Shown: positions 1 to 64,000 of the stretch, piece after piece
How positions within the stretch are numbered: the first letter of the stretch is position 1
Layout: each line of letters starts with the position of its first letter
Source: Thermodesulfobacteriota bacterium
GTDB lineage: Bacteria; Desulfobacterota; Desulfobacteria; Desulfobacterales; C00003060
NCBI GenBank assembly: GCA_034189385.1
Contig: JAXHVD010000009.1
Span: 30,821-94,820 of the forward strand
Length of the DNA: 64,000 nucleotides
Direction of reading: 5' to 3'
Translations under genes and position numbers: made by a program
The notes under the pieces: model-generated
Seen by the model: only the letters and a program-made list of their open reading frames with translations
What the model was told of the DNA's origin: nothing
Databases searched by the model: none

Positions 1-106
1 TCTTCTTCAGCACGGTGGACCACACAGCTTCAGGTGGTATGGGATAGAAGTCATCAAGATTTGAAGCAGTGATTCCTGGCACGACCATGACTGGCGGCTG
101 TATCAT
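1..106 (-). CDS. Probable alpha/beta-hydrolase (lipase/LCAT-like), N-terminal part only; runs off the window
   Basis: My translation from ATG at 106: MIQPPVMVVPGITASNLDDFYPIPPEAVWSTVLKK. The PVxVVPGIxAS start is typical of LCAT/PGAP1-like hydrolases, and a GAGGGGGG RBS lies upstream. Not in the ORF track because it is truncated. Confidence 0.5.
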   Translation of the reverse strand, partial: MIQPPVMVVPGITASNLDDFYPIPPEAVWSTVLKK

Positions 107-547
107 GTTGACCCCCCCTCTAGGGATACGCACAAAGCTACAAATGCGCAGCTACAGGTTCATGGGCGTCCGCTAGTGATACAACAAATGGATGAGCTTG
201 GCTGCGACGAGGATCTGCACTCCTGTCAGCACAGAAAACGTGCTGTCAGGAGCCGGGCAGGCACAGTTTGAGGTGTTGCTCCATGTTGCACCCTTGATTT
301 TGGGTTAGAGCAAGGTATAAAAACGGATGAAGAGCCACCAGGGTTGGGCCGGATCTTGAGACTTTTCAATAGGCCTTTCGAACGTTCATTGGGAGCTTTT
401 GGGGGTACCCATTCCCGACTCTGTCGGGGTGAGGGGACCACCCTGGCAGATCAAACTATTTTTTCATACCAGGTGAGAATAAGCAAGTCAATACCAAGGG
501 GTCCCTTTCAGAGATGTGCCATTTCAACGGGACCTTAACGGACCCCT

Positions 548-877
548 CTACTTACTGGTATCCTCCACCACAAAGGGGGTGCATCTCACGCCAATGCGCC
601 CTTTCTTGACCCAGAGTCGGACCATGGTAATGGATTCCCCCTCTGGGGTGACAAGACTGGGGAGCTCTTGAATCCCTTCCACATCGGCGGTCTTAAACTC
701 ATAATAAAACATCTGGGTGCTCAAGGGATCTGCCACGAGGATAATCTTATTTTCGTCACAAGGATGTTTCTGAGGCGTCCCGCTGAATGGAACATGATGG
801 CGGCGTAGGGCCTGCAATTTTTTGTAAGCGTCTACTTCAAACTTCTTGGCTTTCTGCAAAAATTTCTGAATACCCAT
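548..877 (-). CDS. Conserved hypothetical protein (109 aa)
   Basis: GGAGGGAG RBS; sequence (HVPFSGTPQKHP...LVADP...FYYEF...WVKK...RCTPF) resembles a small protein family I recall from Desulfobacterota; function unknown. Confidence 0.7.
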   Translation of the reverse strand: MGIQKFLQKAKKFEVDAYKKLQALRRHHVPFSGTPQKHPCDENKIILVADPLSTQMFYYEFKTADVEGIQELPSLVTPEGESITMVRLWVKKGRIGVRCTPFVVEDTSK

Positions 878-1019
878 GTGCTCCCTCCGTGCGATCAGAA
901 AGTGCTATGATGACAACATGAAAAGATTGTCGTTTCAATAGGTTGACCAGATAGAAGGAGAGACCCCCCCTTTTCATTGCATGGTTCAAACAAGCATTTA
1001 TGTGCCAAGCACGGCTGTC

Positions 1020-2144
1020 TTAGACCTCATGAGACCATGGCCACCCCTGAATGTCCAGATTTGTAAGACCTGCTTGCTCGGCCCATTTTACGGCCTCATC
1101 GTATTCTTTCCGGGTTAATCTTCGGGAAATCTCCGGATAGTCAAAGGCCTTGTACATGGGCCTGTACTGGGACATCAGATTGACATAGGTGTCTTTCGGA
1201 AGGTTTTCCCCTATCCAGTGAATGACCTCTTTGGTTCCGCCCACGCCGTTCGGCATGACCAGATGACGTATCATCAAGCCCCTGTCCATGACACCATCTT
1301 CGGCAGGTCTTGCCACGCCCACCTGGCGGTGCATTTCAAGGAGAGCCGCCTTTGTCACTTCCGGATAGGTCTCTGAACCTGAAGAGTAGGTTGCCGCCAT
1401 CTTGCCGTTAGCATACTTGAAATCAGGTAAATAGATGTCGATGATGCCGTCGAGCTCTTTTAGAATCTCCACACGCTCCCATCCGCACGTGTTGTATACA
1501 AGAGGAAGCCGCAACCCTTTGCCAGCTGCCATGTCAACGGCAAGAACAATATGGGCTGCGTAATGGGTGGGCGTTACGAAATTGATGTTATGGCACCCCA
1601 TCTCTTGCAGCTTGAGCATCATTTCCGCCATCTCTGCAATGCCTGTGGACCTTCCACTTCCTCCTTGGCTGATCTCCCAGTTGATGCAAAAGACGCATCT
1701 AAGCCCACAATTGGTCAGAAATATGGTTCCAGAGCCCCCTTTCCCAACGAGGGGCCTTTCTTCTCCAAAATGGGGGTGATAGGACGACACCTCCAGTTGA
1801 GAAGAAGCTTGACAGAACCCCTCTTCTCCACCGATACGGTTCACCCCGCACCGTCTGGGACAGAGTTCACAGCTCTCCATCATGTCCCAGAGCGCTTCTC
1901 CTCTTTTCTTCAGCTCTCCCTTTCTGTGCAGTCTCAAGTAGGCTGGCTCGAAATGGGAGGCGATGTTGGCTGCTCCTTTGACTGCCGGAAGCTCGTTCTT
2001 TCCCGGGCCAACGCCCTTTGACAGGGAGGCTCGTTCTTCCTCTTTCCTGCATCCGGCACACAGTGAGACAAGGGAAGGGGTCCATCCTGCCACGAGGAAC
2101 CAGCAGAAGGATCTGCAAAAGGCTCTTCTTGACTGTTCCTTCAT
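1020..2144 (-). CDS. Radical SAM protein, PflX-like, with N-terminal Tat/lipoprotein-like extension
   Basis: CELCPRRC, HFGEE, GSGTIF, CGLRCVFC (CxxxCxxC), NINFVTPTH, DIYLPDFKY, RHLVMP, NLMSQYRP motifs; GGAGG RBS. Confidence 0.88.
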   Translation of the reverse strand: MKEQSRRAFCRSFCWFLVAGWTPSLVSLCAGCRKEEERASLSKGVGPGKNELPAVKGAANIASHFEPAYLRLHRKGELKKRGEALWDMMESCELCPRRCGVNRIGGEEGFCQASSQLEVSSYHPHFGEERPLVGKGGSGTIFLTNCGLRCVFCINWEISQGGSGRSTGIAEMAEMMLKLQEMGCHNINFVTPTHYAAHIVLAVDMAAGKGLRLPLVYNTCGWERVEILKELDGIIDIYLPDFKYANGKMAATYSSGSETYPEVTKAALLEMHRQVGVARPAEDGVMDRGLMIRHLVMPNGVGGTKEVIHWIGENLPKDTYVNLMSQYRPMYKAFDYPEISRRLTRKEYDEAVKWAEQAGLTNLDIQGWPWSHEV

Positions 2145-2510
2145 CCTGAAGATCCTCCAAAGAGGCTGTCGGAAACCTCCTGCCCATCCAACAGGTTCAG
2201 ATCTCTCAAGAATTGCGCTCGCTTATTCGGTTCATGAGCAGGCACCATGCATGCCGGGCCCTTGGATTTCTTCTGTTTCAGCCCGTATACGATCTCAACG
2301 GGTGTTGCTCTTTGCACTTAGCAATAAGAACACTTATGAAACATACTTCAGAAAAGTCAAGACCATTATGAACTTGACCTCAGAACGGTCAGGCACCGGA
2401 AAGAAGGCGATTCGTTTTCAAATTGACGGTTACGTGATTTTGGCAGGCACAGGGAAACTGCAATAGGTGAAGGGCACCAGCAACCAGGTAGCAGCAGAAA
2501 AGAAGCCCGA

Positions 2511-2648
2511 TCCAAGAAAGGCCGACCCTGCCAGTTGGCTGTAGCCGGCTATAGATGAGAGGCCTTAACATCGGGGCCTATCATGGAGGCGCAGCCATCT
2601 GTCAATCCGCCCTCACTCTTGGGCGGTTGAAGGAAGATGTGTTGCTAA
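2511..2648 (+). mobile_element. Orphan structured non-coding element resembling an IS110-family left end (bridge-RNA-like), no transposase
   Basis: Stem 2532-2541/2592-2601 encloses an internal loop and inner hairpin 2560-2579; second hairpin 2602-2630; then AAGGAAG-ATG followed by a stop after two codons. Family assignment is from recall only. Confidence 0.4.
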
Positions 2649-2726
2649 GATTGCTTCTTACACCTGGAAATAACAATCATGCCAGCACTTAGAAGAATCA
2701 GTGTCGCAAGCGTAATCCAAGGCCTC

Positions 2727-5183
2727 CTATGGCACCGGCTGGAGGTTCCAGATCTCTCGGGCATATTCTAAGATCGTGCGGTCGGAAGAGAACTTGCCCG
2801 TCCGGGCCACGTTTAGAATCGCCTTTCGGGCCCAGAGGGAACGATCCCTGTATTCCCTAGAGGCCTTTTCCTGCGTCTCGAGATATGGTTGGAAATCCGC
2901 AAGGTGGAAGTAATAGTCTCCGTGACGCAGGATGCTGTCGCAGATGGGATGGAACAGGCCAGGGTTTTGGGGAGAGAACATACCCGAACCAATGGCGTCC
3001 ATCACCCGTTTTATGTTTGGATTCTCATTGTAGTAAGCCCAAGGATCGTAGCCGCCGCCATTTCGCATGTGGCGAATGTCCTCAACTTTCAGGCCGAATA
3101 TATAGATGTTCTCCTCTCCCACTTCTTCCAGAATTTCCACATTGGCGCCGTCGAGGGTGCCGATGGTAAGGGCGCCGTTCATTGCAAGCTTCATGTTGCC
3201 CGTACCCGAAGCCTCCATGCCTGCCGTTGAAATCTGCTGACTCAGATCAGCCGCAGGAACGATCCTCTCGGCAAGAGACACCCGGTAGTCCGGCATAAAG
3301 GCCACCTTCATCTGTCTATTGACCCTGCGGTCCTTGTTGATGACGTCGCCTACGCTGCAGATCAGATTGATGATGAGCTTGGCCAGGAAGTATCCCGGCG
3401 CGGCTTTCCCCGCAAAGACATAAGTCTTGGGCACCGTCAGTTCCACGTGATCGTTCACGAGGTGCAAGTACTGGTAGATGATGTGGAGAACACCGAGAAG
3501 CTGCCGTTTGTATTCGTGTATGCGCTTAATCTGGACATCAAAGAGCGTTTCCGGATCCACCTGAACCCGTGTCGTATCCAGAATGACCTCTGCGAGCTTT
3601 TCCTTGTTGGCCTTTTTGATGTCAAGGAACCGTTTCTGAAAAGCATCGTCATCAGCGTATGCCTCCAATTGCCTCAGTTTTCCAGAATCTATGATCCACC
3701 CATCACCGATTGTCTCCGTGATCAGCTCGGAGAGCAACGGGTTTGACTTCAAGAGCCAACGCCTTTGGGTCACGCCATTCGTCTTGTTGTTGAACTTCTC
3801 CGGCCACAATTGGTAGAAATCGGGCACGAGTGACGTCTTTACCAACTCGGAATGAAGAGCTGCCACCCCATTTACTGAATGGCTTCCGACGATGGAAAGG
3901 TGGGCCATCCGCACCTGCTTTGTATCACCTTCCTCGATAATGGACATTCTCCGCACTCTGTCGCCGTCATTGGGCCAACGAGCGGAAACCTTTTTCAGGA
4001 AACGGTGGTTGATCTCGTAGATAATCTGAAGGTGCCTGGGAAGCACATGTTCCAGAAGTGGAACGGGCCACGTTTCCAACGCTTCCGGGAGCAGCGTATG
4101 GTTGGTGTAGCCCAGGGTGGCCTCTGTGATTTGCCATGCCTCTTCCCAATCCAGGTCATGTTCGTCAATGAAAGTCCGAACCAGTTCTGCCACCGTAAGG
4201 GCAGGGTGCGTATCATTGAGCTGGATCGCTACTTTGTCTGCAAAGGCATCCAGTGTTTCATGGTCTCCGAGGTATCTTCTCATGATATCCCTGACCGCAC
4301 AGGCGACAAGAAAGTATTCCTGGACGAGTCGCAGTTCCTTGCCGGGCTCGACGGAATCGCAGGGGTACAACACCTTTGAGACCGTCTCTGAAGATATCTT
4401 CTGCTGCACTGCCTTAAAGTAATCACCCTCGTTGAAGATCCGCATATCGAATTCGTCTGAGGATCTGGCAGAAAAGAGTCTCAGATAATTGACTGTCTTG
4501 CCGCCGAATCCCACGATGGGAACGTCGTGGGGAACCCCAATCAGGATGTTCCAGCCCAACCACATGGGATTGTCGTTTCCAGACCGATCGGGCAGGTGTT
4601 CTATTCTGCCGTAGACGGGAACAATGCATGCCTCCTCAAGACGTTCCATCAGCCAGGGGTTCTCTTCGCTGTACCAGTGATCAGGCCGCTCCTTCTGATG
4701 ACCGTTGTCTATCTCTTGCCTGAAGATACCGAATTCATAATTGATCCCATACCCGTAGCCGGGCAGCCCAAGCGTTGCCAGGGAATCGAGAAAACACGCC
4801 GCCAGCCTTCCCAACCCGCCATTTCCAAGGGCTGCATCGACTTCGCTGTTGCGTATTTCCTCCATATCAATGCCCATGTCGGACAAGGCGTCCTTAGCCA
4901 GGTCAAAGATTCCCAAGTTGTAGAGGTTGTTTCCGAGGGCTCTTCCCATGAGAAATTCCATTGACAGATAGTACAGCCGCTTGGCGTCTTCTCCTTCGTA
5001 ACGCGCCTTTGTCGCCAGCATCACATCGACGAGCCGTTCCCTCACGGCAAGGGCAACGGCTTTGTAGTAATCTCTCATTGAAGCCTGGTCCCTGGATTTT
5101 CCACTCGAATACTTCACGTGGTAAAGTATCGATTTCTGGAAATCCGTTACTGCCGTTTTTGAAGTCTTGGCGTTCTTCGTCAT
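2727..5183 (-). CDS. glgP: Glycogen/alpha-glucan phosphorylase
   Basis: YYLSMEFLMGR, LGNGGLGRLAACFLDS, IQLNDTHP, KRIHEYKRQ, EASGTGNMK (PLP lysine), GKFSSDRTI. Start placed at ATG 5183 behind GAGGAGG. Confidence 0.97.
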   Translation of the reverse strand: MTKNAKTSKTAVTDFQKSILYHVKYSSGKSRDQASMRDYYKAVALAVRERLVDVMLATKARYEGEDAKRLYYLSMEFLMGRALGNNLYNLGIFDLAKDALSDMGIDMEEIRNSEVDAALGNGGLGRLAACFLDSLATLGLPGYGYGINYEFGIFRQEIDNGHQKERPDHWYSEENPWLMERLEEACIVPVYGRIEHLPDRSGNDNPMWLGWNILIGVPHDVPIVGFGGKTVNYLRLFSARSSDEFDMRIFNEGDYFKAVQQKISSETVSKVLYPCDSVEPGKELRLVQEYFLVACAVRDIMRRYLGDHETLDAFADKVAIQLNDTHPALTVAELVRTFIDEHDLDWEEAWQITEATLGYTNHTLLPEALETWPVPLLEHVLPRHLQIIYEINHRFLKKVSARWPNDGDRVRRMSIIEEGDTKQVRMAHLSIVGSHSVNGVAALHSELVKTSLVPDFYQLWPEKFNNKTNGVTQRRWLLKSNPLLSELITETIGDGWIIDSGKLRQLEAYADDDAFQKRFLDIKKANKEKLAEVILDTTRVQVDPETLFDVQIKRIHEYKRQLLGVLHIIYQYLHLVNDHVELTVPKTYVFAGKAAPGYFLAKLIINLICSVGDVINKDRRVNRQMKVAFMPDYRVSLAERIVPAADLSQQISTAGMEASGTGNMKLAMNGALTIGTLDGANVEILEEVGEENIYIFGLKVEDIRHMRNGGGYDPWAYYNENPNIKRVMDAIGSGMFSPQNPGLFHPICDSILRHGDYYFHLADFQPYLETQEKASREYRDRSLWARKAILNVARTGKFSSDRTILEYAREIWNLQPVP

Positions 5184-5227
5184 CACGATTCCTCCTCGGA
5201 GCATATCGGGCCGTCGGCAGGAAAGCG

Positions 5228-5569
5228 TTATTCGACGGACAAAGCGCGCACAGCGTCCTGCTGCTCTTCAAATATACGGAACACCTTGTTCATTCTTGTC
5301 AGCTTGAACATTCTCATAACGGGGTCCGGTGCACCGCAGATGAGGATGTCGCCGTCTCCTCCCATCAACTTGAGGGCAGAGACTAAAGCGCCCAGTCCGC
5401 TGCTATCCACGAAATCGACTGCAGAGATGTCCAGGATGATGCGGCGATTTCCATCGGAAACAAAGCCTGACATGGCTTTTCTAAAATCGTCTGCACCCCT
5501 GGCATCCAGCCTGTCGTTCAATATTTTGGCTACCAGAATGTCTCCTTCTCTCCTCTGTTCAATCTCCAT
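5228..5569 (-). CDS. STAS-domain anti-sigma factor antagonist (RsbV/SpoIIAA-like)
   Basis: VDFVDSSGLGALV phospho-Ser motif; 113 aa. Confidence 0.93.
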   Translation of the reverse strand: MEIEQRREGDILVAKILNDRLDARGADDFRKAMSGFVSDGNRRIILDISAVDFVDSSGLGALVSALKLMGGDGDILICGAPDPVMRMFKLTRMNKVFRIFEEQQDAVRALSVE

Positions 5570-6041
5570 CTTGGCCTCCCGTACAGCGTCTAGTCTTTTC
5601 TCCTGAACCGAAGAACTTTGTCAGCGAAAGGCAGTTCTTCCCGCCCTTGCTTTGGTAAATCACCGCATCCATGATTTCCTTGATGATGGGAAGGCCTCTT
5701 CCCTGCTCGGCGAGGCCATCAATGTCGTCATGGTCGATTTCCAGCATCGCGACGTCCGCCTCTGCCAAGTGTCTCTGATCCATAGGCTTCCCAGTGTCAC
5801 AGACATCTACAACGAGCCGGTCCTGCCCGAGGGCGAAACGTACTTCAACCTCGTGTCCTCTTTGCTTGCCATAGGCGTGCTCAACACAGTTGTTCACCGC
5901 TTCAACCACACATAGTTCGATGTCATGAGGTGAAATGTCGCAAGGAGAGACCATGGAAACCAATCCATTGATGGTCCTGCCGACGAGAGAGACGTTTTTC
6001 AGCTCGCTGTCAATGACCAGCTTGATTTCCTTGTGCTCCAT
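5559..6041 (-). CDS. Anti-sigma factor/Ser kinase (RsbW-like HATPase_c)
   Basis: ELCVVEAVNNCVEHAY, VCDTGKP, QGRGLPII boxes; overlaps the STAS gene start. Confidence 0.92.
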   Translation of the reverse strand: MEHKEIKLVIDSELKNVSLVGRTINGLVSMVSPCDISPHDIELCVVEAVNNCVEHAYGKQRGHEVEVRFALGQDRLVVDVCDTGKPMDQRHLAEADVAMLEIDHDDIDGLAEQGRGLPIIKEIMDAVIYQSKGGKNCLSLTKFFGSGEKTRRCTGGQDGD

Positions 6042-6125
6042 ACGTTCACCATTGACGAAGGGCCAACGATAGCGTGATTGAAAATCCCTGCAAGGAGGTG
6101 CGCGGAATCCGCTCTCCGCTGTCGT

Positions 6126-7997
6126 TCACACCCGTTCCATGGCCAGGAGTGTCACGTCATCCTGGAATTCGTCTTTTCCTCTCCATTGACACAAACGCTC
6201 CTTGGTCGCTGCCAGCAAATCACGAAGAGAAAGGTCCTGTCCCTCTTCCAGCAACCCTCTCAAGCGTTGCTCGGAAAATTGCTCGCCTTTGTCGTCGGTG
6301 CATTCCGTAATGCCGTCAGAATAGAGAATTAACCGGTCGCCTTTTCCCAGACGGACCCGCTCTTCTTCGTAATCAGCCTCAGAAAGCATGCCGACAGGGT
6401 ATCCACCTGTCCCGACAGGGACGGCCGTGCCTTTTTTGACGACCATGGGAGGCGGGTGACCGGCCAGAGTCAGCACCGTGTCTCCGTCTCGCGTATCCAT
6501 TATCCCGTAGATCATGGTAAAGTACTGCATGGTATCAGGGTCCGCCTGAAATCGTTTGTTCAGGTTTTCTACGACCATGGCAGGGTTGATGAGCCGGTAG
6601 TAGGGAGGCTCCGGAGATGGAAGGAATTGTTTCAACAACGATTCTTTGTTGTTTGCTGGAGAAAGGGCCTTGCTCAGAGTGACGGAAAGCATCGCCGCCG
6701 GTATGCCATGGCCGGCCACATCGAGCACGTAAAAGCCAAGGTGCTCCTCGTCGAGTCGGAAATAGTTGTAGATATCGCCGGCCACATAACTGGATGGAAG
6801 GAATATAGAATCAAATTGAACCCCGTCGATGTTCGTGGCCGCCTGGGGTATGAGCGTCGATTGAATTCTTGCCCCTGCCTCAAGGTCCCTTTTTATGACC
6901 GAATAGGCGTGTCTTAGCTTCTCGTTCGATTCTCCCAGCTTCGCGTTTCGTTCCTCCAGGTCTTTCTGGAGACGCAGAATTTTTTTCCCTTCCTTGACCT
7001 GCGCTTCCAGTTTCTTTTGGCGCGTCATGTCCCGAAGGATATGGACGCTCCCTGCAGGATTCCCCTCCCGGTCCAGATAGGTGGCGGCACTAATGCTGAC
7101 ATCGACGATGCCTCTCCTTTTTGTGTATCGCTGGCTTTCAATCCCGGAGAAGCTTCTGCCGGCCAGCAGTTTTTCTATCATCCTTCGGGTTTCAGATTTG
7201 CTGCCTTCGGGAACGTAATCCATTTTCCTGCCCAGAAGCTCCCCCGGTTGCCACCCGAAGACCTCTGTAAAGGCAGGATTTACGTAAATCACCTTGCCGC
7301 CCATGTCATAGACGACGACAGGATCCGGACATGCTTCCAGGACGGCACGAGACCTCTCTTCACTTTCCAGAAATCTTCGTTCCGCCGACTTGTGCAGACT
7401 CAAATCCTGAAGGGTCTCCAAGGCTCCAATGATCTCTCCTTCGGCGTTTTTCAATGGGGCCGCATTAAGGAACAGCCATTTGCCCTCCTCTCCCAGGCCG
7501 GGAAAAAAATCTTCAGCCGCGTAGGCGCCTTCCACAACAGCCGATTTCCGAAGTTTGTCACCATAATATCGGGCCGTCTCTTCTCCAAGGGGGGGGCCCA
7601 TGACCATGTCGGCCATCACCGGTCTCTCTTCGGCATAAAAAGCCGTCCATTGTCTGTTGGTTCCGATGATGTCTCTTGCAGAAATGCCGGTGAGATCCTC
7701 GCAAGCCCTGTTCCAGTGTCTGACCACGTGCTCCTTGTCGATAACAAACGTGGGTATGGGGCTCCCCTCGACGATCTGGGAAAGCAATGCAGAACCCAAC
7801 TGTGGGGCACCTTTCATCTTATTGGGCCTGGCCTCCTTCAATTGCAGCTGTTGCTTTTTTCCCGCCTCTTTCCGAACCGTTTCTTTCCACATCAACAAGC
7901 TGATCACCTTTTCAGCATGTGTCAGCATGTGTCTAGTCTGACGATTGGGGTGTGGCCAAACCACACCGACAGGATCTATTCGCATAAAGCGTGCCAC
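6126..7997 (-). CDS. PAS-PAS-PP2C (SpoIIE/RsbU-like) phosphatase; true start may be further downstream
   Basis: Two PAS/PAC repeats, a coiled coil, then AGDIY, DVAGHG, AGHPPP, LYSDGITE, DDVT motifs. Confidence 0.92.
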   Translation of the reverse strand: MARFMRIDPVGVVWPHPNRQTRHMLTHAEKVISLLMWKETVRKEAGKKQQLQLKEARPNKMKGAPQLGSALLSQIVEGSPIPTFVIDKEHVVRHWNRACEDLTGISARDIIGTNRQWTAFYAEERPVMADMVMGPPLGEETARYYGDKLRKSAVVEGAYAAEDFFPGLGEEGKWLFLNAAPLKNAEGEIIGALETLQDLSLHKSAERRFLESEERSRAVLEACPDPVVVYDMGGKVIYVNPAFTEVFGWQPGELLGRKMDYVPEGSKSETRRMIEKLLAGRSFSGIESQRYTKRRGIVDVSISAATYLDREGNPAGSVHILRDMTRQKKLEAQVKEGKKILRLQKDLEERNAKLGESNEKLRHAYSVIKRDLEAGARIQSTLIPQAATNIDGVQFDSIFLPSSYVAGDIYNYFRLDEEHLGFYVLDVAGHGIPAAMLSVTLSKALSPANNKESLLKQFLPSPEPPYYRLINPAMVVENLNKRFQADPDTMQYFTMIYGIMDTRDGDTVLTLAGHPPPMVVKKGTAVPVGTGGYPVGMLSEADYEEERVRLGKGDRLILYSDGITECTDDKGEQFSEQRLRGLLEEGQDLSLRDLLAATKERLCQWRGKDEFQDDVTLLAMERV

Positions 7998-8727
7998 AAT
8001 GGCCTAAAGGAGCCAAGGCGCGAAATTTCAATTAGTTATAATCTTTTATTGCGGGGGGGTCCAGCGCCGATGGATGGGGAATTGAACGGTTTATGCCTCT
8101 GGGTGTCAGAATATTGACCGGTGGTAAACGCCGCTTTTCCAATCTCCCTGTACGAAGGCACCACCATGAAGACAGGAGCCTCGGTGCGCCTTCAGCTGCG
8201 TTGCCCGGCCTATCCCCTTGGGAGACAACTCACTTCACGCCCAGGACCATGGAAGCGGTGTTTATTACCCTTGGCTCATAGGCATATGGGGGCAATGCCA
8301 TAAACTCTCCCACTGAGCTGGGGACCAAGCTGTAATAAAGGGGGGCGTTGATCATTGCCGACAACAAGGCCATTTCGCTTCAAACCAGTCAATGAGTATG
8401 AATTCTTGCCAGGGGTTACACTAAAACAACCATTTGATTTTCTGCTAGATTACCAACGGCAAGAGCAAGGCTTCACCAAAGAAGACGTGGGCCTCCGGTG
8501 AGAGGCTAATGAGCACAAACCCAGAGGCCCACTAAAACCCCGGAAACCGAGCAAACCAAGTCCCCACGCAAAAGGATTCAGACAGGCGCCGGCCGGGGTA
8601 AACTTTTCAATAGCATTGTCCCAGAGGATGTCAATAGGAAGAAAGAAGGAAAAACTTCGAATTTTTTGTCTCTTTCGCTGCTTGCCATGTAACACGTCCA
8701 CATCATTCGGCAATGTTAAAAGACGCA

Positions 8728-8769
8728 ACCGGCCTCCGGCCCCTGCAAGGTGGGGCCGGAGGCTGTTTT
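8728..8769. terminator. Strong GC-rich hairpin, probable terminator
   Basis: GCCTCCGGCCCC...GGGGCCGGAGGC inverted repeat downstream of the minus-strand cytochrome fragment. Confidence 0.6.
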
Positions 8770-8801
8770 AGAAAGGACCGCCAAATCCAGTCCAAAAAAG
8801 A

Positions 8802-9330
8802 CTACTTCTCTTCAAAGAGTTCCTTTGGCTTTGTTGTGTTACCTGTGGCGTTGGGATAATCAACGGCCTTATAGGCCTTCTCGTTGTGGGCTATCATCTC
8901 CCGAGCCTCTTCCATGTAGTTGTTATAACGCTTCTCACACTCATAGAAGCCGTGCCACCAAGAGTAGTCCGGTGCCATCATGGCAGCACCCATTCGGGCC
9001 CTTGTGCCTTCGTGGTGCCACAATTCATAGTATTCCACTTCAAGGCGCTCATCAAAAAACGTGCTCTTGTCCAGCACGCCCTCTGCATAGAGCTCGTCCG
9101 GCATTTTCTTGGCAGGCCTGAAGTAGACCTCGTTGTATTCCTCAACCACCTTGTCCAGCTTAAAGAAATGATCATCCACCCATGTCTTTCCGTGGCACTG
9201 CATGCACACCTGGGCCATCTTGTCTCGTTCTACCTTCCAGTTGGTCTTTGCCGGAAACGGTTTGAAGTCCGATGGCCTTATGGTCAGGGGCGCCTGTGTC
9301 TCCCAAGCGAGCCTCTCAGTCACGTCACAG
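8802..9330 (-). pseudogene. C-terminal fragment of an HAO-family multiheme cytochrome c
   Basis: DVTERLAWE, a single CMQCH heme site, YYELWHHEG-RARMGAAMMAPDYSWWHG match the HAO-like octaheme C-terminus; signal peptide and other heme motifs are absent. Confidence 0.75.
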
Positions 9331-9607
9331 GAGCAGGTCAAGCCTCCTTGGCACAACTCCCGAGACCCTTTCCCGTAGTCTGGGAAGGGTGTCTAAGCAG
9401 AATCTGATCGAAGTGAAAGGTCGCTGGATCCGACTCTTGGACAGGTCACAGAAAATTATTTGAATCTTTCAATGAGTTGCCTATGGTAGCATCAATCTCG
9501 TGTTTCGGCTGGTCGTAAAAAAACCGGCTCTCGTTACGTATAGTCGAGCAAAATCTACAAAGGCGACAAATAGTATATATTGAAACTTTGAGGATTAACG
9601 ACCCAAA

Positions 9608-9712
9608 TCACCCGCGTTTTCCCTTTGAGGTCACAATTTGTAATCTCAAAGATTCGAACTCATTTTGGGTAATCTGAAACATGAAGTCGTCGGGAAAACT
9701 ATCGATATTGAA
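9608..9712 (-). pseudogene. ORF6N-domain remnant (about 33 codons)
   Basis: NIDSFPDDFMFQITQNEFESLRLQIVTSKGKRG resembles the ORF6N core (RFPxDFMFQLTxxE..LRSQIVTS); flanks are unrelated. Confidence 0.65.
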
Positions 9713-9941
9713 TAACGCATGGCGAAAAGGGTATGCACCTTCCCGGGATACCTTGAAAAAAGGAACTTCATACTTGAACATTTTGCCATTTAACCTTACA
9801 AATTTGTTCCCCTCTGAAAAAGAGGTGGGAGGGGTAATGGGAAAGGATACGGCCATAAGCTGCAAAACACTGGCCTGACTGAACAGGCGGCACACTGAGC
9901 CTTGGGAGTGACAGTGTGTCCGGTAAGGAACTAAATTCAAG

Positions 9942-12404
9942 ATGTTTATCAGAGAATATGGCAAGACAGCCATCATATGGAAAGATGAAGAGATAAGCTA
10001 TAAGGAACTTTTGGAAAATGTTGACCACTTTCACCGGGCATTTCGTGAAAAGAATTGCAGGAAGGTTGCAGTCTTTTCTGAAAACCGGGCAGAGTGGGCA
10101 TATGCCTTCTATGCCGCGTGGAAGGCCGGAGGTATTGTTGTTCCCATTGATTATATGAGTACTGCCGAGGATGCGAGATATATCCTTGAAGACTCCAGGC
10201 CTGAACTGGTCTTTTGCTCTTCAGAAACCCGCGCCGTACTTGAAAGGGCCGTTGAGGGGTTGTCGTACAGTGTGGAGGTGCTTGTTTTCGAGGAGATGGA
10301 GTCCCCTGCAGGAGATGCTGATCTCTCCTTCCCTGAGCATGACCCGGCAGACACGGCGGTTATCATCTACACATCCGGGACCACCGGCAGTCCCAAGGGG
10401 GTGATGCTCTCCTACGACAACCTGTTGGCAAACATAGAATCGGTAACAGAGGAGGTCAAGGTATACGGTGAGCCCGACAGGGTCTTGGTGTTTCTTCCGC
10501 TTCATCATATCTTTCCCTTGCTTGGTTCCATGGTTGCACCTCTTTACGTGGGTGGAACTGCCGTGTTTTCCCCTTCCATGTCCTCTGAAGACCTGATGCA
10601 TACAGTCAAGAACCACGGAATCACAATCATCATTGGGGTTCCCAGGTTCTACAGCCTCATCAGGAAGGGCATAATGGACAAGGTAAATTCCAGTTTCCTT
10701 GCAAAAACCTTTTATGCATATGCACGCATTATAGGCTCACGGCGCCTTTCACGGCTTATCTTTAAAAAGGTGCATAAGAGTTTTGGCGGAAAGATCCGGT
10801 ACCTGGTGAGTGGCGGGGCAAAGCTCGATGAGGATGTGGCCTATAACCTGAAGGTATTGGGATTTGAAGTACTCGAGGGCTTTGGCATGACTGAAGCAGC
10901 TCCCATGATCACCTTCACCAGGCCCGGAGAGGTGCTCGTGGGGTCTGCAGGGAGGCCCATGTCCTGTAATGAGGTGAAGACCGTTGAAGGTGAGATAGTT
11001 GCAAGGGGTCGTAACATTATGCAGGGCTACTATAACAAGCCCGAAGAGACTGCTGAGATCATCAGGGATGGCTGGCTCCACACCGGGGACCTCGGATATC
11101 TGGATGAAAAGGGCTTTATCCATATCACAGGGAGGAAGAAGGATACTATTGTCCTTCCGAGCGGGAAGAACGTCAACCCTGTGGAGCTGGAACACCAGAT
11201 GGAAGCCATGTCAGAATACATTGCAGAGATTGCAGTGTTTCTTAACGATAATGTGCTGCAAGCTGCCCTGTACCCTGATTTCAGGAAGGTTCGTGAAAAG
11301 GGGATACAGAACCTTGAAGAGGTTATAAGGGCCGATGTGATAGGACCTTTTAACAGATCCGTTGCACCATATAAGAGGGTCATGAAGCTCCACATACTTC
11401 AAGAGGAGCTTCCCAAGACAAGACTCGGCAAGATCAAGCGCTTTATGCTCCCGGCATTTGCCCAGGCACCGGTCGAGAAGAGACGGAAGGAGAAGGAACC
11501 TGAAACACAGGAATACAATGCAATCAAGGAATTCCTGATGTCCCAGACCCAAAGAGACATATTCCCCGGAGATCACTTCGAATTTGACCTTGGCCTTGAT
11601 TCCCTTGACAGGGTGAGCTTTCAGACATTTCTTTACTCCACCTTCGGTATTGAAGTGGAAGAAGATATTTTTCTGGCTCACCCGACCGTTGGAAAGCTTT
11701 CAGCCTACATAAAGGACAAGAAGAAAAAGATAAGTATTACCGCTGTAAAGTGGGCTGAGATATTCAGGGAGAAGGCGGATATCAAACTCCCTGGAAGCTG
11801 GTTTGCCCATAATCCCATGAAGAATATGTTGAAGATCCTGCTGGGCCTCTACTTCAAGCTAAAAGGGGATGGGGTGGAAAACCTGCCGTCTTCTCCGTTT
11901 ATACTGGCTCCGAACCACCAGAGCTTTTTGGACGGGTTGTTTGTTCTCTCATTCCTGAAGAAAAGGTTGAACAAGAACACCTATTTCTACGCAAAGGAAA
12001 AGCACGTGAAAAGCTGGTGGCTGAAATTTCTTGCCTCAAGAAGTAATGTTATCGTGATGGATATCAATAAGGAACTGAAGCTCTCACTGCAGAAGCTTGC
12101 AGCGGTGCTTAAAAGGGGTAACAATATAATAATCTTTCCAGAAGGCACAAGGTCAAGGGATGGCAAGGTGGGACGCTTTAAAAGGACATTTGCCATACTC
12201 TCAAAGGAACTGAACGTGCCTGTGGTGTCGGTGGCGATTAAGGGCGCCTTTGAGGCACTGCCGACAGGAAGCACCATACCCATGCCTTTCAAAGAGATTG
12301 AGGTGAAGTTCCTGGAGGCCGTATATCCGGAAGGCCATACCTATGATTCACTCAATGAGCTGGTGAATAAAAGGGTGGCTGATGAAGTGGGTGGGGGACG
12401 GTGA
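9942..12404 (+). CDS. Long-chain acyl ligase-carrier protein-acyltransferase fusion (AMP-binding + ACP + PlsC)
   Basis: YTSGTTGSPKG, GFGMTE, LHTGDLG; LGLDSL phosphopantetheine site; NHQSFLD (HX4D) and FPEGTRS. Confidence 0.93.
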   Translation: MFIREYGKTAIIWKDEEISYKELLENVDHFHRAFREKNCRKVAVFSENRAEWAYAFYAAWKAGGIVVPIDYMSTAEDARYILEDSRPELVFCSSETRAVLERAVEGLSYSVEVLVFEEMESPAGDADLSFPEHDPADTAVIIYTSGTTGSPKGVMLSYDNLLANIESVTEEVKVYGEPDRVLVFLPLHHIFPLLGSMVAPLYVGGTAVFSPSMSSEDLMHTVKNHGITIIIGVPRFYSLIRKGIMDKVNSSFLAKTFYAYARIIGSRRLSRLIFKKVHKSFGGKIRYLVSGGAKLDEDVAYNLKVLGFEVLEGFGMTEAAPMITFTRPGEVLVGSAGRPMSCNEVKTVEGEIVARGRNIMQGYYNKPEETAEIIRDGWLHTGDLGYLDEKGFIHITGRKKDTIVLPSGKNVNPVELEHQMEAMSEYIAEIAVFLNDNVLQAALYPDFRKVREKGIQNLEEVIRADVIGPFNRSVAPYKRVMKLHILQEELPKTRLGKIKRFMLPAFAQAPVEKRRKEKEPETQEYNAIKEFLMSQTQRDIFPGDHFEFDLGLDSLDRVSFQTFLYSTFGIEVEEDIFLAHPTVGKLSAYIKDKKKKISITAVKWAEIFREKADIKLPGSWFAHNPMKNMLKILLGLYFKLKGDGVENLPSSPFILAPNHQSFLDGLFVLSFLKKRLNKNTYFYAKEKHVKSWWLKFLASRSNVIVMDINKELKLSLQKLAAVLKRGNNIIIFPEGTRSRDGKVGRFKRTFAILSKELNVPVVSVAIKGAFEALPTGSTIPMPFKEIEVKFLEAVYPEGHTYDSLNELVNKRVADEVGGGR

Positions 12405-12824
12405 GTGGAGAACAAATAAACAGGCATACCGCAAGAACCTTGACGTAAGGCCCATATGTTGTGTCTGGTCACTGACCCTCTAGATCATAGATTCCTTGCC
12501 AAGTTCCTGCATATTTCAAGCCGAGAATCTTTCAAAGTAACTTCATATGATTTTGGATATCTGGAGCCCCCGACTCTCAGATTTTCCAACAAAACAAGCC
12601 GAGTATAGATTTCCTGCCAAGATCACACCGAAATCGGTCCGTTAAAACTCAAAGATAATCGACGACTGTCTTAATTCTGGTCAGAATGCATGCAGATAAC
12701 CTACCAGGATCATATTAAAACAACCACTGGATTTTCTAACAGATTCTTCAATACCTGAAATTTTCGGCCATTCAAATAGTTATTTGTGATGGTGGATGCA
12801 CAACGTGTTCACCAACGGACTGAC

Positions 12825-12855
12825 AAAAAAGGGCAGGCCCTGAAGACCTGCCCTT
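12825..12855 (-). terminator. Rho-independent terminator
   Basis: AAGGGCAGG...CCTGCCC followed by a T6 tract on the minus strand. Confidence 0.75.
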
Positions 12856-13010
12856 GATGTTTGACCATTGAATACCTGATTATTTCGTAAACCTCCTCCT
12901 TAACCCAACAAGCCCCACCAGGGGCAAAAGCCGAGAAGCCAGACAAGCCCCTAGTTTTCCGAAAAGCTGTCTCAGTGCATTGGAAGAAGAACGGGCCCGT
13001 GCGCGAGATC

Positions 13011-13544
13011 CTACTGCCCTGTGTCGCCCCAACCCTCGGGGCTATACCACGTATCACCGCCAGATGCCCCTGGTGACCAAAGCCAATCCTGTTCCATCCA
13101 GGCGTCTAGCCCCCCGTTGCCTTGGTCTTCCGGCGGAGCTTGCCAGCCCACCGCTTCTTCTGAGAAGAAAGGTAAAGAGAGATCCCCCTTGTCTTCCCCT
13201 TCAGTGTCAGAAGTCCCGTCCTCGGCAAGACCTGTATATGGTGAAGGATCAAAGTCTTCTGAAAAGAACCTGTCAACCAATGCTTGCACGTTAGAATGGG
13301 GCCATCCAACATAAGCAGGAACGCCGTCGTCGAGAAATCGTTCCAGGCCTTGGCCGTGCATCCTTTCCTGGAAGAATGAAGGGATAACCCCGCCTCCTTC
13401 CTTGGCTTGTGCGAAAATTCGATCAAAGGCGGGAGCCGTGGCAGGATTGCCATCTGGGCCAAAAAAGCCTTCCGTGTCCGCAGCAACCACCGTTAGAGAC
13501 CATGACAGGAAGACCCCGACAAATATAACCAAGAACTTTTGCAT
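13011..13544 (-). CDS. Secreted acidic low-complexity protein, probably a decaying PEP-CTERM/VPLPA-CTERM gene
   Basis: AAGGAG RBS, signal peptide MQKFLVIFVGVFLSWSLTVVAA, D/E/G-rich body; detached, frameshifted sorting tail at 12880-12945. Confidence 0.6.
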   Translation of the reverse strand: MQKFLVIFVGVFLSWSLTVVAADTEGFFGPDGNPATAPAFDRIFAQAKEGGGVIPSFFQERMHGQGLERFLDDGVPAYVGWPHSNVQALVDRFFSEDFDPSPYTGLAEDGTSDTEGEDKGDLSLPFFSEEAVGWQAPPEDQGNGGLDAWMEQDWLWSPGASGGDTWYSPEGWGDTGQ

Positions 13545-13600
13545 CTTTCTACTCCTTTCCAAGGGGACACCTTCCCACTGCGAGGTGCCACCCCATCCGC

Positions 13601-13616
13601 GCGGATTGCTTGCCAA
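13601..13616 (-). promoter_or_regulatory. Possible sigma-54 promoter
   Basis: TTGGCAAGCAATCCGC gives GG-N10-GC about 57 nt upstream of the ATG at 13544; the -12 TT is not conserved. Confidence 0.4.
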
Positions 13617-13887
13617 GAGAGACCCCTTGCATCAGCGGTCCCCCACCCCAGATTTGTCGAGAATACCATAAAACTAGGGCCATTCAAATAGGTGCTTATG
13701 ATAGATCGTCACTCTGTTCTCTGCCGTGCCGGCGGTGAATAGAATAACCAATTTGACTTTCACCGAAACTATAACGGCAGGCGTGATCTACACCAGGGTG
13801 TCACGACTTGTTTTACTGTGTAAACCACGGGGTTGGCACTGGGGGGTGGAGGCTCATCTGTGATGGCATCTGCTGGGCCGTGAACCT

Positions 13888-14382
13888 TTAGCCCTGCCTT
13901 TTGCCTAACACATAGGCCATGAGGCCACCGGCCTCGATGAGTCCTTGCATGAAGGGAGGGATGGGGTTGGCAGAAAAGCGCTTGCCGTTGGTGTGGTCTA
14001 TGATCTCGCCCGTGTCCTGGTTGACCGATATGCGATCACCAGGGTCAATCCCACCGGACACCCCTGGTGCCTCAAAGATGGGAAGACCCATGTTGAAGGC
14101 ATTTCTAAAAAAGATCCGTGCAAAGCTCTCTGCCACTACGCATGAGATGCCTGCCCCTTTGATGGCCATGGGGGCATGCTCCCTGGAGGAGCCGCAGCCA
14201 AAATTCTTCCCGGCCACGATGATATCTCCTGTCTGGATCTTTTCAGAGAAGGTGGGATCTACAGGTTCCATGCAGTGTTTGCCCAGCTCTTGGCCGTCCG
14301 TAGTAACCAGATAGGGGGCAGGGATGATCACATCGGTGTCTATATTGTCGCCGAACTTCCAGACTGTGGCTTCTATTTTCAT
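13888..14382 (-). CDS. leuD: 3-isopropylmalate dehydratase small subunit
   Basis: GDNIDTDVIIP, NFGCGSSREHA, SFARIFFRNAFNMGLP; start at MKIEAT. Confidence 0.93.
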   Translation of the reverse strand: MKIEATVWKFGDNIDTDVIIPAPYLVTTDGQELGKHCMEPVDPTFSEKIQTGDIIVAGKNFGCGSSREHAPMAIKGAGISCVVAESFARIFFRNAFNMGLPIFEAPGVSGGIDPGDRISVNQDTGEIIDHTNGKRFSANPIPPFMQGLIEAGGLMAYVLGKRQG

Positions 14383-14439
14383 ACTCTCATCCCTATCTGA
14401 AGGCAATGAACGACCCCATAGTGAGCTACGGGTCATCAT

Positions 14440-14502
14440 GTCATGCCGGACCTGATCCGGCATCCAGTCGATTTCCTAGATTCCGGCGTGCGCCGGAATG
14501 AC
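14440..14502. repeat. REP-like double palindrome
   Basis: GTCATGCCGGACCTGATCCGGCATCCAG...TAGATTCCGGCGTGCGCCGGAATGAC between leuC and leuD; related halves at 17355-17645 and 43671-43696. Confidence 0.7.
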
Positions 14503-14581
14503 GGCCTCTCGGCAAGCCCCGACAAATAAACACTGGGGGATTGAGGGGGCGCTTGAGGTCACAGAGGCCTCTAAGATATAG

Positions 14582-15841
14582 CTACAACTCTTCCGGGCTG
14601 CCTATTCGGCCCAGCACGGCCGAGGCTGCCGCCACGGCCGGGTTGGCAAGATAGACCTCGCTGGTAGAATGCCCCATCCGGCCCAAGAAGTTGCGGTTGG
14701 TCGTGGAAATGGCCCGTTCTCCAGGGCCCAGTATACCCATAAAGCCCCCCAGGCAAGGCCCGCATGTGGGCGGACTCACAATACCCTTGGCATCTAAAAA
14801 GGTCTCAAAGAGGCCCTCATCCATAGCCTGCCGGTAGATCGTCGGCGTACCCGGTATGATAATGAGGCGCATATTCTTGTCGACACGATGTCCCTTTAAG
14901 ACCTGGGCCGCCAGGCGTAGATCCTCAATGCGGCCGTTGGTGCAAGATCCAATGACCGCCTGATCAATGGGCACGGTCCCCGCTTCAGACACAGGGCGTG
15001 TGTTTTCCGGAAGATGGGGAAAGGCCACCTGGGGCTCAATCTTGGAGACATCAAAGGACCTTTCTTCCACGTAAAGGGCATCAGGGTCGCTCTTGTAGGC
15101 AGAAAAAGACCTCTTCGCCCGGGAGCTCACATAGTCGAGCGTTACCTGATCGGGTGAGATAATGCCATTCTTGGCCCCGGCCTCAATGGCCATGTTTGCC
15201 ATGGTCATGCGGTCGGACATGGGAAGGGCTTCAATGACAGGACCCACAAACTCCATGGCCTTGTACGTGGCCCCATCCACCCCTATGTCTCCAATGGTGT
15301 AAAGGATCAGGTCCTTTCCTGTAACCCACTTTTGAAGCTGCCCCTCATAGTGGAGCTTCATCGATTCGGGAACCTTAAACCATACTTCCCCTGAAATCAT
15401 GGCTGCTGCGATATCCGTGCTTCCCACGCCTGTGGCAAAGGCACCCAGGGCGCCGTAGGTACAGGTATGACTGTCAGCTCCAATGACCACCTCTCCTGGC
15501 AGCACCAGGCCCTGTTCGGGCAGCAGCACATGCTCAATGCCCATGTCCCCCAGTTCAAAGAAATGCTTGATGCCGTATTTCTTGGCAAACCTTCGCATCA
15601 CCTGCACCTGCTTGGCCGAGTTCACATCCTTGTTAGGAACAAAGTGATCTGGAACCAAGGCGATCTTCTCGGCGTCGAAGACCGATGCCGTCTCAGACTG
15701 CTCAAAGAGTTCAATAGCAATGGGTGCCGTGATGTCGTTAGCCAAGGCCAAATCGATCTGGGCAGAAAGAAGCTCCCCTGGGTGGACCTTTTCTTGCCCG
15801 GCGTGGGCAGCCAGGATTTTTTCCGTAATGGTTTGGGACAC
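14582..15841 (-). CDS. leuC: 3-isopropylmalate dehydratase large subunit
   Basis: DSHTCTYG, IGSCTNGR, CGPCLG, STTNRNF; GTG start immediately after the pssA stop. Confidence 0.94.
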   Translation of the reverse strand: MSQTITEKILAAHAGQEKVHPGELLSAQIDLALANDITAPIAIELFEQSETASVFDAEKIALVPDHFVPNKDVNSAKQVQVMRRFAKKYGIKHFFELGDMGIEHVLLPEQGLVLPGEVVIGADSHTCTYGALGAFATGVGSTDIAAAMISGEVWFKVPESMKLHYEGQLQKWVTGKDLILYTIGDIGVDGATYKAMEFVGPVIEALPMSDRMTMANMAIEAGAKNGIISPDQVTLDYVSSRAKRSFSAYKSDPDALYVEERSFDVSKIEPQVAFPHLPENTRPVSEAGTVPIDQAVIGSCTNGRIEDLRLAAQVLKGHRVDKNMRLIIIPGTPTIYRQAMDEGLFETFLDAKGIVSPPTCGPCLGGFMGILGPGERAISTTNRNFLGRMGHSTSEVYLANPAVAAASAVLGRIGSPEEL

Positions 15842-15843
15842 GT

Positions 15844-16635
15844 CTATAAGGACTCCTGTGATGGAATGTCTACGCTGTCTTTGGCACTGCCCTGTTCGCC
15901 CTTTCCAAAGGTTCTCCTCTTCCACAGGGCTTGAACAGGGCCAGAGAGAACATAGCAGAGCATGATGACAAAAAAGGTGACAGTGGGCTCTGCAGCAACA
16001 ACGATGGCAAAGAGGATCACGCCCACTAGCATGTTAAACTTCATCTTCTTGAAAAGGCCTGCCTGCTTGAAACTGAAATACTTGATGGTGCTCACCATCA
16101 AAAAGGACAGGACGTAGATCATGACAAGGATGGTGACCTGTTTTGTGGCCCCGCTTCCTCCTAAGCGCTGCTGAAGCAGAACCGTTGAAGCAATCATAAA
16201 GGCCGCCGCGGGAATGGGCAGACCGTTAAAGTGGTCAGAGTGTACCTGGCCGGCCTGCGTGTTAAACCGGGCCAGTCGAAGGGTCCCACAGGCCACGTAG
16301 AGCAGCGCCGCCAGCCACCCCAGTCGACCAAAGGGTTGAAGGGCCCACAGATAGACCAGCAGTCCAGGGGCCACCCCAAAGGAGATGCAGTCGCACAAGG
16401 AATCATACTCAAGACCAAATTTGCTCACTGCATGGGTGACGCGGGCGATCTTTCCGTCCAGCCAGTCAAAGACGGCCGCCACCATAATAGCAACAGCCCC
16501 TTTTACGAAATGGCTCTGGACGACGGCGATGATGGCATAGAAGCCGCAGAAGAGATTGGCAGAAGTGAGGAGGTTAGGAAGGACATAGATACCCCGCTGG
16601 GAGCGTCTCTTTTTGGACCGCTTTGTTTTCTTCAT
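15844..16635 (-). CDS. pssA: CDP-diacylglycerol--serine O-phosphatidyltransferase
   Basis: LPNLLT, DWLDGKIAR...FG...DSLCD CDP-alcohol motif, LRLARFN, FNGLPIP. Confidence 0.95.
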   Translation of the reverse strand: MKKTKRSKKRRSQRGIYVLPNLLTSANLFCGFYAIIAVVQSHFVKGAVAIMVAAVFDWLDGKIARVTHAVSKFGLEYDSLCDCISFGVAPGLLVYLWALQPFGRLGWLAALLYVACGTLRLARFNTQAGQVHSDHFNGLPIPAAAFMIASTVLLQQRLGGSGATKQVTILVMIYVLSFLMVSTIKYFSFKQAGLFKKMKFNMLVGVILFAIVVAAEPTVTFFVIMLCYVLSGPVQALWKRRTFGKGEQGSAKDSVDIPSQESL

Positions 16636-17303
16636 GTCACATGCCCAAGGACCGATACGCCGGCTAAGACCTTGTCCCCCACAGACACGGCAGGCTTTGT
16701 GTCGGAAGGAAGATAGACATCCAAGCGAGACCCAAAACAGATCATGCCAAAGCGCTCACCACGCTTCAACCGGTCCCCGTCCTGTACCTTGCATACGATG
16801 CGTCTTGCAACCAACCCTGCCACCTGCACCACCGTGAGGCTTTGTCCGCCCGCCATCTCCAAGGTGACCGCATTTCGCTCATTGTCCCTGGAGGCCTTGT
16901 CCAGGTTTGCTGAGAAGAATTTGCCAGGACGATAGGAAATCTCCGTAACCCTGCCATCAGCAGGGATCCTGTTCACGTGGACATTAAATACAGACATGAA
17001 CACACTGATCTTGAGGGCTTCATCAGAAGCGAACTCGCCGCCATGGACCACCCCTACCTCCACCACCTTGCCGTCGGCAGGAGAAACCACCATCCCTGCT
17101 TGCTCAGGGGTTTCCCGTTCAGGGTCTCTGAAGAAAAAACCCAGAAAAACTGTGACGGCCCCAAAGAACAGGGCCATGACGCCAAATCCCAGGGCGCCGA
17201 GATAGACTGTGACAAAGGCCGATACGGCAATGGGCAAAAAGCCCTCGGAAGCAATGGGGATGGCCCTCTCCTTCGTGGACCTTGGATTTCTACTGGAAGT
17301 CAT
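16632..17303 (-). CDS. psd: Phosphatidylserine decarboxylase proenzyme
   Basis: FFFRDPER, SPADGKV, FMSVFNVHVNR, FGSR autocleavage site. Confidence 0.95.
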   Translation of the reverse strand: MTSSRNPRSTKERAIPIASEGFLPIAVSAFVTVYLGALGFGVMALFFGAVTVFLGFFFRDPERETPEQAGMVVSPADGKVVEVGVVHGGEFASDEALKISVFMSVFNVHVNRIPADGRVTEISYRPGKFFSANLDKASRDNERNAVTLEMAGGQSLTVVQVAGLVARRIVCKVQDGDRLKRGERFGMICFGSRLDVYLPSDTKPAVSVGDKVLAGVSVLGHVT

Positions 17304-17336
17304 GTGTCACCTCGGTTCTCTTGCGAAGACATGAAA

Positions 17337-17680
17337 ATGGACTCGTAAAAAGTCGTCACCCCGGTGAAAACCGGGGTCCAGCAGCATTCTAAATAGGTTG
17401 GTAACGTTCAAAAGTTGCGGCAAAGGCCCTCAGCAGGCAGTCAGAGAGATAGGGATGATCGCTGAACGCAGGCATGCAGCCATTGCCATCTACACAAATG
17501 GCATAGGCTACCTAAAGGCATTGGATGCCGACGAGAAGCGATTATCCCTATCTCGATAGTTGGTTGTCCAGAAATCCACCAAGTCAATGCTTTTGAACAT
17601 TACCAATAGTTTAAATGGCTAGCTTCCGGCTTCCGCCTGAATGACAGAAAGAGGTCTTTTTCAACTTTTTACGGAACCGT
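17337..17680. mobile_element. Nested non-coding elements: CGTAAAAAGT-ended element containing a REP-like palindrome interrupted by a 209-bp MITE (17398-17606)
   Basis: Outer IR CGTAAAAAGT/ACTTTTTACG; REP halves at 17355-17381 and 17620-17645; inner 17-bp TIR TTGGTAACGTTCAAAAG/CTTTTGAACATTACCAA. Confidence 0.75.
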
Positions 17681-17718
17681 CACTAAAAGAACGCATTATA
17701 CCTTGAAGCAAATCGTTG

Positions 17719-18417
17719 TCAACCAAGCTTGCCCTGGGCCAGCTTTATTTCAGCGTCTGACTTGCGTATGTAATAAGGAACCAACGCGCTCGCGTCAGCC
17801 GTCTCACCCCTTTTGATCTGCTCAATCCCTAAAGCCCCTACCGCCGAGGCCCGCGGTGCATGAAGAAAGAAAGGGGCAAACCTGGCCCGGTGGCCTACGA
17901 TCTCTTCAATCGTCTCCCTGTAAGCCACCGCACCATCGCCCACAAAAAGACAGATCTCTTGAATCCCCGCCAGCCATTCCTCAGGGTGAACGGCACAGTC
18001 GGAGGAGACCTTTTTTAGGGTCTCTGGGGTCCCACACCGGTATAGGGCCGTGTAAACCTCGCCCTTTCGGGCATCCAACAGGGGACAGACGAGACCAGGA
18101 AACCACGGAAAGGGGTGCGCCAGGGCGTCCAGGGTGGAAATCCCTGTTACGGGCTTGCCTGTGGCAAAGGCAAACCCTTTGACAGCGCTTATCCCGATGC
18201 GCAGCCCAGTGAAGCTGCCCGGGCCGATGGTAACGGCAAAGGCGTCCAATGCCTCCAGGCCAAGGCCTGCCAGGCCAAGGGTGGCGTCAATGACCGTCAT
18301 GAGACGTTTTGCGTGGGTTTCGGAGCTGCTCACCTGGAGTTCTGCCACCATGGTGTCGTCGTCCAAGAGAGCCACGCTGCCAGCCCGCGTGGATGTGTCT
18401 ATAGCAAGAATCTTCAC
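17719..18417 (-). CDS. tsaB: tRNA t6A biosynthesis protein TsaB
   Basis: MKILAIDTST, GPGSFTGLRIG, DARKGEVY, PYYIRKSDAE. Confidence 0.95.
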   Translation of the reverse strand: MKILAIDTSTRAGSVALLDDDTMVAELQVSSSETHAKRLMTVIDATLGLAGLGLEALDAFAVTIGPGSFTGLRIGISAVKGFAFATGKPVTGISTLDALAHPFPWFPGLVCPLLDARKGEVYTALYRCGTPETLKKVSSDCAVHPEEWLAGIQEICLFVGDGAVAYRETIEEIVGHRARFAPFFLHAPRASAVGALGIEQIKRGETADASALVPYYIRKSDAEIKLAQGKLG

Positions 18418-18426
18418 CGTGCCCTT

Positions 18427-20859
18427 CTATCTCTTTGCCTTTCTTGGCTTGCCCTTGCTTTTTGCCCGGGCCGCCTTCTTGCGGGGTCTTGGCTGGAGGG
18501 CAAGGTCAAGGACGCTGTCCACATGGTGGACCGGAAAGAAGGTGAGCTTACGCTTGATGTTTGAGGGAATCTCAGCCAGGTCTTTCTTGTTCTTTTCCGG
18601 TATGATGACCTTTCGCACATTGGCACGGAGGGCGGCCAAGGCCTTTTCTTTGAGCCCCCCTATGGGAAGAACCCTGCCCCGAAGGGTAATTTCTCCGGTC
18701 ATGGCCACATCCCTGCTCACAGGCCTTTCCGTTAGGCAAGACACCAGCGCCACGGCCATGGTAATCCCGGCTGAAGGCCCGTCCTTGGGAATGGCCCCTG
18801 CAGGCACGTGAACGTGGATATCTGCATCCTGTTGGAAGTTGCCCTTGATTCCTAGGGCCTTTGCATGAGACCGGGCATAGGTGAGGGCCGCCTTTGCAGA
18901 CTCCTGCATCACCTCGCCCAACTGGCCTGTGAGGATCAAATCCCCCTTGCCTTTCATAGTGGAGGCCTCCACATAGAGCACCTCTCCACCCACTTGGGTC
19001 CAGGCAAGCCCGGTGGCCACCCCTACCTCATGGAAGGCCTGATCCAGCTCAGGCAAGTATTTTGGAACGCCCAGATATTGGTGGATATTGCCTGCCGTGA
19101 TTCTAAAGGGCCCCTTTTCCCCCTCCGCCACTTTTCGAGCCACCTTGCGGCAGACAGTGGCAATCTCACGCTCCAGGTTCCTGAGTCCGGCCTCAAGGGT
19201 ATACTCTGATATGATCTTCCGCAGGGCCCCCGGCCCCAGGTTGATGTGCTTTGCCTTGATCCCATTTTCCTTAATCTGACGGGGCATTAAGAACTGCTGT
19301 GCGATGGCAAGTTTTTCCTCTTCTGTATACCCTGCCAGCTCAATGATCTCCATCCGATCCTTTAGTGCCGAGGGGATGGGATCGGCAAGGTTTGCCGTGG
19401 TGATGAACATGACCTTGGACAAGTCAAAGGGCAAGTTGAGATAGTGGTCACTGAAACTGATATTCTGTTCCGGGTCCAGTACTTCCAGCAGGGCCGCAGC
19501 CGGGTCGCCGCGAAAATCCGCACCAATCTTATCCACTTCGTCCATCATGTACACGGGGTTGTTGGTCCCGCACTGCTTTAGGCCCTGGATGATTCTTCCT
19601 GGCAGGGCCCCGATGTAGGTACGGCGGTGCCCCCGGATCTCGGCCTCGTCCCGAATACCCCCCAGGGAAATGCGATAAAACTTCCTGTTCATGGCCCTGG
19701 CAATGGATCTGCCCAGGGAGGTCTTGCCTACCCCTGGCGGGCCCACAAAACAGAGGATAGGCCCCTTCATGTCTTTGTTGAGTTTGCGTACACTTAAGTA
19801 TTCCAGAATGCGGTCCTTGACCTTTGTCAAATCGTAATGGTCCTCATCCAGCACCTTCTGGGCTGCCTTCACATCCAGCATGTCTTTGGTGGACTTCTTC
19901 CACGGCACCTCCACCACCCAATCCAGATACGTTCGCACCACCGAGGCCTCAGCCGCGTCTGGATGCATCTGCTCAAGACGCCTTAGTTGTTTGCGCGCCT
20001 CCTTTTCTGCATCCTTGGGCATCTTGGCCCCTTTAATCTTCCTCTCATACTCCGCAACCTCCAGGGCCCTTTCGTCCATATCTCCCAATTCATTGTGGAT
20101 GGCCCGCATCTGCTCCCGGAGGTAGTACTCCCGCTGGGTCTTTGATATCTCCTCTCTGGCATGGGACTGGATCTTGGCCTGCATGGCAGAGACCTGCAGC
20201 TCTTTGCTCAAGAGATCGTTCACCTTATGAAGCTTCTCACAGGGATCGTTCACCTCCAGCAACGCCTGGGCCTCTTGCGTCTTGAGCCTCAGGTTTGAGG
20301 CTACAAGATCGGCCAAGCGGCTCGGCTCGTCTATGCTGTAGAGAATAGAACTCACATCGCCCGTCAACTCCCCCCGGAACTCGAGTATCTTCTCACTCTG
20401 TTCGCAGACATTGCGCATCAAGGCCTCGGTCTCAAGGGTCATGTCCCCTTCCTTCTGTGGCTCCAACTTTTCAATCTCCACCTGATAGAAGGGCTTTGTC
20501 TCTGTGTATTTCTTGATACGGGCCCTGGCCAGCCCCTGAACCAACAGCTTTGCTCTGCCGTCAGGCAGCTTCAGCATACGCAAGACCATAGCCACGGTGC
20601 CTACCTCGTAAATCTCCTCAGGCTTAGGATTTTCAACACTGGAGTCGCGTTGGGTGGCTAGCAGCAGCAGCCGGTCATTGGCCATGGAGGCATCTACAGC
20701 CCTCACCGACCTATCTCTTCCCACAAACAAAGGAAGGACCATATAGGTAAAGACCACGATGTCGCGAACGGCAAGAAGAGGAAGGGTGTCGGGGATTTCT
20801 ATGGTTTCATCATCTTCTTGTATGATGTCCACTGCATCTTCAGTATCTATTTGGGCCAC
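18427..20859 (-). CDS. lon: Lon protease
   Basis: LON N-domain, [28 protein letters not shown] (catalytic Ser), IGGLKEK. Confidence 0.97.
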
Positions 20860-21225
20860 GGAAAATTCCTTTCAAAAAGTTCCTGTCGTGACTTCTATTT
20901 CGAGAGCAGACGGGGCCATTTCCAAAAAAAGACACTAACCCCCTTAATCTTATTGACAAAAACTCTCTTTCTTTGGTGTTCTCTTTAGCCCCTTTTCTTT
21001 GGCCCCGCCAAAGAAAGAGGGTCTTTCAAAATCAAACTATATAAGGATAATATCTCTTGATGACAACAAAAATCTTGATTTTTTGGTCCGCTCTCTATAG
21101 TCCTTCTCTACGACTCTTGGCGACACCATGTAGCGACCCTTGTCCGTTTACTGCAACTCACGCTGACCCAGAATCACCCGGGACTCCCCTTACATGACAG
21201 CCCAGGGCTGGGAGAAGGACGGTAA

Positions 21226-22002
21226 GTGGAGCAGTCTTTGACTATTAAGATCTTCGTCTTTGTCTTCGGTACAGCCGTTGGCAGTTTCTTGAACGTATGT
21301 ATCTACCGTCTTCCTAACTCCCTTTCCATTGTCCGTCCTCGCTCCATGTGCCCCCGTTGCGAAAGGCAGATCGCCTTTTACGACAACATACCGATCTTGA
21401 GTTATCTCTGGCTTCGGGGAAGATGTCGCCATTGCGGGGCCGCCATCTCCTTGAGATATCCTGTGGTGGAGATGGCCGCGGGCCTCTTTGCCGTGGCCGT
21501 GTTCAACCTCCACGGCGTTGCAGTGGATAGCATTCTTGTGTATGCCTTTGTGGCCGCCCTGCTGGTCGTCACCTTCATAGACATAGATCACCAGATCATC
21601 CCTGATGTGATCACCTATCCAGGCATCGTGGTTGGCTTTCTTTCTTCCTTGATCCTGGATCACATCACCTACAAAGACTCCCTTCTGGGCATCCTTTTAG
21701 GGGGTGGGCTCCTCTTTTTGGTCGCCTCAGGGTACTACTTCTTTACGAAAAAGGAAGGAATGGGAGGTGGAGACATCAAGCTTTTGGCCATGATAGGGGC
21801 CTTCTTGGGTTGGAAGGCGATCATCTTCACCATCTTCGTGGGATCAGCCGTAGGCACCGTGGTGGGCATAGCCGTGGCGCTCCATACACGGGGGGGGCGC
21901 AAGATGGCCGTTCCTTTCGGTCCCTTTCTCAGTCTTGGAGCCCTTGTTTTCCTGTTCTGGGGGCAGAAAATCATCAACTGGTATTTCGGTTTTATGGGAT
22001 AG
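21226..22002 (+). CDS. pilD: Prepilin peptidase/N-methyltransferase
   Basis: GSFLNVCIYRLP, CPRC and CRHC zinc sites, GMGGGDIKL, VPFGPFL. Confidence 0.95.
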   Translation: MEQSLTIKIFVFVFGTAVGSFLNVCIYRLPNSLSIVRPRSMCPRCERQIAFYDNIPILSYLWLRGRCRHCGAAISLRYPVVEMAAGLFAVAVFNLHGVAVDSILVYAFVAALLVVTFIDIDHQIIPDVITYPGIVVGFLSSLILDHITYKDSLLGILLGGGLLFLVASGYYFFTKKEGMGGGDIKLLAMIGAFLGWKAIIFTIFVGSAVGTVVGIAVALHTRGGRKMAVPFGPFLSLGALVFLFWGQKIINWYFGFMG

Positions 22003-22007
22003 GACCG

Positions 22008-23531
22008 TTGAAAACTTTCAGGCCAGGACTACGAATCCAGATTCTGCTTAGCCTGACGCTCCTTCTGATCGCTGCCATGTCGTTGACAGGCTTTGTGGTG
22101 ATGAGGGTCACGGAACGGGATCTCATGCAGTACAAGGCAGCAGACGGGATGGCAGTGGTGGAGGCCATACAGACAGCAGTAGATGACCTGGCAGAAGGAC
22201 AGAGCGCGCCACCAGTCATGCTTATGAAGAAACGACTGGAGCTCACGGCCACCTGGATGGGAACGGGCGCTGCTGGGCTCTTTGACGACATCGTTGTTCT
22301 GGGAAAGGATGGCGCCCTGTGGCTTGGAAACAAGGGGGCCGGCAGATCCATCGGTGTTGACGCTGCTGACATCTCAGAGACCCTGGATACGGAAGAAAGA
22401 ACCACCAGGATCGATACACAGCTGGGCCTTTTAGTCGTAACGGCCCCCCTTTTTGCGGCAGACCAATGCATTGCAGCCGTCCAGGTCCCTGTTCGCATTG
22501 ACCGGGTGCTCAAGGGCCTCAGCAGGTCACGGCAGATCCTGTGGTTATACATCGGACTAAACGCCCTGGTCCTTCTCGTCTTTGGAAACTTTCTCCTTTC
22601 CAGAATCGTGATTCGCCCCGTCAAACACTTGGTGGACACGGTGGAGCGCTTCCAAGACGCTGGACCCTTTCCCGTGGCCGGGGAGCCAGATCGCAACGAG
22701 ATCGCCCGCCTGAGTGTATCTTTGAACCGCATGGTCAAGCGGCTGGCTGAAAACAAGGAGCGGATGAAGGCCCAGATACGCTCTCTAGAAGTGGCCAGGC
22801 AGGAGACGCTTCGCTCAGAGAGGCTTTCTTCTATCGGACGCCTCGCCGCAGGCGTGGCCCATGAAGTGGGCAATCCCATAGGCGCTATTCTGGGATATAC
22901 CAACCTGCTGGCAAGCCATACACAAGAAGACGAAGAAGCCAAAGACTACCTCTTACGCATTGAAAAGGAGATTACCAGAATAGACACCATCGTCCGCGAG
23001 CTCCTTGATTTTTCAAGGCCCTCTGCAGCTGTGTCCGCCCCTGTGGATATCAATGCCCTTGTCTTAGAAAGTGTCTCCTTTTTTTCTCACCAAAAACTCA
23101 TGGCCTCTGTGAATCTTGAAACCCTCCTTGAAAAGGACTTGGAAACGGTGTGGGCCGATCCGGACCAGCTTAAGCAGGTCTTAATCAACCTCATGTTTAA
23201 CGCCCGTGACGCCATGGAACAGGGCGGCAGGCTTACCGTTACCACCGGTGCTGTCCGCTCGGCAGGAGGGGATGACTCAGAGGCTGAAAAGCGGCCGAGA
23301 GACCTTGTCGAGATTGCTGTCTCCGATACGGGCAAGGGGATCCCGGCACGAGAGCTGCAGAAGATCTTTCACCCCTTCTACACCACGAAACCCCCCGGAA
23401 AGGGCACCGGCCTCGGTCTTGCCATTAGCCTTCGCATTGTCGAGTCCTTTGGCGGAACCATCCACGTGGAAAGCGTTGAGGACAAGGGTACCACCTTTAG
23501 GGTCAGACTCCCCTTGGAGCGGAGAGCATGA
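22008..23531 (+). CDS. Membrane sensor histidine kinase (HAMP, NtrB-like)
   Basis: Two TM segments, HAMP, AHEVGNP H-box, NLMFNARDA, DTGKG, GKGTGLGL; start assumed at TTG after pilD. Confidence 0.92.
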   Translation: MKTFRPGLRIQILLSLTLLLIAAMSLTGFVVMRVTERDLMQYKAADGMAVVEAIQTAVDDLAEGQSAPPVMLMKKRLELTATWMGTGAAGLFDDIVVLGKDGALWLGNKGAGRSIGVDAADISETLDTEERTTRIDTQLGLLVVTAPLFAADQCIAAVQVPVRIDRVLKGLSRSRQILWLYIGLNALVLLVFGNFLLSRIVIRPVKHLVDTVERFQDAGPFPVAGEPDRNEIARLSVSLNRMVKRLAENKERMKAQIRSLEVARQETLRSERLSSIGRLAAGVAHEVGNPIGAILGYTNLLASHTQEDEEAKDYLLRIEKEITRIDTIVRELLDFSRPSAAVSAPVDINALVLESVSFFSHQKLMASVNLETLLEKDLETVWADPDQLKQVLINLMFNARDAMEQGGRLTVTTGAVRSAGGDDSEAEKRPRDLVEIAVSDTGKGIPARELQKIFHPFYTTKPPGKGTGLGLAISLRIVESFGGTIHVESVEDKGTTFRVRLPLERRA

Positions 23532-24652
23532 TGCCCAATGAGGTACGTATCGACCTAAGTGCCATTAGAGACAACTTCATCGAGATCAAGCGATTAGCAG
23601 GCCCCAAGTCCCGCGTCCTTGCCGTGGTGAAATCAGACGCCTACGGTCACGGCATGATCCCCGTGGCTAGGACCCTTGAGGCTGCCGGCGTTGACTATCT
23701 TGGCATATTTGAGACGGAAGAGGGCCTGAACCTTCGAAAGGCTGGCATCACGGTCCCTGTCTTGATCATGATGGGGATCATGCCAGAGGAGGTCTCGGCT
23801 GTTGTAGAATACAAGCTCTCTGCGGCCGTCTTTGGAAAAGAGATTGCAGAGAGGCTCTCTGAGAAGAGCCTGGAACAGGGCAGGGTCACTCCCGTTCACG
23901 TAAAGGTAGATACCGGCATGAGCCGCCTCGGCGTGTCATTGTCAGACCTGGGCCCTTTTTTGCGCGGCCTCTTGCCTCTGAAGGGGCTCAGATTAGAGGG
24001 GATATTCTCTCACTTGGCCATCTCTGATCAGCCCCAGCACCCCTTTACGGCTCAGCAGATTGGGGCATTTATCAAGGCAGTGGAGATAAGCCGAAAGCTT
24101 GGCGTATGCCAAGAGGCAGTCCATGTCTCCAACAGCGGCGCCCTCTTGGAACAAAGGGCCCTGGATCTTCATATGGTACGCCCGGGCATACTCCTTTACG
24201 GCTCCCCACCTGGAGAGGCCCTGGCTATCCGCTCCTTTAGACCAGCCATGACCTTCAGATCCAAGGTCATTCAAGTAACAACCGTGCCTCCCGGTACGGC
24301 CATCAGTTATGGCTGTACCTACCGAACCACATCAAAGGCCACTATCGCCACCGTCCCCGTGGGCTATGATGACGGATACAGCCGGCTGCTTTCCAACAAG
24401 GGAGAGGCCCTCATCCACGGCACACGGGTGCCCGTTGTGGGCCGGGTCTGCATGAATCTTACCATGGTGGATGTGACGTCCCTAGAGGGCGTGGCCGTGG
24501 GCGACGAGGTGGTGTTACTAGGTGCCCAAGGCAGTGAGCGCATTACGGCCGAGGAGATAGCCCAAAAGATGGGTACCATTAGTTACGAAGTCTACTGCAG
24601 CATCGGGAAAAGCAACCGCCGCGTTTACATAGACCCACAGGAAAAAGATTGA
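23528..24652 (+). CDS. alr: Alanine racemase
   Basis: AVVKSDAYGHG PLP motif, KVDTGMSRLG, GYDDGY, GRVCM, GTISYE. Confidence 0.96.
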   Translation: MMPNEVRIDLSAIRDNFIEIKRLAGPKSRVLAVVKSDAYGHGMIPVARTLEAAGVDYLGIFETEEGLNLRKAGITVPVLIMMGIMPEEVSAVVEYKLSAAVFGKEIAERLSEKSLEQGRVTPVHVKVDTGMSRLGVSLSDLGPFLRGLLPLKGLRLEGIFSHLAISDQPQHPFTAQQIGAFIKAVEISRKLGVCQEAVHVSNSGALLEQRALDLHMVRPGILLYGSPPGEALAIRSFRPAMTFRSKVIQVTTVPPGTAISYGCTYRTTSKATIATVPVGYDDGYSRLLSNKGEALIHGTRVPVVGRVCMNLTMVDVTSLEGVAVGDEVVLLGAQGSERITAEEIAQKMGTISYEVYCSIGKSNRRVYIDPQEKD

Positions 24653-24821
24653 TCTGTGTCCGTCCACAATGGGCCCTGCTTTAATGCGCGGCCTTGTCGA
24701 CGATTGGGCAGACCACGACATTTATCTTGAAATTCTCGGACCACGATACTAAACAAAAGGGCTCCGTTGCCTTGGCCCATGAGGGACCCTGCTTCGGGCC
24801 ATTATTTGGGGCAGAGTAAAC

Positions 24822-24874
24822 AAAAAAACCCCCGCTGAACTGGAAGAAGCCCTATTCTATCTGTTCAGCGGAGG
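24822..24874 (-). terminator. Minus-strand intrinsic terminator with no cognate minus-strand gene
   Basis: CCGCTGAAC...GTTCAGCGG followed by a T7 tract on the minus strand. Confidence 0.55.
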
Positions 24875-24988
24875 CCTTGGTGCAGGGAAAACCGGTGACG
24901 GCACCCCCCGCACGCGCCTATCTATGTAACAGGAGTGGCGTTTTAGATCAACAAGGAATCTTACGGTCACCGAAAAGGTACCCCTGTC

Positions 24989-25678
24989 ATGAGCGTCGGC
25001 ACTGGAGTAGAGCCAGTCGTCCAAATGTTCCACGTCCACAAACGCTACGGTCCTCAGATCGCACTCCGTGACGTCAATCTCACCGTTCTGAAAAACGAGT
25101 TTGTCTTTGTCACGGGCCCCAGTGGCGCAGGCAAGACCACCCTGCTCCGCCTCATCTTTCTGCAAGAGGAGGTCTCAGAGGGGCAGATCTTGGTAAACGG
25201 GGTAAATCTCCAGCGGGTGCGCCGGAAAATGATCCCCCTTTTGAGACGAAGCATCGGGTTCGTTTTTCAGGATTTCAGACTGATTGACAGCTACACCGTA
25301 TATGAAAACATCGCTCTGGTCCTGGAGGCCACGGGTCATCAGAAAAGCTATACCCAGAAAAAGGTGCGCCAGGTCCTTGGAATGGTGGGCCTGGAAGACC
25401 GCATGCACACCTATCCGCCTAGGCTGTCTGGGGGAGAGCAACAGCGTGTGGCCGTGGCCCGGGCCGCAGTGGGCAATCCCTGGATACTCTTGGCAGACGA
25501 GCTCACAGGGAACCTCGATGATGAGGCTGCTGACATGGTCTTTGATCTTTTAAGACAACTGCACCGACGGGGTACCACCATTGTGGTGGCCACCCACGAC
25601 ACCAGGCTCTTTGACAAGGTCGCTGGGCGCATTGTGTTCCTGAACAAGGGCCAGATAGAGGGCGAAAAAAGATCTTGA
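24989..25678 (+). CDS. ftsE: Cell division ATP-binding protein
   Basis: GPSGAGKTT, LRRSIGFVFQDFRLI, LSGGEQQRV; upstream of ftsX. Confidence 0.94.
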   Translation: MSVGTGVEPVVQMFHVHKRYGPQIALRDVNLTVLKNEFVFVTGPSGAGKTTLLRLIFLQEEVSEGQILVNGVNLQRVRRKMIPLLRRSIGFVFQDFRLIDSYTVYENIALVLEATGHQKSYTQKKVRQVLGMVGLEDRMHTYPPRLSGGEQQRVAVARAAVGNPWILLADELTGNLDDEAADMVFDLLRQLHRRGTTIVVATHDTRLFDKVAGRIVFLNKGQIEGEKRS

Positions 25679-26571
25679 ATCTCATCGTGTTGTCTTCTGT
25701 CATCCAACGGGTTCGGAGAAATATCGCTGCAGGTCCCTATCTCCACCTGGCGGCCACGGCCACGATTGCCTTCTCTATGTTGATCTTGGGCGTCTTTGCC
25801 ATTCTCTATGTGAATATAAGCGATCTCGTCAGGTCTTGGCAGCAAGATATTCGTGTTGTGGCCTACCTGGAAGAGGGCCTTGTGAAAGAGCGTGTGGAGT
25901 TGCTGCGCCGACACCTGGCCGAGCTTCAGGGGGTGGAGGAGATCCGTTATGTCTCAAAAGGTGAGGCCATGACCCGCCTAAGAAGCCAGATGAAACATCG
26001 CGCCTCCCTGCTGGATGGGTTAAAGGAAAATCCTCTGCCGGCCTCCTTTGAAATAGAATTGGCCCCAGGATGGCAACGTTGGGAACGCCTGGACCCCCTG
26101 GCCGACGAGATTAAGACATTCTCTGGAATCGAGGACGTGGCAGCCGCAGAGGCCTGGTTGCACCGGTTTACGGGATTCATGGGGTTTTTCAGGCTGGCCA
26201 GCCTCATCGTGGGCGGGCTTGTCTTTGCAACCACTGTCTTTGTCTGCGCCAACACCATCAGGCTGACGCTGTACGCCAAACGGCAAGAGATTGAGATCAT
26301 GAAGCTCGTCGGTGCAACGGACAGTTTTGTGAAAATACCTTTCTATGTCCAGAACCTCTTAGAGGGTGCCTTGGGTGGAATCGTGGGCCTGGGTCTTCTC
26401 TTTATCTCCTTTAAGCTCCTCATCGCACGGCTTCATTCAGGGCACGCCCTGCTGTCGACCTTTGACATCCGATTCCTCTCTCTCACTGGCTGCTCTCTCT
26501 TACTTTTTGTCGGGATATTCATGGCATGGCTCGGTTCTTATATATCTCTAAGGCAGTTCTTAAGGCCTTGA
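25675..26571 (+). CDS. ftsX: Cell division permease
   Basis: Four TM segments, NPLPASF, NTIRLTLYAKRQEIEIMKLVGAT. Confidence 0.94.
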   Translation: MNLIVLSSVIQRVRRNIAAGPYLHLAATATIAFSMLILGVFAILYVNISDLVRSWQQDIRVVAYLEEGLVKERVELLRRHLAELQGVEEIRYVSKGEAMTRLRSQMKHRASLLDGLKENPLPASFEIELAPGWQRWERLDPLADEIKTFSGIEDVAAAEAWLHRFTGFMGFFRLASLIVGGLVFATTVFVCANTIRLTLYAKRQEIEIMKLVGATDSFVKIPFYVQNLLEGALGGIVGLGLLFISFKLLIARLHSGHALLSTFDIRFLSLTGCSLLLFVGIFMAWLGSYISLRQFLRP

Positions 26572-27731
26572 CCCTGGCCTTACCGGCCTTTCTAATCTCC
26601 TTTGGACAGCTCGTGATGGCCGACCCTTCCACCAATGGCCTTAAAGAGACGATCGCACGGGAACAGACCCAGAGAAAGGCCGTCCAAGAAAAGATCTCAG
26701 AGGCCGAAAGAAAAATCGAGGGTCTCAAGGCCGATGAGACCCTAGTTGTCCAAGACCTGGAGCGATTAAACCTTGAGCTATACAACTCACGGGCCAGGCT
26801 GAGAGAGATTCGCTCAGAAATCCAGGAGATTGAGAGACAAATGGAGGCCCTTACCTTGGAGCAGGCGTCTCTCGTAGCCCAGACCCGAACCCTCGAAGCC
26901 TTTGCCGTGCCCCGCTTAGTGGCCTTCTACAAGCTGGGCCAGCTGGGCGTGGCCCCCATGCTCTTTTCTGCCCAGACCTTCTCCCAGTTGTGGCAAAGAC
27001 GGGAATCCCTGGAACGGATTCTAAAACACGACCGCGACCTCTGGGACACACTCCAGGACCAGAAAAGAAAGCTGGAGGTCGTTTCTGGTGACCTGGAAAC
27101 CAGAAAACAGACCCAGGAGGGCCTCCTAAAGAAGGGCGAGGAGCAAGCAGCCCGCATAGCCCGACAAAGGGTCGACCGATCCAAGCTACTGGCCAGCATC
27201 CAGGCCGACAAGGACCTTACCCTTGCCGCCATCGCCTCATTGAAAGACAGGGCAAAGAGACTCGATGAGACCCTAAGATCCCTGCAACGACAACCCCGCC
27301 CTTTCCCCGGTGCCCGCCCCAAGTTCTTTGCCGAACTGAAAGGCTCCCTGCCCCAGCCGGTCCGAGGGAAGATTCTGAACCCCTTCGGGCCCTATCTACA
27401 GAAGGGCGATTACCCTATCAAAGGCTACAGAAGCGGAGTCACCATCCAGGCCGACGTGGACACCCAGGTGCGGGCAGTCTGTGATGGACAGGTGATTTAC
27501 GCTGGATGGTTCAAGGGTTACGGCAACATCATGATCATCGACCATGGCAAGCATTATTACACTTTGTGTGCCCCCCTCGACGAACTCTTTAAGCATAAGG
27601 GAGACGCAGTCCTTGCTGGAGAAGCCATCGGTACCTACGGAGACATCGTCACCCTGAGCGGCCCAGGGCTCTATTTTGAGGTTCGCCATCACGGAAAACC
27701 TCTTGATCCGGCATTGTGGTTCAAGAACTAG
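26568..27731 (+). CDS. envC: EnvC-like murein hydrolase activator (coiled coil + M23)
   Basis: Long coiled coil, GYGNIMIIDHG, LYFEVRH; follows ftsEX; start assumed at TTG overlapping the ftsX stop. Confidence 0.88.
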   Translation: MTLALPAFLISFGQLVMADPSTNGLKETIAREQTQRKAVQEKISEAERKIEGLKADETLVVQDLERLNLELYNSRARLREIRSEIQEIERQMEALTLEQASLVAQTRTLEAFAVPRLVAFYKLGQLGVAPMLFSAQTFSQLWQRRESLERILKHDRDLWDTLQDQKRKLEVVSGDLETRKQTQEGLLKKGEEQAARIARQRVDRSKLLASIQADKDLTLAAIASLKDRAKRLDETLRSLQRQPRPFPGARPKFFAELKGSLPQPVRGKILNPFGPYLQKGDYPIKGYRSGVTIQADVDTQVRAVCDGQVIYAGWFKGYGNIMIIDHGKHYYTLCAPLDELFKHKGDAVLAGEAIGTYGDIVTLSGPGLYFEVRHHGKPLDPALWFKN

Positions 27732-27866
27732 AGGGCTTCTTTGTGATATGAGCAGTCGCCCAAGGGGCCTGGTCTGCAAAAGACCTTATATATGACCCCA
27801 AAATATGTTAATATGATAGATTGGAAACATTCCTGCGTCATATTTTCTGACTAACGAGGAGGGCCC

Positions 27867-29225
27867 ATGACAGGCTTGCTAAGGCGGCACAAGGGGATTG
27901 TCGCCGTCATACTTTTTCTATCGCTTTGCCTCTTGCTGGCCGCCAGCGACATCCATCGGCAACTGTTGGCAGGCACGGACGAGACTTATGAAAAACTGAA
28001 GTTGTTCAGTGATGTTCTTGATATTGTGGAAAAAAACTACGTGGATCCCGTGGACGCCAAAGACCTCATTGAAGGCGCCATCCATGGGATGCTCGCCTCC
28101 CTAGATCCGCACTCCTCCTTCCTGTCTGCCGACACCTACAACGAACTTCAAATAGACACGAAGGGAGAGTTCAGCGGCATCGGGATTGTCATTACCATGA
28201 AAGATAACATCTTGACTGTCGTGTCTCCCATTGAGGGAACTCCGGCCCACGAAGCGGGAATCAAATCAGGGGACCAAATCATCAAGGTAGACGGAGAAAC
28301 GACAAAAGACATGAAGTTGTGGGAGGCGGTCAAGAAGATACGAGGCCAAAAGGGGACTGCGGTCCTCATTACGGTCAGGCAAAAGGGATCAGATGAGCCA
28401 AAGGAGTTCACCATTGTGCGGGATGTGATCCCCTTGGACAGCGTCCACGCTCACGTCCTTAAGCCGGGCTACGGCTATCTGCGTATTACCAACTTTAGGG
28501 ACAATACGTACGACGACGCTGCCGCCGCCCTAGATGAACTGGAATCGGGCGACACAGCCTTAAAGGGCCTCGTCCTTGATCTTCGGGATAATCCTGGGGG
28601 TCTCCTGGACCAATCCGTTAAGATTGCAGATCTCTTTCTGGAAAACGGGGTGATCGTATCCATCAAGGGGAGGTCAGAGTCTGAACCGAAAACGTACTCA
28701 GCCCGACCCAATATCCATAAGCACACCTATCCCATCGTCCTCCTGATCAATGAAGGAAGTGCAAGCGCCTCGGAGATTGTCGCAGGGGCCTTACAGGACC
28801 ACGGACGGGCCCTGGTTTTGGGCGCTACTTCTTTTGGAAAGGGCTCCGTCCAAGCCGTGGAGCCTTTAAGAGATGGCTATGGCCTGAAACTTACCATCGC
28901 CCGCTATTACACCCCCGAGGGCCATGCCATACAGGCAGAGGGGATCAAGCCAGATGTGGTGGTGGCACAACGATTTCTCCCTGAAACAGAAACACCAGAA
29001 AGACCCCGTATGCACGAGAAGGACCTGAAGAATCATATCTCACCGGAACCGCAAGATGGGCTGTCCGAGGAAGAGAAAGAAGAGACTGCTCCTGCTGAGG
29101 ACGCAGAGGTGCCAGAGACAGGTCCGTCTGAAGACGTAGAAGAACTCCTTAACAAGGATCATCAGGTTCAAAGGGCCCTCGACATCCTAGCTGGTTGGGA
29201 GATCTTTTCTAAGATGTCTCTCTAG
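27867..29225 (+). CDS. ctpA: Carboxyl-terminal processing protease (S41, PDZ)
   Basis: LDPHS, GIGI PDZ entry, DLRDNPGG, SASASEIVAGALQD, FGKGSVQ. Confidence 0.95.
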   Translation: MTGLLRRHKGIVAVILFLSLCLLLAASDIHRQLLAGTDETYEKLKLFSDVLDIVEKNYVDPVDAKDLIEGAIHGMLASLDPHSSFLSADTYNELQIDTKGEFSGIGIVITMKDNILTVVSPIEGTPAHEAGIKSGDQIIKVDGETTKDMKLWEAVKKIRGQKGTAVLITVRQKGSDEPKEFTIVRDVIPLDSVHAHVLKPGYGYLRITNFRDNTYDDAAAALDELESGDTALKGLVLDLRDNPGGLLDQSVKIADLFLENGVIVSIKGRSESEPKTYSARPNIHKHTYPIVLLINEGSASASEIVAGALQDHGRALVLGATSFGKGSVQAVEPLRDGYGLKLTIARYYTPEGHAIQAEGIKPDVVVAQRFLPETETPERPRMHEKDLKNHISPEPQDGLSEEEKEETAPAEDAEVPETGPSEDVEELLNKDHQVQRALDILAGWEIFSKMSL

Positions 29226-29237
29226 AGACACATTGCC

Positions 29238-30458
29238 ATGGCAACACGTAAAAAGATCGACCTGACAGAGGGGACGAGACCAGACCGAAAAGCAACCCTT
29301 TATAAGGGCATTGCATACCTTGCCATACCACTGGCCGCCCTCCTTGTCTTTGCGGGGATCTGGGTATACGGAAGAGACCGGCCAGTCCAATCAAAACCGG
29401 TTCGCCATTTTCCGATACCTGTCTTTGAAACCCATAAGTCTCACGGTACAGAGGCCAAGGTCAAAGAACTGGACCGGCACATCTGTGACGCACTCCTGGC
29501 CTTGGGGGTCTCTCAAGAGGCCGTGGTATTCAACACGGTACAAACCAAAAACGATGGTGGTGACCAGTGGACGTACTCTGACATGGAGGTGCGCATAAAG
29601 AAGGTGCCTCCTGTCACAGAGGTGAGGGCCGTCTTTTTGCACAGCCTGAGCCTATCTATTCCAGAGGGTGGACTCCACGTTACATTGGGACCTCAAGACC
29701 AGACCGTTGTGGAGGTCTCGGTGAACGGGCACCCAACACATCGGGTGGCTTTTGTGGCGGTTACATACGAAAAGCCGACCCCGGCCCCACCAATCGGCCT
29801 TCCCCAAGTCGCTATTATCATAGACGACTTTGGATACGACAAAGAGACCGCTTTAAGGTTCCTAGAACTTGACGGAGTGCTCGCCTTTTCCGTCCTTCCT
29901 CACAGTCCTTTCCAGTCGGAGATCGCCTCTGCGATCCACGAGACTGGCCGTGATGTCCTTCTCCATCTTCCCATGGAACCCTTGGACTATCCGGTCGTGA
30001 ACCCCGGAAAAGGCGCCCTTATTGCTTCTATGGAGCCAAAGGAACTCTTGGATCAACTATTGGAGGACTTGGCTGCCGTGCCTTTTATCGTAGGTGTGAA
30101 CAATCACATGGGCTCCAAGCTCACCCAAGATGCAGTGAAAATGAGCCAGATCTTTAAGGTGTTAAAGGGCCGCCATCTATTCTTTGTAGACAGTCTCACC
30201 AGTCCATTGTCAAGTTGCGCAGACGCGGCAAGGATGTTGGACCTGCGATTCGCCTGTCGCCAGGTTTTCTTGGACCACGTTCAAGAGCCCAACGCCATCC
30301 GATTTCAAATCAAGCGTCTCGTTACAGTGGCCAAAAAACGGGGCCAGGCTATCGGCATCGGCCACCCCTATCCCATCACCTGGAAAATTTTAAAACAAGA
30401 ACTCCCTCATATTAAAAGACAAGTGAAGCTGGTTCCTGTTTCGCAAATCGTGGGATAA
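29238..30458 (+). CDS. Divergent polysaccharide deacetylase (YibQ-like)
   Basis: AIIIDDFG, LHLPMEP, NNHMGS, FFVDS, IGIGHP; N-terminal TM segment. Confidence 0.92.
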   Translation: MATRKKIDLTEGTRPDRKATLYKGIAYLAIPLAALLVFAGIWVYGRDRPVQSKPVRHFPIPVFETHKSHGTEAKVKELDRHICDALLALGVSQEAVVFNTVQTKNDGGDQWTYSDMEVRIKKVPPVTEVRAVFLHSLSLSIPEGGLHVTLGPQDQTVVEVSVNGHPTHRVAFVAVTYEKPTPAPPIGLPQVAIIIDDFGYDKETALRFLELDGVLAFSVLPHSPFQSEIASAIHETGRDVLLHLPMEPLDYPVVNPGKGALIASMEPKELLDQLLEDLAAVPFIVGVNNHMGSKLTQDAVKMSQIFKVLKGRHLFFVDSLTSPLSSCADAARMLDLRFACRQVFLDHVQEPNAIRFQIKRLVTVAKKRGQAIGIGHPYPITWKILKQELPHIKRQVKLVPVSQIVG

Positions 30459-30486
30459 TCGCTGTCACCCTTTGATGGAAGGACTG

Positions 30487-31578
30487 TTACCTGGTCTTGG
30501 CCACAATGGCATCGATCAGTTGGTTGAAAGAATCGGAAAAGGCCTGAACGCCTTGTTGTTGGAGGACCTCACAGTTTTGGTTTAGATCGATTCCGAAGCC
30601 TTTCAGCTTTTCTAAGTACCCACGTTCCTTGTCCAGGTCTTCTTCCAGCGTCAACCTCGGATTACCGTGGTCCAAGAATGCCAACAATGTATTATGAGGT
30701 AGGGTATTGATGGTCTCCTTGCCGATCAATTCATCCACATATTTTAGGTCATAGTAGTCTGGGTTCTTTGTACTCGTGCTCCCCCATAGAACACGCTGAA
30801 TACGTGCCCCTTCTGACGCCAATTCAGAAAAGTGCTCTCCCGTAAACCATTCTTTGAACCGTTGGTAGATCATCTTGGCGTTAGCCACTGCGATTTTTCC
30901 TTGAAGATCTTGCTCGTGAAGCTCCTGCAATTGTTTGTCCGTTACGGTGTCTACTCTGCTGACAAAAAGGCTTGCCACAGAACAGACCTGATCTAAAGGC
31001 TTGCCTTTACGGAGTCTGTCTCTTAATCCCTCCATGTAAGCCTTGGCACTCCTTTCGTACTGGGCCATAGAAAAAAGAAGGGTCACATTGATATTGATTC
31101 CATCTGCCGTTAGGACCCTGATGGCCTCTGCCCCCTCTACCGTCCCAGGGACCTTGATCATGAGATTTTTCCTTCCAACTTCTTGGGAAAGTCTTCTGGC
31201 GTTTTCAATCGTTTTTTCTGGATCTTGCGCATACCTTGGAAGGACTTCAAGGCTCACATAACCGTCTAGGCCCTGTGTCCTCTCGTACGTTTCTCTCAAA
31301 AAGTCGGCCGCTATCTGTACGTCCTGAACCGTCACAACATCGTAGATCTCTTCTGGAGAGCGTCCTTTTTTTACGAGCTCTTCTATCGTTTTATTATAGA
31401 CGGCTGACCCCTTAATGGCCTTTTCAAATATACTTGGATTAGAAGTAACGCCTGTGACGCCCTTGTCCAAGAGTTTCCTAAAATCTCCGCTTTGAATCAA
31501 ACGCCGATCAATGTTATCATACCAGGGGCTTTGTCCCAATTCAGCCAATGCCAAAAGATTATTCTTCGTCATATTCAT
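30487..31578 (-). CDS. tal: Transaldolase
   Basis: GQSPWYDNI, GVTSNPSIF, NLMIKVPGT, NINVTLLFS, SLFVSRVD, WGSTSTKNP. Confidence 0.95.
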   Translation of the reverse strand: MNMTKNNLLALAELGQSPWYDNIDRRLIQSGDFRKLLDKGVTGVTSNPSIFEKAIKGSAVYNKTIEELVKKGRSPEEIYDVVTVQDVQIAADFLRETYERTQGLDGYVSLEVLPRYAQDPEKTIENARRLSQEVGRKNLMIKVPGTVEGAEAIRVLTADGININVTLLFSMAQYERSAKAYMEGLRDRLRKGKPLDQVCSVASLFVSRVDTVTDKQLQELHEQDLQGKIAVANAKMIYQRFKEWFTGEHFSELASEGARIQRVLWGSTSTKNPDYYDLKYVDELIGKETINTLPHNTLLAFLDHGNPRLTLEEDLDKERGYLEKLKGFGIDLNQNCEVLQQQGVQAFSDSFNQLIDAIVAKTR

Positions 31579-31810
31579 CTCCCTGTGAAATCATTCTACA
31601 ACCTCTCGGATATACGAACAAATACTCTATTTAAAGAGGAGAGTCAAGGACCTGTCACAACGCGCCTTTCCAGCCTTTTAAGGTACTCTATGGATAGCGT
31701 TGAGTTCTTTTAAAAACTCTGTTATTATCCTATCCCAGTACTACAGTAAACTGAAGTTTCCATTCCTTTTTCACCATAATCATGATTTCCGAGATAAACA
31801 AGGCAGCATC

Positions 31811-33094
31811 ATGACACAGCTAGAAAAGGCCCGGAAAGGGGTCATCACTAAAGCCATGGAGAGGGTGGCTCAAAAGGAGAATATTGATCCCCATCTCCTA
31901 GCGGAAAGGATCGCCAACGGTTCCGTTGTCATACCATCGAATGTTCATCATGGAAACCTTGATCCTGTAGGAATAGGCAAAGGCCTTACGATAAAAGTCA
32001 ATGCCAATATCGGTACCTCTCGTGACCATGTTGATCAGGCCGAAGAACTCTCTAAACTTTCCTTTGCCGTTGGTGCCGGTGCCGACACGATCATGGATCT
32101 CAGCACTGGCGGCGACATTACCAAGATACGTCAAGCCGTTCTCCTGGCCTCCAGATTGCCCGTTGGAACCGTCCCTATCTATCAAACAGCGGTAGAAACA
32201 GCCAGAAATACAGGAGGGATCGTTAATTTGACGACTGATCTCCTATTTGAGACGGTGGAAGAACAGGCTAAAGATGGAGTGGATTTCATGACGATCCATT
32301 GTGGTGTCACATTGGAAGCCCTTGAAAGACTCCGGATTCAAGGCCGAACCACCGATATTGTGAGCAGGGGCGGGGCCTTTTTGGCAACATGGATGCTCTA
32401 CCACCAAAGAGAAAATCCCTTTTATAAACATTTCGACCGGCTCCTTTCTGTTGCAAAGAGGCATGACATCACGTTGAGCCTTGGCGATGGGTTACGGCCT
32501 GGGTCTTTGGCAGATGCTACGGATCGGGCCCAAATAAATGAGCTCCTTATACTTGGAGAACTGACCAGCCGTGCCTGGGAAGAGGGTGTTCAGGTCATGA
32601 TAGAGGGACCAGGTCATATTCCTCTCAATGAAGTAGAGACAAATGTGGTTCTTCAAAAACGGTTGTGTCAAGGAGCTCCTTTTTATGTGTTGGGCCCACT
32701 GGTGACGGATATAGCAGCGGGCTACGATCATATTGCCTGCGCCATAGGCGGTGCCGTTGCCGGCATGGCCGGCGCTGACTTCCTTTGCTACGTCACCCCT
32801 GCAGAACACCTAAAGCTTCCATCTCCTGAAGATGTGAGAGAAGGGGTCATAGCAACCAAGATTGCGGCCCATGCAGCTGATATTGCCAGGGGACATCCCG
32901 GATCCATAGAGCGGGATCATAAGATGTCAAAGGCACGGAAGGCATTGGACTGGAAAAAGCAAATATCACTGGCCATCGACCCGAAAAAAGCCGAGGCCTA
33001 TCGTGCCAGTAGCAGACCAAGCTCAGATGAGGTCTGTACCATGTGTGGGGAATTTTGCGCCATTAAGATGGTTCGTGATTATTTCAAGTCATAA
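31811..33094 (+). CDS. thiC: Phosphomethylpyrimidine synthase (ThiC family)
   Basis: KVNANIGTS, MDLSTGG, SRGGA, GDGLRPG, EGPGH, C-terminal CTMCGEFC. A Bza-type paralogue cannot be excluded by eye. Confidence 0.9.
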   Translation: MTQLEKARKGVITKAMERVAQKENIDPHLLAERIANGSVVIPSNVHHGNLDPVGIGKGLTIKVNANIGTSRDHVDQAEELSKLSFAVGAGADTIMDLSTGGDITKIRQAVLLASRLPVGTVPIYQTAVETARNTGGIVNLTTDLLFETVEEQAKDGVDFMTIHCGVTLEALERLRIQGRTTDIVSRGGAFLATWMLYHQRENPFYKHFDRLLSVAKRHDITLSLGDGLRPGSLADATDRAQINELLILGELTSRAWEEGVQVMIEGPGHIPLNEVETNVVLQKRLCQGAPFYVLGPLVTDIAAGYDHIACAIGGAVAGMAGADFLCYVTPAEHLKLPSPEDVREGVIATKIAAHAADIARGHPGSIERDHKMSKARKALDWKKQISLAIDPKKAEAYRASSRPSSDEVCTMCGEFCAIKMVRDYFKS

Positions 33095-33347
33095 TCCAAC
33101 AACCCCTCAAATCCTTTGGTTATTGTAGAATATCCTTTCCCTTGGGTTGTTCGTTTTGGGTTGATATTTTTTCAGTAATTCATTAGTTATTGACTAGGTA
33201 TATGTCCCTTCATTCCTATCTCATTTTTTCCTTTCATTTATAGACATAGCGCAGGGGGATTTTTTCTATTCGCTTTAGCATGTTGGAAGCTTATAGACAC
33301 TATTGGCATCCCTTATTATGAATCTATTTATTAAGAAAGAATTATAG
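33095..33347. other. Candidate replication origin region
   Basis: AT-rich intergenic region before dnaN; two TTATAGACA 9-mers (33238, 33291), each one mismatch from TTWTNCACA; G/C skew appears to flip here. Confidence 0.45.
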
Positions 33348-33356
33348 GTGGAGTTC

Positions 33357-36873
<3,517 letters not shown>

Positions 36874-36888
36874 GAGGAAAAGGTAATC

Positions 36889-37665
36889 ATGTTGAACCCG
36901 GTTTTTGTCTCCGCCCGTGACCTGCCCGACGCATGGTTTCAGTGTGTCTATGAGATTATCGATAAAGGGCATGAATATGTAATCGATCACGGAAGCTACG
37001 CAGGGCAAAAACGGCTTGAGTTTGACTATATTACAGTCCACATCAAGTATCCTGGCGTGCGCCCTCTGATTCCCGACATTCCTGCCTCACTGGGTATTCC
37101 CAACCCCGTGGCCGAAGGATATGTGGAGGAGTACTTGCCTTATCTCATGACGCCGGACAAGAAACCGAACGAGGACTATACCTATGGAGAGCGTGTGGCT
37201 GGATGGTCCTATTTGGTGGGCGCCGAAGGTGATGGGCCCCATGGGGGGGCAGAAAAAAAGGTTCAACGGCGCATGGTGAACCAGATTGAAGAAGTCATTA
37301 GGATGTATAAAATGCGGGGCTACGGGACCAACCAGGCTGTCATGAGTGTATCAACACCCTCAGATATTCTCTTGGAAGATCCCCCATGCCTTCGCCAAAT
37401 AGACACACGGATACGTGAGGGAAGACTCCATTTTGTGGTCTATTTCAGGTCTTGGGATCTGTGGAACGGTTTTCCGGCCAACCTTGGGGGGCTTCAGCTC
37501 CTAAAGGAGTATATGGCCAGTGAGATAGGGGTGGACGACGGGGAGATCATCGCGGCGAGTAAAGGCCTCCACCTATATGACTACGCATGGGAATTGGCAC
37601 AGCTTCGCACGATGAGAACAGAGGAGACAACAACGGGTGAAGAGGTCGCGGCGGGGACTGGATAG
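36889..37665 (+). CDS. thyA: Thymidylate synthase (short, archaeal-like ThyA type)
   Basis: YTYGER, PPCL catalytic Cys, FRSWD, FPAN, GLHLY. Confidence 0.85.
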   Translation: MLNPVFVSARDLPDAWFQCVYEIIDKGHEYVIDHGSYAGQKRLEFDYITVHIKYPGVRPLIPDIPASLGIPNPVAEGYVEEYLPYLMTPDKKPNEDYTYGERVAGWSYLVGAEGDGPHGGAEKKVQRRMVNQIEEVIRMYKMRGYGTNQAVMSVSTPSDILLEDPPCLRQIDTRIREGRLHFVVYFRSWDLWNGFPANLGGLQLLKEYMASEIGVDDGEIIAASKGLHLYDYAWELAQLRTMRTEETTTGEEVAAGTG

Positions 37666-37711
37666 CACCGATCCACGGACCTCTGTTGGGTGGCACAACT
37701 CTGTATGGATA

Positions 37712-37966
37712 CTAGATAACTAAGCGGATCTGTTCCCCTCCCCGGACGATCTTGGTTCCCACAGACGTGGCACATGCAGCACAAAGGTATTCATATTTTT
37801 CCCCTTCTGGAAGGACTAGCAAGAGGCGCTTTCGTACTGGCATAGAGCGGTTGCACCTCGGACAATAAAGCTCTGTGGCGTCAAACTCCTTGAAGATTCC
37901 TTCCTGGGCCGGAGTTGTAGCCCTTGAAGCTTGCTGATGGGGGTTTGTGTAAAAGGGTTTGTGCAT
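37712..37966 (-). CDS. Small zinc-ribbon hypothetical protein
   Basis: CPRC...CAAC pairs; LLLVLPEGEKYEYLC. Confidence 0.7.
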   Translation of the reverse strand: MHKPFYTNPHQQASRATTPAQEGIFKEFDATELYCPRCNRSMPVRKRLLLVLPEGEKYEYLCAACATSVGTKIVRGGEQIRLVI

Positions 37967-38063
37967 GACTTTTCGTTATGGGCGATAGGGAAAGTACAAG
38001 AAATATAGTTCTTTGCCTGGCGATTGTCAAGGAGCAGGCAAAGAGGAAGGATGAGGCGGTTCT

Positions 38064-38468
38064 ATGGGTCCCAAAAAGATCAATCATATAGGTATCGCCG
38101 TGAGCGATCTTGTGGCTGCCAAGCGTTTCTATGAGGAGTCTCTTGGTCTGAAAGTGCACCATGAGGAGACGATGGGAGAGATGAAGATCGCCTTTATTCC
38201 AGTAGGGGACGTGAACCTAGAGTTGATCCAGTCCACCACTGACGATGGGGTGATTGCTAAGTTTATTGCAAAGAAGGGCCAAGGGATCCATCATATCGCT
38301 TACGAGGTGGAGGACGTGAGTGAAGCCCTTGAGAGGTTAAAGGAACAGGGGGCGAGATTAGTCGATGAGACGCCCCGAGCGGGCGCCCATGGTACCCAGG
38401 TCGCCTTTTTGCACCCAAAGAGTTCCTTTGGGGTGCTCACTGAGCTGGTCTCCAAAAAAGACGATTGA
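38064..38468 (+). CDS. mce: Methylmalonyl-CoA epimerase (VOC family)
   Basis: INHIGIAV, GIHHIAYEV, FLHPKS, GVLTEL. Confidence 0.88.
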   Translation: MGPKKINHIGIAVSDLVAAKRFYEESLGLKVHHEETMGEMKIAFIPVGDVNLELIQSTTDDGVIAKFIAKKGQGIHHIAYEVEDVSEALERLKEQGARLVDETPRAGAHGTQVAFLHPKSSFGVLTELVSKKDD

Positions 38469-38492
38469 CACCGGAATTGGTAGTGTTATAAA
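38465..38492 (+). promoter_or_regulatory. Sigma-70 promoter for tRNA-Ala
   Basis: TTGACA-N16-TATAAA with extended -10 TG. Confidence 0.6.
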
Positions 38493-38509
38493 AGAGATTC
38501 ACAAGATGC

Positions 38510-38585
38510 GGGGCTGTAGCTCAGCTGGGAGAGCGCATGACTGGCAGTCATGAGGTCAGGGGTTCGATCCCCCTCAGCTCCACCA
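38510..38585 (+). tRNA. tRNA-Ala (GGC)
   Basis: 76-nt cloverleaf GGGGCTG...CAGCTCCACCA, G3:U70 pair, anticodon loop CTGGCAG, GGTTCGATCC T-arm. Confidence 0.97.
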
Positions 38586-38594
38586 AGTAATCAC

Positions 38595-38626
38595 AAGGGG
38601 TTGGCCCTTTCGGCCGCCCCTTTTTT
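38595..38626 (+). terminator. Terminator after tRNA-Ala
   Basis: GGGG-TT-GGCC...GGCC-G-CCCC followed by T6. Confidence 0.7.
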
Positions 38627-38708
38627 AATGAGACCCGCGAAAACCTTCCTTCCTCGCTGGCCAGAAGTTCCTTGCTAAGACCGGAAGAGGGGGCTATACG
38701 AGAGACCC

Positions 38709-39422
38709 ATGAGCCAAGAAAAGCGCATAGACATTAACAAGCGGATCATCTTTGCCTTGGATGTAGACTCCCCTGAAGAGGCAAAAAAATGGGTGGAGAA
38801 GCTGGAAGGCCAGGTGAAGTTTTACAAGGTGGGCTTGGAGCTTTTCCTGGCCGGCTGGTTTCCCATGATTGAGTGGATCATCAAGCGGGACCTCGAGGTG
38901 ATGGTGGACTTGAAGTTCTTTGATGTTCCAGAAACAGTGGGACGAGCTGTCCGCCAACTAAAAGACTGCGGAGCCACTTTTGCCACCGTTCATGGAAACG
39001 ACGGGATTTTAAAGGCGGCCGCTCAGAACAAGGCAAACACCCAAATACTGGCCGTCACGGTCCTTACCAGTCTGGACCAAGGAGACATCAGAGAGCTCGG
39101 CTTTGACTGTTCTGTGGAAGACCTGGTCCTAAATAGGGCTAAGCGGGCCATCGCCATGGGTTGCGACGGCGTGGTGTCATCTGGCCTTGAGGCGTCCAAG
39201 TTAAGGGCCCACTTGGGCGACGGGTTCTTGGTGGTCGTTCCAGGTGTAAGGCCTGTTCAGAACCGACGAGACGACCAAAAGAGGGTGGTGGATGTGAGAA
39301 CGGCCTTTAAAAACGGTGCCGACTATATTGTGGTAGGCCGGCCCATCCGCCAAGCAGATGACCCGGTAGCGGTCGTTGAAAGAATGCAGACCCATATTGC
39401 AGGGGTGGTCTCAGCCCCTTAA
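38709..39422 (+). CDS. pyrF: Orotidine-5'-phosphate decarboxylase
   Basis: ALDV, KVG, DLKFFDVPETV, AVTVLTS, PGVRP, VVGRPI. Confidence 0.96.
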   Translation: MSQEKRIDINKRIIFALDVDSPEEAKKWVEKLEGQVKFYKVGLELFLAGWFPMIEWIIKRDLEVMVDLKFFDVPETVGRAVRQLKDCGATFATVHGNDGILKAAAQNKANTQILAVTVLTSLDQGDIRELGFDCSVEDLVLNRAKRAIAMGCDGVVSSGLEASKLRAHLGDGFLVVVPGVRPVQNRRDDQKRVVDVRTAFKNGADYIVVGRPIRQADDPVAVVERMQTHIAGVVSAP

Positions 39423-41896
39423 GGTTTGACAGGACCAGATAGAAAGGGCTTTACGCTGAGACGGTTTCCGTCTGTCGTAATCGTGATGGCCCCGGCCTGG
39501 TCCGTGCGAAATATTTGACTGCCCCAAGACGCGTAGCGCTTGACAATCTTTTCACAAGGAAGTCCAAATATCTCCTTCCTGCCCGCTGATATGACGGCAA
39601 TGGCGGGGTCCACGCATTTAAGGAAGTCCAGGGTGCTGGAGGTTTTACTCCCATGGTGAGGAACGAGGAGCACGTCACTCTTTAGTGCCTCTCCGGCCAA
39701 GGTGATGAGCTCTTGTTCTGCCTCAGCCTCGATATCTCCCGGGAACAAAAAAGAGCTCTCGTTATAAGAGGCCCTTAGAACGAGAGAATTGTTGTTGGTG
39801 CTGCGCCACAGATCCATTCCTTTTCGTTCAAGGAAGTCATGTGGCGGGTAAAGGACCTGAAAGGTAACACCATTTAAGGTTCGTGACCCCGTCAGGTCTT
39901 TTAATCCCACCACCTTGATCTGTTGGTCTGCCACTATTTCCTGGAGATCTTTGTATGTCCGGCTAGGTGCCTGATCTTGGGTCATCCATAGTTCCCGCAC
40001 ATTGAAATGCCTGGCAATGAAGATAAGCCCGTTTAGGTGGTCGGGGTCAGGATGAGAAAGGACCAGGGTCTCCACAGTGGCGATCTTTTTTCGCCACAAG
40101 AAAGGGGCAACAACCCTTGCTCCCACATCAAAACGATTGTCATAGAATCCTCCTCCATCTACCAGCATGCAAGCCCCCTTAGGGAGTTCCAGAAGGGCGG
40201 CGTTTCCCTGGCCCACATCGATGTAGGTCACCGTGAGATCCTGGTTGGCAAAGCGTCTCGCGGCCCAATAGGCCACATCTGTCAGGGCGAGGAGTAGGAT
40301 AATCGCCAGGGCGGCCCTTGTCAGGCGGGTTTTTCTGGGGGTGAGAAGAGCCCAGGCCAGGCCATAGTAAAGTGCCATCTCCGTCCACGTGGGAGTCACG
40401 GTCTTGATGGCCACAAAGGGCCACGTTGAAAGATGCTGTGCCAGACAGATGCCCCCTTGTAGGATCACAGCGGCTGCCTTCATGATCCACAGCGACAGTG
40501 TTGGGGTTACTGTCAAAAGGAAGGCTGCCAGCAGTCCCATTGGAACAACGAGGAATCCTACCAAGGGGACCATGAGGCAATTGGTGAAAACTCCTATAAG
40601 GGATGTTTGATTGAAGTAATAAAGGGTAAAGGGAAGGGTTCCCAGGATGGCCGCTGCAGACACCAGGAGAAAAACTCCCAGCCTCTTGTAGAGCGATAGG
40701 GGGCTGCTCCTTAACGTGGAAACAAAGGGGAGGGTTCTCAGGGCATACAAGATGGCAAAGACCGCGGCAAAAGAGAGTTGAAAGGAGATCTCAAACAGCG
40801 CCGTAGGCGTGATGATCAGGATCACCATGGCGGCCACGGCCAAGGTGTTGATGGAATCGTGTTCCTGTTCGAAAACGATGGCCAAGAGAAAGACCGTTAC
40901 CATGATCACGGCGCGTTGCGTGGCAGGTGACATGCCGGCTAGGAATCCATAGAAAAGGACCGGCATGACACTCATGAGGGCTGCCCCGCGTGTGGCCCAA
41001 GCAGCCATAAGGACGCGCTGTGATCGGGCCAGGAGATAGCGAAAGACGAAAAAGGAAAGGGTTGCCACCATGCCCACATGAAGGCCTGAGATGGCAAGGA
41101 GGTGGGAGATGCCGATACGATTGAAGGCCTGGCGGTTTTCAGGTGAAATGCCGCTCCTGTCCCCGACGATAAGGGCCTCAAGGACCTCGCGGGCCTCCTC
41201 TGGAGAGGTCTTTTGAATCAAGGAGGAGACGGCCTCTCGGCAACTTTTCAGCCAGGTGCCAATCCCGCCGCCCTTTTCTCCATGGAGTCTGACCAAAAGG
41301 TCTTTGTTTGAAACGTATGCCGAGGCCCTGATTCCTCGAAGGGCCATGTGCCGTCTATAGTTGAAGCCTCCAGGGTTGTTGAAGTTTTGGATCCCTCTTA
41401 GCGTTGCCAGACATGCGATTCGGTCGCCTGAGCGAAGGCCCAGCCCATTTGCCGCAACGGTGACACGTATAGAACCCATGACCGGATAAGAGAGCTGTTT
41501 CCTTGTGATCGATTGAAGCTTAAGAGTGAAGCGCGTCCGTTCAGAGGACTGTTGTGGAGGTCGTTCCAGGGTACCGATGATGTGCCACGGATCATCATCG
41601 ACAAAACGGGTGACGTGATGTGCTGGGAGCTCCGGTGCGATCCATCCCTGGAGGCTCCAGTAGCCCAGGAGAAAGAAGAGGACCAAGGGAAAGAGGTGAA
41701 GGGGTCGTCCTTTCCAGGCGAAGAGGACAGAGGCGAACAAGGCCCCGCAGATGGCTAGGAACACCCCTGAGAGGCCAGGCAAAGAGAGGCCCCCAGTGAT
41801 GCCGCACATAAGGGCCAGGACGGCGGGGATCAAAGGCCTGGCATAGCGTATGGGAGGATTTTCGGCTTCAGATCCTCTATGAAAAAAAGTTTTCAC
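39419..41896 (-). CDS. comEC: DNA uptake protein ComEC/Rec2
   Basis: NPGGFNY, HLLAISGLH, SFQLSF, DVGQG, SHPDPDH, PHHGS. Confidence 0.95.
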   Translation of the reverse strand: MKTFFHRGSEAENPPIRYARPLIPAVLALMCGITGGLSLPGLSGVFLAICGALFASVLFAWKGRPLHLFPLVLFFLLGYWSLQGWIAPELPAHHVTRFVDDDPWHIIGTLERPPQQSSERTRFTLKLQSITRKQLSYPVMGSIRVTVAANGLGLRSGDRIACLATLRGIQNFNNPGGFNYRRHMALRGIRASAYVSNKDLLVRLHGEKGGGIGTWLKSCREAVSSLIQKTSPEEAREVLEALIVGDRSGISPENRQAFNRIGISHLLAISGLHVGMVATLSFFVFRYLLARSQRVLMAAWATRGAALMSVMPVLFYGFLAGMSPATQRAVIMVTVFLLAIVFEQEHDSINTLAVAAMVILIITPTALFEISFQLSFAAVFAILYALRTLPFVSTLRSSPLSLYKRLGVFLLVSAAAILGTLPFTLYYFNQTSLIGVFTNCLMVPLVGFLVVPMGLLAAFLLTVTPTLSLWIMKAAAVILQGGICLAQHLSTWPFVAIKTVTPTWTEMALYYGLAWALLTPRKTRLTRAALAIILLLALTDVAYWAARRFANQDLTVTYIDVGQGNAALLELPKGACMLVDGGGFYDNRFDVGARVVAPFLWRKKIATVETLVLSHPDPDHLNGLIFIARHFNVRELWMTQDQAPSRTYKDLQEIVADQQIKVVGLKDLTGSRTLNGVTFQVLYPPHDFLERKGMDLWRSTNNNSLVLRASYNESSFLFPGDIEAEAEQELITLAGEALKSDVLLVPHHGSKTSSTLDFLKCVDPAIAVISAGRKEIFGLPCEKIVKRYASWGSQIFRTDQAGAITITTDGNRLSVKPFLSGPVKP

Positions 41897-42002
41897 AGGG
41901 ACATGTCAGCAGAAGGTCTATGTATAGCCCCTAATAGAGCGACTCTTTTTGGCGGATCGTGTGGTTACGACTCTTAGGCCGTGCAAAGGGGCCGTGGTAC
42001 CA

Positions 42003-43256
42003 TTATTCTCGTATCCGCCAGATCTGGGCCCCCAGTCGGGCCAATTTCTTTTCAATGGCCTCATAGCCCCGGTCTATGTGATAGACACGGGAGATCTCCG
42101 TCGTTCCTTCTGCGGAAAGGCCGGCCAGTATCAACGATGCGCTGGCTCTCAAGTCCGTGGCCATGACAGGGGCGCCGGTCAATGGTTTTCCGCCTTGGAC
42201 CACAGCAAAGTTGCCCGAGACCTTGATGTCTGCCCCCATGCGTTGAAGTTCGCTGACATGAATAAAGCGATTTTCAAAGATGGTTTCAGATATGACGCTC
42301 AGACCAGGGGCCAAACACATGAGCACTGTGAACTGGGCCTGCATGTCCGTTGGAAATCCAGGATAAGGCAGCGTCTTGACGTCCGCACTGGCGATAGGCC
42401 GCTCGGACAAGACGTGGAGACCGCCCCGGTCCTCTTCAATCGTAATGCCCGTCTGGCGAAGCTTGTTAACAAGGGCAGGAAGGTGGCTACGTTCACACCC
42501 TGTTATCTTTATGTCTCCCTGGGTGACGCCAGCGGCAATCATGAAGGTGCCGGTTTCTATCCTGTCGGGGATGACGGTGACAGAGGCCGGCTCCAGGGCG
42601 TGAACCCCCCTGATGGTGATGATCGGGGTGCCGGCGCCCCTTATCTTGGCCCCCATTTGATTAAGGGCCTCGGCCAGGGCCACTACCTCTGGCTCACGGG
42701 CGGCGTTCCTTAACGTGGTTTTTCCGTGGGCCAGGACTGCGGCTGTCATAAGGTGCTCCGTGCCTGTGACCGTGACAATATCAAAATAGATGTCCGCACC
42801 CTTTAGAGAGGACGCTTCGGCCTTGATATAGCCATGGTCCAGGGAGATATTTGCCCCCATGAGCTCAAGTCCCTTTAAATGCAAGTTGATGGGACGGGCG
42901 CCAATGGCGCAACCTCCGGGAAGAGAGACCCGTGCATGGCCTAACCTGGCGAGCAATGGTCCCAGGACCAGTACAGAGGCACGCATGGTTCTGACGAGGT
43001 CATAAGGGGCCTCATGGCTGTCAAGAGCGCTGGCATTGACCTTGACTCTATTTCCCTCTGTTTCTACCTGAGCGCCAAGGCCAGACAGTAGTTTATTGAT
43101 GGTGCGGATGTCTCTTAAGTCCGGGACATTGTGATAGACGTTCCATCCATCTGTAAGAAGGGACGAGACGAGGATGGGAAGGGCTGCATTCTTGGCCCCG
43201 CTTACAGCCACGGTCCCTTGCAGCCGGTGGCCCCCTTCAACGATTATTTTTTCCAT
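42003..43256 (-). CDS. murA: UDP-N-acetylglucosamine 1-carboxyvinyltransferase
   Basis: [39 protein letters not shown]. Confidence 0.97.
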
Positions 43257-43366
43257 TTAGCTTCCTTTGGCGGTTTCTTAAAGAGTCAGAAAAACGAGCT
43301 TTCGGCCATAGTGGTCCCGTATCAAGCACGGGGTAAGCTGCAGTCGGTATCGAGTCTTCCCCATAT

Positions 43367-43661
43367 ACTCAAGGTTCGCACCCCGCGTTTCCACTAATAG
43401 TAGGTCTGTCAAGACTTGTACCCCCCGGGGATCTGTAACAGAGGGAGTGGGAAATTCGGTGAACGAAGGCCTACAGCCATTGCAACCCAGAATCTTCGCA
43501 GAGCTACTAAAGGCATTGGAGGCCGAAGAGAAGCGGGTTGCCCACTCCCGAGGCTCCCATTGCATCCAAAAGGTTTAAACCAGGCTCCTTCTGTTTTCTA
43601 GAAACCTCAGCGCACGGTTAGCCGTTATTTCTAACGGTTGATAAGGGTGCGAAACTTAGAT
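43367..43661. mobile_element. MITE (295 bp), degenerate copy
   Basis: TIRs ACTCAAGGTTCGCACCC / GGGTGCGAAACTTAGAT; near-TSD CATAT/AATAT; end-to-end inverted homologue at 50914-51207. Confidence 0.8.
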
Positions 43662-43701
43662 AATATATTCTGGATTCCGGCTTCTGCCGAAGTGACAAGG
43701 T

Positions 43702-45498
43702 TTAGGACCCTTTCCATTCCTCACCATCTTCAAAGGGGTCAGGCGTGCCCTCTTCATCCCAGCCCCTGAGGCGATAATAGTCGGCAATCATGGTGTTCAG
43801 TTCAGCCTTGCCAATAAGGTGCCCCTTTTCTAGGGGCTCCTTGTGGAGGCGGGCCGGCAGGTTGTCGTGGGCCGGTCTTAAGCCTTCTTGTATGTTGAAG
43901 CGGCGAACCACGTCTGAAATACGGCCACTTATCTTCCTAAGGCCGGTTTCGTCTGCCCCTAAACCAGTGATCCCTTCTACAATTTCGCACAGGGCGTCCC
44001 ATGGGTAAAGGTCGCGATAGAAGCGACACAGAATCAAGCTATCAAATAAGGTCAGGCGATCTTCGAAGTCCACGAACATGGCGGCTTTGCCCTCTACGGC
44101 GGCAGGTTCGATCATACCGGAGAGTTCTGGCTTGTAAAAAGTGGCCCTTAGATGACAGGCCCCGCGGTCTGACGTGGCATAGCCAAGCCCCATCCCCTTA
44201 AGGACCCGCGGGTCATATCCGGCAGGCTCAAGCCCCTTCACGTGGACGGCTATGTCTTCAAGTGCCCATTCCTTGGCCGCGGCTTTGATCCCCTGAGCCA
44301 AGATGTCGCCTATCTCTTGTCGAAAGGCGATCTTCTTTAACAGGGCGGCCACGGCGTCTACTTGTCCGTAGTCTATTTGTGCATTGACTTTGCCTCTTCG
44401 TGCCGCTTCTATGGTAAGGCCGCAAAGATTGCCGGCCGTTATGGTATCCATGCCCAGGCGGTCGCACAGATCATTCAGATAGATGATTTCCTCGATGCTG
44501 TCGATGGCGCAAAGCCCCCCAAAGGCATAAATGGTTTCATATTCAGGCCCCTCGAGCTTCAGGCCAGCGTGGCGGCCCTTGGTCACGGTCGTCATACGGC
44601 CGCAGGCCATGAAACACTTCAAGCAAGCCCGGGGCCTGACCTGGCACTGGCCATGAAGGGCCTCTGCACTGATGGATTGCCAGTTCTCATAGGTCCCTTG
44701 CGACCAGTACCGTGTAGGAAAGGCGCCCACTTGATTCATGAGCTTGACCATTCCAGGGGTCCCCCTGGTCTTATAACTCTCCACTTGTGGATGTCCCTTA
44801 CAATCCTGGGCCAGTTGTTTTGACAATGTCCTAACTGCCTTGCCGTCGGCCGGCCTCCGCCTGCGGTTTCCCTGAAACACGATGGCCTTGAGCCCTTTGC
44901 TGCCCATGACTGCGCCTGCACCGGTGCGGCCGGCGGAACGCCAGTAGTCGTTTTCTATGACAGAGAAACAGACTTGGTTTTCTCCTGCCGGTCCGATCAC
45001 CACCACACCGGTACGCACCTTCTTGGGGCCGGCCGTGGCGAATCTGTCCATGAGAATCGTTTCGGTCTCATGGGTATCGAGGCCCCACAGGTCGCCAGCG
45101 TCGTGAAATGACGCCCCTTGAGGGTGAACCACCAGGACCGTGGGCTTTGGGTTCTTGCCCGTTACGACAACGCAATCGTATCCTGCGGCGTCCACGGCTT
45201 CCGGGACACGTCCCCCTGCATAGGATTCAGAATAGAGGCCCGTTTGAGGAGACTTGGTGAAGACCCCATACCTCGAGGACCCCCAGATCAGGCTTGCGCA
45301 GACAGGTCCAGTGGCGAAGATGAGGCAGTTGTCTGGAGAAAGGGGCTTTACCCGAGGTGGGTTCAGTGTGGCGAGAAAGTGGGAGGCCAGGCCCTTGCCG
45401 CCCAAAAATCGCCGCAGAATCTCTTCTTCAAGGCCTTGGACAAAGCATCGCTGGCGGGTCAAGTCTATGTGCAATAGGCGGCCGTAACACCCGTGCAT
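43702..45498 (-). CDS. Aldehyde:ferredoxin oxidoreductase (tungsten AOR family)
   Basis: GGKGL, IGPAGE, GAVMGSKGLKA, EGPEYET, DRLGMDTI, RGACH, YYRLRGWD. Confidence 0.94.
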   Translation of the reverse strand: MHGCYGRLLHIDLTRQRCFVQGLEEEILRRFLGGKGLASHFLATLNPPRVKPLSPDNCLIFATGPVCASLIWGSSRYGVFTKSPQTGLYSESYAGGRVPEAVDAAGYDCVVVTGKNPKPTVLVVHPQGASFHDAGDLWGLDTHETETILMDRFATAGPKKVRTGVVVIGPAGENQVCFSVIENDYWRSAGRTGAGAVMGSKGLKAIVFQGNRRRRPADGKAVRTLSKQLAQDCKGHPQVESYKTRGTPGMVKLMNQVGAFPTRYWSQGTYENWQSISAEALHGQCQVRPRACLKCFMACGRMTTVTKGRHAGLKLEGPEYETIYAFGGLCAIDSIEEIIYLNDLCDRLGMDTITAGNLCGLTIEAARRGKVNAQIDYGQVDAVAALLKKIAFRQEIGDILAQGIKAAAKEWALEDIAVHVKGLEPAGYDPRVLKGMGLGYATSDRGACHLRATFYKPELSGMIEPAAVEGKAAMFVDFEDRLTLFDSLILCRFYRDLYPWDALCEIVEGITGLGADETGLRKISGRISDVVRRFNIQEGLRPAHDNLPARLHKEPLEKGHLIGKAELNTMIADYYRLRGWDEEGTPDPFEDGEEWKGS

Positions 45499-45573
45499 CG
45501 TCTGAGAGATCCTCCTTCATGGTGGAATGGACCGAACGGCAGCTGTTTTCTTGATCGGCGTCGCTGGCAAGAT

Positions 45574-46221
45574 TCAGGGATCTAAGCCCATCTTCTGGGC
45601 GCAGGGTATGCAGACGCGAGCACCCTTTTCCCCTTGGACCATCTTTGTGGCCATGGTCATCTCGCCGCACCGGGCACAGGCCTCAGACGGGGCCAGGGGG
45701 GCATAGGGCGGTTCAGGATACTGGACCTCCCTGGTGTCAAAGACAGCGTTAAAGGGTTTGGAAAGAAGATCCAGGGCCTTTAGCCATTTTTGACGCATTC
45801 GTTGTTTGTTCGTTGCCTGGCCAGCAGAAAAGGCGGCTTCGAGTTTGGCAAATTCCTCCTGATGTCTGCCCTCGTACAGGTAATGACCCTTGCGGGAAAA
45901 GCGAAAGGCCCGCTTGTCTGATCGATTCAAGACGGTGAACACATTCTTTCCGTAGTCTTTTAGGATCAGGTTGCCTTTGCCTATAGTCGTTCCAAGCAGC
46001 CACTGGAGGGCGTCCACCGCACAGGTGTCGTTTTCGCTGATGACGACAATTTCTTCATCACGGGAACGAGACACCTGAAGTATTTTCATGGCGGCTCTTG
46101 CCACCAGGTAACCATAGACCAGGCCCGGGCACAGGTGACCGTGAAAGGCCACACAGCTTCTTAGGTCTTCCGGCAATTCTTGTTCCCTGCCGGGCTGGGC
46201 ATTGCTGTTGCAGTCTTTCAT
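45574..46221 (-). CDS. FmdE-family protein with C-terminal zinc finger
   Basis: FHGHLCPG, CAVDA, GKGNL, CARCGE...CIPC. Confidence 0.9.
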   Translation of the reverse strand: MKDCNSNAQPGREQELPEDLRSCVAFHGHLCPGLVYGYLVARAAMKILQVSRSRDEEIVVISENDTCAVDALQWLLGTTIGKGNLILKDYGKNVFTVLNRSDKRAFRFSRKGHYLYEGRHQEEFAKLEAAFSAGQATNKQRMRQKWLKALDLLSKPFNAVFDTREVQYPEPPYAPLAPSEACARCGEMTMATKMVQGEKGARVCIPCAQKMGLDP

Positions 46222-46988
46222 GTCAAGGGCCTTGTCATATGACTCCCCTCTCGGAGGCCTTCTACCACACGGACCAGCTTTGGGACAACCTCACCGGCTT
46301 TTGCTTGAAGAAAAACATCGGTGAGTGACGCCGTGAGCAGGGTCGGCTCCAGGTTGATTTCTATGATGCTGGCCCTGGCCCTCTTGGCCACGACGGGAAT
46401 GGTGTTGGCCGGTGCGACCTGGGCAGAGGTGCCGATGACCAGAACAGCCCCGCAGGACGAAGCCAGCTCGTAGGACTCATGAAGGCCCTTAAGATGAATC
46501 GATTCACCAAAGAGGATCACGTCTGGTTTGAGTATTTGGCCGCAGGCGCATCGGGGCGGTATCTGGTCCGCCACCTCTTCTCTCTGATACTGACGATGGC
46601 ACCGCAGGCAGGACAAGGTCTTGGAGTTTCCGTGATATTCAATGACGCGGCTGGCACCGCCCTCCTGATGGAGATTGTCGATGTTCTGGGTGATAATGGT
46701 ATGGAGCAGCCCCATATCCTGGAGCCGGCCCAGGCCTTTGTGAGCAGGGTTTGGCTCTGCCTGCTGGACTACAGCGTCCATTTCTGCCAGCATTTTCCAG
46801 ACCTTTTCCGGATGGCTCTCAAATGCGGAGATGGTGCCGTATTCACGAATGTCATAGCGCTCCCACAGGCCCCCCTTGCTCCTGAAATCCGGAATACCAG
46901 ATTCCACGGAAATGCCCGCGCCGGTTAAGGCCAGATTCAGCTTGGACCGGCAGAGGATCTTGGCGGCTTTCTTGATCTTGTCTTCCAC
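46218..46988 (-). CDS. cobB: NAD-dependent protein deacylase (sirtuin)
   Basis: TGAGISVESGIPDFR, TQNIDNLH, HG, KPDVILFGE, IGTS. Confidence 0.94.
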   Translation of the reverse strand: MEDKIKKAAKILCRSKLNLALTGAGISVESGIPDFRSKGGLWERYDIREYGTISAFESHPEKVWKMLAEMDAVVQQAEPNPAHKGLGRLQDMGLLHTIITQNIDNLHQEGGASRVIEYHGNSKTLSCLRCHRQYQREEVADQIPPRCACGQILKPDVILFGESIHLKGLHESYELASSCGAVLVIGTSAQVAPANTIPVVAKRARASIIEINLEPTLLTASLTDVFLQAKAGEVVPKLVRVVEGLREGSHMTRPLT

Positions 46989-46998
46989 CTTGTCTGCC

Positions 46999-47763
46999 TT
47001 ACAGGTTCACCTGCAACCCTTTTTCTTTCAGGTATTCCTTAACCTGCCTGATGGTCAGTGTGCGATAGTGAAATACAGAAGCCGCCAGCAAGATCTGGGC
47101 CCCGCCCTGGACAACGGCCTCATAGAAATGTTCCAGGTTTCCTGCTCCGCCAGAGGCGACCACGGGCAGGTCCACGGCCTCTGAAATGGCCTTGGTGAAC
47201 TCCAGATCAAACCCTGCCTGGGTGCCGTCCCCGTCCATACTGGTGGGCAAGATCACGCCAGCCCCCAGGTCTTGGCAGTGAGAGGCCCAGGCGATAGCGT
47301 CTTTGCCCACCGGCTTGGTGCCGCCTGAGACAACAAGCTCAAAGCCTGATGACATCTCTTTGTTCCTTCTGGCGTCCACGGCCACTGTGACCTTGTCTGA
47401 ACCGAATGCCTTAGCTGCTTCTGCCACCAGATCAGGATTCTTCACAGCGGCACTATTCATGGAAATGCTTTGGGCGCCAGCGCCAAGGACCAGTTCAATG
47501 TCTTCCAGACTCGAAATACCGCCCCCCACCGTCAACGGAATCTGTATGGCCGACGAGACCTTCTCGACCCATTCCAACCGGGTTTTGCGATTTTCCAAGG
47601 TGGCTGCAATGTCCAGCATGGCCAGCTCATCGGCCCCTTCCTTTTGGTAAAAAGACGCATGTTCCACTGGATCTCCTGCATCTTTCAAATCCACAAAATG
47701 GATACCTTTAACAACCCGGCCCTCTTTCATATCCAGGCAGGGCATGATCTTAATTGTCTCCAT
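46999..47763 (-). CDS. hisF: Imidazole glycerol phosphate synthase cyclase subunit
   Basis: [43 protein letters not shown]. Confidence 0.92.
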
Positions 47764-47926
47764 GTATGTCTCCTTTCTTGTCTAGACTGGTGCCCGTCCA
47801 CAAACGGCCAAGAAGGAGGTGGGCACTAGCGTCAGTTACCAATTCAGTCCGCCGAGGCGCATCGCAGAAGCGATCCTGCAGATTGATCCGCCTGTGGCGG
47901 AGAAAAGGGCCATTTATGGATGGAAA

Positions 47927-48607
47927 CTAGGGTGATAGCCATTCTATCGTCTTATTTAAGATCTGATCAAACACCTCCTGCTGCGTCGTCTCGGCGGACT
48001 TGGGCAGGCGAAAAGAATGGTCTCCTCCTGCGATGGTTTCCAGGTGCCACGGGGCTTCCAGTCGGCCAAGGACACGCTCCAATTGTGTCAGTTCGCACAG
48101 GCGATCTCTGGTGCCGGCAAAGAAGAGCATGGGAATCCTGATGCCATAGAGGTGGGCATCTCGCAACTTCTCCTTTCTCCCTGGTCCATGCAAGGGGTAG
48201 CCAAGGAAGATGAGGCCACTGGCAGGGAGAAGCCCCTCTGCCACCATCTGAGAGGCCACCCTGCCACCCATGGATTTTCCGGCCGCCATGATCCTCTCCG
48301 TTCCATAGGTGGGATGCCCTTTCAAAAATTGGAATGCCGACAGCCAGGTCAGGACAAGCGTTTTTTGTACGTCTGGGGCCCTCCGCCCCTTTTCACGGTA
48401 AAGGAAATTGAACCGCATGGTCACGTAGCCTGCCTCCACAAGCCCTTGGGACAACAGGACAAGGAGAGGGTGGGCCATATCATTTCCAGCCCCGTGGGCC
48501 AAAATCACACCTGTTCCTTTGCCCCCTTGGTGCCCCTCTGGTAGGAACACCTCTCCAGAGACAGCCCCCTTTTCCCCCACTGCTATGGATATCTTTTTCC
48601 CGATCAT
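47927..48607 (-). CDS. Alpha/beta-fold hydrolase
   Basis: AHGAG, GKSMGG nucleophile elbow, GYPLH, GTRD, GDHS. Confidence 0.88.
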   Translation of the reverse strand: MIGKKISIAVGEKGAVSGEVFLPEGHQGGKGTGVILAHGAGNDMAHPLLVLLSQGLVEAGYVTMRFNFLYREKGRRAPDVQKTLVLTWLSAFQFLKGHPTYGTERIMAAGKSMGGRVASQMVAEGLLPASGLIFLGYPLHGPGRKEKLRDAHLYGIRIPMLFFAGTRDRLCELTQLERVLGRLEAPWHLETIAGGDHSFRLPKSAETTQQEVFDQILNKTIEWLSP

Positions 48608-48638
48608 AGGTTAGGTCTACCCTCAGGTGGTACCGTCG

Positions 48639-49271
48639 TCAACGGATCATTTGAAACCCGCTTACCATGAACTGGACCGCAATGACTGCAAGGAGTAATC
48701 CCATAAGCCGTGTTACCATGCGGATGCCGCTTACCCCCAAGACACGGTTAATCCATCTCCCGAAGTAGAAAACAAGGTAAACGAGCGCACAGGCGATGAT
48801 GATGGCGGAAAGCAATAAGGCGGTGCTCAGGGAGCTCTCAGGTGTCTCTTGCCACATCAAGACCGCTGTAATGGCGCCAGGTCCGGCCAAGAGCGGCGTG
48901 GCCAGGGGTACTAGGGCCACGTGTTCTTTTGAGATCCCTTCTTTTTCCTCTTCTGAGGTGGTTTTTAGACCGCCCGGGATCATATGGAGGAGATGCAAGG
49001 CATAGAGAAAGAGGATAAAGCCCCCTGCCAATTGGAAGGCAGGAAGTCCGATGCCAAAGAAGCGCAACACGGCATCACCTGTTATTCCAAAGAGAACCAA
49101 TATGACGCAGGCAGTCAGACAGGCCAGGGCGGCCACCTTCTTCCGTTCCTGAGGCGTGTTTTCTTCCGTAAAAAGGAGAAAAAACGGCAGGTTTCCCAGG
49201 GGGTCCATGATGATCACCAGCGTAATGAAGATGCTTATTGCCGATTCCAAAGCGTGCATGAGGGCCACCAC
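48639..49271 (-). CDS. MarC-family membrane protein
   Basis: DPLGNLP, AGGFIL, VPLATPLLAGPGAI, RLMGLLL. Confidence 0.93.
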   Translation of the reverse strand: MVALMHALESAISIFITLVIIMDPLGNLPFFLLFTEENTPQERKKVAALACLTACVILVLFGITGDAVLRFFGIGLPAFQLAGGFILFLYALHLLHMIPGGLKTTSEEEKEGISKEHVALVPLATPLLAGPGAITAVLMWQETPESSLSTALLLSAIIIACALVYLVFYFGRWINRVLGVSGIRMVTRLMGLLLAVIAVQFMVSGFQMIR

Positions 49272-49579
49272 CTACTGCCCATGCTCTTTACCAGTCAAAG
49301 TGAGATCCTTGCACAAGGCCTTCTCACCCGGTTCTGTGAGCCTTTTGACCCGTATTCGGCTTTGTTCGCTCAACCTCAAACAACTGCCTCTCTTGTACTG
49401 GAGGCTGATCATAGCCGGCCCTCATGGGCCTGTCAATCAGAGAGCGGTTCGCTTGGAGGGCTCCTTTCGCCACTGAAAGGGCAATTCTCTAGGTGGGCCA
49501 GAGACGTGGGCCATGCTTTTACGCAGCCCGAGGAGAAAAAGTGTTCCAGCAAAAGGGCAGAATGGGTTATGTAGGGTGT

Positions 49580-50197
49580 ATGAGGAGGGGAATTGCCAAG
49601 ATCCTGGCCTCAAGGCCATGGAAGCAGATTGCAGACGAGAGCCTGGTGCCGGCTGCCGTATTGCTCCTATTGCTTGAAAAGGACGGGGAAGAGCATATTC
49701 TTTTCACCGAAAGATCGCAAAAGGTGGAGTACCACAAAGGCGAAATCTCTTTTCCAGGAGGAAAAGTGGATCCCGGTGACGAAAGCCTGGTTGAGACTGC
49801 TTTGCGGGAAAGCGCGGAGGAGATCGGCCTTTGCCCTGAAGACGTGACTATCCTGGGAAGGATGGACGACATGGTGACACTGACTACTGGGTTCATTGTT
49901 ACTCCTTATGTGGGGCGCATTCCCTACCCCTACCCCTTTCAAGTAAACAGAGACGAGATTGCCGCGTTGATCTTGGCGCCCTTGGAGTCCCTGTCCAAAG
50001 GCTGCGGTGGAGAGGCCCCTCCAGTGATCCTACCAAAAAAAGGCATTGGGGCCCACTGTTTCCGCTATGGCGACCATATCATCTGGGGAGCCACGGCCCG
50101 AATCCTACAACAGTTTCTGGACATTACCACGCCCACCACGGAGCAGGAACACCATGATATCGAGGCCAGGGGTAGTGCCACCAGTAAGGGTGGATAG
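49580..50197 (+). CDS. CoA pyrophosphatase (Nudix, NudL-like)
   Basis: HKGEISFPGG, TALRESAEEIG Nudix box, IWGATA; start uncertain. Confidence 0.9.
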   Translation: MRRGIAKILASRPWKQIADESLVPAAVLLLLLEKDGEEHILFTERSQKVEYHKGEISFPGGKVDPGDESLVETALRESAEEIGLCPEDVTILGRMDDMVTLTTGFIVTPYVGRIPYPYPFQVNRDEIAALILAPLESLSKGCGGEAPPVILPKKGIGAHCFRYGDHIIWGATARILQQFLDITTPTTEQEHHDIEARGSATSKGG

Positions 50198-50699
50198 GCT
50201 CAAAGCGTCTCACGTCGTCACTTTCCTTGGGCCATAGATGAGATTCCACTGCCTCGATGACCGGGTAGCGGTAGACCCGATTGCCCAATGGCTGTTCCAA
50301 AACCTCTGATACGGTGCCCCCCACGGTGAGTTTTCGTCCCTTGTTGTAGATTTCCGGATCCAGAAATCCTTGAACGCGCACCAGAAACCGGCCCTCGGAC
50401 AGGTCTCGTGACCTTGGTTTGTTTCGAGAATCAAGGGGTGCCTGTAACAGGGTGATGAGGGTGGCTTGGGGTTCGTTCTTGGTTTCCAGGATATGGCCGC
50501 CCAGGATCACCTTTCTTCCCTTGAAGGCTTCTCCGTCTTGGAGGAGTTCCTTGAAAGGAACGGCGGGCCCTACCTGTCGTTGAAACTTTTTCGACGGGGT
50601 GGACGCGCAACCGGTGAGGCCAGAAAGGGCCGGCCCCAAAAGGAGGCAGATGGCGAGAAAAGGACAAATGCGATTCATGGACGTACGAGTGCCTTTCAT
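50124..50699 (-). CDS. Slp-family outer membrane lipoprotein
   Basis: Lipobox LTGC, VILGG, SEGRFL, GFLDPEIY..GR.LTVGG, YRYPVI. Confidence 0.9.
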   Translation of the reverse strand: MKGTRTSMNRICPFLAICLLLGPALSGLTGCASTPSKKFQRQVGPAVPFKELLQDGEAFKGRKVILGGHILETKNEPQATLITLLQAPLDSRNKPRSRDLSEGRFLVRVQGFLDPEIYNKGRKLTVGGTVSEVLEQPLGNRVYRYPVIEAVESHLWPKESDDVRRFEPIHPYWWHYPWPRYHGVPAPWWAW

Positions 50700-50913
50700 C
50701 TGGTTAAACAGATCGGATCTGCATGTACATCGGTATTATACACTGTTGCTGTTCCCAATCAACGGGCCGTTGCCAAAAGGCGAATCCCTTTTGAACGATT
50801 CATGAAACCCTCAAGGGCCTGGGAGACCTCAGGGGTTTTGTGGATGGGGGCGATGACGGACTCGTGGCCCGCCATGGTATCATTAGACGTTGTTTCAATG
50901 TGGCAGTCAGGTA

Positions 50914-51207
50914 ACTCAAGTTTCGCACCCTTATTAACCATTTGAAATGAAGGTTAAAAGCGTGCTGTGGTTTCTAGAAAACGGCACGGCACAGGTTTAG
51001 GTGTTTTGTGTGCGATTGAAGCCTCGAGATAGGGAAATGCGCTTCTCTTCGGCCTCCAATGCCTTTAGTCGCTGTGCGAAGATTCTGGGTCGCAATGGTT
51101 GTAGGCCTTTGTTCAGCAAATTTCCCCATCCCTCTGTTGCCAAATCTGATGGCTACAAGTCTTGACACACCCAATATTGATAGAAACGAGGGGCGCGAAA
51201 CTTGAGT
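50914..51207. mobile_element. MITE (294 bp) with 5-bp target-site duplication
   Basis: TIRs ACTCAAGTTTCGCACCC / GGGCGCGAAACTTGAGT; AGGTA duplicated at 50909-50913 and 51208-51212. Confidence 0.85.
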
Positions 51208-51248
51208 AGGTAATATCAATGGGAGCGCGGCAGGCGGTGGGAGATAGA

Positions 51249-52868
51249 CTATGGAGAGTGGATGGGCTCTACGAAGCAGTACGGGTCTCGCTCTTCAAAG
51301 ACGTTGCGGCCAACACTGTGGGCAATGGCAAGACATCCGCCACAGACAGGACGAACGGGGCAGGATCGGCACGCTTTGCAGCCGGAGCGATACTGACAGG
51401 CGATGTGAGAGTCGTAGATCTCGGCCAGGCTCTGTTTCAAAACATTGCCTATAAGGGATGGAAACTTTCGGCAGGCATGGACTTCTCCGTCGGACAAGAG
51501 GGCCATGAAGTTGAATGCAGCGCTGCAGCCGTAGCCGGCGCAGCCCCCAAAGAGGTCCATTCCCTTTTGGTAGCGCAACAGGTTGAGCAGGTTGTCCTTT
51601 AAGCCCATGATGGGATTGCTCTCGGCCGCCTCCATATACGCTTCCAGAAAGGCCCTGTAGGCGTCCCGAGGGGGAAGATGAAGCAAGGCACCTTCACCCA
51701 CCATGGAAAGGCGGTTGAAATTGAAATGATCAGTCCTGTTGCGAAGCATCTCAGCAAGGGGTAGTACCTGATCCATGTTGTCCCGCGTGAGGGTGAGCAT
51801 CACCATGGACGTGATGTCCAAATCTTGAAGCAGCCCCAGGAAGTCCATCACCCGGCGAAAGTTTCCAGGGCCCCGAATCGTGTCATTGTGTTTCTCCAGA
51901 CCTTCCAAGCTCACCTGAAAAAAGAGGGGGGGCTCTATGTCAAGGAGCTGCTCCATCTTCTCTAGTGGGGCCGGATTTCCCAGGATGGCAAGGCCAAGGC
52001 CCCGATCTGATGCCCCTTGATAGAGTTCCAAAAAATGGGTGTAGAGGAGAGGATTGCCGCCGGTGAAAGAGACCTGGCCCCTCACGTGTCTACTCAGGCA
52101 GAAGTCCCGCAGGTCGTCTAGGATTCTCAGGCCCTCATCCAACTTCAGAGGGGTCCTCTTCGCACGGTCGTAACAGTGCTTGCAGTGAAGATCGCAGACC
52201 TGGGTAACGTGCCACTGGAGCGTGAAGACCGGAGACGACAAAAAGCGTTGGTCTTTGATCTCGCCCAGAGGAAAGGTTTCAGGATCGCGGCGAATCCCTG
52301 ACGGCGGCGCTACTAGGAGCCCTCTGTGAAGGGCCCGATGAATGGCACCGTCCACGGCGCCCACGGGATGTCCGCCGATGTTTGCTGCCTCCTTCGGATC
52401 GATATTTTCGACTACCAACTTCAGTACCAGCAGATCCTCATCTGAAGCAGCTCGGGTTCGGACGTGCCCCGTCTCCGGATGGCGCCACACGAGGATGAAT
52501 GCCTCGCCCGGTTCCGGCCTGGCAGAGGGCCCCTCACCTGCCTGCACCATGGCGGGCAGATGTTTCCAAGAGACCTGGAGCAATGCAAGGGTGGGATTTA
52601 CGCTAAGCTCCTGGATCCTGTCGGTCGTGTCTGTTGCCTGGTGCTTCACTTGATGGATCGTCGACTCTAGGCGGGCAAGTTCGGCGAGAAAATGGGGCAA
52701 CCCCAAGGTGTCCTGGTGGCGCTTCAGTATATCAGGGAAGGTGTCGGGGTCGGGATTTCTCCCGCACAAGGCGACTATCTGTTCCCATGTGTGCGCATCC
52801 ACGCATTTTCGGCATTTCTCAAACATGGCCCCAATGTCCTGTGTCGGGTGGGTGCGCCCGGGAGGCAT
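51249..52868 (-). CDS. sbtM: Selenobiotic-family radical SAM/SPASM peptide maturase (SbtM-like)
   Basis: Long N-terminal extension, FTLQWHVTQVCDLHCKHC, GGNPLLY, SPASM cysteines GCAGYGC, HACRKF, CRSCPVRPVCGGC, DPYC; precursor gene directly upstream. Confidence 0.88.
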   Translation of the reverse strand: MPPGRTHPTQDIGAMFEKCRKCVDAHTWEQIVALCGRNPDPDTFPDILKRHQDTLGLPHFLAELARLESTIHQVKHQATDTTDRIQELSVNPTLALLQVSWKHLPAMVQAGEGPSARPEPGEAFILVWRHPETGHVRTRAASDEDLLVLKLVVENIDPKEAANIGGHPVGAVDGAIHRALHRGLLVAPPSGIRRDPETFPLGEIKDQRFLSSPVFTLQWHVTQVCDLHCKHCYDRAKRTPLKLDEGLRILDDLRDFCLSRHVRGQVSFTGGNPLLYTHFLELYQGASDRGLGLAILGNPAPLEKMEQLLDIEPPLFFQVSLEGLEKHNDTIRGPGNFRRVMDFLGLLQDLDITSMVMLTLTRDNMDQVLPLAEMLRNRTDHFNFNRLSMVGEGALLHLPPRDAYRAFLEAYMEAAESNPIMGLKDNLLNLLRYQKGMDLFGGCAGYGCSAAFNFMALLSDGEVHACRKFPSLIGNVLKQSLAEIYDSHIACQYRSGCKACRSCPVRPVCGGCLAIAHSVGRNVFEERDPYCFVEPIHSP

Positions 52869-53042
52869 CGCGGCCCTTATGGGAAGAAGCAGACGCCGTC
52901 GCTATGTTGCCATCTTCGCAGGACCCCTAGAAACGGTCCTAGTGGATGGAAGGTGTTGTGACTCGGGCGAAAGACTGCCTTTCTCCCGGTTTCGTTTTCT
53001 TAAGTTCATGATCAGTGCGCAGGGCACTGCCCCTCGTTTCCA

Positions 53043-53285
53043 TTACTTGCTACGGGTGCTACCTGCACCGGAACCACCACTTCAAGAGGAGGTTCCCGGT
53101 GCCTTTTGCGTCTCGCTGGTGCCACCTGCACCAGTCTGGCCACTTCAGCTGGTTTTCCCGCTTCAGCTCGTTTGCTCGGCTGGCGGATGCTTCGCGCAAC
53201 CAGGCAGGGCAAGGCCGGCTGTGGCTAGCAGGCCGGCAAGTCCCAGGCTGCCGAGGACCTTCCTAAGGTGTTTTACGTCCATCAT
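53043..53285 (-). CDS. sbtA: SbtA-like RiPP precursor with three in-frame UGA (selenocysteine) codons, 80 aa
   Basis: MMDVKHLRKVLGSLGLAGLLATAGLALPGCAKHPPAEQTS-U-SGKTS-U-SGQTGAGGTSETQKAPGTSS-U-SGGSGAGSTRSK, ending in TAA; GAAGGGGG RBS; UGA at 53163-53165, 53145-53147, 53082-53084. Confidence 0.85.
53055..53069 (-). promoter_or_regulatory. Bacterial SECIS-like hairpin after UGA 3
   Basis: GGTGC-AGGTA-GCACC, about 12 nt after UGA. Confidence 0.75.
53116..53134 (-). promoter_or_regulatory. Bacterial SECIS-like hairpin after UGA 2
   Basis: CTGGTGC-AGGTG-GCACCAG, about 11 nt after UGA. Confidence 0.75.
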
Positions 53286-53832
53286 CGCCCCCCCTTCAGT
53301 TCATGGTTAGATTCTGGCGTCCTTCCCAGGCAAGGGAAGGAAGACCCGAGCGCACCCCAGTCGCTTGAACGACACCTCCAATCTCCAACGAATCCGCCCA
53401 AAAGTAAATGGGGTCTTTACAGTATTTTTGACCGAATCTGGCCAGATACATGTAGGCGATTCCTTTTGGGCAGCGTTGATGATGAAGGGTACACTGTAAC
53501 GCCTGCCTCAAGAGTTCTCTTTTGAGGGGCGGTCTGTTTTTGACAAGCTAAGACGGTTTGTGATCAATGATTATCTTTAAGCCAAGAGAATAGCAAAAGA
53601 AGCCTTGCCCCTTTCTAAGGCGAGAATCTTTAAGGGGTCGCCAGCCCATGTTTCTCAGAATCACTCCTCCTCTCTTTTTTGGCCATGGCGGTCAGATGCC
53701 CATCTATGTAGACAAAATCCAGTCACGACTCGTCACATGAGACAAAAAGCCATGGCAAAGGAGGGCTACAGAGCCCCACGGGATGTGCAGGCACTTGGTG
53801 TACTATAGATTCAACGGACGAACAAAGGAGGC

Positions 53833-54327
53833 ATGGGAATGAAAAGAGTAGCAGTTTTGGTGATGCTTTGTTTTTTTACCCTTTCGGGCGTGAGCTTTGC
53901 AAAAGGGCCTGGAGCCTGGGGTGGATTTAAGATGCCTCATGGCAGATGGTGGCACGCGCCTGAAATCGTTGAGAGGCTGGATGTTACTGCTGATGAGCAG
54001 GCCACACTTGACGCCCTTGCCCTGGAAAGGGAGAGGGAATTGATTGATCTGAAAGGCGCTGTGCAAAGGCAGGAGCTTGAACTGGAGACCATTCTTGACC
54101 AAGCTGACTTTGATCGGGCTGCCTGCCTGGACCAGTTTGACAAGCTGCTGGATGCCCGAAGGGAGGTCGCCAGGAAACGATTCGGCTTCCATGTGAAAGT
54201 TCGTGAGCTCCTGGGCCTTGACCGGTACCGAGAACTCCTCGGAATGCTTCGGGATCGTCACAAGGATCGCCGCAGAGGAGAGGCCGGACTGAAAGGGTCT
54301 CTAAGAGAACGCATGGCCTGTCCATAG
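53833..54327 (+). CDS. Periplasmic Spy/CpxP/heavy-metal-sensor-like protein
   Basis: AAGGAGG RBS, signal peptide, GRWW..PEIVERLDVTADE, helical body. Confidence 0.8.
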   Translation: MGMKRVAVLVMLCFFTLSGVSFAKGPGAWGGFKMPHGRWWHAPEIVERLDVTADEQATLDALALERERELIDLKGAVQRQELELETILDQADFDRAACLDQFDKLLDARREVARKRFGFHVKVRELLGLDRYRELLGMLRDRHKDRRRGEAGLKGSLRERMACP

Positions 54328-54358
54328 GTGCCTCTGAGAAGCCCAGGCAGGTCGAGAT

Positions 54359-54398
54359 CACCCCATAGGTTCTTGCGGCCTATGGGGTCCTTTTTTTT
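54359..54398 (+). terminator. Rho-independent terminator
   Basis: ACCCCATAGG...CCTATGGGGT followed by T8. Confidence 0.85.
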
Positions 54399-54591
54399 CT
54401 CTTTTTCACTCGATGGGAATGGAAACATACCCTAAAAGGCCTGTGGATGTTGGGGGCATTCTGTGCGGAGATAGATTTCCCCTGCGGTTATCGTGCAACT
54501 GCTCGCACTGTTCAGGGCCACCTTCTTGAAGGCTTAAAAAGGCTTCCCCTTGAAGTTCCTGTGAAGGTGCTTATTTTTTCTATAACACAGT

Positions 54592-54882
54592 ATGCAGGCA
54601 TACCCCCATCAAAACAGGTTCTTCACCGTTCAGACGGACCCAACCAGGGAAGAGGCCCTAAGGTTGATATCGTCGAAGTATGTGGATGAATTGCCTCCTC
54701 ACCAAGCCATCGCTGAAATGGAAGGATACATAGAAGTGCTGAAAGACGCCTTGAAAAGATGTTCCCTAGAGCCCATGGACACGCCTACGGAAATGGGAAG
54801 GGCAGGAAGTCTAGCATTTGAGGTGGAACTGGTCGGAACTTTTCTCGCTTCTTTCAAACGAGCCTTTGGAACCATGCACTAG
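54592..54882 (+). CDS. Hypothetical protein (96 aa)
   Basis: Fills the gap with a protein-like helical composition; no family recognised. Confidence 0.45.
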   Translation: MQAYPHQNRFFTVQTDPTREEALRLISSKYVDELPPHQAIAEMEGYIEVLKDALKRCSLEPMDTPTEMGRAGSLAFEVELVGTFLASFKRAFGTMH

Positions 54883-54983
54883 GGTCTTTAGAGATGGGCC
54901 CCTCAAGGGCCGGCAACCTTCTCTTGCAGTTTCTTTCATGCGTGTGTTCTTTAAGAGCGTCCCTTTTCTTGCCCCTTCTTGCT

Positions 54984-56234
54984 CTAGGGATATACGCCTC
55001 TCAGTTCCGTGGCCCTGGCCACACGTCCCACGCCTAAAATGTAGGCTGCCATTCGCATGGAAACCTTCCTCTTTTTGGAAATCCCTAACACCTCTGAAAC
55101 GGCCGTTGTCACGATTCTATTTAGTCTTTCAGCCACTTCTTCTTCCGTCCAAAGGAGTTCCTGAAGATTCTGCACCCACTCAAAGTAAGAGACCGTTACC
55201 CCACCTGCATTGGCCAGGATGTCCGGCAAGACAAAGATCCCTCTATCAACCAGTATCTCGTCTGCCGCAGGTACAGTTGGACCGTTGGCACCTTCAGCCA
55301 GCATCCGGCACTTGAGCTTAGGCGCGTTTTTAGCCGTAATCTGATGGCCCAGGGCCGCCGGGATCAAGATGTCGCACTCGAGTTCCAACAGCTCCTGGTT
55401 GGTAATGACCTCTGCGGCCACTTTTTCCGTGATCAAGCACTTGTATCGATTCTTGCAGTCCAGGGTCCTTTCAATATCAAGGCCCTTGGAATTATAGAGG
55501 CCCCCCTTTGAATCGCTAATGGCGATGACCTTGGCACCAGATCTTTTGAAGTGTCGGGCGGCCGTGCCGCCAACGTTTCCACAGCCCTGAATGACCACTC
55601 TGGCCCCGTCTATGGACAACCCGAGGTCCTCACACGCCTTCTTGACTGCAATGAGGACGCCCTTTCCTGTGGCCTCAAAGCGTCCAACAGACCCTCCCAG
55701 TTCCAAGGGCTTGCCTGTCACAACACCTGGAACGGAGTATCCCTTGAGCATGCTGTATGTATCCATGATCCAGGCCATGACCTGAGGATTGGTATACACG
55801 TCGGGGGCCAGGATGTCGCTCTCTGGACCGATCATGGGTGCAATTTCCCAGGTAAAGCGACGTGTTACATTTTCAAGCTCCGTCTCAGACATGTCGGGGG
55901 GATTGCATTTCACGCCCCCCTTGGCACCTCCGTAAGGGATATTCACTACGGCTGCCTTCCATGTCATCCACATGGCCAAGGCCTTTACCTCATCCAGGTC
56001 CACGTCCGGATGGTAACGAAGGCCGCCCTTAGCGGGCCCGCGGGTATCATTGTGCCGAACCCGGTAGCCCTTGAAAATTCTGAGCTCTCCGTCATCCATC
56101 TTCACCGGGCAGTGAACGGTCAGTTCCCGCCTGGGATATTTCAGTTTTTCCAGGATTCCCTCATCCACATCCAGATAGGGAGCCACCGCATCGACCTGCT
56201 CTTTGGCCATCTTGTAGGCATTCGGTATTGTCAC
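54984..56234 (-). CDS. Glu/Leu/Phe/Val dehydrogenase (glutamate dehydrogenase)
   Basis: GPAKGGLRYHP, PYGGAKGG, APDVYT, VVTGKP, GxGxxG, EGANGP, NAGGVTVSYFEWVQN. Confidence 0.95.
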   Translation of the reverse strand: MTIPNAYKMAKEQVDAVAPYLDVDEGILEKLKYPRRELTVHCPVKMDDGELRIFKGYRVRHNDTRGPAKGGLRYHPDVDLDEVKALAMWMTWKAAVVNIPYGGAKGGVKCNPPDMSETELENVTRRFTWEIAPMIGPESDILAPDVYTNPQVMAWIMDTYSMLKGYSVPGVVTGKPLELGGSVGRFEATGKGVLIAVKKACEDLGLSIDGARVVIQGCGNVGGTAARHFKRSGAKVIAISDSKGGLYNSKGLDIERTLDCKNRYKCLITEKVAAEVITNQELLELECDILIPAALGHQITAKNAPKLKCRMLAEGANGPTVPAADEILVDRGIFVLPDILANAGGVTVSYFEWVQNLQELLWTEEEVAERLNRIVTTAVSEVLGISKKRKVSMRMAAYILGVGRVARATELRGVYP

Positions 56235-56555
56235 GGGTCACCTCCGAACCACTCCTCTGGTGGGCCACCCCGGGCTTGTCCCTCGTAATCTCTGGTAACC
56301 TCTGTGAGAGCTCTTCGTAGTGCTTCGATCGAAACCACATGTTTCTGCTATCCAAAACCCGGCAGTTTAAGGGTTTCTTAGCCCTTAGAATCCTTGACAA
56401 AAAAGACCATAGGTGATAGGCATTATTTGTCGCTGTCATCCATTCATCCTGACAGAGAGAGTGCCCTGCACCAGACACAGTGGCGCTGTGTCGTATTGGG
56501 GATGACGGTCTCATTCACAGGGGTTCTGTTTCCCTTGTACCATGATCTCCATATC

Positions 56556-57275
56556 ATGGCCAACCTGATGTGCCGAGTTTACGTACAATCTGCCAGTGGG
56601 ATCCCGGAAACCTGGGCACACGAGATATGGGCCCAGGTGGCAGCCAGGTCCAGTAAGGCTAGCAAGTGGAAGTGGACGACTCCCCTCCCTTCAGAAGTCG
56701 GCAAGGGGGAAGCCGTTGTAAAGGTTTATCAGCGCCGGGCGAAGCACGGCGTGTTGCGTCGACTCAGACATGGGCGGGCCGCACAAGAATGGAGAGGCTA
56801 TCAAATCTTTCAGACGATGGGGGTTCCCACCATACGCTGTCTTTTCTTCGCGGAGGAACGTTGCTTCGGCCTCTTGGAAAAAGGGATCTTGGTAACAGTG
56901 CGAGCTCCCAATCCGAACGTTGCAGAGTCTTTTCTGAGAGACCAAGACCCCGCGCTGCTCGAAGCCACTGCAGATGAGCTAGGTTTGATCCACCATCTGG
57001 GTCTTGCCCATGGCGACCCCCGAATGTCAAACTTTCTAGCCACCCCGCCGCATCCCCTTGCCTTAGACCTTTCGTCATGGAGCCGACTCAACCGGCGTTC
57101 GCAAACCACAGACCTTACCAGACTTCTTGGGTCCATCACCGCTTTAACTCAAAGTGACAAGGCGTTGCCTCACCTTATCGAATGCTACCAAGCTGAAGGA
57201 TTGATGCTGCCCATTCCTGCCAAGAAGCTCCTCGAGTATGCGGTCAACTATGCAAGCGTCAAGCAAAGGCCCTGA
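56556..57275 (+). CDS. LPS kinase-like protein (Kdo/WaaP/InaA family)
   Basis: VVKVY, RAAQEW, HGDPRMSNFL, ALDL, DLTRL; start uncertain. Confidence 0.7.
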   Translation: MANLMCRVYVQSASGIPETWAHEIWAQVAARSSKASKWKWTTPLPSEVGKGEAVVKVYQRRAKHGVLRRLRHGRAAQEWRGYQIFQTMGVPTIRCLFFAEERCFGLLEKGILVTVRAPNPNVAESFLRDQDPALLEATADELGLIHHLGLAHGDPRMSNFLATPPHPLALDLSSWSRLNRRSQTTDLTRLLGSITALTQSDKALPHLIECYQAEGLMLPIPAKKLLEYAVNYASVKQRP

Positions 57276-57298
57276 CGACAAATCCCCGACGTTCAATA

Positions 57299-57454
57299 TT
57301 GACGCGCTGCAGGGCAACGGGAGCATCGGCTGCGCTGCGCAGCCGACACGCGGGCCAGCCCTTGGAGTGGATTGGGCTATGAACCGAATAAACGAGCGCA
57401 TTCTCCACAGGAGAGCTACCGCAGCCCCCGTGGCTTGCCGCGGGGAGTGTTCAA
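57299..57454 (+). mobile_element. Possible non-autonomous IS200/IS605-type remnant (PATE-like)
   Basis: Begins TTGAC; internal 10-bp palindrome at 57326-57346; ends with hairpin CCCCGTGGCTTGCCGCGGGG followed by AGTGTTCAA. Confidence 0.4.
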
Positions 57455-57624
57455 TTGAGAGAACGGGTTGGCCTTTTGGATATGACCCCGTTGTGCTGGG
57501 CCAATAGCTGAATGCCCATTAAGACGGCAGGGTAATATGTATGGATGAACATGGTCACGATGAAGGTGTGCCGACTGCGGGCCTTCCTTGGACACAGTAG
57601 GGCCCTTGTTAAAGGATGTGGGGC

Positions 57625-58224
57625 TCACTCCAGGGCATTTTGATTGAGGGCGCCCCCACTTTTCTGAAGGATTTCCTTCAATAATGTATGTTGAATATGA
57701 ATCTCTTTCCTCTTTTTCGTAAGAAATTTGTAGTATGAGTCTCCTACAAAGCAGGGATAAGCATTTGAGCACGCAAGGGGCCTGCTGTGAAAGGGAAGTA
57801 CACACCCGTCTTCACCCAAAACAGGACATTCGTATCTGCCGTTATCAGAAGCGATCTGATCTTCCAAGGCTTTCTGTTCCTCTGAAGAGATGGAGCAAAC
57901 AGTCACGAACAGGTCCAGACAATTCAGGTTTTTCGGGAAATGCCATTTGCAGCATAACCCTTTGCAGACAGGCATAGACTCTATGCACTTTTGAACATAA
58001 CCGAGTTTCGTTGCTTTTTCATAAAGCTGATCGCGAATACTGTTTATTCTACAAACCGCCTTTAAAGCCCTGGCCCGGTCATTTTCATGAAGCTGATGAT
58101 AGAGGCTTGTTGCAGTGCTCAACACGTTGCGCAGGTACTTCTGGTCGTGCCTCTTTCCTTTAAGCCGGTTTTCAGATGGAGGTATCTCTAAAGTCATTTG
58201 CAGTGGCCACTTCCTTGCCAACAT
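57625..58224 (-). CDS. Cysteine-cluster protein (YkgJ-like)
   Basis: CxxxxxxCKGLCC and CPVLGEDGCVL...RPLAC motifs. Confidence 0.65.
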   Translation of the reverse strand: MLARKWPLQMTLEIPPSENRLKGKRHDQKYLRNVLSTATSLYHQLHENDRARALKAVCRINSIRDQLYEKATKLGYVQKCIESMPVCKGLCCKWHFPKNLNCLDLFVTVCSISSEEQKALEDQIASDNGRYECPVLGEDGCVLPFHSRPLACSNAYPCFVGDSYYKFLTKKRKEIHIQHTLLKEILQKSGGALNQNALE

Positions 58225-59071
58225 GTATCGGCTGTGAAAGGATTGCTTAGAAACTGCAAGACCAAACAGAGTGTCCCCTAAGAGCCATTTGTTTTTAGAG
58301 GTTAGGGATAGCTATCAGGGCAAATGGCATCAGGCTTCAGTTACACCAACCCTTTTTTCCATTGCAATCATCACAGTGTTCTGTTGCTTGGCCCAAGTGG
58401 GGTTGCTTGCACATGGAAAAGCACCTCGCCGGTAAGCTTATCATTTACAGCCGGTGATCATCCCAAAACGGCAAAACTCCGTCTCTCTATCGAGAAACGG
58501 AGCTTCGTCAAGTAGTCCATAGGCCCCTTCCGTCTGGGGTTAGCGGAAAAAAGGGAAGTGTTCATAAAAAAATAGCAGGAAAGATCCCTTCTGTCAATGT
58601 GGCACCCTGTACCCCCACCGCTCAAGCTGCACTGTACAACGATTCTTCCTGCTCCTCACCACCCTGCATTTTAGAAGCGGCCATCGTCGGCCATGGGGAT
58701 TTAGCTGTTACCACCCAAAGTAGACCAAAGCAGCCAACGCATCGTCCAATTAAGGCACACTCTTTCTGCATGTTGTCTTTCCATATTGACTTATCCTCAA
58801 TATCAGTCTGAACAGTGCAAGGGGAGAATGCTCGTGGGAATCTGCCGCAGATTCGTGACGTGAACAAGCTTTGTCAAGCTCCCGGAGCCATTTTGCTAGC
58901 CTTTCCGTACAAGTCCACGGCAAGATGACATCGTTGGGAAGATTCACAAGAAAGGTTGAGCCGAGATGGGCCCTGATACCGAAACGGTACAGCAGGCGTA
59001 ATCTGCATATATCGAAACAGGCTCAGCTCCCAACCGATTCAATGAGGCGGCTACAGACAATCGAGAAGAGC

Positions 59072-59902
59072 CTATAATTGGACCTCCATGCCCTCCCTTG
59101 CGAGAAAGGCTGTGGTCAGCCTTTTCTGGACCTCCTTTTCCACATCCAGGAGAAAGGCGTCTGGGTGATCTGGATCATGATGGAAAAGAGCTAGCCTTCT
59201 GGCACCTGCCTGTTCAGCCACCTCCACGGCTTGCTCCCAACTGCTGTGGCCCCATCCCTTTTTGTCCTTCAGCTCCTCTGGGGTGTATTGGGCGTCGTGG
59301 ATCAAGAGATCCGCATCTTTTGCAAGGGCCACCACCTTGGGATCTATCTCGTCGCCATGTTCCACGTCCGTGCAATAGACCAGGGTCTTGCCCCCTTCCG
59401 TAATACGATATCCGTAGGCCCCTCCTGGGTGATTGTGCTTGGAGGCCACAATGTCCACTCCCCGGGGATGGGTGTATTCGGTGAGATCCGGTTCCCAGAA
59501 GGTTAATTTGGCCCCGAGCTTGTCCAAGGGGACAGGAAAGAAATAATCCTGAAGCTGGGTCTCGAAGACACTTTCAAGTGTGGTGAAGCTCGTATCTCTT
59601 CCACAGATGGCCAGGGTGATGTGGCATCTCGGCTCCCTGGTAAACTTAAAGAAAGGAAACCCCTGTATGTGGTCCCAATGGGTATGGGACAGCCCGATGA
59701 TGATCTGATCAAACTGTTCGTGAGATGCGGCCAGAAGGTCGTTTCCCAGCTTTCGTATGCCGGTGCCGGCATCCAGTATGCCGATCCTCCCGGTGCTAAA
59801 GGTCATTAAGACGCAGGCCGTGTTGCCGCCGAATTCTGCAAAATCTGATTCTGGTACAGGGATAGATCCCCTTGTTCCGTAGAAAGTTACTTTCATCGCC
59901 AC
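59072..59902 (-). CDS. MBL-fold metallo-hydrolase
   Basis: GTRGSIP, GGNTAC, DAGTG, SHTHWDHIQG, HPGG, TDVEH, GWGHS, FHHDP. Confidence 0.93.
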   Translation of the reverse strand: MAMKVTFYGTRGSIPVPESDFAEFGGNTACVLMTFSTGRIGILDAGTGIRKLGNDLLAASHEQFDQIIIGLSHTHWDHIQGFPFFKFTREPRCHITLAICGRDTSFTTLESVFETQLQDYFFPVPLDKLGAKLTFWEPDLTEYTHPRGVDIVASKHNHPGGAYGYRITEGGKTLVYCTDVEHGDEIDPKVVALAKDADLLIHDAQYTPEELKDKKGWGHSSWEQAVEVAEQAGARRLALFHHDPDHPDAFLLDVEKEVQKRLTTAFLAREGMEVQL

Positions 59903-60301
59903 CTCATTCTAATTCAGTTGGATTCTACACTAGTTGTGTTTAGACTTAGAAAACCTGGTCCTCTGGGCTAGGTCAGAGGTAGTTGGCTATGCGTTGAAAA
60001 TGGCCGACAAGAGGACAGAATTCAGGAGACAGGATTCAGAATAAGGTGTTCGCCTTCGGCTCAGCCGAAAAACATAAAACATGTTGGGGCAAACTGATGT
60101 CCTTCCATTCTGACTCCTGGGTTCAACGCTTCAATGCCGGATATTAGTAAAAGCCCTTTCCAGCGTTGCAGCAAGGCCTGGTCTCCTCGCCAGGATTCCT
60201 TATTGTAGAGATTGAAGATCGTTGCTCGCCTGCCCGAGAAATGTTTCACTTTCACATTGTAGCCCGTGGCTCCTCAAGAGGCCAGGAAGACCGGTGTTCT
60301 G

Positions 60302-60688
60302 TTAGGTTTTGCCAAGTGCAGCGAGCAAGTTTCTGTCAAACGTTTTAAGCTCCTTGATGTTTTCTATGTGACAGATGGCCAGATGAAGAAGGTCTCTTGC
60401 CGTTAATCCGGGATGTTTGTCAACGAGATGACGGGCATGGATGACAGCTTCGGCCCCCACGGGAATGACGTGGTCAACGCCAAGGGTTGCAAGGTCCAAG
60501 GCAGCGTCAAGGGTTTGCATACGTTCTAGTGGAAGATAGATGTGAACAAGCTCCTGCAAAACCGCTGCAGAGGTGACGAGTCTCTTGCCCTCGTGGCTCG
60601 ATTGCAGGAAAAAGCCTTGGGCCTCTTCCCGGAGTGGATGGGCCCGGCCCACGGCATAGACAAATACATCGCTGTCCACCAAAATCAT
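60302..60688 (-). CDS. PIN-domain toxin (VapC-like)
   Basis: ILVDSDVFVY, VLQE, ARDLLHLA, TFDR. Confidence 0.9.
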   Translation of the reverse strand: MILVDSDVFVYAVGRAHPLREEAQGFFLQSSHEGKRLVTSAAVLQELVHIYLPLERMQTLDAALDLATLGVDHVIPVGAEAVIHARHLVDKHPGLTARDLLHLAICHIENIKELKTFDRNLLAALGKT

Positions 60689-60957
60689 GGTCTGCTGTGC
60701 CCTTGCATACTCTCAACAATAAGCTTTTTATGCTCCTCCCAGTCCGGTTCTTTTCCGCGTTCCCGCTTATTGCACTTCTTAAAAAAGTCCTTCAAGGATG
60801 TGGCCTCAGTCAACGATTGGTACGGCTTGTTCGTTTCCAGCATCTTCCTTCCCGCGTCTCGAAGCCAGGCACTCATGGACTTCGATTCCTTTTGCGCCTG
60901 AGATTTGAATCGGGCCGCTTCCTGTTCATTTAATACAACTTGGATCCTCACAGACAT
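60685..60957 (-). CDS. Cognate antitoxin (ribbon-helix-helix-like)
   Basis: RIQVVL...A......SMSAWLR pattern; ATGA overlap with the PIN gene. Confidence 0.8.
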   Translation of the reverse strand: MSVRIQVVLNEQEAARFKSQAQKESKSMSAWLRDAGRKMLETNKPYQSLTEATSLKDFFKKCNKRERGKEPDWEEHKKLIVESMQGHSRP

Positions 60958-61221
60958 CTTCCAATGCTCCAGGTCTATTATACATACTTTGAATACGTAT
61001 ACACATTATTAGTACGCATGTATTTGGCTGTCAAGTATCTGCTCTGAAATGAAGGCCGCGGACGGGGCCAGAGGTGGGGCAAGCAAGGCTGATGCTTTTC
61101 AGGAGGAATATCAAATGTCGAACAAGGAATAACGAATGTCGAAGGCGGGATAATGTTTCTTGGTGGAGGGAGGAGACTGCGAATCGAGAAGATTGCCCCG
61201 AGACTTGATAAGGCACGGGAG

Positions 61222-63726
61222 TCACGCCGGTTCCTTGATGATGGTGGCAAGGGCCAGGGCCCGGTCTGAGAGGCCAAATATGCTTGAAAGGGCGTCTTTG
61301 CAGCTTGCACTGGGCCCCGATTGGTGGTGGAGGGTCATTTGCGTGGTTGACGGAGAGAGGATTTGCAGGTCTGTCACCACTTTTTTTAGGTCCACGGTCT
61401 TGGTGCGGCCCTTTCGATTGGTCTTAGTAAGGGGCCAGGTCTTGCTTTTTAAGAAATCCTTAAGTTTCCTGTCAGAGAACTCCTCCTGTTTCAGGGTCAC
61501 AGTGTGGCGGGAGGGTTTTGGAGCTTGTTTGGGCCCGTGCTTCGGGGCGTCCGCGCAGCCTGTAATGGTAAGGCCGTCTGGCAATTGCTCGTTCACACGA
61601 TCTATCAGGGACGACTTCTTTACATGGAGGGGCACTTCGAGGATGAGGTGCTCTTCAGTGCTCTCAATGCCCACGGGGAGGGCGGACTCAAAAGAGACCT
61701 TGGGGGCGGGGTGAAACCCTTCTGAGAATCTCATGGGTATCTTGGCCCGTCTTAGGGCCCTCGTGAAGATCTTCATGAGTTCCAGGTGGCCAAAGTACTT
61801 GGCAGGGCCTTGCTTGGCGTAGAAGACTTGAAGTCTCTTAAAGAGAGAAGGCCGGGCCTTTTTTTTAGGAATCTGGACCCCGTTAACGGCACTTTCCGGT
61901 TCAAAGGTGACCGGCTTTATCACCTCCAGGTCGCAAACCCCGCATAGGTTGCAATCGCCCTTTCGACAATCGGGTGTAACGGTGCCGGCCATAGCCCTTT
62001 CCCACTCTGCCTGGAGGTAGGTTTTAGAGACCCCGGAATCGATGTGATCCCAGGGGAGGGGTTCTGAGAGATCGCGGGTTCGGGTGGTGTAGAAATCAAG
62101 ATCTACGCCGCAGGCGTCAATGGCTTCTTTCCAGCGTTCATCGTCGAAGTGATCGCTCCACCCATCAAAACGGCACCCCATCTCGTAGGCCTTGACGAGC
62201 AACGGGCTCAACCGTCTGTCCCCTCTTGCCCAAAGCCCTTCCAGGATACTCATTTCAGGGGTCTGCCACTTGAAACGCAGGCCCTTTCCTCTAAGTCGGC
62301 TTCGGAGCATGTGAAGTCTCTCTTTGATCTCCCCCAAAGAGATCTGAGGGCACCACTGAAAGGGGGTGTGGGCCTTTGGGATGAAGGTAGAGACACTGAC
62401 GGTGATGTTCTTGTTGCGCCGGCCCGGGGCAGGGACCCGCTTTAGCCTTTTTGCCAGTGCCACAATGGCCTCAAGATCTGTCACAGTCTCTGTAGGAAGC
62501 CCTATCATGAAATAGAGCTTGATGAGTTGCCATCCCAGGCCAAAGGCATTTCTAACCGTCTCCTCTAGGGCGTCTTCTGTGACACCCTTGTTGATCACGT
62601 CGCGAAGACGCTGGCTTCCTGCTTCTGGGGCCACCGTAAAACCTGTCTTTCTCACCCGTTTGATCTGGGTCATGAGACTGTCGGTAAGGGTGCCAACGCG
62701 GAGTGAGGGTAAAGAGACAGAGATCTTTTCCGGTTCGCACCGGCCCATGAGTTGCTCCATAAGGGGCTGGATGGCGCCGTAGTCTCCTGTGGATAGAGAA
62801 AGCAGGGAGAGATCCTCATACCCAGTATGGGCCAGGGACACTTCTGCCAAAGAGAGGATGGTCTCAGGTGCCCGTTCGCGCACTGGGCGATAGATCATTC
62901 CGGCCTGGCAGAAACGGCAGCCTCTCGTGCAACCCCGGCAGATCTCCAGGCTGAGGCGGTTGTGGATGGGGTTTCCAAAGGGGATGACAGGGTGGTCTGG
63001 ATAGGGGACCTCGTTCACATCGGAAACGAGGGCCTTGCCAATAGTGGCGTGGTCAGAAAACCGGGGTGTGAGCACCTGAAGCCCCGCCTTGTTCTCCTGT
63101 GGATCAAAGAAAGAAGGCACATAGACGCCTCGAATACGGGACCATTCCCTTAGGAGTTGCTCGCGGTCGCCTTGTGCCTCTTTCCACTTCAGCCAGGTCT
63201 CTGCCAATTCTAGGACTGCGACCTCACCATCGCCGATGAGCATGGCGTCAAAGAACTCGGCTACGGGTTCAGGGTTAAAGGCACAGGGGCCGCCGGCCAC
63301 CACAAAGGGGTGTGTGTGGTCTCTGTCTTTAGCGTAAAAAGGGATATGGGAAAGATCTAAGATAGTCAGGATATTCGTGAAGTTGAGTTCATACAAGAGG
63401 CTGAAGCCGATGATGTCAAAATCTGAAAGGGGGGTTCGGGTTTCAAGGCTAGAAAGGGGAATATGGCGGGCCCGCAACTCCGCTTCCAGGTCCAGCCCAG
63501 GGGCAAAGACCCTTTCGGCAGCCATCTCTTTTCGGGCATTTAGGACATGGTACAGAATCTGGATCCCTACATGGGACATGCCCACCTCGTAGAGATCGGG
63601 GAAAGCAAGGGCGAACCTGAGCCTCACTTGAGCAGGGTCTTTTCGGATGGCGTTGATTTCCGAACCGAGGTAGCGGCTGGGGTTTCGGATCAAGGGCAAC
63701 ACTATGTCCAAAGATTGACGGTTCAT
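61222..63726 (-). CDS. TIGR03960-type B12-binding radical SAM protein fused to a TIGR03936/DUF2344 domain
   Basis: PSRYLGSE, FPDLYEVGMS, RGCTRGCRFC, APEAGSQRLR, C-terminal FSEGFHPAPKVSF..ALPVG. Confidence 0.92.
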   Translation of the reverse strand: MNRQSLDIVLPLIRNPSRYLGSEINAIRKDPAQVRLRFALAFPDLYEVGMSHVGIQILYHVLNARKEMAAERVFAPGLDLEAELRARHIPLSSLETRTPLSDFDIIGFSLLYELNFTNILTILDLSHIPFYAKDRDHTHPFVVAGGPCAFNPEPVAEFFDAMLIGDGEVAVLELAETWLKWKEAQGDREQLLREWSRIRGVYVPSFFDPQENKAGLQVLTPRFSDHATIGKALVSDVNEVPYPDHPVIPFGNPIHNRLSLEICRGCTRGCRFCQAGMIYRPVRERAPETILSLAEVSLAHTGYEDLSLLSLSTGDYGAIQPLMEQLMGRCEPEKISVSLPSLRVGTLTDSLMTQIKRVRKTGFTVAPEAGSQRLRDVINKGVTEDALEETVRNAFGLGWQLIKLYFMIGLPTETVTDLEAIVALAKRLKRVPAPGRRNKNITVSVSTFIPKAHTPFQWCPQISLGEIKERLHMLRSRLRGKGLRFKWQTPEMSILEGLWARGDRRLSPLLVKAYEMGCRFDGWSDHFDDERWKEAIDACGVDLDFYTTRTRDLSEPLPWDHIDSGVSKTYLQAEWERAMAGTVTPDCRKGDCNLCGVCDLEVIKPVTFEPESAVNGVQIPKKKARPSLFKRLQVFYAKQGPAKYFGHLELMKIFTRALRRAKIPMRFSEGFHPAPKVSFESALPVGIESTEEHLILEVPLHVKKSSLIDRVNEQLPDGLTITGCADAPKHGPKQAPKPSRHTVTLKQEEFSDRKLKDFLKSKTWPLTKTNRKGRTKTVDLKKVVTDLQILSPSTTQMTLHHQSGPSASCKDALSSIFGLSDRALALATIIKEPA

Positions 63727-63800
63727 CGTTTCCTTGTTATTCGTCTATAAGGATCATTTCCAGAAGCGTTGGCATGCTCCTGAGGGTTCGAGGGGCCAAA

Positions 63801-64000
63801 GATTGCGGCTTCTGCCTTAAGAGATTGCAGCTTTCGCCTTAAGAGATTGCGGCTTTCGCCTTAAGAGATTGCGGCTTCTGCCTTAAGAGATTGCGGCTTT
63901 CGCCTTAAGAGATTGCGGCTTCTGCCTTAAGAGATTGCGGCTTTCGCCTTAAGAGATTGCGGCTTCTGCCTTAAGAGATTGCGGCTTTCGCCTTAAGAGA
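63801..64000. repeat. 22-bp tandem repeat, at least 9 units, running off the window
   Basis: GATTGCGGC(TTCT/TTTC)GCCTTAAGA head to tail, no spacers. Confidence 0.95.

Follow-up and report, generated by a model that had tools for sequence, protein, structure and literature searches.

SECIS-like hairpins in an sbtA-type precursor gene and a candidate loop-out form of SECIS sharing in its relatives

A precursor gene with three in-frame UGA codons

The window, by which we mean the whole 64,000-nucleotide stretch of DNA analysed, carries on its minus strand an sbtA-type precursor ORF of 80 codons (53043–53285) with three in-frame UGA codons: UGA 41 (53163–53165), UGA 47 (53145–53147) and UGA 68 (53082–53084). 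An earlier note, made from the sequence alone, had recorded the last two, both of which are indeed in frame; it missed UGA 41 (residue U41) and a decayed fourth unit described below. The leader (53196–53285) is a hydrophobic stretch ending in a lipobox-like LPGC, in which Cys30 is the predicted site of lipidation. It matches the whole of the TIGR04081 model (positions 1–27 of 27; 28.9 bits, E 6.7e-7), falling 1.6 bits short of the 30.5-bit cut-off, while a profile of related leaders gives 37 bits. The three cores read TSUSG, TSUSG and SSUSG, i.e. Cys/Sec cores in a Gly/Ser context. The protein collection entry for this peptide ends at 40 amino acids, at the first UGA, and gene callers truncate these genes.

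The gene downstream encodes SbtM, a radical SAM/SPASM maturase of 539 amino acids (51249–52868, minus strand) with a CxxxCxxC motif at residue 225; it exceeds the TIGR04082 threshold (728.9 bits, cut-off 350). The 4.13-Mb source genome encodes selB, selD with one in-frame TGA, and tRNA-Sec. Its other TGA-containing genes (genome G000) are selD itself, three FlpD/MvhD-family genes and two molybdopterin oxidoreductases (C29:10803-11726, C23:185122-185487, C28:20105-20473, C62:112270-112632, C23:30789-32042 and C34:66552-68006). Divergent from the precursor lies an ORF of 164 amino acids (53833–54327, plus strand) with a signal-like N-terminus and no NCBIfam match, which may resemble periplasmic helical proteins of the Spy/CpxP type. 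Downstream of sbtM, the product of 50124–50699 (minus strand) matches the Slp lipoprotein family just under the cut-off (75 vs 88.45 bits).

The two units around UGA 47 and UGA 68 are an ordinary example of the published SbtA/SbtM thio(seleno)oxazole RiPP system ('selenobacteriocin', TIGR04081/TIGR04082), with which the locus shares an adjoining SbtM above its cut-off, UGA cores with a SECIS-like hairpin directly downstream, several predicted Sec per peptide and probably the leader family. Published accounts place a SECIS right after the codon, count two or more Sec and ascribe the formation of oxazoles to SbtM (PMC9204691, PMC11002830); a catalogue row of PMC13188914 lists 2 Sec. The window departs from these descriptions in having three UGAs rather than 2, in its Ser-Sec-Ser-Gly cores as opposed to GGUG/SGUG, and in the Ser-Sec of all three cores where the published SbtM substrate is Gly-Cys/Sec. 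It also differs from the system as there described in that one UGA lacks a SECIS of its own and a fourth unit has decayed.

For comparison across the family we used a first set of 190 sbtM loci, including the best 80 of 227 and the best 80 of 308. Precursors were found in 159 of 191 sources (window included), 170 in all, of which 150 distinct ones were kept; adding loci L218–L249 raised this to 176 distinct precursors. Three UGAs occur in 66 of the 176 and a lipobox-like pattern in 94. The residue preceding U is family-wide G (186 sites), S (166) or A (35).

Hairpins behind UGA 47 and UGA 68, and the case of UGA 41

Two SECIS-like hairpins lie in the coding sequence on the minus strand. Hairpin 1 (53116–53134) has a 7-bp stem and an AGGUG loop 17 nt after UGA 47 and encodes GAGGT; hairpin 2 (53055–53069) has a 5-bp stem and an AGGUA loop, likewise 17 nt after UGA 68, and encodes GAGST. 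The repeat that the earlier note had described is present: the 30-mers at 53147–53118 and 53084–53055 lie 63 nt apart, are identical at 23 of 30 positions and place a GGUGC-AGGUR-GCACC hairpin at the same distance from each UGA, the first stem extending to 7 bp. Its comparison with E. coli fdhF is also correct, as fdhF reads TGA, 11 nt and then GGTTGCAGGTCTGCACC, with the loop again at 17 nt. The 5-nt loop with G at position 2, the 5–7-bp stem and the 17-nt loop distance agree with fdhF and with the bacterial SECIS consensus in PMC13188914; unlike the fdhF element, the window stems have no bulged U. The pattern GGTGCAGG-NN-GCACC occurs exactly twice in the genome, both times at this locus.

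We compared the hairpins with the bSECIS model, which specifies a loop of 3–9 nt, a stem of 4–16 bp, a G in the first two loop positions, 16–37 nt from UGA to loop and a minimum free energy at or below −7.5 kcal/mol. Loops of 5 nt, stems of 7 and 5 bp and the G of AGGUG and AGGUA all agree with it, as do spacings of 17 nt, 17 nt and, if U41 shares hairpin 1, 35 nt. Hairpin 1 folds at −10.9 kcal/mol with pair probabilities of about 0.96, and hairpin 2 at −7.1 to −7.9 kcal/mol depending on the segment folded. Competing folds exist in the naked RNA when folded computationally, and in the 33 nt after U68 the lowest-energy structure is one other than hairpin 2. Shuffle z-scores of 43-nt segments are −1.96 for hairpin 1 and −0.50 for hairpin 2, values that are uninformative for single hairpins. 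Because the single folds are modest against shuffles, the evidence beyond chance is comparative. Within the genome, selD carries a CGGGA loop at 16 nt and one fdh gene a GGUCU loop at 18 nt, a comparison that the earlier note had proposed and that counts in favour of the SECIS reading. A search of Rfam returned sub-threshold matches only (RsmY, 19.5 bits vs 57). Three wetland metatranscriptome contig sets had word shares of 0.06–0.12 and some near-identical pieces over sbtA; we discarded them since contigs cannot show the strand, level or RNA nature of the molecule.

It had further been proposed that the core was amplified together with its recoding signal. Beyond the 30 constrained nt the two units agree at just 11 of 27 bases, so a duplication of this pair is plausible and would be old. 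In relatives L053, L071, L096, L109 and L246 units are 80–86% identical and look recent. Joint amplification fails as a rule, as cores have also been added without a signal: the block carrying U41 is one case, and 65 of 387 family U sites lack a local hairpin. On the other side of the TAA stop lies a likely decayed fourth unit (53013–53042, minus strand), with TGG at 53042–53040 and a 6-bp stem at 53029–53013 whose CCUGC loop lacks the G that the bSECIS model specifies. Its 16-nt spacing equals that of L083–L085, which carry a terminal UGA and, in the 3' UTR, a canonical hairpin with a CGUUG/CGUGG loop; the shared spacing makes the decay of one further unit in the window likely, apparently through loss along this lineage. 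L081 and L082 likewise have a decayed fourth unit, with the stem retained, the loop G gone and the UGA lost or out of frame.

UGA 41 lacks a dedicated hairpin. It sits within an 18-nt block that is missing from L081 and L084, and the nearest loop is that of hairpin 1 at 35 nt. We consider it likely that UGA 41 borrows hairpin 1, within the published range of 16–37 nt. Local hairpins at the 387 family U sites are perfect in 303 cases, imperfect in 19 and absent in 65; 14 of these 65 lie near the next hairpin, at 26–36 nt, and are found on scattered branches of the SbtM tree. An alternative fold that would give U41 its own hairpin (−8.5 kcal/mol, loop at 17 nt) shares bases with hairpin 1, which dominates the ensemble at about 0.96, and is not conserved in L001, L082, L083 or L085.

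Alternatively, Sec might be inserted only at UGAs with a local hairpin, with UGA 41 mostly terminating translation to give a 40-residue product, or acting as an inefficient selenium-sensing throttle. The missing hairpin speaks for this, as does a distance twice the 17 nt of UGA 47, UGA 68 and fdhF; moreover, a loop-out helix of the kind discussed below is at the synonymous null here (41 of 100 controls are as good), and we do not claim one at U41. Against it stand the 14 near sites on scattered branches, the 35-nt distance inside the 16–37-nt model, and the intact downstream cores and hairpins, which would be useless if UGA 41 terminated. We regard termination or throttling as unlikely and retain sharing of hairpin 1 as the reading for UGA 41.

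RNA pairing and peptide motif across the family

The earlier note had supposed that the GAG(G/S)T residues are constrained by RNA structure and not by peptide function, and the family bears this out. We scored as local a hairpin with a 5-nt loop at 14–24 nt after the codon. In the 150 precursors, 162 of the 205 internal U and 87 of the 109 terminal U have one, against shuffle means of 6.0 and 2.4, whereas only 2 of 90 Cys cores do (shuffle mean 2.2). Every one of the 87 terminal loops falls beyond the stop codon, divided 48/30/9 among the three frames; on visual inspection the remaining 22 terminal sites have a hairpin with a 4-nt loop. Of the 205 internal U, 160 are followed by the motif class [GSD]A[GV][GS] and 80 by GAG(G/S)T proper; the class stands behind none of the 109 terminal U and behind 1 of 92 Cys cores. 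In mixed peptides (L004, L089, L091, L092, L098) the motif stands behind internal U cores and never behind Cys cores.

Codon choice fits the pairing. In a peptide-anchored count over the 176 precursors, whose rows are related and not independent, the first Gly is GGT in 88 of 88 GAG(G/S)T motifs (family background 534/1779) and Thr is ACC or ACT in 88 of 88 (background 493/797). Homologues that keep the residues and lose the pairing were not seen; the reverse was found, with 440 of 440 stem pairs kept in the 88 motifs. In 182 wider motifs the five stem pairs are kept in 182, 178, 182, 182 and 174 cases, and variants such as SAVST, GAVGT and DAGSV retain pairing by two-sided swaps (G-C/A-U and U-A/C-G/A-U). 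Conservation of the loop G is no independent result, as the filters impose it. There are exceptions to the coupling: one Cys core in L087 retains both motif and hairpin, and L001 and the all-Cys L243 paralogue retain a 3'-UTR hairpin with no UGA in front. Hairpins can thus persist once their codon is gone, or may serve a further purpose.

Such peptides often contain Gly-rich linkers, and GAG(G/S)T could in principle be kept for peptide function, as an SbtM recognition site or flexible linker, with the hairpin a side effect of codon choice; its presence behind 80 of 205 internal U cores fits that idea. However, 91 of the 92 Cys cores and every one of the 109 terminal U lack the motif class, the hairpin continues past the stop codon in three frames, and wobble positions are fixed for pairing, so that we consider this explanation very improbable. 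GAG(G/S)T should not be taken as an enzyme-recognition motif. At the level of sequence, the sbtA family is a clear demonstration that recoding RNA can pass for a conserved peptide motif.

We give equally little credence to suppression that would place Cys or Trp at the UGAs (a SECIS-dependent Cys suppressor is known for some deltaproteobacteria), or to a gene in decay: Cys-only and mixed precursors do occur (23 of 176 lack any U, a few of these truncated) and the fourth unit here has decayed, but the Sec machinery is complete in the genome and the hairpins follow UGA, not Cys codons.

We are therefore highly confident that the hairpins are bacterial SECIS elements for SelB-driven Sec insertion at UGA 47 and UGA 68 in this SbtA-type precursor, and that the GAG(G/S)T residues are passengers of the RNA structure. 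While the ribosome stands at a UGA, SelB-Sec-tRNA docked on the hairpin loop would supply Sec; hairpin 1 would serve UGA 47 and, shared, UGA 41, and hairpin 2 UGA 68. We predict export of the peptide and a lipid anchor at Cys30, and by analogy with the published Gly-Cys/Sec reaction SbtM may oxidise each Ser-Sec pair to a seleno-oxazole. As to the role of the product, a surface-tethered selenium- or metal-binding peptide is our guess. Elsewhere in the family, L125 carries adjacent Cys-only and Sec-containing sbtA paralogues ahead of sbtM, and the second precursor of L174 (minus strand) is a Cys-only SbtA paralogue with an additional KCPKC motif.

UGA codons far from a hairpin in relatives

Besides the 14 near sites, the 65 U sites without a local hairpin include 50 at 38–177 nt from the nearest hairpin and 1 for which no hairpin was found. 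These far cases occur in relatives only, none in the window, and lie outside the 16–37 nt that reviews give for bacterial SECIS; according to the reviews an internal Sec also requires a SECIS within the ORF itself. At these sites RNA from about +12 to +16 forms a helix with the last core that closes a few nucleotides short of the hairpin. Function of a 3'-UTR SECIS in E. coli was reportedly described in 2005.

We assessed this pairing with a register test (ungapped, at least 7 of 9 pairs, synonymous-codon null, 500 runs), dropping L230-37 for its imperfect local hairpin. Among far U, 32 of 49 sites pass (null mean 6.6, maximum 13), compared with 8 of 34 Cys cores (null 6.2, maximum 10). Under a looser ensemble criterion 39 of the 50 U sites scored, against 14.2 expected, yet so did 13 of 34 Cys cores (6.2 expected); as this test raised Cys cores too, only the stricter register test separates U from Cys. 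Cognate arms pair more strongly than swapped ones (−14.7 vs −11.5 ± 0.35 kcal/mol, 48 sites). Two paralogue families have GGUG/CACC and GGAA/UUCC outer helices, and in the latter 11 genes end in GGT TCC, a codon pair found in 0 of 34 background last cores. Across 20 sequences of these families paired cells make up 95.7% and covariation is higher than in any of 500 shuffles, a signal that mostly reflects one difference between the two families.

In an SbtM tree without support values most far cases fall in one clade, with separate cases in L131/L228, L075, L007 and L163; labelled records of the main clade are Nitrospirota. Five such genomes encode a full-length bacterial-type SelB and a SelD with TGA, and the majority of these selD genes form a local hairpin. 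Some sites that had looked like orphans (L018, L117, L054, L140, L075-36, L064-37 and L230-37) turned out to have imperfect local hairpins and were reclassified or, for L230-37, dropped. We also considered whether a 3'-UTR hairpin retained after loss of the last UGA (L114, L227, L235, L237, L243) proves distal use, an argument weakened by L001 and the all-Cys L243 paralogue, which retain the hairpin as well.

From these patterns we lean towards a model in which the bacterial SECIS of sbtA genes acts at a distance, one 3'-UTR hairpin serving two to four UGAs located 38–117 nt upstream by a loop-out. An arm starting 12–16 nt after each UGA would pair with the last core and expel everything between, leaving the hairpin parked at the mRNA entrance of the ribosome; in three-UGA genes, with a copy of the arm at each upstream UGA, the helix would be rebuilt in turn, like a relay. 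RNA constraint of the GAG(G/S)T kind would then apply to the linkers G-D-A-Q and K-E-T-P and to the last Gly-Ser/Thr codons, and UGA 41 of the window would be a short-range form of the same sharing. The far UGAs may instead rely on a different local signal or on SECIS-independent read-through: 17 of 49 far sites do not pass the register test, and in L001 and L243 3'-UTR hairpins persist without UGA. Loop-out nevertheless remains the reading that we favour for the far sites.

One downstream element for several UGAs, as we infer for the relatives, recalls the archaeal and eukaryotic 3'-UTR SECIS of Lokiarchaeota hdrA-vhuD and SELENOP. Unlike those elements, the one in the relatives is bacterial in type and goes with a full-length bacterial-type SelB, and its reach would come from a base-paired loop-out within the coding sequence. 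Our literature search, which covered sources other than the primary SbtA papers (Haft & Basu 2011; Lewis et al. 2021), brought up no bacterial SECIS described as distal or looped in; per-core SECIS elements may already be shown in those two papers. SECIS sharing and its likely loop-out route in relatives were not found in print, and this lead matters more than the window units. Loop-out sharing is not covered by the published bacterial spacing model. If a helix does deliver one 3'-UTR hairpin to several distant UGAs, predictors that rely on the 16–37-nt spacing miss selenoproteins, and synonymous instead of residue changes might suffice to make recombinant multi-Sec proteins.

The layouts vary among relatives. 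sbtA genes with 2–3 UGAs whose one hairpin lies in the 3' UTR and has a GGUC loop of 4 nt are found in L041, L043, L044, L052, L055, L061, L063, L067, L114, L136, L139, L146, L223, L227, L236 and L240 (for example L055:2206-2337). In this group the RNA in between forms a loop-out helix, and two paralogous precursors often precede sbtM. Four-UGA precursors occur at L230:3207-3398 (minus strand) and L231:1232-1357; their first UGA has an imperfect local hairpin, and for the middle two there is only the 3'-UTR hairpin, 60–117 nt away. In L161, L162, L163 and L174 the terminal UGA is close to or directly before the stop codon and a perfect 6-bp helix lies between the upstream UGA and the hairpin; in L161–L163 the 3' arm of that helix is untranslated.
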